Assembly: GCA_035254125.1 (NCBI GenBank)
Contig: DATFAX010000082.1
Span: 1 to 32,000 of the forward strand
Length of the DNA stretch: 32,000 nucleotides
DNA from: Holophagaceae bacterium
Lineage (GTDB): Bacteria; Acidobacteriota; Holophagae; Holophagales; Holophagaceae
Direction of reading: 5' to 3'
In this document: piece by piece, positions 1-32,000 of the stretch
How positions within the stretch are numbered: position 1 is the first letter of the stretch
Layout: each line of letters opens with the position of its first letter
Translations under genes and position numbers: made by a program
Notes under the pieces: model-generated
What the model was told of the DNA's origin: nothing
Database searches by the model: none
What the model saw: the letters and a program-made list of their open reading frames with translations, nothing else

Positions 1-164
1 AGGGCCTCCAGGGCCCCGGGCAGGTCGCCGCCCTCCTCCCAGAAGGGGTCGAAGCCCTCCATTTCGGCGGATTCCTCCCGCTCGGGCACCGGGGCCTCGA
101 AGACCTTGGGCTCGGCAGGGTCGAGAGGATCCAGGAAGTTCTGCTCGGGTTCGGGTGTGCTCAT
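1..164 (-). CDS. hypothetical acidic protein, N-terminal part only (gene runs off the left edge)
   Basis: The minus-strand ATG at 162-164 is preceded by a GAGG-like RBS. The frame MSTPEPEQNFLDPLDPAEPKVFEAP... stays open to the window edge with G/C-dominated third positions. It is absent from the ORF track because it is truncated. Confidence 0.4.
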   Translation of the reverse strand, partial: MSTPEPEQNFLDPLDPAEPKVFEAPVPEREESAEMEGFDPFWEEGGDLPGALEA

Positions 165-197
165 CGGCCCTGCCTCAGGGAAAAGGTGCCTCGTTTT

Positions 198-303
198 TCA
201 TCTCCGTTCATCTCTGTTCATCTCCGGTTTTCTTCTCGCCGGTGAAAGAAAAGCCAAAGAGAACCAGAGATGAACGGAGATGAACGGAGATGAACGGAGA
301 TAA
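198..303. repeat. hairpin element A: inverted arms made of tandem 10-mers (TCATCTCCGT x3 / ACGGAGATGA x3-4) around a 36-nt core
   Basis: The left arm 198-227 (tcatctccgt tcatctctgt tcatctccgg) is complementary to the right arm 264-293 with 2 mismatches. A fourth partial unit lies at 294-303. The element sits between the psd stop (313) and the start of the next minus-strand gene (164). Confidence 0.8.
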
Positions 304-312
304 GCGCCTGAT

Positions 313-1245
313 TCATCGGCAGGCTCCCAATCGCTGGCCCATCTTCACGTCGCCCTCGGTGCGGCCGGCCACCCAATCCCCGGCCTTGGGCCCGCCGATG
401 AGCAGCACCACCGTGGACCCGAACTCGAAGGTGCCGAGGTCGTCGCCCGGCTCGCAGGCGAGGTTGTCCACGGCCAGGGAGCCATCCTTGGGCAACTTGC
501 GGCCCGCGAGCCAGCGGTCGTCGATGATGACGCCGCCCACGTGGGTGGCACCCACGAGGATGGCGGCCACCTCCAGGCCCTCGTCGGGGCCCGTGCCCGT
601 GGCCACCCAGGTGGCCCGGCGGTTGCGCTCGTAGAGGCGGGGCACGTTCCCGGTGCTGGCGTCGTTCACGGGCCAGAGTTCGCCCTCCACCCGGCCGGCG
701 GCGGTGACCCGACCCTGGAGGGGTACGTGGATGCGGTGGTAGTCCTTGGGGGCCAGGTAGATGGTGAGGAAGTGGCCGCCCTCGAAGCGCTTCGCGTCCG
801 GATCGTGCTTCAGCAGCTCGGTGATGCGATAGGGCAGGCCCTTGGCCTGGATGGCCATGCCCGCCTCGATGCGGCCGGAGGCGATGATGCGCCCGTCCAC
901 GGGGCTGTTGATGAAGCCGGGCACGGCCTCGGCCTGGGGGCGGAGCCCCGGCCTGAGGCGCCGGGTGAAGAAGGCCTGGAGGGTCTCGTACTGGTCCAAG
1001 GGCTTCTCGGCCTCGTCGAAATTGGCCCCGAAGTGGCGGCCGAAGCGGCCCAGCAGGGGCTCCCGCCAGCCCTTGGGGAGGCGGCGGTTGGCGGCCCAGC
1101 CCACCACCTTGGAGCCCAGCACCTTGGGGTAGAAGCCCAGGAGGCGGAGGCCGAAGGGTCCCGGGGTCCAGACGAGGACGTAGACGGCCCAGGCGAGGGC
1201 CAGGACCAGGGCGAGGCGGGAAGGCGAAGGCCAGGAAAGGGGCAT
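313..1245 (-). CDS. psd: phosphatidylserine decarboxylase proenzyme
   Basis: 310-aa ORF. It has the C-terminal FEFGSTVV motif (the G-S-T self-cleavage site of Psd), an N-terminal TM segment, and the family-typical blocks APKDYHRIH and NERN-like. Confidence 0.9.
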   Translation of the reverse strand: MPLSWPSPSRLALVLALAWAVYVLVWTPGPFGLRLLGFYPKVLGSKVVGWAANRRLPKGWREPLLGRFGRHFGANFDEAEKPLDQYETLQAFFTRRLRPGLRPQAEAVPGFINSPVDGRIIASGRIEAGMAIQAKGLPYRITELLKHDPDAKRFEGGHFLTIYLAPKDYHRIHVPLQGRVTAAGRVEGELWPVNDASTGNVPRLYERNRRATWVATGTGPDEGLEVAAILVGATHVGGVIIDDRWLAGRKLPKDGSLAVDNLACEPGDDLGTFEFGSTVVLLIGGPKAGDWVAGRTEGDVKMGQRLGACR

Positions 1246-1403
1246 CCGACCAGTTTAGACGAGGCCGCCCCGGATCCTCGGCCTTGTCAGGTTGGGTTCT
1301 GAGTCCCGATCGCTTGACGTTTGTCACAAGGGGCGTGACGAAACCACCCCCGGGTCCTAGGGTGGAGCCCAGGCCCAAAGTTCCTTTCGCCGTGAGGTTC
1401 GTC

Positions 1404-2552
1404 ATGAACGTCGTCCTCCGCTCCGCCCTCGGTCTCCTGCTGGCCCTCCCCGGGCTCGCCCAGACCCCCGTGAAGATCGGGATCGTGAATTCCCAGACGG
1501 GGCCGCTTGCCCCCATCGGGGAGTCCATCAACAACGGCTACACCCTGGCGCTGGAGGACCTCGCCAAGCGGGGCATCAAGCTGGAGCTCGTGAAGGAGGA
1601 CGACACGGGCAAGCCTCAGATCGCCCTCTCGGGCATGGAGAAGCTCATCACCCGGGACAACGTGGTGGGCGTCGTGGGGGCCTACAGCTCCGCCTGCTCC
1701 GCGGCCATCGCCAAGAAGGCCGAGCAGTACAAGGTGCCGCTCATCGTGCCCGTGGCCTCCAAGGAGGAGATCACCAAGCCCGGCCTCAAGTACGTGTTCC
1801 GGGTGAGTGCCACCACCGAGGACTATGCGGCCGTGCTGATCAACATGGTGCTCACCCTGGGCAAGCCCAGGACCATGGCCATCCTGAACGAGAACACCGA
1901 CTTCGGCACCAGCGGCGCCAAGTCCGCCAAGCTCATCGCGAGCCAGAAGGGCATCCAGGTGGTGGCCGAAGAGGCCTACCAGGCCGGCAGCCCCGACTAC
2001 CGCTCCACGCTCGCCAAGATCAAGGGCACGAACCCCGACCTGGTGTTCATGGTGTCCTACGTGGCCGACGGCATCCTGCTCATGCGGCAGGCCCGGGAGC
2101 TGGGGCTTAGCCCCAAGGCCTTCCTGGGCGCCGGTGCCGGGTTCTCCTTCATGGAGTTCGCCAAGGAGAAGCAGATCAGCAACCTCGTCTTCTCCAGCAC
2201 CCAGTGGACACCGGAAGTCCCCTGGCCCGGGGCCAGGGACTTCGCCAAGCGCTACAAGGACCGCTTCAAGAAGGAGGAAGTGCCCTACCACGCCGCCAAC
2301 GCCTACGCGACGCTGATGGTGATGGGCGAGGCCGTGGCCAAGGGCGGCGGCAGCCGGGAATCCCTGAAGGCGATCCTGGATGCGACGGAGTTCGACGGCA
2401 TCCTCGGCAAGATCAAGTTCACGGACTACGACGGCTACACCAACCAGAACCACCATCCGATGCTGGTGGAGCAGATCCAGAACGGGAAGCACGAGACCGT
2501 GTTCCCGCCCGCCCTCGCCCCCAAGAAGCCCATCTATCCCCACAAGTGGTAG
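1404..2552 (+). CDS. ABC transporter substrate-binding protein, branched-chain amino acid (LivJ/LivK-like, type I periplasmic binding fold)
   Basis: I chose the ATG at 1404, which has GAGG 7 nt upstream and gives a signal peptide MNVVLRSALGLLLALPGLAQ. The rest resembles Leu/Ile/Val-binding proteins. It is followed by the LivHMGF genes. Confidence 0.85.
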   Translation: MNVVLRSALGLLLALPGLAQTPVKIGIVNSQTGPLAPIGESINNGYTLALEDLAKRGIKLELVKEDDTGKPQIALSGMEKLITRDNVVGVVGAYSSACSAAIAKKAEQYKVPLIVPVASKEEITKPGLKYVFRVSATTEDYAAVLINMVLTLGKPRTMAILNENTDFGTSGAKSAKLIASQKGIQVVAEEAYQAGSPDYRSTLAKIKGTNPDLVFMVSYVADGILLMRQARELGLSPKAFLGAGAGFSFMEFAKEKQISNLVFSSTQWTPEVPWPGARDFAKRYKDRFKKEEVPYHAANAYATLMVMGEAVAKGGGSRESLKAILDATEFDGILGKIKFTDYDGYTNQNHHPMLVEQIQNGKHETVFPPALAPKKPIYPHKW

Positions 2553-2565
2553 CGGAAGTCTCCCT

Positions 2566-3432
2566 GTGGACTTCCTTCTCCAGAGCCTCTTAAGCGGGAT
2601 CCTCGTGGGGGGGGTCTATGCCCTCATCGGCATCGGTCTCTCCCTCATCTTCGGTGTGATGCGGGTGATCAACTTCGCCCACGGCGACCTCATGGTGGTG
2701 GGCATGTACCTCACCTGGGGCATCTTCACCCTCTTCCAGATCGATCCCTACGTGGGGCTGTTCATCGTCTTCCCCGTGATGTTCCTGTTCGGGGGGCTGC
2801 TGCAGAAGGTATTCATCAACCGCGTGCTGAACGCGCTGCCCCAGAACCAGATCCTGCTCACCATCGGCCTGGGGCTCATCATCAGCAACGTGTTGATGAT
2901 GGCCTTCACGAGCGACTACCGGATCCTCACCACCACCTACAGCTCCAGCAGCTTCAAGCTGGGCAACATCTCCGTGTCCCAGCCCCTGCTGCGCTCCTTC
3001 CTGGTGACGCTGGGAGTGACGGGGGCCCTGGGCGCCTTCCTCAAGTTCACGAACACGGGCCAGGCCATCCGGGCCACGGCCCAGGATCGGGATGCGGCGC
3101 AGCTTATGGGCATCAACGTGAAGCGCATGTCCATCATCGCGTTCGGCCTGGGCACCGCGCTGGCGGGCACCGCCGGGGCCCTCGTGGCCCCCACCTACTA
3201 CATCTTTCCCCAGGCGGGCGGCAGCTTCACCTTGAAGGCCTTCGTCATCACCGTGCTGGGCGGCATGGGCAGCATCCCCGGCGCGGCCCTGGGCGGCGTG
3301 ATCATCGGCGTGGCCGAGAGCCTCAGCGGCGCCTACCTCAGCAGCGGCTGGAAGGAGGTCGTGGTCTACAGCCTCTTCCTCGTGGTGCTCCTCGTGCGGC
3401 CCGCAGGCCTCTTCGGAAAGTCGAGGGCCTGA
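2566..3432 (+). CDS. livH: branched-chain amino acid ABC transporter permease (LivH type)
   Basis: An in-frame GTG at 2566 with GGAAG upstream gives the N-terminus VDFLLQSLLSGILVGGVYALIGIGLSLIFGVMRVINFAHGD, typical of LivH. The protein is multi-TM. Confidence 0.85.
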   Translation: MDFLLQSLLSGILVGGVYALIGIGLSLIFGVMRVINFAHGDLMVVGMYLTWGIFTLFQIDPYVGLFIVFPVMFLFGGLLQKVFINRVLNALPQNQILLTIGLGLIISNVLMMAFTSDYRILTTTYSSSSFKLGNISVSQPLLRSFLVTLGVTGALGAFLKFTNTGQAIRATAQDRDAAQLMGINVKRMSIIAFGLGTALAGTAGALVAPTYYIFPQAGGSFTLKAFVITVLGGMGSIPGAALGGVIIGVAESLSGAYLSSGWKEVVVYSLFLVVLLVRPAGLFGKSRA

Positions 3433-4502
3433 TGGATTTCAAGGTCAAACCCCTGCCTGGAGCCGCCTTCCTGGCCATCGTCGTGGTCCTGCTGGCCCTG
3501 CCGAAGGTGATGACGGATCCCTACCGCATCCACATGACGATCCTCGTGATCCTCAGCTGCATCACGGGCATGAGCTGGAACATCCTGGGCGGCTTCACGG
3601 GCCAGCACAGCATCGGCCATGCGGCCTACTTCGGCGTGGGCGCCTACACCACCATGATCCTGCTGGAGAAGTTCAAGGTCGCCCCCTGGTACGGCGTATG
3701 GGCGGGCGCAGGCCTGGCGGTTGTCGTCGCGCTCATCATCGGCAGCATCTGCTTCCGGCTGCGGGGGCCCTACTTCGTGCTGGCCTCCATCGCCGTCACG
3801 GAGATCATGCGCATCTCGGCCATGAACCTGAAGGACATCACCAACGGCGCCGAGGGCATCCTCCTCAGCGAGATGCCGCCCTTCCACGTGGGCTCCAAGG
3901 TGCTGTGGGACTTCTCCAACAAGGAGCCCTTCTACTACACGGCCCTGGGCTTCGCCCTGCTCACCTTCGTCGTCACCTTCGCGGTGAAGCGCTCCAAGCT
4001 GGGCTACTGCCTCCAGGCCATCCGGGAGGATCAGGACGCGGCCCACTCCCTGGGCATCCCCCTCACCCGGTACAAGGTCTACGCCCTCTCGCTGAGCGCC
4101 CTGCTGACGGGGCTGGCCGGCGGGCTCTACGGCACCTACGTGGGCTTCGTGGATCCGGCCACGGTGCTCGGCCTCGACCTCTCGGTGCAGATCGCCCTGC
4201 TCTGCATCATCGGCGGCATCGGCACCCTCTCCGGTCCTTTGCTGGGCGCCTGCCTCCTGGTGCCCCTCTCGGAGATCCTGCGCAGCAACCTCATGACGGA
4301 GTGGCTGCTCAAGGGCGGCGTGGTGTCGGCGGAGAGCCGAACGGGCCTCTTCCTCAAGGAGCACCTGGCCCATGCCCACGTGCTCATCTACGGCATCCTC
4401 GTGGTGCTCGTGATCCTCTTCATGCCCGACGGCATCATGGGCTTCTTCAAGCGGCTGCGGGGCTGGCTCACGCCCCGCGCAGCCGCGAAGGAGGCCGCAT
4501 GA
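3432..4502 (+). CDS. livM: branched-chain amino acid ABC transporter permease (LivM type)
   Basis: 356-aa multi-TM ORF. Its ATG overlaps the livH stop (TGATG), indicating translational coupling. Confidence 0.85.
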   Translation: MDFKVKPLPGAAFLAIVVVLLALPKVMTDPYRIHMTILVILSCITGMSWNILGGFTGQHSIGHAAYFGVGAYTTMILLEKFKVAPWYGVWAGAGLAVVVALIIGSICFRLRGPYFVLASIAVTEIMRISAMNLKDITNGAEGILLSEMPPFHVGSKVLWDFSNKEPFYYTALGFALLTFVVTFAVKRSKLGYCLQAIREDQDAAHSLGIPLTRYKVYALSLSALLTGLAGGLYGTYVGFVDPATVLGLDLSVQIALLCIIGGIGTLSGPLLGACLLVPLSEILRSNLMTEWLLKGGVVSAESRTGLFLKEHLAHAHVLIYGILVVLVILFMPDGIMGFFKRLRGWLTPRAAAKEAA

Positions 4503-5216
4503 GCGCCCTCCTGGAGCTCCGCTCCGTCAGCAAGCGCTTCGGCGGCCTCAAGGCCAACAGCGACGTCTCCTTTGAAGTTCGAGAGGGGCAGATCGTGGGC
4601 CTCATCGGGCCCAACGGCGCCGGGAAGACCACCCTCTTCAACGGCATCACGGGCTTCGATCCTCCCACATCGGGGGAAGTCCTCTTCAAGGGGCGCGTGG
4701 TGAACGGCCTGGGGCCCGACGCCCTATGCCGCCTGGGCATGGTGCGCACCTGGCAGAAGGTGCGGCCCCTGGCCAAGCTCACGGTGCTGGAAAACGTGCT
4801 CATCGGCGCCCTCTGCCACACGAGCCACCTGGGCCGGGCTTCGGAGCTGGCCATGGCCCAGCTGGAGCGCGTGGGCCTGGGCGCCAAGGCGGAGTTCCTG
4901 GGCGGCGCGCTGCCCATCGGCGAGCGTAAGAAGCTGGAAGTGGCCCGGGCCCTGGCCACCCAGCCCACCTTGCTGCTGCTGGACGAGGTCATGGGCGGTC
5001 TGAACCCGGCGGAGAGCGAGGAGATCATCCAGCTCCTGCTCGGCCTGCGGGCGGCGGGCGGTCTCACCCAGGTGGTCATCGAGCACGACATGAAGGCCAT
5101 CATGCGGCTCTCGGATCACGTGGTCGTCCTCAACTCCGGCGAAAAGCTCACGGAGGGCAAGCCCGAGGACGTGGTGCGGCATCCGGCGGTCATCGAAGCC
5201 TACCTGGGAGAAGCCC

Positions 5217-5224
<8 letters not shown>
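4499..5224 (+). CDS. livG: ABC transporter ATP-binding protein (LivG type)
   Basis: The start ATG at 4499 overlaps the livM stop (ATGA). Motifs present: Walker A GPNGAGKTT, signature-region LPIGERKKLEVARAL, Walker B LLLLDE. Confidence 0.9.
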
Positions 5225-5921
<697 letters not shown>

Positions 5922-6070
5922 GACCCGGCGGCCCCAAATGCCCTCGAAGGATCGGTTGTTTTCCTCTGATCCTCGGGGGATGATGCTCCGCGTCTATCAC
6001 TGGAACCTGGACCATGCCCCGGCGGGTGTCCTGAGGATGTCCGCTCCGAGGCCACCCCGAGGAGATCGCC

Positions 6071-7009
6071 ATGATCTACAACAGCATCCTGGAGACCATC
6101 GGCCGCACCCCCGTGGTGCGCATCAACCGCCTCGCCCCGGCGGGCGTGGAGATGTTCGTGAAGGTGGAGGCCTTCAACCCAGGCGGGTCCGTGAAGGATC
6201 GATTGGCCCTGGGCATCATCCTCGATGCGGAGGCCCAAGGTGAGTTGAAACCCGGCCAGCTGGTGGTGGAGATCACCTCCGGCAATACCGGCGTCGCTTT
6301 GGCCATGGTCTGCGCCGCGAAGGGCTATCCCTTTGTGGCCTTCATGCCCGAGACGTTTTCCATCGAGCGGCGGAAGCTGATGCGGGCCTTTGGCGCCAGG
6401 GTGGTGCTCACCCCCGCCGCCGAGCGGGCCAGTGGCGCGGCCCGCCGGGCGGAGGCCTATGCGAAGGAGCAGGGCGCCTTCCTCGCCCGCCAGTTCGAGA
6501 ACCCCGCCAATCCCGCCATCCACCGCCAGACCACCGGGCCCGAGATCCTCTCCGACTTCGCGGGGCGTCGCCTCGATTGGTTGGTCAGCGGCTGGGGCAC
6601 AGGCGGCACGCTCACGGGCGCGGGTCAGATGATCCGCGAGGCCCGCCCCGGCGTGCGCATCGTGGCGGTGGAGCCCGCCGGGGCCGCGCTGCTCCACGGC
6701 GAGCCCTGGAGCCCCCACAAGATCCAAGGCTGGACCCCCGACTTCATGCCCGGAGTCCTGGACCCCAAGGTGCCTCACCAGCTCCTGAAGGTGGACGACT
6801 TGGTGGCTCGGGATACGGCCCGCCTGCTGGCGGAGAAGGAGGGCATCTTCTGCGGCATTTCCGCGGGCGGCACCTTCGCCGGGGCCCTGGACGTGGCCCG
6901 GAAGGCCGCCCCGGGCGACGTGGTGCTGGCCATGCTCCCGGATACCGGCGAGCGCTACCTCTCCACGATCCTCTTCGAGGGCGTCAATGAGGGCAGCGAC
7001 GAAATCTGA
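6071..7009 (+). CDS. cysK: cysteine synthase A (O-acetylserine sulfhydrylase)
   Basis: The 312-aa ORF starts MIYNSILETIGRTPVVRINRL. It has NPGGSVKDR (the PLP lysine block) and TSGNTG, typical of the CysK/CysM fold-type II PLP family. Confidence 0.9.
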   Translation: MIYNSILETIGRTPVVRINRLAPAGVEMFVKVEAFNPGGSVKDRLALGIILDAEAQGELKPGQLVVEITSGNTGVALAMVCAAKGYPFVAFMPETFSIERRKLMRAFGARVVLTPAAERASGAARRAEAYAKEQGAFLARQFENPANPAIHRQTTGPEILSDFAGRRLDWLVSGWGTGGTLTGAGQMIREARPGVRIVAVEPAGAALLHGEPWSPHKIQGWTPDFMPGVLDPKVPHQLLKVDDLVARDTARLLAEKEGIFCGISAGGTFAGALDVARKAAPGDVVLAMLPDTGERYLSTILFEGVNEGSDEI

Positions 7010-7087
7010 GGGCCTTCGTTACAGGGAATTTCCAGCGCGGGGCCCTGGTGAGACCGATATTGGGAGTGTTCCGTGAAGGAGGCTCCC

Positions 7088-7219
7088 ATGCGGGCCCATT
7101 CCTTTCACCCCTTCAGCCACCTCCATGAGCCCCAGCGCATGGATCTGATGGCTTGGCTGGCGCTCCTGATGGGGGCCCTGCTGGCCCTGGCGTTCTACCA
7201 TCCGGGAGTGCATAGCTAA
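7088..7219 (+). CDS. small His-rich membrane peptide (43 aa), hypothetical
   Basis: A strong GAAGGAGG RBS at 7075-7082 lies 5 nt before the ATG at 7088. The peptide is MRAHSFHPFSHLHEPQRMDLMAWLALLMGALLALAFYHPGVHS, with one TM helix. It is too short for the ORF track. Confidence 0.4.
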   Translation: MRAHSFHPFSHLHEPQRMDLMAWLALLMGALLALAFYHPGVHS

Positions 7220-7230
7220 GGCAGCGGGGG

Positions 7231-7971
7231 TCAGCGCCGCTCGACGGTTTGGATGTCCATGTAGGTCTTCCGGGGATCCACCATGACCGCACCGAAGCGG
7301 CCGCGGTCCAAGGTGTAGGTGTGGTCGTCGGAGCTGCGCAGGGGCTCGCCCAGGGGGTCGAAGACGTGGTTGCCGGCGCCGGCGAAGGGTTCGCCGGGCC
7401 ACTCGGAGGCGCTGATGGCGCAGACGGCGGCGAAGCAGGCGTTCTCGATGGCTCGGGCCCGGAGCAGGGTGGAGATGACGTGGTCCCGGCGCCAGGGCCA
7501 CCAGGCCACGGCCAGCAGCAGGTCGGCGCCGCCCTCCAGGGTGAGGGCCCGGGCCTGCTCGGGGAAGCGCAGGTCGTTGCAGTTGAGGAGGCCCAGGGTC
7601 CAGTCGCCCAGCTTCACGGAGACGTAGCGATCGCCCGGATCCCAGAGGCGGCCCTCGTCGTTGGGGGCGAAGAGGTGCACCTTGTCGTAGCTGGCCTTCT
7701 CCAGGCCCCCTTGCCACGCGGTCATGCGGTTGCGGCGCTCCTCGGTGAAGGAGCCGAATACGAAGCCGGTGGCGGGGTGATCGCCGGAGATCCGGCGGAA
7801 GGCCGCCCGAGCCACGGCCGGATCCACCTCCCGGGTGTAGCCGTGGAGGAAGCTCTCGGGAAACACCACGAGGTCCGCGCCCCCCTGCGCCGCCGCGTGG
7901 GCCTCGGCCTCCATGCGGGCCAGGTTGGAGGCCGGATCCATGCACACGAAGCGGGAGAGGTGGAGGCGCAT
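7231..7971 (-). CDS. carbon-nitrogen hydrolase (nitrilase superfamily) protein
   Basis: ADLVVFPESF (catalytic Glu block) and LLNCNDLRFPE (catalytic Cys block) are present. I prefer the ATG at 7971 (MRLHLSRFV...). The ORF is open up to a TTG at 8073, which would abut the tRNA promoter, so the start is uncertain. Confidence 0.75.
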   Translation of the reverse strand: MRLHLSRFVCMDPASNLARMEAEAHAAAQGGADLVVFPESFLHGYTREVDPAVARAAFRRISGDHPATGFVFGSFTEERRNRMTAWQGGLEKASYDKVHLFAPNDEGRLWDPGDRYVSVKLGDWTLGLLNCNDLRFPEQARALTLEGGADLLLAVAWWPWRRDHVISTLLRARAIENACFAAVCAISASEWPGEPFAGAGNHVFDPLGEPLRSSDDHTYTLDRGRFGAVMVDPRKTYMDIQTVERR

Positions 7972-8028
7972 CCCCTCAGTGTAGGCCCGGTCCGATCCCG
8001 CGTCAGGCGTGGCCCCGGGCATTCCGCC

Positions 8029-8057
8029 TTGGTGGCCCGGCCCTTCCGTGCTAGACT
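8029..8057 (+). promoter_or_regulatory. putative sigma70-type promoter of tRNA-Ser(GGA)
   Basis: TTGGTG, a 17-nt spacer, then TAGACT (with TG two nt upstream), about 28 nt before the tRNA 5' end. The same TAGACT hexamer also sits about 10 nt upstream of tRNA-Ser(CGA), at 17407-17412 on the minus strand. Confidence 0.3.
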
Positions 8058-8084
8058 GCCCGTTCGCGTTCAACCGCGAACACT

Positions 8085-8175
8085 GGAGAGTTGTCCGAGT
8101 GGTTTAAGGAGCACGCCTGGAAAGTGTGTATAGGTCAAAAGCCTATCGGGGGTTCGAATCCCCCACTCTCCGCCA
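8085..8175 (+). tRNA. tRNA-Ser (anticodon GGA), CCA encoded
   Basis: Hand fold. Acceptor GGAGAGT/ACTCTCC. Anticodon stem CACGC/GTGTG with loop CTGGAAA. A long class-II variable arm is present. T arm GGGGG-TTCGAAT-CCCCC. Discriminator G followed by CCA. Confidence 0.9.
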
Positions 8176-8178
8176 GTC

Positions 8179-8206
8179 AAAACGCCCGCCGCAAGGCGGG
8201 CGTTTT
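8179..8206 (+). terminator. intrinsic terminator hairpin after tRNA-Ser(GGA)
   Basis: AAAACGCCCGCC-GCAA-GGCGGGCGTTTT: a perfect GC-rich stem, a GNRA loop and a T4 tail, flanked by A4 so potentially bidirectional. Confidence 0.7.
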
Positions 8207-8215
8207 CGACGTCAG

Positions 8216-8384
8216 GGCGGAGGGTGGGGGATGCGAATGCGGAGCGGCGCCCAGGTAGCCGGAGGTGAGGTCGCGCGAGCGGCCGAACCGGTTCGTCGTG
8301 AGACGAACCGGCGTGGGCAGCCGCCAGCCGGCTGGAAGGGTCGCCCGTAGGGTGGCCCTGGAGGGAATCCCCCACTCTCCGCCA
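8216..8384 (+). ncRNA. candidate structured RNA, tRNA-Ser-linked element copy 1 (unclassified)
   Basis: 169 nt. It has a 17-bp terminal helix (8216-8232 / 8367-8383), internal helices at 8244-8252/8315-8324, and hairpins at 8269-8284 (GCGA loop), 8288-8311 (GUGA loop) and 8338-8358. Differences from the copy at 17105-17275 are compensatory. See findings. Confidence 0.55.
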
Positions 8385-8387
8385 GTC

Positions 8388-8415
8388 AAAACGCCCGCCG
8401 CAAGGCGGGCGTTTT
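8388..8415 (+). terminator. intrinsic terminator hairpin (duplicate copy) after the structured element
   Basis: Identical to 8179-8206. Confidence 0.6.
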
Positions 8416-8475
8416 CGACGTCAGGGCGGAGGGTGGGGGATTCGAACCCCTTGGGCTGACCCAGGCCCGGTCATC

Positions 8476-9120
8476 ATGGGCGCAGGAGGGCCCATGGACG
8501 CCACGCCCCAGCCGAAGACGCTCCTTGTCGCGGGGTTCGCCCTGCTGGCCCTCCTGGCCCTGTCGGGTCTCCACCCCCACGACCGCCTGACCTGGCTGCT
8601 GGAGGTCCTCCCCATCCTCATCGCCCTGCCGGTGATGGCCTGGACCTGGCGTCGCTTCCCGCTCACCACGCTGCTCTACGGCCTCATCTTCCTCCACGCG
8701 GTGATCCTCATGGTGGGGGGGGCCTACACCTACGCCCAGGTGCCCTTCGGCTTCTGGATGGCGAAGGTGCTGGGGATGGCGCGCAACCCCTATGACAAGG
8801 TGGGCCATTTCGCCCAGGGATTCGTGCCCGCCCTCCTGGCCCGGGAGGTGCTCCTGCGGAAGGGCCACCTCAGGCGCGGTGCCATGGCGGTCTTCCTCCT
8901 CCTCTGCGTGGTGCTCGCCATCAGTGCCCTCTACGAGCTCATCGAGTGGGTCTCGGCCTTGGCCCTGGGGCAGGGGGCCGAGGCGTTCCTGGGCACCCAG
9001 GGAGATCCCTGGGACACCCAGTCCGACATGGCCATGGCGCTGGTGGGTGGGATCCTGGCGCTGCTGCTGCTCTCGAGGTTCCACGATCGCCTATTGGCGA
9101 AGCTGGAACCGATCCCCTAG
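8476..9120 (+). CDS. DUF2238 / YjdF-family inner membrane protein
   Basis: The 214-aa multi-TM ORF has blocks NPYDKVGHFAQGFVPA and ELIEW...GTQGDPWDTQSDM that I recognise as the YjdF/DUF2238 family. The start could be 8476 or the ATG at 8494. Confidence 0.75.
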   Translation: MGAGGPMDATPQPKTLLVAGFALLALLALSGLHPHDRLTWLLEVLPILIALPVMAWTWRRFPLTTLLYGLIFLHAVILMVGGAYTYAQVPFGFWMAKVLGMARNPYDKVGHFAQGFVPALLAREVLLRKGHLRRGAMAVFLLLCVVLAISALYELIEWVSALALGQGAEAFLGTQGDPWDTQSDMAMALVGGILALLLLSRFHDRLLAKLEPIP

Positions 9121-9875
9121 AACCGCAGCGACATGCAGGTGAGCCCGCCGTCCATCTTGCGGCCCTCGCTCATGTCCAGGTCCACGATGGGAAGGCCGAG
9201 CCCCTCGAGGAGGGCCCGGGTCCTGGGGAAGCCCTTCGGGGTGATGAGGGTGCCATTCACCAGCAGGGTGTTGCAGGCGTAGGTCTCATCTTCTTCGACG
9301 ACATGGCAAGTGAACCCCTGGAACTCCGGTCGGCCTGCGAAGGCCGTGCTCACGAGGAGGTCGTGGCCACCCACGTGGGTGACGCTGCTCTTGAAGTGGA
9401 GGCCCTCGGCCACGGGCACGGTGCGGGCGGTGTACCCGTGGGCGCCCAGGATCTCCGCCAGTTGGCGGGCCCCTTCCGCGTTGGTGCGGTCGGAGAGGCC
9501 GATGAACACGGTGCGGTCCACGATGAGGATGTCGCCGCCGTCCAGGGTGCCGGGCTCGGTGATGCGGACGAGCTCCCGGTGCCGGGTCAGGGCCGCCTCG
9601 ATGTGGGGGGCCTCGCCGCGTCGGGCCAGCGCGCCCGGGCGGGTGATGACGGCCACCTCGGGCACCACCACGGCCACGTCCTCCACGAAATAGGCGTCGG
9701 GGAAGCCGGGGAGGGGCGGCAGGACCTCGGTGGCCAGGCCCAGGGCCTCCAGCGCCTGCCGGTAGGCGGCATGCTGGGCGAGCATGAGGTCGTAGGCGGG
9801 CCGGCCCAGACCGGCGGTGGTGATGCCGTCGGCGAAATCGGGGCCGGGGGTGCGGAGGATGGCGTGGGTGAACAT
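9117..9875 (-). CDS. dimethylarginine dimethylaminohydrolase-family (amidinotransferase fold) protein
   Basis: The 252-aa ORF shows DGGDILIV..FIGLS.RTN, HFKS and a C-terminal DGGLTCMSLRF with the catalytic Cys, typical of DDAH / arginine deiminase-like enzymes. Confidence 0.8.
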   Translation of the reverse strand: MFTHAILRTPGPDFADGITTAGLGRPAYDLMLAQHAAYRQALEALGLATEVLPPLPGFPDAYFVEDVAVVVPEVAVITRPGALARRGEAPHIEAALTRHRELVRITEPGTLDGGDILIVDRTVFIGLSDRTNAEGARQLAEILGAHGYTARTVPVAEGLHFKSSVTHVGGHDLLVSTAFAGRPEFQGFTCHVVEEDETYACNTLLVNGTLITPKGFPRTRALLEGLGLPIVDLDMSEGRKMDGGLTCMSLRF

Positions 9876-9996
9876 GGGCCCAGTGTGCCCAAGATCGCCT
9901 TCCCCGGGGCCAGAATGGGAATCGGGTGTCGGAACCTGTAAGACCCCCCACCTGTCTCCGTCTCCCTTCCTGAGGACTGATCCTCAAGGAGCCCCC

Positions 9997-10203
9997 ATGA
10001 ACACCCTGCAGCTCTCCATCCCCGACATCTCTTGTGGCCATTGCGTCATGACGGTGAAGGCGGCCTTGAAGGACTTCGGCACCTGCGACGTGGACCTGGC
10101 CACCAAGCGGGCCGCCGTGGCCCTAAACGACCCCGCCAGCCTGCCCGAGGCCCTGCGCCGGCTGGAAGACGAAGGCTTCCCGGCCACCGTCATCGGCGGC
10201 TGA
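9997..10203 (+). CDS. copZ: heavy-metal-associated (HMA) domain copper chaperone
   Basis: The ATG at 9997 has AAGGAG 6 nt upstream. The 68-aa product has a CGHC metal-binding motif and sits immediately upstream of the P-type ATPase. Confidence 0.8.
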
Positions 10204-10204
10204 C

Positions 10205-12295
10205 ATGGCCGACATCCAGAGCTTTGCCGTACGGGGCATGACGTGCGCGTCCTGTGTCCGGCGGGTGGAGAAGGCGTTGGCCGCGGTGCCCGGGGTCGAG
10301 GCCGTGAAGGTGGACCTGGCCGCCGAGCGCGCCACGGTCACTTTCGATGGCGTCACACCCCCCACCCTGGCCGAGGCCCTGAAGGCCAAGGGCTATGAGC
10401 TGGTGCTGGCCCCCTCCGCTTCGGAGGAGGCCGCCGCAGCCCGCGCCGCCCGCTGGCGCGTGGGCCTGGCCTGGGCTTTCGCCCTGCCGCTGCTCGGGCC
10501 CATGGTGGGTCTCCCCCTCCACCTGGATCCCTGGCTCCAGGGGGCCCTGGCGGCCGGCGCCGCCTTCGGCTGCGGCGCGGGTTTCCTCCTCCGCGCCGCG
10601 AAGCTGGCCGTGAAGGGCGAGACGAGCATGGACACCCTCGTGGCCCTGGGCACGCTGGCCGCCTTCGGTTCCGGCATCGCGGAGTCCATGGCCGGCGCCC
10701 ATCACACGTCCTTCGAGATCGCCGCGAGCTTGCCGGCCTTCCTGCTCACGGGCAAGTGGCTGGAGGCCCGGGCCAAGCACCGCGCCACCGAGGGGCTGGG
10801 CGCCCTGCTGGAACTCGCTCCCGCCACAGCCCTGCGGCTCACGGGCGGGCAGGAGACGGACGTCCCCGTGGCCGACCTCCGTCCCGGCGACCTCGTCCGG
10901 GTCCGGCCCGGGGGCAAGATCCCCGTGGATGGCCGTGTGCTCGCCGGCCGGGCCGAGGTGGAGGAGGCGCTGCTCACGGGCGAGCCCCTGCCCGTGCCCA
11001 AGACCGCCGGGGACGATGTCCTCGCGGGCGCCCTCGTCCATGGCGGAAGTTTGGACATCGAAGTGCGCGCTGCGGGCCAGGGCACCTGGCTGGCCCAGCT
11101 GGCCGCCCAGGTGGCCGAGGCCAAGGGCAGCCACGCCCCGGCCCAGGCCCTGGCCGACCGCATCTCCGAGGTCTTCGTGCCCGCCATGCTGGTCGTCGCG
11201 GCGCTCACTTTGGCGGGCTGGTGGCTCCACACGGGCCATCTTTCGGAGGCCTGGCGCCCCGCCGTCACCGTGCTCGTCATCGCCTGCCCCTGCGCCCTGG
11301 GCCTCGCCACCCCCGTGGCGCTGGCCACGGCCCTGGGCACCGCAGCGCGGCAGGGCCTCCTGGTGCGCGACGCCGCGGCCCTGGAGAAGCTGGCCGTGGC
11401 CACGGACCTCGTGCTGGACAAGACGGGCACCCTCACCCTGGGCCACCCGGAATTGAAGGCCGTGCAGGCCCTGGAGTCCGCTTCCGAATCCGACCTCCGC
11501 CGCTGGGCCTCGGCCCTGGAGCGGGACTCCGAACACCCCCTGGCGCGGGCCCTGCGCGGGGCCTGGGATGGCGCTCCCGCCGCCGTGTCGGACTTCGCCG
11601 CCCACCCGGGCGGCGGGGTCAGCGGCACCGTGGAGGGGCGCCACCTCCGCCTGGGCCATGCGGCCTTCCTCGGGGTGACCTTTCCCGAGATCCCGGCGGA
11701 CAGCATCGCCGTGGGCCTGGCGGAAGGTGCATCGCTGCTGGGGATCTTCCTCCTGGCAGATGCCCTGCGCCCCGAAACGCCTGCCGTGCTGGCTGCGCTC
11801 CAGGCGGATGGCTTGAACCTGCACCTCCTCAGCGGCGACCGCCCCGAGGCCGTGGCCCGCTTCGCGAGGACCCTGCCCCTGGATTCCGCCCAGGGGGGGG
11901 CGAAGCCTGCGGACAAAGCCGCCCGCATTCAGGCGCTCCAAGCGGAGCACCGGGTCGTCGCCTTCGCCGGGGACGGCGTGAACGACGCCGCCGCCCTGGC
12001 CACGGCTGATGCCGGCCTCAGCCTGCCCGGCCTGGAGGCCGCCGCCGCCAGCGCGCCCCTGAACCTCCGGCGGGAGGGCTTGAGCCCCCTGCTGGAGGCC
12101 CGGCGCCTGGCCGTGAAGCTGCACCACGTCATCCGCCAGAACCTCCTCTGGGCCTTCGGCTACAACGTGGTCCTCGTGCCGCTGGCCGCCTTCGGCCTCC
12201 TGGAGCGCCTCGGCGGCCCCATGCTCGCCGGTGCCGCCATGGGGCTCAGCTCGCTGACCGTGGTGCTCAACGCGCTGAGGTTGCGGAAGGTCTGA
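10205..12295 (+). CDS. copA: copper-translocating P1B-type ATPase
   Basis: N-terminal HMA domain GMTCASC, CPC in the TM helix, DKTGTLT phosphorylation site, SEHPLA and [10 protein letters not shown]. Confidence 0.9.
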
Positions 12296-12308
12296 GGTTT
12301 TCTAGAAC

Positions 12309-12398
12309 GCGAAGAGCGCGAAGAAAATCGCCAGGAGCGCGAAGAAATAGCAGAAGAAGGGCATTGGCGCTCTTCGCGTTTTTCTTCGCGCTCTTCGC
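12309..12398. repeat. hairpin element B: inverted arms of tandem CGCGAAGA-type units
   Basis: 12309-12327 (gcgaagagcgcgaagaaaa) is the perfect reverse complement of 12380-12398. An inner 8-bp stem pairs 12338-12345 with 12371-12378. The element lies between the convergent copA and decarboxylase stops. Confidence 0.75.
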
Positions 12399-12404
12399 CT
12401 TCCA

Positions 12405-13793
12405 TCAATGAACCGAGACGATCCCCCGGATCGCCGCCACGCTGCGGTCGATGTCGTCCTCGGTCGTGTCCTGGCCGCTGATGGAGACGCGCATGACGGC
12501 CAGCCCGTGCCAGGTGCTGCCGGAAAGCCAGCAGGTGCCTTCGGCCTGCACCCCTTCGACCACGCGGCGGGTGAAGGCGTCGGCATCTCCGCCGTCGGGC
12601 GGGGTAAAGCGCACGAGCACCTGGTTGAGGACCACCTCATTGAGCACCTCGGCTCCCGGGATCCCAGCGAGGCCTTCGGCGGCCCGGCGGGCGAGGCGGC
12701 AGCTGCCCGCCACGAGGTCGGCCACGCCGCGGCGGCCCAGGGCCCGCAATTGGGCGTAGATGGGGAAGCCCCGGGCTCGGCGGGAGAACTCGGGCACCCA
12801 GTCCACGGCGTCCCGGGCGGCCTCGCCCTCCTGCTGGATGAGGTAGGCGGCGCTGACCGTCATGGCGGCGCGGTGGTGGGCGGGGGCCTTCACGAAGGCG
12901 AGGCCCGAGTCGTAGGGCACGTTGAGCCACTTGTGGGCGTCCGTGGCCCAGGAGTCGGCGCGCTCCACACCCTTCAGCGCGCCGCGCATCCCCGGCACGG
13001 CCGCGGCCCAGAGGCCGAAGGCGCCATCCACGTGGAGCCAGGCGTCGTGCGCGGCGCAGAGGTCGGCGATGGCCTCCATGGGGTCCATGGCCCCGGTGTT
13101 CACGTTGCCCACCTGGGCGCAGACGAGGGTGGGGCCCTGGAGGCCCGCCAGCACCTTGGCCAGTTCGGCGGGGAGCATGCGGCCCTGGCCGTCCACGGGC
13201 ACCCGGAGCACGCGACCCGCGCCGAGGCCCAGGAAGCGCAGGGCCCGGGGCACCGTCACGTGCACCTCGTCGCCCACCACCACGTGGAGCCGGGGGGAGC
13301 CCTGGAGGCCATCCTGCTCCACGTCCCAGCCCATCCGCTGCAGGAGGGCATGGCGCGCGGCGGCCAGGCAGGTCACGTGGGCCATCTGGCAGCCGGTGAC
13401 GAAGCCCACGCTGCTGTCGGCGGGCAGGCCCAACAGGTCCACGAGCCAGCGGGTGCAGGTCTCCTCCACCACGGCCAGGGCCGGGGAGGTGGCGTAGAGG
13501 CCGCTGTTCTGGTCCCAGGCCGAGGTCAGCCAATCGGCCCCCAGGGCGGCTTCGGAGCTGCCGCCGATGACGAAGCCGAAATAGCGGGGGCCCGGCTCCG
13601 CCACGAGGCCGGGGGTGGCATCCCGCACCAGCTCCGCGAGAACCTGGGCCGCCGGAAGACCGGTCTCGGGCAGGGGCCGACCCAGGGCCGCCCGCAGTTC
13701 CAGCAGGGTGGCCTGGGCGCCCACGGGTCGGGTGGGCAGGCTCCTGCGGAAGGCCGATGAAGCTTCGTAGGCGAAGCGCAGGGCGTCGGACAT
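12405..13793 (-). CDS. pyridoxal-dependent (group II) amino-acid decarboxylase
   Basis: The 462-aa ORF has a DAHKWL PLP-lysine block and a HVDGAFG block, typical of aromatic-amino-acid / glutamate decarboxylase-like enzymes. Confidence 0.85.
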   Translation of the reverse strand: MSDALRFAYEASSAFRRSLPTRPVGAQATLLELRAALGRPLPETGLPAAQVLAELVRDATPGLVAEPGPRYFGFVIGGSSEAALGADWLTSAWDQNSGLYATSPALAVVEETCTRWLVDLLGLPADSSVGFVTGCQMAHVTCLAAARHALLQRMGWDVEQDGLQGSPRLHVVVGDEVHVTVPRALRFLGLGAGRVLRVPVDGQGRMLPAELAKVLAGLQGPTLVCAQVGNVNTGAMDPMEAIADLCAAHDAWLHVDGAFGLWAAAVPGMRGALKGVERADSWATDAHKWLNVPYDSGLAFVKAPAHHRAAMTVSAAYLIQQEGEAARDAVDWVPEFSRRARGFPIYAQLRALGRRGVADLVAGSCRLARRAAEGLAGIPGAEVLNEVVLNQVLVRFTPPDGGDADAFTRRVVEGVQAEGTCWLSGSTWHGLAVMRVSISGQDTTEDDIDRSVAAIRGIVSVH

Positions 13794-13929
13794 GGGCCCT
13801 CCTGATCCCGGGGTGGGGCGCCATCATGCCATGGACCCGCGGAATCGGCGGCCGGTGCGTGGACTTTGCCCTGCGGCACACCCCCCCGGGCCCCTCCGGC
13901 CTCACACTGGGTCAACCCCGGAGCGACCC

Positions 13930-14553
13930 ATGGCCCTCGTGCTGTCCCATCCCCTGGTGGATCACAAACTCTCCATCCTGCGGGACTACCGCACGCCGCG
14001 GCCCCTGTTCCGCGACCTGCTGGATGAGCTGGGTCTCATCCTCGCGGTGGAGGCCACGCGGGACCTTGTCACGGTGCCCTTCGCCATCGAGACCCCCCTG
14101 GAGAGCATGGAGGGGCGGCGGCTCGACCCGCTGGATCCGGTGCTGGTGCCCGTGCTGCGGGCGGGTCTGGGGCTTGTGCCGAGCTTCCTCCGCATGTTGC
14201 CCGCGGCGAAGGTGGGCCACCTGGGCATGGCCCGGGACCACGAAACCCTGCGCCCTGTGCCCTACTACAAGAACTTCCCCCCGGAGCTGCACAAGCGTCC
14301 CATCTTCGTGCTCGATCCGATGCTCGCCACGGGCGGCAGCGCCTGCGAGGCCCTGGCGGAGGTGAAGGCCGCCGGTGGCAACCGCATCACCCTCGTGTGC
14401 CTGCTGGCGTCGCCGGAGGGCGTGGCGAAAGTGGAGGGAACCCATCCCAACGTGAAGGTGGTGGTGGGAGCTGTGGACCGCCAGCTCAATGCCAAGGGCT
14501 ACATCCTGCCGGGCCTGGGGGACGCGGGCGACCGCCTCTTCGGCACCGTCTGA
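13930..14553 (+). CDS. upp: uracil phosphoribosyltransferase
   Basis: An internal ATG at 13930 gives MALVLSHPLVDHKLSILRD..., the Upp N-terminus. The PRPP loop VLDPMLATGGSA and C-terminal YI.PGLGDAGDRLFGT are present. Confidence 0.9.
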   Translation: MALVLSHPLVDHKLSILRDYRTPRPLFRDLLDELGLILAVEATRDLVTVPFAIETPLESMEGRRLDPLDPVLVPVLRAGLGLVPSFLRMLPAAKVGHLGMARDHETLRPVPYYKNFPPELHKRPIFVLDPMLATGGSACEALAEVKAAGGNRITLVCLLASPEGVAKVEGTHPNVKVVVGAVDRQLNAKGYILPGLGDAGDRLFGTV

Positions 14554-14686
14554 AGGCGCCGCCCTTCCTTGTCCGAAGTCACAAGTGCATTCCCCTGAAA
14601 CCCGCGTGATGGCGCACGGGAAACGGGAAGGGTAGGCTACCCCCAGGTCACGGGCCGAAGCCGCCCCGGACCCCGGAGGTTCCCCG

Positions 14687-15454
14687 ATGCGCCGCACCGT
14701 CCTTGCCCTTCCCCTCGCGCTTGCCGCCCTCGCCGCCGTCACCGGGTGCCGTTCCAAGACGCCCAGCGTCGGCGCCGCCCCGGAAGAGACCAAGGCCGCA
14801 CCCATGGGCATGGGGGCTTCCGCCCCTGCGGGCAACACCCTCACCGGCAAGGTGCTGGAGAAGGTCGATGCCGAGCCCTACACCTACCTCAAGCTCCAGA
14901 CCGCCCAGGGCGAGAAGTGGGCGGCCGTGCCCACCACGGATCTGAAGGTGGGCGCCGAGGCCACGGTGCTCTCCCAGATCGAGATGAAGAACTTCGAGTC
15001 CAAGACCCTCAAGCGCACGTTCCCCCAGGTCTACTTCGGCAACCTCGCGGGTGCCGGGGCTCCCGAGGGCTCGGCGCCCGCCGCCGGGGCCAATCCCCAC
15101 GGCATGCCCGCCGTGGCCGAGGCCGGAGCCGTGAAAGTGGAGAAGGCGCAGGGGCCCGATGCCCGCACCGTGGAGGAGGTCTTCGCCCAGCGCGCCGCGA
15201 TGAAGGACAAGACCGTGGTCGTGCGGGGCAAGGTGGTGAAGTTCCTCCCGGACATCCTCAAGAAGAACTGGGCCCACCTGCAGGATGGCACCGGCGATCC
15301 CAAGGCCAAGACCCACGACCTCACGGTGACCCTGGCCGAGACCGTGAAGGCCGGCGACGTCATCACCGTGCGGGGCACCCTCCGCTTGAACAAGGACTTC
15401 GGCGCGGGCTACACCTACGAGGTCATCGTCGAGGACGCCAAGGTCCAGAAGTAG
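14687..15454 (+). CDS. lipoprotein, hypothetical (two similar OB-like halves)
   Basis: A GGAGG RBS precedes the start. There is a signal peptide plus lipobox (LAAVTG|C). Two halves each begin with GKV(L/V) and have Ala/Met/Gly-rich linkers. Confidence 0.65.
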   Translation: MRRTVLALPLALAALAAVTGCRSKTPSVGAAPEETKAAPMGMGASAPAGNTLTGKVLEKVDAEPYTYLKLQTAQGEKWAAVPTTDLKVGAEATVLSQIEMKNFESKTLKRTFPQVYFGNLAGAGAPEGSAPAAGANPHGMPAVAEAGAVKVEKAQGPDARTVEEVFAQRAAMKDKTVVVRGKVVKFLPDILKKNWAHLQDGTGDPKAKTHDLTVTLAETVKAGDVITVRGTLRLNKDFGAGYTYEVIVEDAKVQK

Positions 15455-15525
15455 CCGCAGTCGAGCCAAGGGACCGCGGGAGTCCGCCCCGGGAGCGGGC
15501 ACCCGTGGCCCCAGTGCTGGAGGGC

Positions 15526-16257
15526 TCAGGCGGGCTTGCGCACCACCGCGTTGACGAGCGTCTCCTCCCGTTCCTTGGGGACGCCGAAGCCGAACCACTC
15601 CACGGCGCCCAGGTCCCAGCGGCTCCACCAGAGGTAGGGCAGGCTCACGCGATCTTCGCGGACCTCGAAGCCGGTGTCGTGCAGCATCTGCAGGTACTCC
15701 GGGGCGGTGCGCTGCACGTTCATGGGGTGGCGGAAGAGCAGGCGGATCATCCAGCTGTGGATGTAGCGTTTCGTGCTCTCCGCCAGCAGCAGGTGGCCCC
15801 CTGGCTTCAGGACCCGGAACATCTCCTTCAGGGCTGCCTGCTGGCCCACGATGTGGTGCAGGGTTTGATGACAGAGGATGAGGTCCACGGAGGCGTCCGC
15901 CAGGGGCAGGCGCTCCGCGTGGGCCTGGTGCAGGCTCACCGGGACCGGGCAGGCCGCCAGGCACTCGGCGGCCCGCTGCGGGATGTGGGGGTCGGGGTCC
16001 ACCGCGTGGATCAGGGTGGGTTCGAAGCGCGCCGCCAGCTCCAGCAGGGAGTGGCCCTGGCCCGTGCCCAGATCCAAGATCACGCCCCCCTTGGGGAGGT
16101 CCGGAGCCATGCGCTGGAGGTCGTCCATGGCCACGCCCAGCACGTGGATGCGCCAGGTGGTGGTGGAGAGGAACCAGAGCCCGAACTTCGTCTCCGGTAC
16201 GAAGGCGAGCTTGGGCTGGGGCTTGAGGGGCAGGGATGGGTCGGTAGCGACGATCAT
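15526..16257 (-). CDS. class I SAM-dependent methyltransferase
   Basis: It carries the VILDLGTGQG SAM-binding motif I and a LKPGGHLLL motif. I prefer the ATG at 16257; the ORF is open up to 16341. Confidence 0.8.
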   Translation of the reverse strand: MIVATDPSLPLKPQPKLAFVPETKFGLWFLSTTTWRIHVLGVAMDDLQRMAPDLPKGGVILDLGTGQGHSLLELAARFEPTLIHAVDPDPHIPQRAAECLAACPVPVSLHQAHAERLPLADASVDLILCHQTLHHIVGQQAALKEMFRVLKPGGHLLLAESTKRYIHSWMIRLLFRHPMNVQRTAPEYLQMLHDTGFEVREDRVSLPYLWWSRWDLGAVEWFGFGVPKEREETLVNAVVRKPA

Positions 16258-16381
16258 GCGGGGCCTGGGTAGCGAGCGGAAGGGTGCGGAGGATTCGACC
16301 CCTCTGATCCTAAAGGGCAGAGCGGCCCTGCGGTCGGGCAAATGCGGTGCGATCCCCCCCCCAGGCGGAGCCTGGCTCCCG

Positions 16382-16585
16382 TCAGTGCCGAAGGAAATAG
16401 GGAATCACCATCAGGATCAGGCCCACCAGCACCGTGAGCACGACTCCGCTCACGAGGTAGGGGAAGACCATGAGGCCGATGCCGCAGGCCAGGGGCACCA
16501 CCTTCCGTTCCTTCTTTCCGTAGAGGAAGAAGCCGGCGCCGATGGTGCCGAAGAGAAATCCCCAGAGCAGGGTGGCGGAGTCCAT
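16382..16585 (-). CDS. small membrane protein (67 aa), hypothetical
   Basis: A GGAGGT RBS lies 8 nt upstream. The product has two predicted TM helices and good G/C third positions. Confidence 0.55.
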   Translation of the reverse strand: MDSATLLWGFLFGTIGAGFFLYGKKERKVVPLACGIGLMVFPYLVSGVVLTVLVGLILMVIPYFLRH

Positions 16586-16603
16586 GGTGCGGGTACCTCC
16601 GGT

Positions 16604-16999
16604 TCAGGCTTGCGGTTCGCGGGTGCGCAGGTAGGCCATCAGGAACAGGGTGCCGAGGGCCAGGTCGATGAGCCCGAACCCGAGGATCGCGACAGGGGCG
16701 CGGCCCCGGAAGAAGAGCACCAGGGCGGGCAGGCCGAAGGAAAGTTTCTCCAGGATGCTGACGGGCATCAGGGCCCGAAAGCGGAACGGATCCTTGGCCA
16801 TGAGCAGGAAGACCACCTGCCAGGCCAGGGCCACGCCGATGAACCCGTAGAAATACTCCGGATGGGTGATGGCAGGTGGGAAGTCCCGGCCCACCCGGGC
16901 CTCCAGGAAGTAATTCGGGAGGAGGGCGAGGATGCCGTAGATGGCGGCCCCGAAGTAGACGCGTTTCGCGAAGGTGAGGCTGGAGGCCATGGCGGTCAT
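16604..16999 (-). CDS. membrane protein (about 132 aa), hypothetical
   Basis: I chose the ATG at 16999 (alternative 16990). The upstream part of the 228-aa track ORF runs through the structured RNA element and is rejected. The product has four hydrophobic segments. Confidence 0.6.
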   Translation of the reverse strand: MTAMASSLTFAKRVYFGAAIYGILALLPNYFLEARVGRDFPPAITHPEYFYGFIGVALAWQVVFLLMAKDPFRFRALMPVSILEKLSFGLPALVLFFRGRAPVAILGFGLIDLALGTLFLMAYLRTREPQA

Positions 17000-17077
17000 G
17001 AGGGTCCTGGAAGCACGGGGTGCCTGAACACTCTCTCCCAGGGGCGGCCGATCTCCAATGCTTTCCATCCCACCTGC

Positions 17078-17098
17078 AAACGCCCGCTTTCGCGGGCG
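17078..17098 (-). terminator. terminator-like hairpin after element copy 2
   Basis: Minus-strand sequence is CGCCCGC-GAAA-GCGGGCG followed by TTT. It has a GNRA loop and only a short U tract. Confidence 0.4.
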
Positions 17099-17104
17099 CA
17101 TGGG

Positions 17105-17275
17105 TGGCGGAGAGAGAGGGATTCCCTCCAGGGCCACCCCTTCGGGGCGTCCCTTCCGGCCGGCTGGCCGCTGCCCACGGCGGTTCGTCCGAAGACGAAC
17201 CGGCTCGGCCGCTCGCGCGGCCTCACCTCCGCCTACCTGGGCGCGGCTCCGCATTCGAATCCCTCTCTCTCCGCC
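17105..17275 (-). ncRNA. candidate structured RNA, tRNA-Ser-linked element copy 2 (unclassified)
   Basis: 171 nt on the same strand as tRNA-Ser(CGA). It is close to copy 1, with differences confined to compensatory or wobble-compatible positions. The terminal helix GGCGGAGAGAGAGGGAT/ATCCCTCTCTCTCCGCC is perfect. Confidence 0.55.
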
Positions 17276-17280
17276 TATGA

Positions 17281-17306
17281 GAACGCCCACCTTGCGGCGG
17301 GCGTTC
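17281..17306 (-). other. hairpin between tRNA-Ser(CGA) and element copy 2 (homologous to the 8182-8203 terminator stem)
   Basis: Minus-strand sequence is GAACGCCCGCC-GCAA-GGTGGGCGTTC, with the same stem and loop as at the other tRNA-Ser locus but no U tract. Confidence 0.5.
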
Positions 17307-17307
17307 C

Positions 17308-17397
<90 letters not shown>

Positions 17398-17457
17398 GAA
17401 GCGTCCAGTCTATCAAGAATCGGGCGGTTTGACGCCTGCGGAGCGGGGCGGGGCGGG

Positions 17458-18042
<585 letters not shown>

Positions 18043-18102
18043 TCATGTCCTACCCTTCGGTAGACTCTCTCTGGTCCCCCCAAGGACCGCCCATTTGATC
18101 CG

Positions 18103-18133
18103 CCCCGCACGGCCAGGCCGTCGCGGGGTTTTT
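18103..18133 (+). promoter_or_regulatory. terminator-like hairpin plus T5 in the carA leader (possible attenuator)
   Basis: CCCCGCACGGCC-A-GGCCGTCGCGGGG followed by TTTTT ends 17 nt before the carA ATG. No gene ends upstream on this strand. Confidence 0.35.
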
Positions 18134-18150
18134 GCCAGGGGGAAGCAACG

Positions 18151-19233
18151 ATGAAAGCGCACCTGATCCTGAAGGACGGCACGATCTTCCGGGGACGGGC
18201 GCCATTGGGCTTCGGAGGCGGCGGCGAGGCGGTGTTCACCACGGCCATGGCGGGCTACCAGGAGATCCTCACGGATCCCAGCTTCGCCGGCCAGATGGTC
18301 ACCATGACCTTCCCCGAGCAGGGCATCTACGGCATCCACGCGGACCTCAACGAGGCCGCCCGCCCCTGGGCCACGGCCCTCCTCTGCCGCCGCCTCAACG
18401 GGCAGCCCGACCACACCCTGAGCGAGGGGGACCTGGGCGGCTGGCTCAAGCGGCATCGCATCCCCGTGCTCACGGAGCTGGATACCCGCGCCCTCACCCA
18501 GCACCTCCGCGACCAGGGGTCCCAGCCCGGCCTCATCTGGACCGAAGGGGACGGCAGCCTGGAGGCGGGCGTCGCCAAGGCCAAGGCCCTGCCGGACATG
18601 TCCGGCCAGGCCCTCTGCAGCGAGGTGAGTTGCAAGGACCGCTACGAGATCAAGCGCGAGGCCGCCGCCTTCCGCGTGTCCGTGCTGGACGGCGGCATCA
18701 AGCAGAGCATCCTCGACCAGCTCTCGGCCGCGGGCCTGGATCTGGAAGTCTTCCCCTGGGACACGCCCGCCACGGAGCTGCTGGCGAGCCGCTTCCACGG
18801 CGTCTTCCTCAGCAACGGCCCCGGCGACCCCGGCGCCCTGCCGGGCATGCAGGCCGAAGTGGGCAAGCTCATCGGCCAGCGCCCCATCTTCGGCATCTGC
18901 CTGGGCCACCAGCTGCTGGGTCACGCCTTCGGCGGCACCACCTTCAAGCTGAAGTTCGGCCACCGCGGCGCCAACCAGCCCGTGCAGGACCTGGAGACGG
19001 GCCGCATCGAGATCACCGCCCAGAACCACGGCTTCGCCGTGGATGAGAAGAGCCTGCCGCCCGAGATCATGGTCACGCACCGCCACCTCAGCGATGACAC
19101 GGTGGAGGGCCTGCGGCACACAACCCTGCCCATCTTCTCCCTGCAGCACCACCCGGAGGCCAGCCCCGGCCCCCACGACGCCCGTTCGGCCTTCGGCAAG
19201 TTCGTGAAGCTGCTTGCGGAAAGCAAGAAGTGA
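18151..19233 (+). CDS. carA: carbamoyl-phosphate synthase small (glutaminase) subunit
   Basis: The 360-aa ORF has the GATase class I triad block GICLGHQLL and HHPEASPGP. It lies directly upstream of carB. Confidence 0.95.
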   Translation: MKAHLILKDGTIFRGRAPLGFGGGGEAVFTTAMAGYQEILTDPSFAGQMVTMTFPEQGIYGIHADLNEAARPWATALLCRRLNGQPDHTLSEGDLGGWLKRHRIPVLTELDTRALTQHLRDQGSQPGLIWTEGDGSLEAGVAKAKALPDMSGQALCSEVSCKDRYEIKREAAAFRVSVLDGGIKQSILDQLSAAGLDLEVFPWDTPATELLASRFHGVFLSNGPGDPGALPGMQAEVGKLIGQRPIFGICLGHQLLGHAFGGTTFKLKFGHRGANQPVQDLETGRIEITAQNHGFAVDEKSLPPEIMVTHRHLSDDTVEGLRHTTLPIFSLQHHPEASPGPHDARSAFGKFVKLLAESKK

Positions 19234-19646
19234 TGGACCACCAAGACACCAAGACACCAAGAAAGGACTTGGAGCCTAGGCTGGAAGAGCTGGCGGCGAC
19301 GATTGTCGATTCGGCGATCAAGGTGCATCGGTCGCTGGGGCCTGGGCTCTTGGAGAATGTCTACGAGGTGTGCTTGATCCGGGAGCTGACGACCCGGGGG
19401 CTGAAGGTGCAGCGGCAGGTGTCGCTCCCCGTTTTCTACGAAGGCCTGGAGCTGGATGCGGGCCTTCGACTGGATCTCCTGGTCGAGGGAGATGTGGTGA
19501 TTGAACTGAAGGCGGTGGAGGCCATCCTCCCCGTGCATCACGCCCAGTTGCTCACCTATTTGAAGCTGGCGGACAAACGCCTCGGATTCCTGATCAATTT
19601 CAACTCCCCAGTCCTCAAGGACGGCATTCACAGGAGGATCCTGTGA
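19233..19646 (+). CDS. GxxExxY family protein (PD-(D/E)XK nuclease-like fold, PDDEXK_3-type)
   Basis: It carries GLLENVY (GxxExxY), then DLLVEGDVVIELK (D...E.K nuclease-like motif) and HHAQLLTYLKL. The first ~10 codons are just the translated repeat arm, so the true start may be later. Confidence 0.75.
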   Translation: MDHQDTKTPRKDLEPRLEELAATIVDSAIKVHRSLGPGLLENVYEVCLIRELTTRGLKVQRQVSLPVFYEGLELDAGLRLDLLVEGDVVIELKAVEAILPVHHAQLLTYLKLADKRLGFLINFNSPVLKDGIHRRIL

Positions 19647-19680
19647 CCTGCTTTTCTTGGTGTCTTGGTGTCTTGGTGGT
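19238..19680 (+). mobile_element. 443-bp cassette bounded by perfect 27-bp inverted repeats of tandem CACCAAGA octamers, carrying a GxxExxY ORF
   Basis: 19238-19264 (accaccaagacaccaagacaccaagaa) is the exact reverse complement of 19654-19680. The cassette fills the carA-carB spacer. Confidence 0.7.
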
Positions 19681-19685
19681 GACCC

Positions 19686-22600
19686 ATGCCTAAGCGCTCC
19701 GACATCCACTCCGTCCTCGTCCTCGGCAGCGGCCCCATCCAGATCGGGCAGGCCTGCGAGTTCGACTACTCCGGCACCCAGGCCCTGAAGGCGCTCCGCG
19801 AGGAGGGCATCCGCACCATCCTGCTGAACTCCAATCCGGCCTCGATCATGACGGACCCGGCCCGGGCCGACCGCACCTACATCGAGCCCCTGACGCTGGC
19901 CGTGCTGGAGAAGATCCTTGAGGTGGAGAAGCCCGACGCGGTGCTGCCCACCGTGGGCGGCCAGACGGCCCTGAACCTGGCCATGGAGGCCCACAAGGCG
20001 GGGCTCTTCCAGCGCCTGGGCGTGCGCCTCATCGGCGCCCAGCCGGATGCCATCGAGCGGGGCGAGGACCGCGAGGTCTTCAAGAAGCTCATGGACGAGC
20101 TGGGCCTGGAGACCTGCCGCGGCGGCTTCGCCCACAGCATGGAGGAGGCGCGGGAGCTCCTGAAGATCACCGGCTTCCCCGCCATCATCCGCCCCTCCTT
20201 CACCCTGGGCGGCAGCGGCGGCGGCATCGCCTACAACGTGGAGGAGTTCGAGACCATCGTGGCCCGGGGCCTCGACCTGAGTCCCACCCGCCAGCTCCTC
20301 ATCGAGGAGAGCATCCTGGGGTGGAAGGAGTTCGAACTGGAGGTGGTGCGGGACCTGGACGACAACGTGGAGGTCATCTGCTCCATCGAGAACCTGGATC
20401 CCATGGGCGTCCACACGGGGGACAGCATCACCGTGGCGCCGGCCCTCACCCTTACGGACCCCGAGTACCAGCGCATGCGCGAGGCCGCTAAGGCCATCAT
20501 GCGCGGCGTGGGCGTAGAGACGGGCGGCAGCAACGTGCAGTTCGCCCTCAATCCCGAGGATGCCCGCATCATCGTCATCGAGATGAACCCCCGCGTGAGC
20601 CGCAGCTCCGCACTGGCCTCCAAGGCCACGGGCTTCCCCATCGCTTGGGTGGCCACGAAGCTGGCCCTGGGCTACCGCCTGTGGGAGCTGCCCAACGCCA
20701 TCACGCAGAAGACCAAGGCCGCCTTCGAGCCCGTGCTCGACTACGTGGTCGTGAAGATCCCCCGCTTCACCTTCGAGAAGTTCCCCCAGGCCCAGCCCGT
20801 GCTCGGCACCCAGATGAAGAGCGTGGGCGAGGTGATGTCCATCGGCCGCTCCTTCCAGGAGGCCCTGCAGAAGGCCGTGCGCTCCCTGGAGGAGGGCCAT
20901 GCGGGCCTCGCCGGCGCCCTGGAGGGCAAGCTGGACCTGAGCCGCCTGCGCGAGCACCTGCTCATCCCCGGCCCTCAGCGCCTCTTCTGGCTCTACCACG
21001 CCCTCAAGGCGGGCCACACCGTGGAGGAGCTCCACCGCCTCACGAAGGTGACCTCCTGGTTCCTGCGGGAGATCGAGGAGATCGTCATCCTCGAGGGTCG
21101 GCTCCGCGGCTTCAGCGTGGACCGACTGCCCGAGGAACTGCTGGAGAAGGCCAAGCGGGCCGGTTTCAGCGACGGCCAGATCGCCGTGTTCTGCGGCGGC
21201 TCCGACTGGGAGGTGAAGAAGCGCCGCCACGCCCTGGGCATCCACCCCGTCTACAAGCGGGTGGACACCTGCAGCGGCGAGTTCGTGGCGGAGACGCCCT
21301 ACCTCTACGGCACCTGGGAGTACGGCGACGCCAGCGAGGCCACGCCCTCGGACCGCCCCAAGGCCATCGTGCTGGGCTCCGGCCCCAACCGCATCGGCCA
21401 GGGCGTGGAGTTCGACTGCTGCTGCGTGCAGGCGGTGGAGGCCATCCGGGCCTCCGGCGTCGAGGCGATCCTCATCAACTGCAACCCCGAGACGGTGAGC
21501 ACGGACTTCGACACCAGCGACCGCCTCTACTTCGAGCCCCTCACCCACGAGCACGTGAAGAGCGTGATCCGTCGCGAAGGTTCCAACGGCAAGCTGCTGG
21601 GCGTCTTCGCCCAGTTCGGAGGCCAGACGCCCCTCAAGCTGGCCGGCCGCCTGGATGCCGAGGGCGTCACCCTGCTGGGCACGCCCCTGCAGGCCATCAA
21701 CGATGCCGAGGACCGGGAGCGCTTCGGCAAGGTGCTCCAGAAGCTGGGCATCCCCGTGGCCAAGTGGGGCATGGCTTCGAGCCTCGAGCAGGCCCGGACC
21801 ATCGCCCACGACATCCAGTACCCCGTGATGGTGCGCCCCAGCTTCGTGCTCGGAGGCCGCGGCATGGCCGTGGTCTTCGATGACGAGGGACTGGAGAAGT
21901 ACCTCCGCGAGGCCGCGGCCGTGAACGAGGACCAGCCCGTGCTGCTGGACCGCTACCTGGACGGCGCCCAGGAGCTGGATGTGGACCTGGTCTGCGACGG
22001 CCACCGCGTGGCCATTGCCGGCGTCATGGCCCACATCGAGGAGGCGGGCGTCCACAGCGGCGACAGCTTCGGCGTCTTCCCGCCCCTGGGCGTGGAGGAA
22101 TCGGTGCTGGAGACCGTGAAGGCCCAGAGCCGCCAGCTGGCCCTGGAGATCGGCGTGCGCGGCCTCATGAACCTCCAGTGGGCCATCAAGGATGGCGTGG
22201 CCTACTGCCTGGAGGCCAACCCCCGCGCCAGCCGCACGGTGCCCTTCATCAGCAAGGCCACGGGCCAGGACTGGGCGGGCATCGCGGCCCGCATCGGCCT
22301 GGGCCAGACCTTGGACGCGCAGCAGGTGAAGGACGGCGAGCCCCTGGCCGTGGCGGTGAAGGGCGTGGTCTTCCCCTTCGCCAAGTTCCCCGGCGTGGAT
22401 CCGGTGCTCGGCCCGGAGATGAAGAGCACGGGCGAGGTCATGGGCATCGGCGACACCTTCGGTGAAGCCTACGCCAAGGCCCTGGTGGCCGCGGGCATCC
22501 CGCTGCCCCTGAGCGGCACCGTGTTCATCAGTGTGAACGACAAGGACAAGGGCAAGTTGCAGGAGCTGGCCGGCAAGCTCACGGGCATGGGCTTCGGCCT

Positions 22601-22904
22601 CTGCGCCACGGAGGGCACGGCCCGCCACCTGGAGACCGTGGGCTACAAGGTGCGCCGCATCTTCAAGGTGAACGAGGGCCGCCCCCACGCCGTGGACCTC
22701 CTCAAGAACGGCGAGATCCAGTGGGTCATCAACAGCCCCCTGGGCCGCGACGCCTTCTTCGACGAGGGCGCCATCCGCAAGGAAGCCCTGCGCCTGAAGA
22801 TCCCCTGCCTCACCAACATGAACGCGGCCCTGGCCGCCTGCGAGGCCGTAGACACGCTGCGCAGCCAGCTCACGGTGCGGGCGCTGCAGAGCTTGAAGGG
22901 CTGA
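19686..22904 (+). CDS. carB: carbamoyl-phosphate synthase large subunit
   Basis: The 1072-aa ORF has duplicated ATP-grasp halves and a C-terminal MGS-like domain. Its N-terminus [33 protein letters not shown] is canonical. Confidence 0.95.
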
Positions 22905-22925
22905 CCGGGGAGCCTCCGGAGCAGC

Positions 22926-22958
22926 GGACCGGGTCTGACACATCGTCAGGCCCGGTCC
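22926..22958 (+). terminator. 14-bp hairpin after carB (weak U tract)
   Basis: GGACCGGGTCTGAC-ACATC-GTCAGGCCCGGTCC lies 22 nt after the carB stop. The following sequence is T-poor. Confidence 0.4.
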
Positions 22959-23011
22959 CTTGCGGCTTGGCAGGCTCGCCTCCCCGCGCTGCAATGGCGG
23001 GGAGGTGCGCC

Positions 23012-23536
23012 ATGCCCAGCTCCCCGTCCGGCCGTCCCCAACCTGGCGAGTACGCCGAATACATGACCGGGGCCATCGCCGCCGTGCAGGGGGATGACAT
23101 CCGCGCCCTCCTGGAAGCCCAGGCGGGGCCGACAGCGGATGTGTTCCGGGCCTTCGCCCTGCGGCTGGACCATGCCTATGCCCCGGGCAAGTGGACGGTG
23201 CGGCAGATCCTCGGCCACCTCGTCGATGACGAGCGCATCTTCGGGTACCGGATGCTCTGCGTGGCCCGGCGGGAGCCCCTGGCCCTGCCCGGGTTCGACG
23301 AGAACCTCTACGTGGCCAACGGGGGATTCGAGGGTCGGGATCTGGAGGACCTCCTGGCTGAATACCGGGCCGTGCGGGGGGCGACGCTGGCCTTCCTCCA
23401 GGGGCTGCCCGCCGGGGCCTGGGATCATCGGGGCACGACCAATGGTTACTCGGCCACGGTGCGGGGCTTGGCCTTCCAGGTCCTGGCCCACGAGCGGCAT
23501 CATCTGGGCATCCTGGCGGAGCGGTACCGCCCCTAG
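23012..23536 (+). CDS. DinB-family (DinB_2-like) metal-dependent protein
   Basis: The ATG at 23012 has GGGGAGG 6 nt upstream. The His triad context (ILGHLVDDE ... LAHERHHLG) is typical of the DinB/YfiT four-helix family. Confidence 0.8.
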   Translation: MPSSPSGRPQPGEYAEYMTGAIAAVQGDDIRALLEAQAGPTADVFRAFALRLDHAYAPGKWTVRQILGHLVDDERIFGYRMLCVARREPLALPGFDENLYVANGGFEGRDLEDLLAEYRAVRGATLAFLQGLPAGAWDHRGTTNGYSATVRGLAFQVLAHERHHLGILAERYRP

Positions 23537-23561
23537 GTGGCGGGATGGTTCCGAACATGAT

Positions 23562-23586
23562 GAAGGGCCGCCCGGGGCGGCCCTTC
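23562..23586. terminator. hairpin between convergent genes
   Basis: GAAGGGCCGC-CCGGG-GCGGCCCTTC lies between the DinB stop (23536) and the minus-strand stops (23607/23626). Confidence 0.45.
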
Positions 23587-23606
23587 CTGTTGGGGGCGAG
23601 GGGACT

Positions 23607-23798
23607 TCAGCCGAGGCCCAGGGCCTCACGCACCTGGCGGTGGTGTTCCTTGTGTGCCTGCACGACCTTCGGCACTTCCTCCTGCCACATCCTCAGAAAG
23701 TCGCTCGAGGAGATGGTGGGCTTCGGCCCTTCGCCAAGGGTCGAGGGTTCGGTTGAGGCCAGCGAGAACGTCTCGCGGGTGCCGGGCTGATGGGTCAT
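23607..23798 (-). CDS. small hypothetical protein (63 aa)
   Basis: An AAGGA RBS lies 9 nt upstream of the ATG at 23798. By my hand count, third codon positions are strongly G/C in this frame, clearly better than the overlapping tail of the 23626..24633 ORF. Confidence 0.4.
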   Translation of the reverse strand: MTHQPGTRETFSLASTEPSTLGEGPKPTISSSDFLRMWQEEVPKVVQAHKEHHRQVREALGLG

Positions 23799-24633
23799 GC
23801 GGGATTGTCCTTAGATGAGAAAGGTACGCGGTTTGGAGGCGCCAGGCAACGGCCCGTTCATCGGGTTTTTGACGGCCCGCCACCCCTGTGACGGCTTCCT
23901 CCCCCTCGGTCACGAGGGGGGCCGCATTCCACCGGGTGCGGACGTGATAGAGGCTCAGCCCCTCGTCTTGGAGGGTGGCCATGCTCAGGAAGGTGTGGGG
24001 GGCCCGGGAGTGGGTGCGGGCCATGCGGTCCAGGGGCACGTAGCGGCCCTCCCGCTCGGAGCGGTCGAGCATGGCGTAGAGGCTGCTCTCGGGGCTGCGG
24101 TCGGCGTAGGCCAGGTGGATCTGGGCCCAGGGCCAGTCGTCCCGGATGCGGCGCACGAGGAACGACAGCGTCTCGGGATCCGTGTGGGGGGCGTCGAACA
24201 CGGCGCCGAAGTTGTGGCCCAGGGCCCAGGCGCCCGTGGTCTTGCCCGAAGCCTGGCCGCCCATGAGCAGCAGCACCGGCGCGGGGCCCGCCAGCTGCAG
24301 GGCGCGGTCCCGCAGGCGCTTGCCCAGGGTGTTCAGGTGCACCACGGCGCGGCCATTGGGGTCCTCCAGGGCCTCGTAGCCCCGGGTGGGATTGGCTCGG
24401 AGGGTGGGCAGGAGGGTGGCCATGAGGTCCGCATTGACGAGGCGTCCGCCAAGGGTGTCGGGCAGCGCGGCGTAGGCGGATTCGGTGGCGTCCAGATCCG
24501 CCGCGAGGGCTTCGGCCTCCCGCTCCAGGGCCTCCCGGGTGGCGTGGCGCTGGGCCTCCTCCAGCTCCCAGTAGGAGCGACGGAGGTGGATGGGCACCTG
24601 CTGCCAGGGCTGGGGGGTGGAAGGGGCGTGCAC
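23626..24633 (-). CDS. zeta-toxin-like P-loop kinase family protein with a ~110-aa N-terminal extension
   Basis: The Walker A motif LLLMGGQASGKTT and the later block ADRSPESSLYAMLDRSEREGRYVPLDRMARTH resemble the zeta/PezT fold. The start is GTG. The last ~58 codons have poor codon bias and overlap the 63-aa ORF, so the true 3' end is uncertain. Confidence 0.6.
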   Translation of the reverse strand: MHAPSTPQPWQQVPIHLRRSYWELEEAQRHATREALEREAEALAADLDATESAYAALPDTLGGRLVNADLMATLLPTLRANPTRGYEALEDPNGRAVVHLNTLGKRLRDRALQLAGPAPVLLLMGGQASGKTTGAWALGHNFGAVFDAPHTDPETLSFLVRRIRDDWPWAQIHLAYADRSPESSLYAMLDRSEREGRYVPLDRMARTHSRAPHTFLSMATLQDEGLSLYHVRTRWNAAPLVTEGEEAVTGVAGRQKPDERAVAWRLQTAYLSHLRTIPHDPSARHPRDVLAGLNRTLDPWRRAEAHHLLERLSEDVAGGSAEGRAGTQGTPPPGA

Positions 24634-24672
24634 GCTCCCAGCTTATGGGATCCTGGGGGTCTGGAGTTCCCG

Positions 24673-25086
24673 ATGTCCACCTCCGTCCAAGCCAAGATCG
24701 AAGCCTTCCTCGCCAGCGGCCCCTGGGCCGTGGCGGGGGCCAGCAGTGACCGGGACAAGTACGGCAACAAGGTGCTGCGGTGCTACCAGCAGCACGGCAT
24801 GGAAGTGTTCCCCCTCAATCCACGGGCCACGGAGATCGAGGGCCTGAAGGCCTATCCCTCCCTGGCTGCCCTGCCCAAGCCCGTGACGGGCCTCAGCGTG
24901 ATTACCCCCCCGAAGATCACCGAGCAGGTGGTGAAGGAGGCCATCGCCGCCGGCGTGAAGCACATCTGGATGCAGCCCGGCGCCGAGAGCCAAGCCGCGG
25001 TGCGGGAGGCCGAGGCGGCCGGCATCGAGGTCATCGCCAACGGGGCCTGCATCCTGGTGGTGGTCGGGTACCGGGAGTGGGACTGA
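24673..25086 (+). CDS. CoA-binding domain protein (YccU/YneT-like)
   Basis: An internal ATG at 24673 gives a 137-aa product. It shows WAVAGASSDRDKYGNKV, AYPSL..LP and IWMQPGAES, typical of the CoA_binding_2 family. Confidence 0.85.
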   Translation: MSTSVQAKIEAFLASGPWAVAGASSDRDKYGNKVLRCYQQHGMEVFPLNPRATEIEGLKAYPSLAALPKPVTGLSVITPPKITEQVVKEAIAAGVKHIWMQPGAESQAAVREAEAAGIEVIANGACILVVVGYREWD

Positions 25087-25109
25087 GGGGCAGGGCGGTT
25101 GCGGGGTCG

Positions 25110-25259
25110 GGATCGCGAATAGCGCGAATAAGGGCGCGAATGGCGCGAATGAATAAGTAGGGTCGTCCTACCCATTCAAGGTGGGGTTCGGATTCCACCT
25201 TGGCCTCTTTCGACGTCTCATTCGCGCTATTCGCGCCTTTATTCGCGTCATTCGCGATC
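25110..25259. repeat. hairpin element C: GGATCGCGAAT-type arms (4 tandem GCGCGAAT units each side) around a ~63-nt core
   Basis: Left arm 25110-25154, right arm 25218-25259. 38 of 42 positions are complementary, and 3 of the 4 mismatches are G.T on the plus strand. The arm family is the same as element D. Confidence 0.8.
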
Positions 25260-25304
25260 TTCTTTTCCACCCCGATCCGAAGCCCCCTTTGGCATGCTCG
25301 AGGG

Positions 25305-26207
25305 GTGAGCGACGCGGCCTTCCTCCTCCTCTTTCCCGGTCAGGCGACCGAGGCCGTGGGCATGTCGAAGGGGTGGACGGAGGATCCCGCCTGGGTGGCG
25401 ACCCTGGCGGCGGCGGAGGCACACACGGGCTACCCTCTGCGCCTCTGGATGGCCGAGGGGCCACTGGAGGCCCTGCGCAGCCAGCGTCACGCGCCCTGCG
25501 CGGTGCTCAGCCACAGCGTGGGCCTCTTCCGGGCCCACCGGGCGGCGGGGATGCCGCTGCCGGCCGCGGCCACGGGCCACAGCATGGGCTTCTTCAGCGC
25601 CCTGGTGGCGGCGGAGGTGGTGCCCCTGGAGGCGGCCCTGGACCTCATCTCGGCCACCGAAGATGAGGCGGAGCGCCGCTTCGGGCCCGGCACCATGGGC
25701 ATGGCCTATGCGATCGGGCTGAAGGAGGCGGACCTGCGGGGTCGCCTGGAGGCCTTCCCGGACTTGGAGCTGTCCAACGTCAACGGCACGGCCCAGGGCA
25801 CCGTCTCGGGCCCGCTGCCCGCCCTCGAGGCCTTCGTGGCGGCCGTGAAGCCGGACTGCATGAAGGCGGACCTGCTGCCCGTGCGCCACCCGCTGCACTG
25901 CGGCCTCATGGCGCCCCTGCTGCCCTACGTGAAGGATCGCCTGACACATGTCCTGCCCCGGGATCCGGCCTTCCCGCTGGTCTCCCCCCTGGACGGCCGG
26001 GACATCCGGGATGGGTTCGAGGCCTGGGAGGAGGCCATCGTCAGCATTTCCGCCACGATCCACTGGCCGCTCACGGTGAAGGGCCTCCGGGCCTTCGCCG
26101 GCCGGGCCTTCGAGTGCGGCCATGGACGGCAGCTCGCGGGCCTCACCCTCTGGCTGGACCGGGAATTCGGAGTGGAGAGCCTGCAAACCCCCCGCAGCTG
26201 GAGCTGA
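25305..26207 (+). CDS. FabD-like acyltransferase (malonyl-CoA:ACP transacylase family, divergent)
   Basis: It has an FPGQ motif near the N-terminus, the GHSMG active-site serine and a downstream conserved His (VRHPLHCGLM). I chose the GTG at 25305 because the upstream part of the track ORF translates the repeat arm. Confidence 0.7.
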   Translation: MSDAAFLLLFPGQATEAVGMSKGWTEDPAWVATLAAAEAHTGYPLRLWMAEGPLEALRSQRHAPCAVLSHSVGLFRAHRAAGMPLPAAATGHSMGFFSALVAAEVVPLEAALDLISATEDEAERRFGPGTMGMAYAIGLKEADLRGRLEAFPDLELSNVNGTAQGTVSGPLPALEAFVAAVKPDCMKADLLPVRHPLHCGLMAPLLPYVKDRLTHVLPRDPAFPLVSPLDGRDIRDGFEAWEEAIVSISATIHWPLTVKGLRAFAGRAFECGHGRQLAGLTLWLDREFGVESLQTPRSWS

Positions 26208-26306
26208 GGGCCCGGCCGCTGGCAGGGGCTCGGAAATTCCCGATGGCCCTCGCGTGACATCGCTGGGGAGTCTGGGCTAGGATGGGGCCTCCAGGTTCCC
26301 CAGCCC

Positions 26307-28079
26307 ATGCCCCCATCCAACCTCCTCTTCGGCGAGGCCCTCGCCACCCGATGCGCCCAGGCCATCTATCGATGCCTGGAGGAGGTGGGGAGCACCAAAG
26401 GCGCCCTGTACCTCCGTCAACCCGGCGGCGGCCCCTACTTGGAGGTCTGCCACTACGGATGGCCCCGGGGCACGCGTCCCCCGGAATCCATCACCGATCA
26501 GGATCCCCTCCAGGTGCGCGTGGCCCGGGAGAAGCGCAGCTTCGCCGTGAACACCGCGGCGGATGCCCTGGAGCTCACCGCCTTCGGCCTGGGGGAGCGT
26601 CCCCGCTGCCTCGTCACCCCCATCTACATGATGGGGGATCAGATCGGCGTGCTGGTGCAGCGGGACCCCGCCAAGGGTGATGCCTTCGACCTGGAGCGGG
26701 CCGAGGCGCCCACCCTGCGCATCTGCCACGAGATCGTGGACCTGGTGAAGGAATTCGGGGTCTACGGACCCGCCAAGCCCAAGGAGGCCAAACCCCTCCC
26801 CACGGCCGCGGAGCTCATCGATCAAACGCCCCCGCCCACCGAGCACGCGCCCAAGTGGGTGCCCACCACCGAGGCCCTCCCGGGCATGCCCGAGGTGATC
26901 CACACACCCTCCCTCAAGGTGGGGCCCCAGGGCCAGGCCGCCGGCGAGAAGCTCTTCGGCTACGAGAACACCCAGGTGGGCTTCAGTGCCCTCCCCTGGG
27001 AGGCGGCGGACCGCACCCTCTCCGGCATCATGGCCCCCAGCCGGCCCACCCCGGTGCAGCACCGGAAGCGGGGGATGATGAGCCCCGAGCTGCGGGCCTT
27101 CTTCTGGGAGATGGCCAGCCTCATCAGCCAGATCGTGCCCGTGGCCGCCGTGGTGCTGTGGATGGAGGATCCGGAGGAGATCCGGCCCCTCCTCTGCTTC
27201 TCCCCGCTGCCCATCAGCGAGAACCTGCAGCAGCAGGTGATGGCCCACGCCACCTACCACCTCACCACGGTGCGGGAGCAGGACCTCCGCGTGGTGGCCA
27301 AGGCCGAGATCCCCGAAGGCACGTTGCTGGATGGCGCCTTCGCCACCTACCTGCCCCTGCTCATGAACGAGAGCAGCTCCGGCCACGACCTGCTCATGGT
27401 CTTCCGGCAGGAGGATCAACCCTTCTCAATGCCCGAGATGGAGATCATCCAGCGCATGGGCCGCGTGCTGGGCATGCAGCTGGAGGAGGCCCGCCTCCAC
27501 GAGCGCTACCACCAGGCCTTCCTCAGCGTCAGCCACCGCATCCTGAAGAGCTCCGAGAGCCGCCTGCCGGACCTCCGCAGCCACAGCGTCGCCACGGCCC
27601 GCCTCGCCCGCGAAGTGGCCCTGAAGCTGGACCTGCCCTCGGAGGACGTGGAGGCCGTCTCCATCGCCGCCATCCTCCACGACGTGGGCATGCTCCTCCT
27701 GGATCCCGCCCTCGTGCAGAAGGCCCAGCTCACCCCGGATGAGAAGCTGAAGCTGCGCCAGCACCCGGACCTCGCGGCCATCTTCCTGAAGGACCTGCGC
27801 TTCCCCTTCGATGTGGTGCGGGTGATCCGGCACCATCACGAGCGCTGGGATGGCCATGGCTACCCGGACAAGCTGCGGGAGAGCGCCATCCCCATGGGCA
27901 GCCGCATCATCCATGTCATCGAGGCCTACGAGGTCATGACGAGCGGCAAGAGCTACCGCACGCCCATCGGCTTCCGGAACGCCCTGGACGAGCTGAAGAA
28001 GGAGAGCGGCAGCCAGTTCGACCCCACCGTGGTGGAAGCTTTTTGCGAACTCATGACACGCAGGGAGGGAAGGATCTGA
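26307..28079 (+). CDS. GAF-domain / HD-GYP domain protein (putative c-di-GMP phosphodiesterase)
   Basis: The C-terminus has HDVGMLLLD and HHERWDGHGYPD (HD-GYP). The N-terminal ~400 aa contain GAF-like segments. Confidence 0.85.
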   Translation: MPPSNLLFGEALATRCAQAIYRCLEEVGSTKGALYLRQPGGGPYLEVCHYGWPRGTRPPESITDQDPLQVRVAREKRSFAVNTAADALELTAFGLGERPRCLVTPIYMMGDQIGVLVQRDPAKGDAFDLERAEAPTLRICHEIVDLVKEFGVYGPAKPKEAKPLPTAAELIDQTPPPTEHAPKWVPTTEALPGMPEVIHTPSLKVGPQGQAAGEKLFGYENTQVGFSALPWEAADRTLSGIMAPSRPTPVQHRKRGMMSPELRAFFWEMASLISQIVPVAAVVLWMEDPEEIRPLLCFSPLPISENLQQQVMAHATYHLTTVREQDLRVVAKAEIPEGTLLDGAFATYLPLLMNESSSGHDLLMVFRQEDQPFSMPEMEIIQRMGRVLGMQLEEARLHERYHQAFLSVSHRILKSSESRLPDLRSHSVATARLAREVALKLDLPSEDVEAVSIAAILHDVGMLLLDPALVQKAQLTPDEKLKLRQHPDLAAIFLKDLRFPFDVVRVIRHHHERWDGHGYPDKLRESAIPMGSRIIHVIEAYEVMTSGKSYRTPIGFRNALDELKKESGSQFDPTVVEAFCELMTRREGRI

Positions 28080-28121
28080 TGGCGTTCCACCCATCGGTTA
28101 CCCTGTCCTAGAGGTCCACCC

Positions 28122-28724
28122 ATGCCCCGCGGCGCCCCGCCGACAGCCCCCCGCCCGACGCCGAGTGCCGAGCGTGGCTACACCATGGCGCTGCTGCTGG
28201 CCCTCATCGTGGTCATGGGCATCATGCTCACCATGGCCCGGCCCACCCTCCGGGCCGAGGTGCAGCGGGAGAACGAGGCGGAGCTCATCTTCCGGGGCGA
28301 GGCCATCGCCCGGGCGCTCAAGGCCTACAGCGCCAAGTTCGGTAAGTACCCGCAGGACCTGGACGAGGTGATGAAGGTCCGTCCCCTGCTCCTCCGGCAG
28401 AAGTACAAGGACCCCATGACGCCCACCGGGGAGTGGGACGTGATCACCCAGGTGCAGCCCGGAGTCACCGGAGAGACCCGCGGTCTTCCCATCATCGGCG
28501 TGAAGAGCCGCTGCGACCTGGATGCCTTCCGGCTCTACAAGAACAAGTCCCTCATCAGCGACTGGCGCTTCCTGGCGGATGAGAACGTGCTCGGCGCCGG
28601 GGGCGACGGGGGACGGGGCGGTGTGATCCCCGCGGGGGGCGGTACCGGTGGCACCGGCGGGGGCAAGGGGGGCGCGGGCTCCGGTGGCGGTGGGGGCGAC
28701 AAGACCCCGAAATCAGGTGGTTGA
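28122..28724 (+). CDS. GspG-like pseudopilin with atypical prepilin N-terminus and Gly-rich tail
   Basis: ...ERG|YTMALLLALIVVMGIML resembles a prepilin leader plus hydrophobic helix but lacks Glu+5. It is followed by a GspG-like block EAELIFRGEAIARALKAY..GKYP. The C-terminal ~45 aa are almost all Gly. Confidence 0.65.
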   Translation: MPRGAPPTAPRPTPSAERGYTMALLLALIVVMGIMLTMARPTLRAEVQRENEAELIFRGEAIARALKAYSAKFGKYPQDLDEVMKVRPLLLRQKYKDPMTPTGEWDVITQVQPGVTGETRGLPIIGVKSRCDLDAFRLYKNKSLISDWRFLADENVLGAGGDGGRGGVIPAGGGTGGTGGGKGGAGSGGGGGDKTPKSGG

Positions 28725-28733
28725 ACCCATGAG

Positions 28734-29876
28734 GTGGCTGTGAATCGCGTGGTCCTCGCCTTCGCCCTGGCCGCTGTGGGCGTGCTGCGGGCCGATGACT
28801 TCCTGGACTGGGCCCGGGGCCTGGAGAAGCGGGGAGTGAAGGTGTCCGCCGCCTGCTGGGACCTGGAGACGGGCAAGGCCGTGGACCGACATCAGGAGCA
28901 CCTGATGCTGGTGCCCGCCAGCACCACGAAGGTGGTGAGCACCTACGCCCTGCTCAAGACCTGGAAGCCGGACTTCCAGGTGGAGACCGAGGTCTGGGGC
29001 CAACTGGCGGGGGGGGAGATCCAGGGGGACCTGGTGTTCAAGGGGGGCGGCGACCCCTACCTCACCACCGAGCGCCTCTACACCCTGGCCCGGGAACTGC
29101 GCGCCCTGGGCGTCAAGCGGGTGCTGGGGGAGATCAAGCTGGACCAGGGGGCCTTCGACGGGCAGCGCTGGGGCAACGGCTGGGAAAACACGAGCGCCGA
29201 CACCACGCCCGCCATCTCCGCCCTGGCCGTGAACTTCGGTCGCAATGCCGCCGGCCGCATCGTCACAGACACGGACCGCGCCGCCATCGAGGAGATCACC
29301 ACGGTGCTGGCCGATGCGGGCATCCCCGTGGCCGGCAAGGCGGGACTCAAGGATGCGCCCCTGAAGCTGCTCGCCTTCCGCAGCCCGCCCCTGCGCATGC
29401 TGGTGGGCGACATCAACAAATTCAGCAACAACTTCATGGTGGAGACGCTCACCAAGAAGTTCGGCGAGGGCTCCTGGCCCCGCGGCGTGGCCCGCATCCA
29501 CGACTTCTACGCCAAGGTCTTCGGCCTGGGGCCCGGCCAGCTGTTCCTCACGGACGGCAGCGGCCTCAGCAAGGACAACCGCCTCAGCGCCCAGACCCTG
29601 GGCATCGTGCTCCGGGGGGCCTGGTTCGATTTCGAAGTGGGCCCCGAGTTCGTCGCCAGCCTCAAGATCATCGGGGGCGAACCGTTCCGCCTCAAACACA
29701 AGGATGAGAACCTCACCCGCCGCGTGCGCGTGAAGAGCGGCTACCTCGACCTCGTGCGCACGCTCTGCGGCTACATCCAGATGCCCGACGGCCGCTGGCG
29801 CGTCTTCGCCATCCTCCTCAACGGGCAGACCACCGAGGATGATATTTGGGATCAGGTCAGTCGCTGGGCGAACTGA
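28734..29876 (+). CDS. dacB: D-alanyl-D-alanine carboxypeptidase/endopeptidase (PBP4, peptidase S13 family)
   Basis: The three active-site motifs are present: SxxK (PASTTK), SxN (FSNNF) and KSG (VKSGYL). There is an N-terminal signal sequence and a GTG start. Confidence 0.8.
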   Translation: MAVNRVVLAFALAAVGVLRADDFLDWARGLEKRGVKVSAACWDLETGKAVDRHQEHLMLVPASTTKVVSTYALLKTWKPDFQVETEVWGQLAGGEIQGDLVFKGGGDPYLTTERLYTLARELRALGVKRVLGEIKLDQGAFDGQRWGNGWENTSADTTPAISALAVNFGRNAAGRIVTDTDRAAIEEITTVLADAGIPVAGKAGLKDAPLKLLAFRSPPLRMLVGDINKFSNNFMVETLTKKFGEGSWPRGVARIHDFYAKVFGLGPGQLFLTDGSGLSKDNRLSAQTLGIVLRGAWFDFEVGPEFVASLKIIGGEPFRLKHKDENLTRRVRVKSGYLDLVRTLCGYIQMPDGRWRVFAILLNGQTTEDDIWDQVSRWAN

Positions 29877-30088
29877 GGGCCTACTCGAAGCCAGCATCCA
29901 CGGCTCAGGGTCTGGAGTATCCCGCCTCGCGGGATACCCAGAGGATGACATCTGGGACCAAGTCAGCCGCTGGGCGAACTGAGGACCTACTCGAAGCCAG
30001 CACCCACGGCTCAGGGTCTGGAGTATCCCGCCTCGCGGGATACCCAGAGGATGACATTTGGGACCAGGTCAGTCGCTGGGCCAACTGA
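29835..30088 (+). repeat. 106-bp tandem repeat (2.4 units), each unit starting with a copy of the last 13 codons plus stop of dacB
   Basis: Units start at 29835, 29941 and 30047. Each coding copy reads EDDIWDQVSRWAN*. The 64-nt spacers contain a 14-bp bulged hairpin (TCTGGAGTATCCCGC-CTC-GCGGGATACCCAGA). Confidence 0.85.
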
Positions 30089-30110
30089 GGGGCGTGTCGG
30101 GCCGGGGTCT

Positions 30111-30297
30111 GGATCGCGAATGGCGCGAATGAAAGCGCGAATGACGCGAATCAGCTGATCTGGGGATTGCCTTCCTGCTTTTCGGGCCCGATGAATGGGT
30201 CGAAGAGGTCCGCCCCTCGGGCAGCCACGCCGGGACCGAGGCCAGATAAATCCTCCATTTGCGTTATTCGCGCTTTTATTCGCGCCATTCGCGATCC
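30111..30297. repeat. hairpin element D: GGATCGCGAAT-type arms (4 tandem units each side) around a ~105-nt core
   Basis: Left arm 30111-30151, right arm 30257-30297. 38 of 41 positions are complementary, and all 3 mismatches are G.T on the plus strand. Confidence 0.8.
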
Positions 30298-30368
30298 CCC
30301 CAACGCACTCCGGGGAATCCAACCCTTCGATTCTCAATCCCCACCGGCCAGCCCCCGATGAGGTTCCC

Positions 30369-30743
30369 ATGGCACGCGTGACCATCCTGGATGACAGCCG
30401 GCTCGCCCGCACCTTCGCGGCGGGGGCGCTGCGCGCCAAGGGGATCCAGGTCACCGAGCTGGAGCCCGAGAGCCTGCCCCAGGTGATGGAGGCCCTGCGG
30501 TTGGAGCTGCCGGACCTGCTCCTGGTGGACCTGCTCATGCCCACCTGCCCGGGACTGGCGGTGGTCCGCAAGATCCGCCAGGAAGAGGATCTGAAGCACC
30601 TCAAGATCGTGGTGCTCAGCGCCCATCGGGATGAGGCCCAGGTGGAGCAGTTGGAGAAGCTGGGGGTGCAGGGGTTCCTGCCCAAACCCGTGGACGCCAA
30701 CGCCGTGGGCTACCTGGTGAAGATGGTGCTGGACCAGGAATAG
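30369..30743 (+). CDS. single-domain response regulator (CheY-like receiver)
   Basis: The ATG at 30369 has GAGG upstream. It has acidic pocket DD (ILDDS), phospho-acceptor LLLVDLLMP and a conserved Lys in LPKP. Confidence 0.85.
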   Translation: MARVTILDDSRLARTFAAGALRAKGIQVTELEPESLPQVMEALRLELPDLLLVDLLMPTCPGLAVVRKIRQEEDLKHLKIVVLSAHRDEAQVEQLEKLGVQGFLPKPVDANAVGYLVKMVLDQE

Positions 30744-30789
30744 CCAGGCCCGCCTTGCATTGCCCGGGGCCTTCCCTCAGGGTTGAGGG

Positions 30790-31671
30790 ATGTCGAAGGG
30801 TGAATCCAAGGGCCTCGCCGCCGTCCTGCTGGGGGCCTCCATCCTGGGCTTCGCGGCCATCTTCGTCCGATGGGCCGTGGCCGGGGGCGCTACGGCGCTC
30901 ACCACGGGGTTCTACCGGATGCTGTTCGCGCTGCCCGGGGCCTGGCTCTTGGCGCGTCAAGCCGGCGATGTCGGGGGGGATCCCCTGGGTCGCCGGTGGG
31001 CCCTGGTGGCGGGCGCGCTCTTCTTCGGGGACCTCTGGCTCTGGCACCTGGCCATGCATCACACGGGCGCGGCCAACGCCACGCTGCTGGTGGGGGGCCT
31101 GAGTCCCATCTGGGTGGCGCTCTTCTCCTTCGCCTTCCTGCGGCTTCGCTATTCCTGGTTGGGCTGGGCGGGCCAGGCCGTGGGCCTCGCCGGGGCCTTG
31201 GTGCTGGGGCTGGCCAAGGGTGCCCGCATGGGGGATGGCAAGGGCGAGGCCATCGCCGTCGCCGCCAGCCTCTGCTACGCCGCCTTCACCCTGGCCATGG
31301 GCCGAGCCCGGCAACACTTCCAGGCCACCCAGACCCTCTTCTGGATGAGCCTCTCCTGCATGGCCTGCTTCGGTCTCGTGGCCCTGGCGGAAGGGCATGC
31401 CTTCAGGGGCTACTCGCCCGCCGCCTGGTGGAGCCTCCTGGGCCTGGGCCTCGTGGTGCAGGTGGGGGCCTGGGGGCTCAATACCTGGGGACTGGGCCAT
31501 GTGGATGCGGCGCTGGGCGCCATCGGCCTCCAGGGGCAGCAGGTGGCCACCATCTTCCTGGCCTGGGGCCTCCTGCACGAGCCCTTGCGGCCCCTGGGCT
31601 TCCTGGGCGGCGCCGCCATCGTGGCGGGGATCATCATGGTGGCCACGAGCCCCAAGCGCCTGGCGGCCTGA
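30790..31671 (+). CDS. DMT superfamily (EamA-like) transporter
   Basis: The 293-aa ORF has about 10 hydrophobic segments arranged as two EamA-like halves. Confidence 0.8.
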   Translation: MSKGESKGLAAVLLGASILGFAAIFVRWAVAGGATALTTGFYRMLFALPGAWLLARQAGDVGGDPLGRRWALVAGALFFGDLWLWHLAMHHTGAANATLLVGGLSPIWVALFSFAFLRLRYSWLGWAGQAVGLAGALVLGLAKGARMGDGKGEAIAVAASLCYAAFTLAMGRARQHFQATQTLFWMSLSCMACFGLVALAEGHAFRGYSPAAWWSLLGLGLVVQVGAWGLNTWGLGHVDAALGAIGLQGQQVATIFLAWGLLHEPLRPLGFLGGAAIVAGIIMVATSPKRLAA

Positions 31672-31675
31672 GGGC

Positions 31676-32000
31676 TCAGAAGGCCAGGTGGAGCCGGGCG
31701 GCGAAGAGGTCCACGGGACCCCGGTCCCGGTTGTAGCCGGGGTTCCAGATGCGCTGGCCGTCCAGGCTGAGGGTGAGGTGCGTTCCGGCGGCCAGGGCGT
31801 AGTAGGCCTCCAGGATCCGCTCGGGGCCCTCGGTCAGGCGGCCGTCGCCCAGCAGGAATCCGGATCCTCCGGCGCGCAGGTAGTCGGCGTGGTCGGGGGA
31901 GAGGGCGTTCTCGACGAACGCGAGGCCCACGCGGTCGTCCTTCCGTCCCCAGGATGCACCCGCCAGCTGCAGGCCACCGCTGAGGGAGCGGTCCGCCTCG
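31676..32000 (-). CDS. carbohydrate porin (OprB-like), C-terminal part; gene continues beyond the right edge
   Basis: The C-terminus ...NPGYNRDRGPVDLFAARLHLAF matches the characteristic OprB-family ending. The frame stays open upstream of the track start to position 32000. Confidence 0.55.
   Translation of the reverse strand, partial: EADRSLSGGLQLAGASWGRKDDRVGLAFVENALSPDHADYLRAGGSGFLLGDGRLTEGPERILEAYYALAAGTHLTLSLDGQRIWNPGYNRDRGPVDLFAARLHLAF

Follow-up and report, generated by a model that had tools for sequence, protein, structure and literature searches.

A predicted GxxExxY nuclease gene framed by inverted tandem-octamer arms in the carA–carB spacer of a Holophagaceae bacterium

The origin and mode of spread of the ORF-bearing intervening sequences (IVSs) of 23S rRNA have been in question since about 1990. 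In Coxiella burnetii, the IVS combines a 28-bp terminal stem with three tandem heptamers and an ORF of about 120 aa, and RNase III cuts it in mid-stem (PMC4990558). The heptamers (GACAGAT) stand on the 5' side just before the loop ORF, repeat number is variable, inheritance within a lineage is stable and vertical, and IVSs have long been suspected to be a relic or a form of mobile element (PMC4990558). Terminal stems measure about 20-30 bp, the insertions lie in helix 9, 25 or 45 of 23S rRNA, the ORF encodes the four-helix-bundle protein S23p (PF05635), and short ORF-less versions exist (Salmonella-type IVS).

In REP/REPIN-RAYT systems, one small gene for a HUH/Y1 transposase is flanked on both sides by a short structured repeat in inverted orientation, the REP itself being a single imperfect palindrome, and many ORF-less intergenic hairpins lie just downstream of genes; these systems are stable chromosomal residents. 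Several short subrepeats make up the terminal inverted repeats of Tn7, Mu, CACTA elements and MITEs, of which short non-autonomous derivatives also exist, and TnsA of Tn7 is a PD-(D/E)XK nuclease able to act in transposition. Tandem 7-nt intergenic units, the STRR heptamers of heterocystous cyanobacteria, have been described as arrays, not as inverted arms that close a gene. At 50% identity, the PDDEXK_3/GxxExxY family falls into about 31,700 clusters, and its function was given as "Unknown" in a 2012 superfamily survey.

Anatomy of the carA–carB junction

The window, a stretch of 32,000 nucleotides of contig DATFAX010000082.1, contains the essential carAB operon on the forward strand. The carA gene for the small subunit of carbamoyl-phosphate synthase extends over 18151..19233 (+) in the ORF table (Pfam CPSase_sm_chain, 1e-37; GATase, 3e-49), and it ends in a TGA (19231-19233) that shares its last base with the ATG of the next ORF, giving TGATG. 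The intact carB gene for the large subunit (19686..22904, +; 1072 aa) starts with the ATG at 19686, its assignment being based on the ORF table and on tblastn anchoring in relatives. A preceding sequence-only reading had taken everything between that stop and that ATG to be a single cassette; the coordinates were confirmed, and the unit of ORF plus arms was found to recur elsewhere. The whole cassette, of about 450 bp, fills the carA–carB spacer.

The left arm, A-(CACCAAGA)x3-AAA, is located at 19237..19264 (+), and the right arm, TTT-(TCTTGGTG)x3-GT, at 19653..19680 (+), 6 nt past the ORF stop. A repeat search of the window revealed the arms to be exact reverse complements over 28/28 positions, separated by 388 nt, so that the perfect pair of 27/27 recognised before, with its three tandem octamers, was extended by one base. 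The units (CACCAAGA)x3 were returned by TRF with period 8, 3.0 copies and 100% identity. The 16-mer CACCAAGACACCAAGA is confined to the two arms, with 4 matches versus 0.01 expected and 0/100 shuffles reaching 4. The outer end of the right arm, GGTGGTGA, resembles a Shine-Dalgarno sequence and is placed 5-6 nt before the carB ATG. A right-end consensus, CTTGGTGGTGA, is common to six other loci (L001, L002, L003, L171, L181 and L187), and in L181 the right-arm end overlaps the hsdM start.

The ORF between carA and the right arm (19233..19646, +) encodes a predicted minimal RecB/Cas4-like nuclease of 137 aa. It had been reported with 138 codons; the ORF itself stands, and the additional codon is the GTG at 19230, a purely mechanical start. 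A database protein from a Holophagaceae MAG (P0001) is 100% identical to the cassette protein and starts at ATG 19233, and searches for the exact sequence of the window protein, begun at one start or the other, returned no entry. In the subfamily of the window cassette, the left arm is read as HQDTKTPRK when translated. That the N-terminus is merely translated arm was borne out by the AF2 model, in which residues 1-10 have a pLDDT below 50 as compared with 89.9 for the protein.

No promoter-like site was detected in 18000-20000. The pattern of an intrinsic terminator, a GC-rich stem followed by a T-run, was absent, apart from a single weak site where the ORF ends, which is no more than is seen in shuffles. 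Rfam assigned two tRNAs and no rRNA in the whole window. No transposase or integrase was identified among 22 of the window's ORFs (best 25 of 36 matching Pfam families), in line with the earlier statement that none is nearby. The cassette also differs from an integron gene cassette, as its repeats bracket the ORF in place of a single 3' attC, and no integrase is present among the families listed for the window ORFs.

The family assignment proposed from the letters alone, GxxExxY with a PD-(D/E)XK fold, was put to the HMM check that had been suggested for it. The ORF matched PF13366 (PDDEXK_3) with an E-value of 2.2e-41 and 141.3 bits over positions 2-116 of 117, and TIGR04256 (GxxExxY) with 4.3e-43 and 146.4 bits over positions 2-114 of 116, both above the curated cut-offs of 22 and 35 bits, respectively. 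Alignment of 19 diverse homologs revealed G38-L-L-E41-N-V-Y44, D81, E91-L-K93 and Q105 to be invariant and Y109 nearly so; the protein thus carries the full motif set of the RecB/Cas4 type, E41, D81, E91-x-K93 and Q105xxxY109. Sequence and profile searches of the PDB with the cassette protein found no relative, and the best Foldseek matches, all weak, were Cas4 SSO0001 (E 5e-3, TM 0.50), lambda exonuclease and MGME1. A TM-score of only about 0.5 implies a relationship to Cas4/RecB nucleases at the superfamily level. The motif order E ... D ... ExK ... QxxxY is shared with these enzymes, whereas the cassette protein is only about 125 aa long and has neither the cysteines of an Fe-S cluster nor CRISPR or recombination partners nearby. 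In Pfam, PDDEXK_3 was the only match of the ORF, PF05635 (S23p) and Y1_Tnp being unmatched. No match was obtained in PHROGs, and no significant family in PADLOC, where the best entry, Cas4, was sub-threshold (E 0.015, 13.6 bits).

Compositionally, the cassette is foreign to its host. The GC3 of the ORF is 0.80 versus 0.95 for carA and carB, and across loci the GC content of the cassette ORF is below that of its flanks in 87/89 cases. Both ORF and arms are under purifying selection: compared with locus L002, the ORF shows pN 0.2 versus a saturated pS of 0.75 and a third-position identity of 38%, and both arm cores have remained identical between these two cassettes despite the saturation of synonymous sites.

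Recurrence, junction alleles and ORF-less hairpins

Cassettes with both arms were found at argS/pyrG in Geothrix (strain PMB-07) and in a Holophagaceae MAG, at carA/carB in a second lineage, at a metG junction in Kiritimatiellia and in three further contexts; Fic/hsdM is among the occupied junctions, and a type I restriction-modification operon contains one of the cassettes. Besides Acidobacteriota and Kiritimatiellia, a dozen other lineages carry them, and more than 10 phyla are represented. Most neighbours are housekeeping genes, and the upstream gene is co-directional in 37/48 loci. For 57 cassettes, the geometry was determined as a median arm of 30 nt, a loop of about 390-430 nt and a right arm beginning 0-16 nt past the stop. 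The ATG is situated inside the loop in 36/57 of these, so the arm is untranslated there. In an unbiased screen of 773 kb, 31 small ORFs were located within strong inverted repeats, and 28 of the 31 were GxxExxY genes. Pairs of arms around other genes (an exbD-like gene in L064, an epimerase gene in L014) were rejected as cassettes, the arms belonging to separate neighbouring elements.

In a set of 89 ORF copies from more than 10 phyla, consisting of 80 genome loci, earlier loci and the window, the flanking inverted repeats exceeded every shuffle in 62. The remaining copies, about 30%, have no significant arms, which is the very finding that the sequence-only reading had named as an argument against a discrete cassette. 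We read the armless copies as having decayed arms or arms beyond the search range, and consider the evidence for a discrete cassette not to be outweighed by them.

Exactly identical proteins were each confined to one context in three look-ups for other contexts, implying that transposition is rare or ancient. Long direct repeats beyond the arms occur in L003 (47 nt) and L012 (31 nt), and overall in 2-3/48 loci. Neither the window nor L002 nor L114 showed a target-site duplication of fixed length. By blastn, rRNA was absent from all 168 fetched loci, and therefore no cassette of this sample sits in rRNA. Scanning of 2.9 million viral contigs gave a single weak GxxExxY locus, and phage carriage as the main route was rejected on this basis.

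The comparison of carA–carB spacers in relatives that had been proposed as a check revealed both empty and occupied sites. In one relative (L089), the site is empty and carA and carB overlap as ATGCCTAG, from which an ancestral tight junction is deduced for the window lineage. Another bacterium (L114) carries an ORF-less hairpin, (CACAGAGA)x3, in the same junction, with units of the cassette's family. At L107, the gap contains a RAYT-like gene (PF01797) flanked by REP-like palindromes, and in other bacteria toxin-antitoxin and further selfish genes are present there.

Four ORF-less elements of the cassette's architecture were missed in the sequence-only reading, in which the cassette was correctly listed. 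Tandem-unit arms of variable unit length escape a strict-period detector, and a k-mer cluster detector was used. No strand is assigned to these hairpins. The one at 197..301, (TTCATCTCCG)x3, a loop of about 40 nt and (GAGATGAACG)x3.5, follows directly on the psd stop and is flanked by two minus-strand genes that run in the same direction (fold -63 kcal/mol, z -9.7). A P-type ATPase gene and a PLP decarboxylase gene converge on the hairpin at 12305..12402, which lies between their stops, consists of (G)CGCGAAGA-type units (fold z -6.1) and has an arm resembling that of the L067 GxxExxY cassette. Each arm of the hairpin at 25114..25260 contains four CGCGAAT-core units, the loop measures about 69 nt (fold -91.5 kcal/mol, z -10.7), and the element begins 28 nt past the stop of a gene for a CoA-binding protein. 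The last, at 30111..30297, was recovered by repeat searches between an S13 peptidase gene and a response-regulator gene; its 41-nt arms of (CGCGAATGG)-type units are 93% complementary and enclose a loop of 105-114 nt that, taken alone, shows no unusual structure and no GxxExxY relic.

Taken with the cassette, the five window elements lie 3-30 nt past stop codons, four of the five between co-directional genes, at a density of about 16 per 100 kb as compared with 1-2 per 100 kb elsewhere. The ORF-less hairpins represent the cassette architecture minus its ORF and resemble REP-type intergenic hairpins in their behaviour. Their unit sequences differ from those of the cassette arms, a search of their loops for GxxExxY relics gave nothing below E ~3, and no T-run terminators follow them. 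A heptamer-unit hairpin (629-832) was also observed in a Nostoc locus (L041), with a GxxExxY cassette at a distance of about 2 kb.

Arm evolution and possible explanations

In the predicted structure of the cassette RNA, the arms pair as the closing stem of the MFE as well as of the centroid fold (z -7.2). Across loci, the arm units follow the consensus CRCNRAGR. Co-variation between the arms was evident from 92.8% paired positions versus 83.4% in shuffles and from 64 double changes versus 24, with 0/500 shuffles reaching either value. Arm mismatches, scored on the sense strand, showed no G.U-compatible bias (46 vs 41, with 85 transversions). At the variable unit positions, in-register matching (64%) was no better than cross-unit matching, as 579/5000 permutations reached it. 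The whole-arm in-register identity of 0.876 versus 0.606 when shifted was discarded as proof of pairing, being confounded by non-repeat flanks. At one junction, all units in both arms of L009 have changed in concert, reading CGC where L001 has CAC. Long-term selection seems to keep the unit consensus, six of eight positions, in both arms and not perfect pairing. Recognition of a specific sequence would account for this no less well than an RNA stem; given the missing G.U bias and the imperfect pairing at variable positions in older elements, pairing is not demonstrably the selected property, and pairing alone does not explain the periodicity of the arms.

With a probability of roughly one half, we consider the carA–carB spacer to be one copy of a widespread, promoter-less selfish cassette of about 450 bp that is of the IVS type and lives in mRNA. 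According to this explanation, a gene for a minimal RecB/Cas4-type PD-(D/E)XK nuclease, held inside inverted arms of 24-30 bp made of three tandem 8-nt units, would have been inserted into the formerly tight carA/carB junction and, having no promoter of its own, would be carried on the carAB transcript. Its start codon precedes the left arm and shares a base with the carA stop (TGATG), so that synthesis of the nuclease would depend on stop-start coupling. Ribosomes would read through the left arm while making the nuclease; with the left arm free of ribosomes, the arms could pair over 28 bp without a mismatch and enclose the ORF in the RNA. RNase III may then cleave the carAB transcript, as suggested by this predicted duplex. 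The nuclease itself would most likely serve the element's own maintenance or its rare spread at the DNA level.

The likeness to rRNA IVSs that had been noted from the sequence is closer than was claimed, since the Coxiella IVS has a stem of the same 28 bp, three tandem repeats and an ORF of comparable layout (PMC4990558). Total length agrees as well, at about 430-450 nt for the IVSs of C. burnetii and Leptospira and for the cassette (PMC4990558), and the 28/28 stem, like the median arm of 30 nt among the 57 cassettes, falls within the range of IVS stems. Differences concern the site, an mRNA operon junction instead of an rRNA helix, the ORF family, PD-(D/E)XK instead of S23p, and the units, which measure 8-9 nt and follow CRCNRAGR in the cassettes and are heptamers in Coxiella. 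Excision by RNase III has been shown for IVSs and, by likeness and from the predicted stem, is only suggested for the cassette. Several observations speak against the IVS-type explanation. A mid-stem cut would sever the start codon from the ORF in the subfamily of the window cassette; the 168 loci provide no direct link to rRNA IVSs; and the arm mismatches show no G.U bias, nor do the variable unit positions match better in register than across units. Against a selfish cassette stand the single context of each identical protein and the armless share of copies, and the window hairpins, with their other units and their loops devoid of an ORF relic, also weigh against the explanation.

The arm data lead directly to the possibility of a mobile element acting at the DNA level, which we regard as a tentative alternative. 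Each arm would then be a terminal inverted repeat offering three consecutive binding sites to a factor that recognises their sequence, in the simplest case the cassette nuclease itself acting as a multimer. Pairing of the RNA would be a side effect, and the hairpins lacking an ORF would represent non-autonomous copies resembling MITEs. Tn7 and Mu with the repeated sites at their ends, and CACTA elements with their subterminal repeats, offer parallels. The unit consensus kept in both arms while the variable positions drift independently, the concerted change in L009 and the mismatches without G.U bias are as expected for such sites, and the RecB/Cas4-type motifs point to a DNA substrate. Patchy distribution, a GC content below that of the host, closely related cassettes in different phyla, the long direct repeats outside the arms of L003 and L012, and the RAYT-like gene with its palindromes in the same gap at L107 also agree with DNA mobility. 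Yet the TIR-like arms are not accompanied by the fixed duplication or the transposase family of an IS- or MITE-type transposon, and, unlike in MITEs, Tn7, Mu and CACTA elements, multi-copy identical insertions are lacking, an identical copy never having been found at two sites. To our knowledge, a nuclease of 125 aa that lacks a DNA-binding domain would have no precedent as a transposase. The window hairpins, moreover, carry other units with no cognate ORF in view, and the single match among the viral contigs leaves no obvious vehicle.

The position of the elements just past stop codons, four of five between co-directional genes, their density in the window and their very stable folds recall REP/BIME elements and suggest a service to the host, an explanation we judge improbable. 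The hairpins would stabilise upstream mRNA, set how strongly adjacent cistrons are expressed relative to each other or punctuate operons, and their maintenance would fall to a domesticated partner, the GxxExxY nuclease, as that of REPINs falls to RAYTs. Ribosomes on the cassette might keep the stem open and so free the Shine-Dalgarno-like right-arm end for carB; its spacing from the carB ATG and its overlap with the hsdM start in L181 are consistent with this, as are the stability of cassettes at their loci and the purifying selection on arms and ORF. However, proximity to stop codons is expected of any insertion tolerated in a compact genome, close relatives such as L089 manage without the element, the lower GC content and the cross-phylum distribution look selfish, T-run terminators are absent after the hairpins, and the hairpin units are unlike those of the window's single cassette. 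The REP/REPIN-RAYT likeness likewise has its bounds: a small nuclease-type gene inside inverted repeats, ORF-less hairpins downstream of genes and stable residence are shared, but the cassette enzyme is a RecB/Cas4-like PD-(D/E)XK nuclease and not of the Y1 type, its arms are tandem units of 8-10 nt, and of the dispersed repeats of a REPtron, the four window hairpins share the architecture and not the unit sequence. Very unlikely, finally, is a stand-alone defence or toxin-like nuclease gene in permissive gaps, with flanking repeats as by-products of local rearrangement. The sub-threshold Cas4-like PADLOC matches (E 0.015), the cassette in the restriction-modification operon and the toxin-antitoxin and other selfish genes in the same gap of other bacteria would suit it; the lack of a significant PADLOC family or PHROG match, the mostly housekeeping neighbours and, above all, an arm geometry and sequence far too consistent across phyla for by-products do not.

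In the literature on GxxExxY, PDDEXK_3, TIGR04256 and PF13366, no published description of the ORF-plus-arms architecture was found, nor did the literature searched link STRR heptamers to PDDEXK_3. The packaging of family members, typically in tandem-unit arms at operon junctions, provides a first concrete genetic context for PDDEXK_3/GxxExxY. As a speculative extension of the IVS-type explanation, cassettes and ORF-less hairpins might together be very widespread minimal mobile elements, the mRNA counterparts of rRNA IVSs, installed or maintained by the nuclease with the units as recognition code. A single mechanism would in that case underlie GxxExxY cassettes, REP-like hairpins and IVSs, and the nuclease would be the long-sought factor behind stem-closed elements; the layout of the cassette equals that of ORF-bearing 23S IVSs, and the Geothrix carriers are cultivable. 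Essentially all of the 120 closest homologs carry the peptide encoded by the arm. For annotation, N-termini such as MNHQDTKTPR are to be recognised as the translation of a repeat arm.

Anatomy of the cassette and its nuclease

In the window, which derives from a Holophagaceae (Acidobacteriota) MAG, carA was located at 18151-19233 with both carbamoyl-phosphate synthase small-chain domains present, and the ATG start of carB at 19686. Both arms of the cassette (19237-19264 and 19653-19680) lie inside the 452-nt spacer; they are reverse complements at 28 of 28 positions and carry three exact CACCAAGA units each. A 16-mer of two arm units matched the window four times (0.01 expected), never outside the arms. 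The order of carA, cassette and carB proposed in the sequence-only reading was borne out by the gene coordinates and by the arms and ORF in the spacer. The perfect inverted repeats described there were confirmed as to exact complementarity and three tandem units per arm, the length being corrected from 27 to 28 bp. The ORF was likewise found between the arms, with its start revised to ATG 19233, the more likely start codon, which shares bases with the carA stop in the sequence TGATG.

HMM search, proposed as a check of the family assignment, placed the ORF far over the curated cut-offs of both PF13366 (PDDEXK_3) and TIGR04256 (GxxExxY), and database entry P0001 was found to be 100% identical to the cassette protein. 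The view that the N-terminus is translated arm agrees with the in-frame arm units encoding the leader peptide of the homologs and with an AlphaFold pLDDT below 50 for residues 1-10, compared with 89.9 for the whole protein. Overall, the initial observation proved real and its interpretation largely apt. At 19628-19655, a small stem-loop (TCACAGGAGGATCCTGTGA) with a T-rich tract after it overlaps both the stop codon of the ORF and the right arm's inner edge; a terminator scan around this site revealed no excess of such sites over shuffles.

Residues E41 (in GxxExxY), D81, E91-x-K93 and Q105 are invariant and Y109 (QxxxY) is nearly so, together making up the RecB-family nuclease motif set. Structural matches were weak (TM ~0.5), the best being Cas4 SSO0001, lambda exonuclease and MGME1; no relatives in the PDB were detectable by sequence, a PHROG search gave no match, and a PADLOC search gave Cas4 matches only, below threshold. 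The function of PDDEXK_3 was given as unknown in a 2012 PD-(D/E)XK survey; for the RecB branch, DNA would be the more natural expectation as substrate.

Recurrence of the arms and occupancy of the carA-carB junction

Among the 120 nearest homologs (60-95% identity) are proteins attributed by their sources to Verrucomicrobiae, Kiritimatiellia, Planctomycetales and Geothrix. Nearly every homolog opens with M(N/D)HQDTKTPR or with a form of it that differs by one residue or carries an extra unit, this peptide being (CACCAAGA)x3 read in frame, and the right arm is also present in the fetched DNA of homologs. The cassette lies between argS and pyrG in Geothrix sp. PMB-07 and at the same junction in a second Holophagaceae MAG, where CGC replaces CAC in every unit of both arms; between carA and carB, as in the window, in a JGI contig; and next to metG in Kiritimatiellia. 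Further contexts are a protein kinase gene and an aminotransferase gene, an MBL-fold hydrolase gene and mlaE, and a type I restriction-modification operon with the order hsdS, Fic, cassette, hsdM, hsdR (locus L181, 2501-2947). There is a 4-nt overlap between this last cassette and the Fic stop, and the outer end of its right arm contains the annotated start codon of hsdM.

A genome-collection scan yielded 80 more loci from Bacteroidota, Chloroflexota, Planctomycetota, Cyanobacteria, Proteobacteria, Ignavibacteria and others, which together with the earlier loci and the window gave 89 ORF copies. Examination of these GxxExxY genes for tandem-unit inverted arms, along the lines advised in the sequence-only reading, revealed in 62 of the 89 a flanking inverted repeat that outscored all shuffled controls. 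The arms are nearly always runs of 8-9-nt units with the loose consensus C-R-C-N-R-A-G-R (for example CACCAAGA, CACAAAGA, CACGGAGA, CGCAGAGG and CACGACGG), and the geometry is tight, with a median arm of 30 nt, an arm-to-arm distance of mostly 390-430 nt and the right arm 0-16 nt past the stop codon. The ATG lies within the loop, leaving the arm untranslated, in 36 of 57 cassettes; the window cassette belongs to a derived subfamily with the start codon outside the arm. When all ORFs of 90-220 aa in 773 kb were screened without bias for a bracketing strong inverted repeat, 31 were obtained, comprising 28 GxxExxY genes, one antisense shadow of such a gene, one leuD-like gene between hairpin arms and one IS200/RAYT-like gene with REP-like palindromes.

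Cassettes sometimes cluster (L035, L077, L073); L035 carries two (2648-3040 and 4362-4754) less than 2 kb apart with unlike arm units (CACGACGG and CGCCAAGG), the second protein being 46% identical to the query. Many family members of about 275-295 aa (P0121-P0125 and similar ones) contain two GxxExxY domains and may be tandem cassettes read as a single ORF via a translated arm. At L027 (2884-2965, 3432-3521) and L060 (1372-1463, 1938-2142), a complete short tandem-unit hairpin stands on either side of the GxxExxY gene, a layout reminiscent of RAYT genes between REPINs.

Comparison of the carA-carB spacer among relatives, likewise suggested at the outset, covered 80 carA loci from metagenomes and revealed an empty site in L089. 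Its CarA identity of 74% is on par with that of L002, a second carA/carB lineage bearing the cassette, and its carA and carB genes share an 8-nt overlap (ATGCCTAG). These sequences indicate that the cassette is an insertion. Other occupants of the junction are a compact ORF-less hairpin with (CACAGAGA)x3 arms of GxxExxY-type unit and a 14-nt loop in a more distant bacterium (L114), an RHH/ParE toxin-antitoxin pair (L105, 2681-3264) and an IS200/RAYT-like Y1 transposase gene with REP-like palindromes (CGTCAGGGCACGGCTTCAGCCGTGCCG) on both sides (L107, 2674-3210). The carA-carB junction has repeatedly accommodated small selfish genes and offers them a permissive niche.

Comparison of the window cassette with that of L002 gave a pN of ~0.2 and a saturated pS of ~0.75, showing purifying selection on the protein. 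Identity is just 38% at third codon positions, whereas the two arm cores match fully, which shows that constraint on the arms acts on their nucleotide sequence. The pS of the adjoining carA is only 0.40, so that either the silent sites of the cassette evolve faster or the two copies are not strict orthologs. In 87 of 89 loci the ORF has less GC than the DNA on either side (mean -9.4 points), and ORF GC tracks host GC (r = 0.89), as is typical of long-resident foreign DNA. The family comprises 31,704 clusters at 50% identity (E <= 1e-3); exactly identical proteins occur in one context each and viral contigs hold a single weak relative, which implies that movement must be rare.

RNA stem and unit recognition as candidate accounts of the arms

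Folded as RNA, the cassette is closed by its arms in the MFE and centroid structures alike (z = -7.2). Since perfect RNA duplexes of at least two helical turns are general RNase III substrates, the 28-bp duplex, if formed in the carAB transcript, should be cut. In the window subfamily, ribosomes coupled to carA would traverse the left arm and terminate 6 nt ahead of the right arm, and we infer that translation would compete with stem formation. A Shine-Dalgarno resemblance is likewise inferred for the outer end of the right arm (GGTGGTGA), which lies 5-6 nt upstream of the carB ATG and overlaps the hsdM start in L181.

Tests of pairing gave a mixed picture. The two arms co-vary: in 20 regular elements compared with 500 shuffles, 92.8% of arm cells were paired (83.4% in shuffles) and 64 double-sided changes were counted where 24 were expected, neither value being reached by any shuffle. 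Irregular unit spacing is exactly mirrored between the arms of L011 and L086, showing that the arms originate as genuine inverted copies. A large part of the covariation comes from the unit type of the whole element, common to all six units. Where the units of an element differ from each other, in-register matching (64%) was no better than cross-unit matching (reached by 579 of 5000 permutations), and arm mismatches showed no G.U bias. Over the long term, a six-of-eight unit consensus is retained in both arms, a pattern that an RNA stem accounts for no better than would a factor recognizing each unit; the arm periodicity is so far explained by neither model.

[quoted passage not shown] We assign the element to the IVS type, as a nuclease cassette that is closed by a stem and resides in an mRNA, with a predicted RNase III step. 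It should not be filed among the rRNA IVSs, two defining features of which it lacks (23S rRNA location and S23p ORF), nor among REP-RAYT systems, whose defining enzyme is absent. A literature search found no published description of the GxxExxY/PDDEXK_3 cassette architecture, remarks in database family descriptions being possible.

ORF-less hairpins and neighbouring duplications

Four ORF-less hairpins in the window (197-301, 12305-12402, 25114-25260 and 30111-30297) share the cassette architecture, with arms of 3-4 tandem 8-10-nt units of differing sequence (TTCATCTCCG in one, CGCGAAGA-like in another, CGCGAAT-core in two). All lie 3-30 nt past stop codons, and no GxxExxY relics were found in their loops. 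The first three, folded with their arms, gave z values of -6 to -10.7; for 30111-30297, the loop alone was folded and revealed no unusual structure (z +1.5). None of 50 shuffles gave even one tandem-unit hairpin pair. Element density is ~16 per 100 kb in the window and 1-2 per 100 kb in other fetched DNA, about a tenfold difference.

Near both tRNA-Ser genes of the window (8085-8175, plus strand; 17310-17397, minus strand) lie partial direct and inverted copies of their 3' ends (8149-8450; 17106-17332), and a terminator-like palindrome (AAAACGCCCGCCGCAAGGCGGGCGTTTT) at the first gene is duplicated too; such copies may have been left by integrative elements as att-site footprints, or may represent decayed tRNA genes. 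Directly upstream of hairpin 30111-30297, a 106-nt unit is repeated 2.4 times with 92% identity (29835-30090), each unit holding the last 42 nt of an S13 peptidase gene including its stop and a short GC-rich stem-loop. Duplicated gene 3' ends likewise adjoin the cassettes of L003 and L012. In both loci, long imperfect direct repeats of the upstream gene's 3' end stand just beyond the two arms, measuring 47 nt in L003 (2952-2999 and 3470-3516) and 31 nt in L012 (2969-3018 and 3484-3533), where the repeat extends into a second left-arm copy. Such repeats may be target duplications of unusual length, or tandem duplications provoked by a hairpin.

Follow-up and report, generated by a model that had tools for sequence, protein, structure and literature searches.

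Tandem copies of the dacB gene end separated by a conserved hairpin spacer in Holophagaceae: a possible small module recombining at a gene terminus

The stretch of Holophagaceae DNA analysed here (32,000 nucleotides; hereafter the window) carries on its forward strand the gene dacB (28734..29876), encoding a 380-aa D-Ala-D-Ala carboxypeptidase/endopeptidase (PBP4). The product matches Pfam Peptidase_S13 (PF02113; 1.5e-55) and TIGR00666 (PBP4; 154 bits, cut-off 107.8), its homologues have the annotation D-Ala-D-Ala carboxypeptidase (Holophagaceae or Geothrix), and its C-terminus, QVSRWAN*, is kept in 117 of 120 homologues among the matches listed. The last 13 codons and stop of this gene, a 42-nt segment referred to here as the core, occur three times between 29835 and 30088 with a period of 106. 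Tandem Repeats Finder reported this as a single array (29835-30090; period 106, 2.4 copies, 92% matches, score 456), and a repeat search returned three 45-nt copies starting at 29835, 29941 and 30047.

Core 1 (29835..29876) is the gene-proximal, functional end of dacB and, the unit length of 106 being 3n+1, the only copy in frame with the gene. It is followed by a tail rather than by native flank (tail 1, 34 nt, 29877..29910, motif TCGAAGCC) and then by hairpin 1 (29911..29942), whose last two nucleotides are the first two of core 2 (29941..29982), a displaced gene end with intact coding sequence in the +1 frame relative to dacB. Tail 2 (29983..30016), which differs from tail 1 by two transitions, and hairpin 2 (30017..30048), identical to hairpin 1, lead to the most distal copy, core 3 (30047..30088); all of these features lie on the forward strand. 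The three cores encode the same peptide, EDDIWDQVSRWAN*, and vary at six positions (9, 12, 18, 21, 27 and 36), every one of them a third codon position and synonymous. Core 1 differs from core 2 at five sites and from core 3 at three, and at its 3' end core 2 has just 17 identical nucleotides in common with core 1. Between units 1 and 2, five differences fall in the core and two in the spacer (unit positions 45 and 63). An earlier note on this DNA had claimed three synonymous-only copies of the dacB end, of which the first alone is in frame, and 64-nt spacers that differ at two sites and carry a conserved bulged hairpin, all of which is confirmed. A CGCGAAT foldback ('Element D') starts 15-22 nt past core 3.

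The 32-nt hairpin, TCTGGAGTATCCCGC-CTC-GCGGGATACCCAGA, has a 14-bp stem with a bulged A and a CTC loop, and folds as DNA at -14 kcal/mol (z = -4.6). Apart from the two occurrences in the array (29911-29942 and 30017-30048), no further copy at up to three mismatches was found in the 32-kb window, the chance expectation being none. An intrinsic terminator scan gave nothing at either position, where there is no T-run and GGATGAC follows the hairpin, and Rfam returned no family (best E = 1.2); a known RNA family or terminator was accordingly dropped.

The array is not private to the window genome. The same architecture recurs in other Holophagaceae assemblies, at least four in number and belonging to two deep clades (dacB at 88% and 64% amino-acid identity), the period being 106 in the window, 107 in L003 and L007, and 103 in L049 and in L057, which has three cores, those of units 1 and 2 being identical. 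The borders are fixed: in all five arrays the start is an E codon 13 codons before the stop, the right border is the stop and the hairpin abuts the next core, with 42-nt cores flanking each spacer and dacB at full length. In every array lineage the cores are separated by a cargo-less spacer of 61-65 nt, made up of a homologous tail followed by the same hairpin. L003, L007, L049 and L057 all retain the outer stem and the bulged A of the hairpin, in which two pairs have changed on both sides. Tail 1 aligns with the tails of L003, L007, L006 and L012, with a conserved TCGRAGCC motif, and is absent from the sister genome L004; tail divergence between lineages roughly matches host divergence. A CCCAGA-N8-TCTGGG symmetry, running from the hairpin 3' arm to the Ile-Trp codons of the next core, was considered as a recombinase core site and is probably incidental (by eye, 6/6 in core 2 of the window and of L003, and 3-4/6 in clade 2).

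Presence and absence of the unit alternate among close relatives. A single core with no spacer remnant is found in L004, L005, L009, L010, L011, L013, L182 and L058; a remnant was undetectable in 8 of 10 non-array relatives, L006 retaining a tail and L054 a decayed unit. Three sister pairs, at 91-92% nucleotide identity, each comprise one array and one non-array genome, and L011 and L012 are identical in dacB nucleotides, with the tail only in L012. At about 20 related loci the gene lists give nothing beyond conserved synteny.

The 60 nt after window core 3 match the flank of the single core in L004 (48/57 identical, score 32.5), against a score of only 8 for the sequences after cores 1 and 2. 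The flank of the last core behaves similarly in other arrays, core 2 of L007 and of L003 matching L005, and core 2 of L049 matching the L054 distal copy. Since the last core and the DNA downstream of it are collinear with single-copy sisters, the units are gene-proximal and the native end is displaced. Core 3, which also has GAC, GAC, AGT and GCC in common with L004, is on these sequence comparisons probably the original dacB end of the window lineage, and core 1 probably the most recently supplied one. Each array has n cores and n-1 spacers with native flank after the last core, which excludes a simple local tandem duplication of core, tail and hairpin, as this would give n spacers per n cores. 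A reciprocal hybrid pattern is seen between L003 and L005, in which core 1 is native-like at its 5' side and foreign at its 3' side, and core 2 the opposite. Old distal cores decay: core 2 of L057 has lost its stop, and core 3 of L057 and the L054 distal copy have acquired an insertion of ~44 nt, a deletion of 1 nt and changes at first positions. According to the earlier note, non-synonymous or frameshifting changes at similar rates in the extra copies of relatives would indicate no coding constraint; such changes are present, confined to the oldest distal copies and not at similar rates.

Divergence between cores is of a coding type. In same-genome core comparisons pooled over five genomes, 16/16 variable sense-codon sites are at third positions (15 synonymous, 1 D/E), giving P = 2e-8 if changes were uniform and P = 1.5e-5 under an assumed mix with half of changes at third positions and displaced copies taken as unconstrained, on small counts of 13 codons per core. 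Between sister genomes, in which the 'native proxies' are 8-9% diverged, the last 13 codons have 17/39 third-position differences, compared with 8/91 in the conserved HD-GYP, RR and EamA ends (Fisher p = 1.3e-5). This synonymous hot spot is limited to 13 codons, the core being the highest of 26 consecutive 13-codon dacB blocks between sisters and the adjacent block having 5. Within the window, the cores have 5/13 third-position differences versus 2/34 in the flanking tail (p = 0.012), and the distal cores of the window, L003 and L007 differ mutually almost only at third positions, with the intervening tails barely alignable. Cores that were working ends until displaced, and displaced only recently, would differ at synonymous sites only. 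The proposal of the earlier note that each copy diverged as a working gene end is thereby supported, and is strengthened by the 16/16 third positions, the distal-core collinearity and the sister hot spot. Codon usage was also considered as a sign that core 1 is foreign (5/13 of its codons end in A/T, where the GC3 of the gene is 0.93), but is not discriminating, as other window genes are also A/T-rich in their last 13 codons (36/247, up to 6/13).

Searches for mobility functions and donors were negative within their scope. A scan of 30 window ORFs found no integrase, transposase or reverse transcriptase, and about 20 related loci showed no recombinase domain in their called genes and no full-size element between cores. 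The exact hairpin pattern occurred in three stretches of 185,579 species genomes, of which L003 alone is genuine, with one exact match in its genome; the matches in L001, within coding sequence of Pseudomonas, and in the low-GC genome L002 are due to chance. A dispersed repeat was rejected on the absence of the exact hairpin elsewhere in these genomes, and no copy of the module outside the dacB 3' end was found in the collections scanned. The exact hairpin gave 0 matches in JGI metagenomes, where a generic pattern of two dacB ends 80-110 nt apart gave 40 loci, with dacB only in L049. Against IMG/VR viral contigs the core pattern gave 0 matches and a loose hairpin pattern only chance matches among the matches listed; a BLAST search of the unit against plasmids and phages gave no match. 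No attP-like copy was found in the viral, plasmid and phage collections, and neither the roughly 20 loci nor the collections scanned, which covered a minority of Holophagaceae genomes, yielded an autonomous ICE or IME sharing the att specificity. The earlier scenario of surrogate ends brought in by successive insertion and followed by cargo loss survives in part: successive insertion fits the polarity, in which the most distal copies decay (L057, L054), whereas loss of integrative-element cargo is not supported in the form proposed, given the same cargo-less 61-65-nt spacer in every lineage and the failure of these searches to find an integrase, a full-size element or a phage or plasmid copy.

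The interpretation tentatively preferred here is that a cargo-less hairpin module of ~105 bp recombines within the terminal 42 nt of dacB, each time supplying a surrogate end. The module would comprise a variable tail of ~30-35 nt and a conserved bulged hairpin of 28-32 nt, resident at the dacB 3' end in Holophagaceae, and would enter by recombination inside the final 42 nt of dacB (13 codons and stop) in Campbell fashion, so that every insertion would be flanked by two versions of this segment. The proximal version, wholly or partly incoming, would terminate dacB as its surrogate end, and the previous end would be pushed downstream, directly behind the hairpin. Two such rounds would generate the three window cores, with core 3 native and cores 1 and 2 later arrivals; each core would have been a working end, here or in a donor genome, until recent displacement, and long-displaced cores would decay. 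Insertion into naive sites presumably still happens, probably performed by a recombinase acting in trans or by RecA, and the hairpin may be the structure recognised by the putative recombinase. Several points count against the module: a circle of ~105 bp is very small for conventional excision and integration, the searches above found neither a recombinase nor a copy away from dacB, the divergence of tails roughly tracks hosts and also fits vertical inheritance, homologous recombination between strains could give many of the same patterns, and the site counts are small, with sister proxies 8-9% diverged.

A stronger form of the module interpretation, which is rather unlikely, is that the tail-hairpin-core unit (~105 bp) is itself an active mobile cassette, which would be smaller than any integrative module described and would depend on a putative hairpin-recognising recombinase or HUH enzyme of Holophagaceae acting in trans. 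Such a cassette would persist by bringing along a harmless substitute for the final 13 codons of a gene for a cell-wall enzyme, with an interspecies allele-exchange hot spot as by-product.

The main rival to the recombining module, doubtful but the most substantial of the alternatives, is an endogenous array without dedicated mobility, formed when one ancient event set tail and hairpin between two copies of the gene end, inherited vertically, enlarged and reduced by unequal crossing-over or slippage, and patched by homologous recombination with related strains, which would repeatedly bring functional alleles into any of the cores. This agrees with the homology of the unit across both clades and the divergence of tails with their hosts, and with the lack of any recombinase or donor form in the searches; the identical cores of L057 units 1 and 2 are what recent duplication within an array would produce, and precise loss through the 42-nt direct repeats accounts for the clean single-copy relatives. 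However, displaced cores would then have been non-coding for long, and yet 0/16 variable sites are at positions 1-2, and the distal cores of the window, L003 and L007 have kept almost entirely to third-position changes where their tails can barely be aligned. Refreshing a distal core would need a crossover inside 42 nt, beside longer homology that would delete the array. An endogenous origin alone also leaves unexplained the synonymous jump exactly at the core border and the conservation of the hairpin over about 36% protein divergence.

It is improbable that the units are scars left by integrase-bearing islands or prophages of full size, which would have integrated at the dacB end and then lost their cargo by deletion, with attL/attR kept. 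The 42-nt identity segment, the restored gene and the synonymous repeat differences are traces of the icd/e14 type, and there are documented cases of decayed elements with attL/attR retained and of tandem accretion. All five array genomes, from two deep clades, and both units of the window have, however, the same 61-65-nt remnant, which counts against a scar since cargo deletions occurring independently would not end in one and the same remnant, and neither a full-size occupant at about 20 related loci nor a core-bearing viral contig was found.

A host-selected 3'-UTR module has an equally low probability; here the hairpin would work within the dacB transcript, for example in stabilising or processing it or in binding a protein, and the extra cores would stay intact through being expressed or having some other function. 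In its favour are the conservation of the hairpin, where the bulged A is invariant and two pairs show changes on both sides, and the frames of window cores 2 and 3, which stay open as far back as core 1. Against this, there is no in-frame start codon, no T-run terminator and no Rfam family (best E = 1.2), the module is absent from most close relatives, and distal cores do decay. Periods of 103, 106 and 107 set the next core in different frames, and the core 2 frame of L003 closes just after core 1, on which grounds frameshifting or read-through as a means of translating the extra cores was also rejected.

An assembly artefact is unlikely as the source of the array, and the stitching of strain variants into the whole array, or at least into the third unit, has a very slim probability: although the source looks metagenome-derived, co-existing strains would contribute synonymous variants and the three-unit count is that of the assembly, arrays recur in independent assemblies with contig names of different assemblers (L003, NODE_; L007, k127_; L049, JGI; L057, NCBI MAG), a Logan contig from the run of L007 breaks exactly at the core 1 end as a true repeat would cause, the two window spacers differ at two sites, and the 17 identical nucleotides between cores 1 and 2 at the 3' end are too short for usual assembly k-mers.

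If the preferred interpretation is true, surrogate-end integration needs no large element, and about 60 nt with a hairpin suffice to occupy, stack at and leave a conserved gene end. This would constitute a new, very small class of site-specific insertion and would point to a new recombination activity in the poorly studied Holophagaceae (Acidobacteriota). The sharp 13-codon island of excess synonymous divergence would then be a clean natural example of a traffic footprint in a housekeeping gene. In practical terms, such arrays break short-read assemblies at dacB and could pass for strain-mixing artefacts.

Among known systems, diversity-generating retroelements likewise place a repeat of a gene's 3' coding end beside a hairpin, but the mismatches here are T/C, G/A and G/C at third positions, not adenine-specific and all synonymous in the window, leaving the protein unchanged, and the ORFs scanned yielded no reverse transcriptase. 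Integron cassette and CRISPR arrays share with the dacB array an apparent gene-proximal addition, older units pushed distally and a hairpin at the unit boundary. Unlike in those arrays, the 'spacers' are mutually homologous, being copies of each other, an Rfam match to CRISPR-DR28 was weak (16.3 bits, E = 8.9), and no intI or cas gene was found among the scanned ORFs. The R' and R'' boxes of attC sites have the consensus GTTRRRY / RYYYAAC, and the hairpin TCTGGAGTATC...GATACCCAGA lacks AAC/GTT boxes.

REP/REPIN sequences, MITEs and IS200/IS605-derived PATEs resemble the dacB unit in being small, non-coding and downstream of a gene, with an imperfect palindrome containing an extrahelical base. 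Palindromes of this size are bound by HUH-type enzymes. The dacB unit differs from these repeats in lying behind dacB only, in its 42-nt coding duplication, where those have no or a short target duplication, and in having one hairpin per unit; rather than being dispersed, its two window copies are both in the array, and the L003 genome has one exact match.

CIMEs are kilobase-size decay products of identifiable ICEs. Like the dacB array, the CIMEs derived from streptococcal ICEs and IMEs at gene 3' ends lack integration genes, keep attL and attR and form tandem arrays, and in the window, similarly, two intact cores flank a 64-nt non-coding insert without integration or transfer genes. The dacB unit is, by contrast, about 105 bp, and no related autonomous element was found at the loci scanned. 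CIMEs accrete in tandem when a newcomer integrates into an att site containing the gene end (PMC5704250).

A further close parallel is insertion of e14 and phage 21 at icd, where e14 leaves icdC, a C-terminal fragment with synonymous changes (PMC13626634). The dacB insert is 61-65 nt rather than about 15 kb, without integrase, excisionase or cargo (no integrase lies within or next to the 64-nt insert among the 30 window ORFs or at related loci), and it stacks in tandem with a conserved hairpin directly abutting the displaced end. A literature search found no description of a structure like the dacB-end array, which is apparently an undescribed, very small variant of gene-end integration. In common with e14 and phage 21, the insert lies between direct repeats of the terminal coding segment, the gene stays intact and ends in the proximal version, the differences between versions are mainly synonymous or conservative, and relatives have empty sites, with the distal repeat contiguous with native flank.

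The window comes from an unremarkable chromosomal region of a Holophagaceae (Acidobacteriota) bacterium: the closest homologues of its dacB are proteins of Holophagaceae MAGs, and the surrounding gene order (acyltransferase, HD-GYP protein, 200-aa protein, dacB, response regulator, EamA transporter) is kept at about 20 related loci. Integrase, transposase and reverse-transcriptase domains were absent from the 30 window ORFs scanned. The dacB gene, encoding PBP4, occupies 28734-29876 (Pfam Peptidase_S13, 1.5e-55; TIGR00666 above cut-off), and Tandem Repeats Finder gave a score of 456 to a single long-period array that spans 29835-30090 with 2.4 copies at period 106, recovered in a repeat search of the window as a 45-nt repeat present three times, starting at 29835, 29941 and 30047. 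The repeated core consists of the terminal 13 codons of dacB plus the stop, and all three cores translate to EDDIWDQVSRWAN*, with six variable sites that are without exception third-position and synonymous. Comparison of units 1 and 2 shows five differing sites in the core and only 2/64 in the spacer; third positions of the cores differ more often (5/13) than sites of the adjoining tails (2/34, p = 0.012). Both spacers end in an identical 32-nt bulged hairpin (-14 kcal/mol folded as DNA, z = -4.6), of which the 32-kb window holds no further copy. Repeat searches and codon comparison thus bear out the earlier note, which had described a triple dacB end with synonymous-only differences and near-identical 64-nt hairpin spacers. 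Read by eye, the hairpin 3' arm CCCAGA is complementary to the TCTGGG that lies 8 nt further on, at the Ile-Trp codons of the next core (window 29937-29962 and 30043-30068; 7540-7562 in the relative L003), matching 6/6 at core 2 of the window and of L003, 5/6 at window core 3 and core 2 of the relative L007, and 3-4/6 in the more distant clade 2; this pairing, probably incidental, could form a second small hairpin or serve as an inverted-repeat core site.

The architecture recurs in L007 (sediment metagenome; dacB 88% identical in amino acids to that of the window; period 107), L003 (GTDB MAG; 88.6%; period 107), L049 (JGI metagenome; 64%; period 103) and L057 (NCBI MAG from the deep clade of L049; period 103). 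The cores differ by two synonymous changes and one Asp/Glu change in L007, all at third positions, by five synonymous changes and TAA versus TGA in L003, and by two synonymous changes in L049, while in L057 cores 1 and 2 are identical save for a stop changed from TGA to CGA and the third is broken. In all four the duplicated segment opens with the Glu codon that precedes the stop by 13 codons and closes with the stop itself, and the hairpin directly abuts the following core. Both clades keep the outer stem and the bulged A of the hairpin, and clade 2 has an inner stem two pairs shorter. At two pairs both partners were replaced (U-A to C-G in L057, C-G to G-C in clade 2). The tails are alignable inside clade 1, share the motif TCGRAGCC and otherwise diverge strongly. 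A Logan assembly of the L007 run stops exactly where core 1 ends, as expected of a real repeat. Given this and the recurrence with the same borders, the architecture is regarded here as real, the three units of the window being as assembled. The L003 record (CAZTVL010000007.1) is titled 'uncultured Solibacteraceae bacterium'; its dacB and its order of HD-GYP, 196-aa ORF, dacB and response regulator fit Holophagaceae MAGs, and the label looks doubtful.

Every array has n cores and n-1 spacers, and the DNA 3' of the last core is that found 3' of the lone core in single-copy relatives. Downstream of window core 3, 48/57 positions are identical to the sister genome L004 (score 32.5, versus 8 after cores 1 and 2); the sequence after core 2 of L007 and L003 matches L005, and for core 2 of L049 the match is to the distal copy in L054. 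Relative to single-copy genomes, this collinearity places the extra core, tail and hairpin on the gene-proximal side and the native end at the distal copy. Plain local tandem duplication of the unit would not leave n-1 spacers and a native flank after the last core. Within 350 nt after dacB, no spacer remnant was found in 8/10 non-array relatives; of the others, L006 retains a tail and L054 a decayed unit.

Across the five array genomes pooled, all 16 variable sense-codon sites between cores of the same genome are third-position; one exchanges Asp and Glu and the other 15 are synonymous. If changes were placed uniformly, P = 2e-8; an assumed mix with half of changes at third positions, which rests on displaced copies being unconstrained, gives P = 1.5e-5. 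The cores also carry the lineage residues of their own genome (Ile/Leu/Ala at position 4, Asp/Glu at positions 2, 3 and 6). These results support the earlier proposal that each copy diverged as a real gene end. Nonsynonymous and frameshifting changes, proposed there as a sign of missing coding constraint, are absent among the pooled sites apart from the Asp/Glu change and present in core 3 of L057 and in its homologue, the distal copy of L054: these carry first-position changes, a ~44-nt insertion and a 1-nt deletion. In L057 the stop of core 2 is gone as well. The simplest reconciliation of coding-type differences with decay of some displaced cores is that intact distal cores served as working gene ends until recently. 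The dacB homologues P0009 (from L013) and P0094 extend 5-9 residues beyond the usual ...SRWAN end; L013 has GCGAATGAGGCC where relatives have GCGAAYTGAGG, apparently a 1-nt deletion in the AAY-TGA region.

The arrays have turned over recently, with a history particular to the core. The dacB nucleotide tree contains three sister pairs at 91-92% identity (the window and L004, L003 and L005, L007 and L006), each with one array and one non-array genome, and L011 and L012 have identical dacB nucleotides with a tail after the stop in L012 only. Sisters differ at 17/39 third positions in the last 13 dacB codons, compared with 8/91 in the conserved HD-GYP, response-regulator and EamA gene ends (Fisher p = 1.3e-5); the adjacent 13-codon block has five such differences, and the terminal block tops all 26 consecutive blocks of dacB. 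This excess is present even where one sister is without an array, suggesting past end replacement in single-copy genomes too. L003 and L005 form a reciprocal hybrid: the first three codons of core 1 are native-like and the rest foreign, with core 2 the other way round. Sister-pair polymorphism, the divergence island, the core/tail contrast in the window and these hybrids together point to the terminal 42 nt being exchanged as one block, independently of the dacB body.

The stretch between dacB and the response-regulator gene acts as a landing zone for small elements in general. Element D, a foldback 15-22 nt after core 3 (30103-30307), occupies the same place in L004 (2229-2415), and a CGCGAAG-type variant lies 3' of the distal core in L003 (~7600-7735) and L007 (~4270-4400); these MITE-like elements, another of which is at 25100-25262, have inverted arms of ~41-52 nt made of ~9-nt CGCGAATNN repeats. 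Different repeat-armed inserts follow dacB in L010 (4160-4552; GACGCGGAG / GCGCAGAA-type blocks and a long perfect palindrome) and L013 (1296-1380; CAAGACT heptamers). Elsewhere in the window, inverted tandem-decamer blocks about 40 nt apart (TTCATCTCCG x3, 197-226; GAGATGAACG x3.5, 267-301) adjoin the phosphatidylserine decarboxylase gene, making 197-301 a third kind of foldback with short-tandem-repeat arms. At 19230-19678 the carAB pair (carA, 18151-19233; carB, 19686-22904) appears to be split by a small inserted element: a gene for a 138-aa GxxExxY protein (TIGR04256, 146 bits) flanked by inverted tandem octamers (CACCAAGA x3, 19239-19262; TCTTGGTG x3, 19655-19678).

What the sequences show is how the array is built, its polarity, the coding-type divergence and the decay of its cores, its polymorphism among relatives and the hot spot. 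The reading tentatively preferred, at somewhat less than an even chance, is a cargo-less hairpin module that would enter through recombination inside the last 42 nt of dacB, each insertion bringing a surrogate end and displacing the former one, so that repeated insertion would yield the three cores of the window. Insertion into naive sites, an enzyme for it and a role for the hairpin would be implied; in size and imperfection the hairpin would be roughly comparable to those that HUH-type enzymes bind, or to the recognition structure of a recombinase. Against this module count the failure to find a recombinase among the 30 window ORFs scanned and at related loci, the lack of copies away from dacB in the species genomes, JGI metagenomes and viral, plasmid and phage collections searched, and tail divergence that tracks host divergence; a 105-bp circle would also be unusually small. 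The main rival, perhaps a one-in-four prospect, has homologous recombination between strains patching an old endogenous array that grows and shrinks. It accounts for the identical cores of L057 and for clean losses but is less able to explain why displaced cores lack changes at first and second positions, why divergence steps up so sharply and why the hairpin is so deeply conserved. The stricter version in the earlier note, full-size integrative islands each stripped of cargo, is unlikely given that the same type of 61-65-nt remnant recurs in all arrays. Comparably improbable is a host-selected 3'-UTR function with expressed copies, weakened by the reading frames of displaced cores, the lack of an RNA family match or terminator, and the many relatives that do without the module. 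Assembly artefact is very improbable, the same architecture appearing in independent assemblies.

Among known systems, the unit is not dispersed as REP/MITE families are, the array lacks the defining features of integron attC sites, CRISPR arrays and DGR repeats, and the hairpin lacks those of an intrinsic terminator; no description of such a gene-end hairpin array was found in the literature searched. The element e14 at icd leaves an icdC fragment, and its excision is visible as synonymous changes (PMC13626634), while CIMEs retain attL and attR, lack integration genes and accrete in tandem (PMC5704250). For the dacB array the defining integrase or parent element was sought and not found at the loci and in the collections scanned, and the array is not a demonstrated member of either. 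In the way it works, the dacB array is most like integrative elements that attach at the 3' end of a gene and bring a substitute for that end.

Follow-up and report, generated by a model that had tools for sequence, protein, structure and literature searches.

Element D, a tandem-unit hairpin between dacB and a response-regulator gene in Holophagaceae: a probable non-autonomous copy of a mobile foldback family

The intervening sequences (IVS) of rRNA have been known since 1990, and we know of no explanation of their nature or spread. GxxExxY genes are also annotated in IVS. The IVS of Coxiella 23S rRNA has terminal inverted repeats that form a 28-bp stem, and its 5′ part holds three to four tandem GACAGAT heptamers, whose number differs between strains (PMC4990558). 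Its ORF encodes a small S23p four-helix bundle that is decaying under reductive evolution, RNase III cleaves the IVS inside the stem, and the IVS counts as a selfish element whose way of spreading is unknown (PMC4990558). The GxxExxY protein was classified in the PD-(D/E)XK superfamily with its function listed as unknown (PMC3424549). REPINs, REP sequences and MITEs (Correia, ERIC) resemble the family described below: they are short multi-copy extragenic hairpins that follow stop codons between co-directional or convergent genes, and their non-autonomous copies far outnumber the protein-coding ones. Transcribed copies of REP and MITE elements can alter mRNA processing or stability. The context of REP sequences has been reviewed (PMC3733652).

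Element D is a 187-base hairpin in the spacer between dacB and a response-regulator gene of a Holophagaceae bacterium. It lies in the window, the 32,000-nt stretch of DNA that was analysed, whose G+C content is 69%. Like the 23S rRNA IVS of Coxiella, Leptospira, Salmonella and others, D has a long terminal-repeat stem of at least 20 bp (28 bp in Coxiella, 41 bp in D) with tandem short repeats. However, IVS are located in helix 25 or 45 of 23S rRNA, whereas D is located between protein-coding genes; no rRNA was found in the window, where Rfam gives only two tRNAs. The IVS carries a small decaying ORF and D carries none, and the units of D are CGCGAAT instead of the GACAGAT of Coxiella. Excision by RNase III has been demonstrated for IVS, whereas for D we infer it. 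We propose that D is probably a non-autonomous copy, devoid of an ORF, in a mobile family of foldback hairpins whose full-length members carry a small GxxExxY gene of PD-(D/E)XK-like type.

Architecture of element D

The features of the locus are as follows.

28734–29876, plus strand: dacB (PBP4), the upstream gene (TIGR00666, E = 5e-45)
29835–30088, plus strand: three tandem copies of the last 42 nt of dacB including the stop codon, period 106 nt
29911–29943, no strand assigned: small hairpin h, TCTGG-A-GTATCCCGC-CTC-GCGGGATAC-C-CCAGA
30017–30049, no strand assigned: second copy of the same small hairpin
30089–30110, plus strand: G-rich leader, GGGGCGTGTCGGGCCGGGGTCT, beginning directly after a TGA stop codon
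30111–30151, plus strand: left arm, GGAT and four CGCGAAT units with linkers GG, GAAAG and GA
30152–30256, plus strand: core, 105 nt, non-coding
30257–30297, plus strand: right arm, imperfect reverse complement of the left arm
30298–30329, plus strand: C-rich trailer, CCCCAACGCACTCCGGGGAATCCAACCCTTC
30369–30743, plus strand: single-domain response regulator (receiver), the downstream gene

The arm coordinates and the pairing of 38 out of 41 positions given in a preliminary description of this DNA were reproduced, and both flanking genes are on the plus strand, as it had stated. A repeat search returned arms of 41 nt each, 93% complementary and 105 nt apart. The tandem-unit model of the preliminary description was right in the four units per arm and wrong in the linkers, which are 2, 5 and 2 nt long rather than 2–3 nt. 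The 7-nt unit CGCGAAT therefore recurs in the arm with periods of 9/12/9 nt. Only two of the four units in each arm are exact GCGCGAAT. This motif has nine occurrences in the window where 1.05 are expected, and each of them lies in D or in a sister element (25111–25259). The left arm begins 22 nt past the leader start, that is, past the TGA stop codon. The start codon of the receiver agrees with the 124-aa genes called in relatives.

The fold of the plus-strand RNA of D has a predicted energy of –119.6 kcal/mol against –82.3 ± 4.8 kcal/mol for shuffled sequences (z = –7.8), and the minus-strand RNA reaches –112.0 kcal/mol (z = –6.0). The only ground for suspecting a chance palindrome or an assembly artefact is that inverted joins can arise in metagenome assemblies, and the probability of this reading is negligible. 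The z-score of –7.8 and the many family copies elsewhere speak against it, and it was refuted by an orthologue with a diverged core in an independent assembly from a different MAG (locus L133).

The hairpin family and its turnover between relatives

The CGCGAAT-arm family was defined by inverted arms, about 40 nt long, which start with (G)GATCGCGAAT and contain three to four CGCGAAT or CGAAT units with purine linkers of 2, 4–5 and 2 nt. Its position was defined as intergenic, at a gene 3′ end, with the start 0–35 nt past the stop codon. The arms of this multi-copy family consist of four CGCGAAT units with linkers of 2/5/2 nt and a terminal GGATC. D has arms of this kind, lies at such a position, and matches its sister C and loci L133, L019, L039 and L065 unit for unit. 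The window contains four tandem-unit hairpins besides D.

197–306, no strand assigned: hairpin of TTCATCTCCG units
12305–12402, no strand assigned: hairpin of GCGCGAAG units occupying the entire space between the stop codons of two convergent genes
19237–19680, plus strand: ORF-bearing cassette between carA and carB, with 28-nt perfect arms of ACACCAAG units
25087–25259, plus strand: sister element C, with a leader like that of D and four-unit arms (25111–25152 and 25218–25259)

The unit periods vary among the arm families (8, 9–12 and 10 nt). The TTCATCTCCG unit family (GAGATGAAC) also follows carB in L135 and L138. Element C has a 65-nt core unrelated to that of D and is followed by TTCTTTTCC. 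The gene of the carA/carB cassette encodes GxxExxY (TIGR04256, E = 4e-43). The claim that D shares the architecture of this cassette, with another unit and no gene, was supported.

A scan with GATCGCGAATNNCGCGAAT over one genome per species gave mostly chance matches in coding DNA, and true paired four-unit arms were present in a Solibacteraceae MAG, Holophagaceae MAGs and Gemmatimonas. The four-unit arms occur on at least four contigs of the Solibacteraceae MAG and the Holophagaceae MAGs (L001, L012, L019, L029, L039, L042, L044 and L065), and AT-richer versions of the arms on contigs of Verrucomicrobiota, Kiritimatiellales, Chloroflexaceae and Paceibacterota. A stricter arm pattern was found at 16 metagenome loci. 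The smallest cores of the family measure about 15 nt and the largest exceed 400 nt, the latter holding a 420-nt GxxExxY gene. Viral contigs yielded one locus only when further GxxExxY cassettes were sought. A full-text literature search found no description of tandem-unit hairpins outside rRNA.

The question whether any copies contain ORFs was answered positively. The GATCGCGAAT-RR-CGCGAAT... arms of L012 and L132, which share the ends of D, enclose a gene encoding GxxExxY. Therefore, D is an ORF-less member of a family with ORF-bearing members. The GxxExxY proteins of L012 and L132 are 37% identical to each other and 39–43% identical to that of the ACACCAAG-armed cassette. Since proteins with the same arms are no closer than those with other arms, the cargo protein is not favoured as an arm-specific agent. 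The idea that arm type tracks cargo clade was tried and fails in the few cases available. In addition, three GxxExxY proteins (P0172, P0131 and P0193), whose identical copies were sampled at ten places each, were found in a single genomic context each, so that recent transposition is not shown by them. That GxxExxY is the mobilising agent is possible, and we regard it with some doubt.

The copies sit just past stop codons, at gene 3′ ends only. In six syntenic stretches, hairpins occupied 12 of 69 co-directional, 7 of 20 convergent and none of 17 divergent spacers (Fisher P = 0.04, with orthologous sites that are not independent). A distribution of copies without regard to transcription units, which by the preliminary description would have refuted RNA-level selection, is thus not what was observed. 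Leaders like that of D (TGA followed by GGGGC[AG]..GGGTC.G) precede element C (25087–25110) and the L133 orthologue, and a related G-rich leader precedes the copy between the response regulator (RR) and EamA genes in L137. In element-free relatives, TGATC... is found at the position of the leader. The trailer is probably also part of the inserted unit. Its start, CAAGGC[AC]CTCC, recurs beside the D-like element in the RR-EamA spacer of L137, and it is missing at the empty sites of L135 and L137.

The dacB genes of the syntenic Holophagaceae contigs are 94, 88, 88, 87, 84 and 79% identical to that of the window. D is present in the closest relative (L133, dacB 94%) and absent from three more distant ones, as is seen from the dacB-receiver spacers.

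Window, 492 nt: D and the dacB-end repeats
L133, 280 nt: orthologous D, in which leader, arms, core and trailer all correspond
L135 and L136, 66 nt: empty, without hairpin
L137, 54 nt: empty, without hairpin
L134, L138, L140 and L141, various lengths: other hairpins

The other hairpins of L134, L138, L140 and L141 are a mini-palindrome, a GGAACGCGAAG/GCGCTAA-armed hairpin, nested CGCGGAG and CGCAGAA arms, and a plain G+C hairpin. Judged by these spacers, D is an insertion and the dacB-receiver site is a hot spot. At eight intergenic sites of a 20-kb syntenic block, the occupancy varies and different arm families are found. Turnover was also seen at carA/carB, at the junction of the CoA-binding and fabD genes, after carB, after DinB, and at the EamA/ABC and ABC/permease sites. 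At the RR/EamA site, the D-like element of L137 has a similar leader and trailer. The carA/carB cassette of the window occupies the same site in a lower-GC relative (L154–L163). It is missing in L134, and L135 has an ORF-less CGCGAAT-type hairpin instead. The ACCACCAAGACACCAAG arms surround a gene in the window and a few bases in L134.

No target-site duplication was found for D when occupied and empty sites were compared and the flanks were scanned for direct repeats; the terminal GATC...GATC is palindromic, so that a target-site duplication could not be told from the inverted repeat. Neither a transposase nor a second copy of the D core was found. For these three reasons, the mobility of D itself is argued from its relatives.

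The flanks of D carry another sign of rearrangement. After each of the first two of the three dacB-end copies come a segment of ancestral spacer and a small hairpin; after the third comes D. The small hairpin h was detected at no site other than that of dacB, in the window and in L138. There is one additional dacB-end module in L138 and none in L133. The variable sites among the copies are third codon positions in nine out of nine cases (six in the window, three in L138; P = 5e-5). Therefore, each copy once was, or was copied from, a working gene end. Similar repeats accompany other cassettes: downstream of a Kiritimatiellia GxxExxY cassette there is a 48-nt copy of the metG end with its stop codon, the L132 cassette is flanked by a 64-nt direct repeat, and L167 has a 26-nt copy of a gene end plus the arm start. 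D itself showed no flanking direct repeat in the scan of its flanks. The gene-end copies suggest recombinational integration with a substitute gene end, or repeated unequal exchange.

The core of D was claimed to hold no convincing ORF, and this was borne out: no reading frame matched any NCBIfam model, TIGR04256 included, even at E = 10. By blastn against 140 loci, the only match of the core is its L133 orthologue, and the cores of D and C, the leader and the trailer gave nothing besides the orthologue against all collected loci. D had no Rfam match at gathering score or at E up to 1, the sole sub-threshold match being to the hairpin of a plant miRNA (27.7 bits, where the gathering score is 137). 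No match was found in the plasmid collection.

The core may have arisen from a GxxExxY cassette that decayed, an internal deletion having left the arms and some remnants. This concerns the origin of the core only and is compatible with our explanation; we consider it doubtful. It would fit the intact GxxExxY genes enclosed by the same arms in L012 and L132, the reductive evolution reported for the Coxiella IVS ORF (PMC4990558), and the 25-codon ORF (MIWGVLPYFLADEWIDQVRPSGSRV) of the L133 core, which is disrupted in the window by a change of ATG to CTG and by a 2-nt indel that shifts the frame. However, local alignments of the cores of D, of its L133 orthologue and of related elements with the L012 and L132 cargo genes are no better than those of shuffles, no frame finds a model up to E = 10, and the core of D is not related to that of C. 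The suggestion of a decayed cassette in the preliminary description is therefore not demonstrable, the core having no detectable similarity to GxxExxY genes. A likeness seen by eye between GATGAATGGGTCGAAGAGGTCC and the ...KMEWERLV end of the L012 protein was rejected, as shuffles did equally well and HMM scans were empty. The GAACGCGAAT/G-armed relatives in L135 and L138 have bigger cores with a nested hairpin and the motif GATG..TGGGTCGA, whose likeness is only loose and not demonstrably above chance.

Constraint on the arms and the level at which it acts

The window and L133 were compared segment by segment, with the following identities.

Third codon positions of dacB, RR and EamA: 77–83% (dacB 78%)
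Core of D: 77%
Leader: 67%
Trailer: 83%, and 88% in an alignment over 33 nt
Arms: 76/82 (93%)

The divergence of the arms, 6/82, is to be set against 22% at third codon positions (P = 3e-4), and it also differs from that of the core (Fisher P = 0.004). The rate at which the arms have changed since the split from L133 is about one third of that of the adjacent non-coding DNA and the third codon positions. With 93% identity in the arms and a neutral-level 77% in the core, the comparison indicates that the arms of D are constrained and the core is neutral. The left arm is identical to that of the orthologue at 38 of 41 positions, and the right arm has three differences, each T for C. At arm position 34, both arms changed, from G-C to A-T.

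The constraint acts on sequence as well as on pairing, and the CGCGAAT arm recurs across classes and phyla. The ACCACCAAGACACCAAG arm is translated as MNHQDTKTPR, the N-terminus of many GxxExxY homologues from many phyla, and for the ACCACCAAG arm such N-termini are found in Planctomycetota, Verrucomicrobiota, Kiritimatiellia, Pseudomonadota and others. This conservation of arm sequence across phyla suggests a sequence-specific partner, for which the GxxExxY protein of the cassettes is the first candidate, although its low identity between equally armed cassettes and its single genomic contexts do not favour it. Decay of the arms would be expected of a fixed selfish copy, yet they are conserved, a hint that they serve the host or are renewed through gene conversion by other copies.

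The three positions that do not form Watson-Crick pairs are 30131/30277, 30143/30265 and 30148/30260. Direct comparison confirmed that all three have G on the left and T on the right of the plus strand, and that each would be G·U in a plus-strand RNA and C/A in the opposite transcript. The preliminary description had drawn from this bias that selection acts on an RNA hairpin rather than on a DNA palindrome, and this step did not hold. A transition in an arm gives either G·T or A·C on a given strand, so that P = 0.125 for three out of three. In the L133 orthologue of D, the arms contain one mismatch only, which is A·C on the sense strand. Element C has three G·T and one A·C on the plus strand. 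A census was taken of 1 × 1 and 2 × 2 mismatches in all tandem-unit hairpins between co-directional genes, with stems defined without G·U pairs. It gave 21 sense G·U against 18 sense A·C (P = 0.37), and the Holophagaceae clade alone gave 17 against 14. The census is weakened by crude gene calls (GC3 or ORF length) outside that clade and has low power, one mismatch in a stem of about 40 bp being nearly neutral either way. At 21:18, the family-wide strand bias was rejected, and the argument fails by the criterion that the preliminary description itself had set.

Transcription and replication are associated with an asymmetry, strand-biased cytosine deamination. The T-for-C changes of the right arm would be explained equally well by such deamination if they arose in the window, and no outgroup polarises them. 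In view of the P value, the orthologue, the 21:18 ratio and the deamination alternative, RNA selection does not follow from the G·U pairs. Three G·U pairs in a single hairpin do not amount to evidence that selection acts at the RNA level. An RNA role for D is possible on other grounds, namely by analogy with the IVS stem.

These results bear on two other readings. According to the first, which the preliminary description preferred, the host selects for D as an RNA module that serves the dacB-receiver transcript as a processing site or insulator, and selection on the sense-strand RNA keeps its stem. The slow divergence of the arms with one compensatory base-pair change is in line with this, as are the plus-strand RNAs of D and C, which are 7–8 kcal/mol more stable than the minus-strand RNAs, and the mismatches of these two elements, six out of seven of which are G·U on the sense strand. 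Moreover, copies of the family are found in 3′ regions that are transcribed and are absent from divergent promoter regions, and RNase III cleaves IVS stems built in the same way. However, neither the whole census nor the Holophagaceae clade displays a strand-consistent G·U excess, and the sole arm mismatch of the orthologue is A·C in the sense RNA. The T-for-C differences on the coding strand are compatible with mutation bias. The arm sequence is conserved across phyla beyond pairing, which RNase III does not need, and three close relatives live without any hairpin at the dacB-receiver site. We therefore consider such a module unlikely.

According to the second, D is a DNA-level site in which every arm lines up four protein-binding sites at intervals of about a helical turn (9/12/9 bp), the two arms together serving as a recombination landing pad for the exchange of cargo or as a REP/BIME-like nucleoid or topology site. 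The conservation of the unit across phyla around unrelated cores, from about 15 nt to the 420-nt GxxExxY gene, would suit it. The same intergenic sites hold different cargo and arm families in close relatives, G·T and A·C mismatches are symmetric, as if neither transcript mattered, and some cassettes are flanked by 26–64-nt direct repeats of the upstream gene end, as in recombinational integration. Against these points, the reading has no known recombinase or binding protein to rest on, the unit periods differ by family (8, 9–12 and 10 nt) so that helical phasing is not general, and D has no flanking direct repeat. The restriction to 3′ ends is explained equally well by selection against promoter disruption. 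A DNA-level site of this kind appears distinctly improbable to us.

Proposed origin and comparison with known systems

The membership of D in the family, its presence or absence among relatives, the conservation of its arms, the absence of an ORF and the stability of its fold were all observed. On this basis, the following course is proposed for D as a non-autonomous copy of the mobile foldback family. A unit made of the leader, a 41-nt arm, the core, a second 41-nt arm and the trailer would have been inserted directly past the dacB stop codon, in a recent ancestor common to the window and its closest sequenced relative. The arms would be cis-acting sites read by the mobilising or binding machinery of the family, and the core would be passenger DNA under neutral drift. 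Between 29700 and 30500, neither an intrinsic-terminator-like site nor a sigma-70-like promoter was found, with the limit that the consensus and the terminator scan may not fit Acidobacteriota; the right arm is followed by CCCCCCAACG, with no T run. Such a consensus being absent from the spacer, a co-transcript of dacB and the receiver probably includes D, as we infer. The arms of D would form a 41-bp duplex in that transcript, and cutting of this duplex by RNase III would separate the dacB and receiver cistrons. By analogy with the IVS, RNase III cleavage of the stem is plausible, and we hold it tentatively.

A wider reading can be put forward with considerable reserve. Tandem-unit hairpins with or without GxxExxY or four-helix-bundle genes could be one pan-bacterial class of IVS-like mobile cassettes, which colonise the first bases after a stop codon, are recognised through their unit arrays and duplicate 26–64 nt of the target 3′ end on integration. 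The rRNA IVS would be a special case, and D with the dacB-end copies would be footprints of a hot spot. Integration may start from a circle by the Campbell route, the circle bringing a substitute gene end, or it may use a very long staggered cut. We regard this class as speculative and on the whole rather doubtful.

The family behind D is more interesting than the single element. If its architecture is common in ordinary operons, the IVS question becomes tractable by comparative genomics and simple biochemistry. Through these hairpins, operons such as carA-carB and dacB-RR acquire RNA duplexes of 40 bp, and the hairpins mark recombination hot spots. They also mislead gene callers, as many database GxxExxY proteins begin with the translated arm.

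Among known systems, the MITEs share terminal inverted repeats and multiple copies with D. However, no TA or other target-site duplication and no transposase were found for D. The arms of D end in GGATC without the GTAG or CGTC tag of REP sequences and REPINs, and no RAYT-like gene was found in the ORF map of the window. A REP or REPIN arm is a single palindrome, whereas the arms of D are arrays of tandem units. The gene associated with the family is GxxExxY and not a known transposase, and the arm sequence is common to several phyla. Eukaryotic foldback (FB) transposons have long terminal inverted repeats made of short tandem repeats, with a middle that is variable or absent. They differ from D in being eukaryotic, in their much longer arms and in their dependence on a transposase with target-site duplications, and no descent is implied. 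The GxxExxY cassettes (TIGR04256 / PF13366 PDDEXK_3) have the arm type of D in L012 and L132 and the same placement after a stop codon, whereas D has no gene and its core has no trace of one. Taken by analogy, D would function most like an IVS, and it is distributed like a REPIN or a MITE.

Turnover of hairpins at corresponding sites

The content of the carA/carB junction differs from relative to relative, ranging from a GxxExxY cassette (a tandem-unit hairpin enclosing a GxxExxY gene) to no insert at all. The site of element D, the ORF-less tandem-unit hairpin between dacB and the receiver (RR) gene, is variable as well. In the Holophagaceae relative L137, the dacB-RR spacer is empty, while the RR-EamA spacer carries a D-like element. 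In the relative L140, nested hairpin arms occupy the dacB-RR site, and the contig end falls within this structure.

Hairpin content in the window and in relatives
Window, 19237-19680: GxxExxY cassette at carA/carB; the same cassette is present in a lower-GC relative (L154-L163, 1436-1902)
L134, 849-856: no insert at carA/carB; the two genes overlap
L135, 820-906: ORF-less CGCGAAT-type hairpin at carA/carB
L137, 11580-11760: D-like element in the RR-EamA spacer, with GGATCGCGAAT arms; its G-rich leader resembles that of D, and its trailer is CAAGGCCCTCC
L140, 4904-5300: nested hairpin arms at the dacB-RR site, built from CGCGGAG and CGCAGAA, two additional types of unit

Copies of gene ends

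The 3' end of dacB is repeated in the window and in the relative L138. In the window, copies 1 and 2 are each followed by a spacer and then a small hairpin. All variable sites among the copies, six of six in the window and three more in L138, are third codon positions. Since the variation is confined in this way, the downstream copies appear to have once been working ends of the gene or to have been converted from such ends.

Long direct repeats, copies of the 3'-terminal part of the gene upstream, also flank GxxExxY cassettes of other phyla. These flanking copies suggest that the integration mechanism of the cassette duplicates or substitutes the end of the target gene.

Gene-end repeats
Window, 29835-30088: three copies of the 3'-terminal 42 nt of dacB (with the stop codon), period 106 nt
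L138, 11114-11250: dacB-end repeats
L144-L153, about 2450-3020: 48-nt copy of the metG 3' end, stop codon included, flanking a GxxExxY cassette
L132, 2180-2860: 64-nt direct repeat at a GxxExxY cassette
L167, 1360-2040: 26-nt copy of the GH106 gene end and arm start, flanking a GxxExxY cassette

In a variant of the GH106-GxxExxY-sulfatase locus (L166, 1960-3426), an IS110 family gene (PF02371) is inserted at the hairpin 3' of the cassette, with replacement of the hairpin's right arm.

Both tRNA-Ser genes of the window (8085-8450; 17254-17397) are followed 3' by a terminator-like hairpin and then by an inverted copy of their own 3' end (18-26 nt). One such module is duplicated whole, with a gap of about 130 nt.

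Duplicated tRNA-Ser module
Window, 8155-8232 and 8366-8443: tRNA end, hairpin and inverted copy, in direct orientation

Arm conservation, linker order and element C

Among the homologues of window 19230-19646 (P0121-P0219), many GxxExxY proteins in the databases, drawn from numerous phyla, begin with MNHQDTKTPR, MNHQGTKTPRE or HEDTKARR. Each of these N-termini is a translation of the hairpin arm (ACCACCAAGACACCAAG, or CACGAAG units). Accordingly, the arm is conserved across phyla, and the start sites in the annotation are probably incorrect.

When the right arm is written as its reverse complement, its purine linkers run, in several copies, in the opposite order to those of the left arm (e.g. 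AG..GG vs GG..AG), so that each such element has one A.C and one G.T mismatch. The reversal may be accidental or may reflect the way in which the arms are generated.

Copies with reversed linker order
Window, 25087-25259: element C, with the same arm type as D
L065
L135, 6326-6556
L138, 2762-3017

The core of element C (25153-25217) contains two nested stem-loops of its own, and one of them (AAGGTGGGGTTCGGATTCCACCTT) loosely resembles a tRNA T-arm. Element C is followed by TTCTTTTCC and, on this sequence feature, looks like a terminator on the + strand, unlike D.
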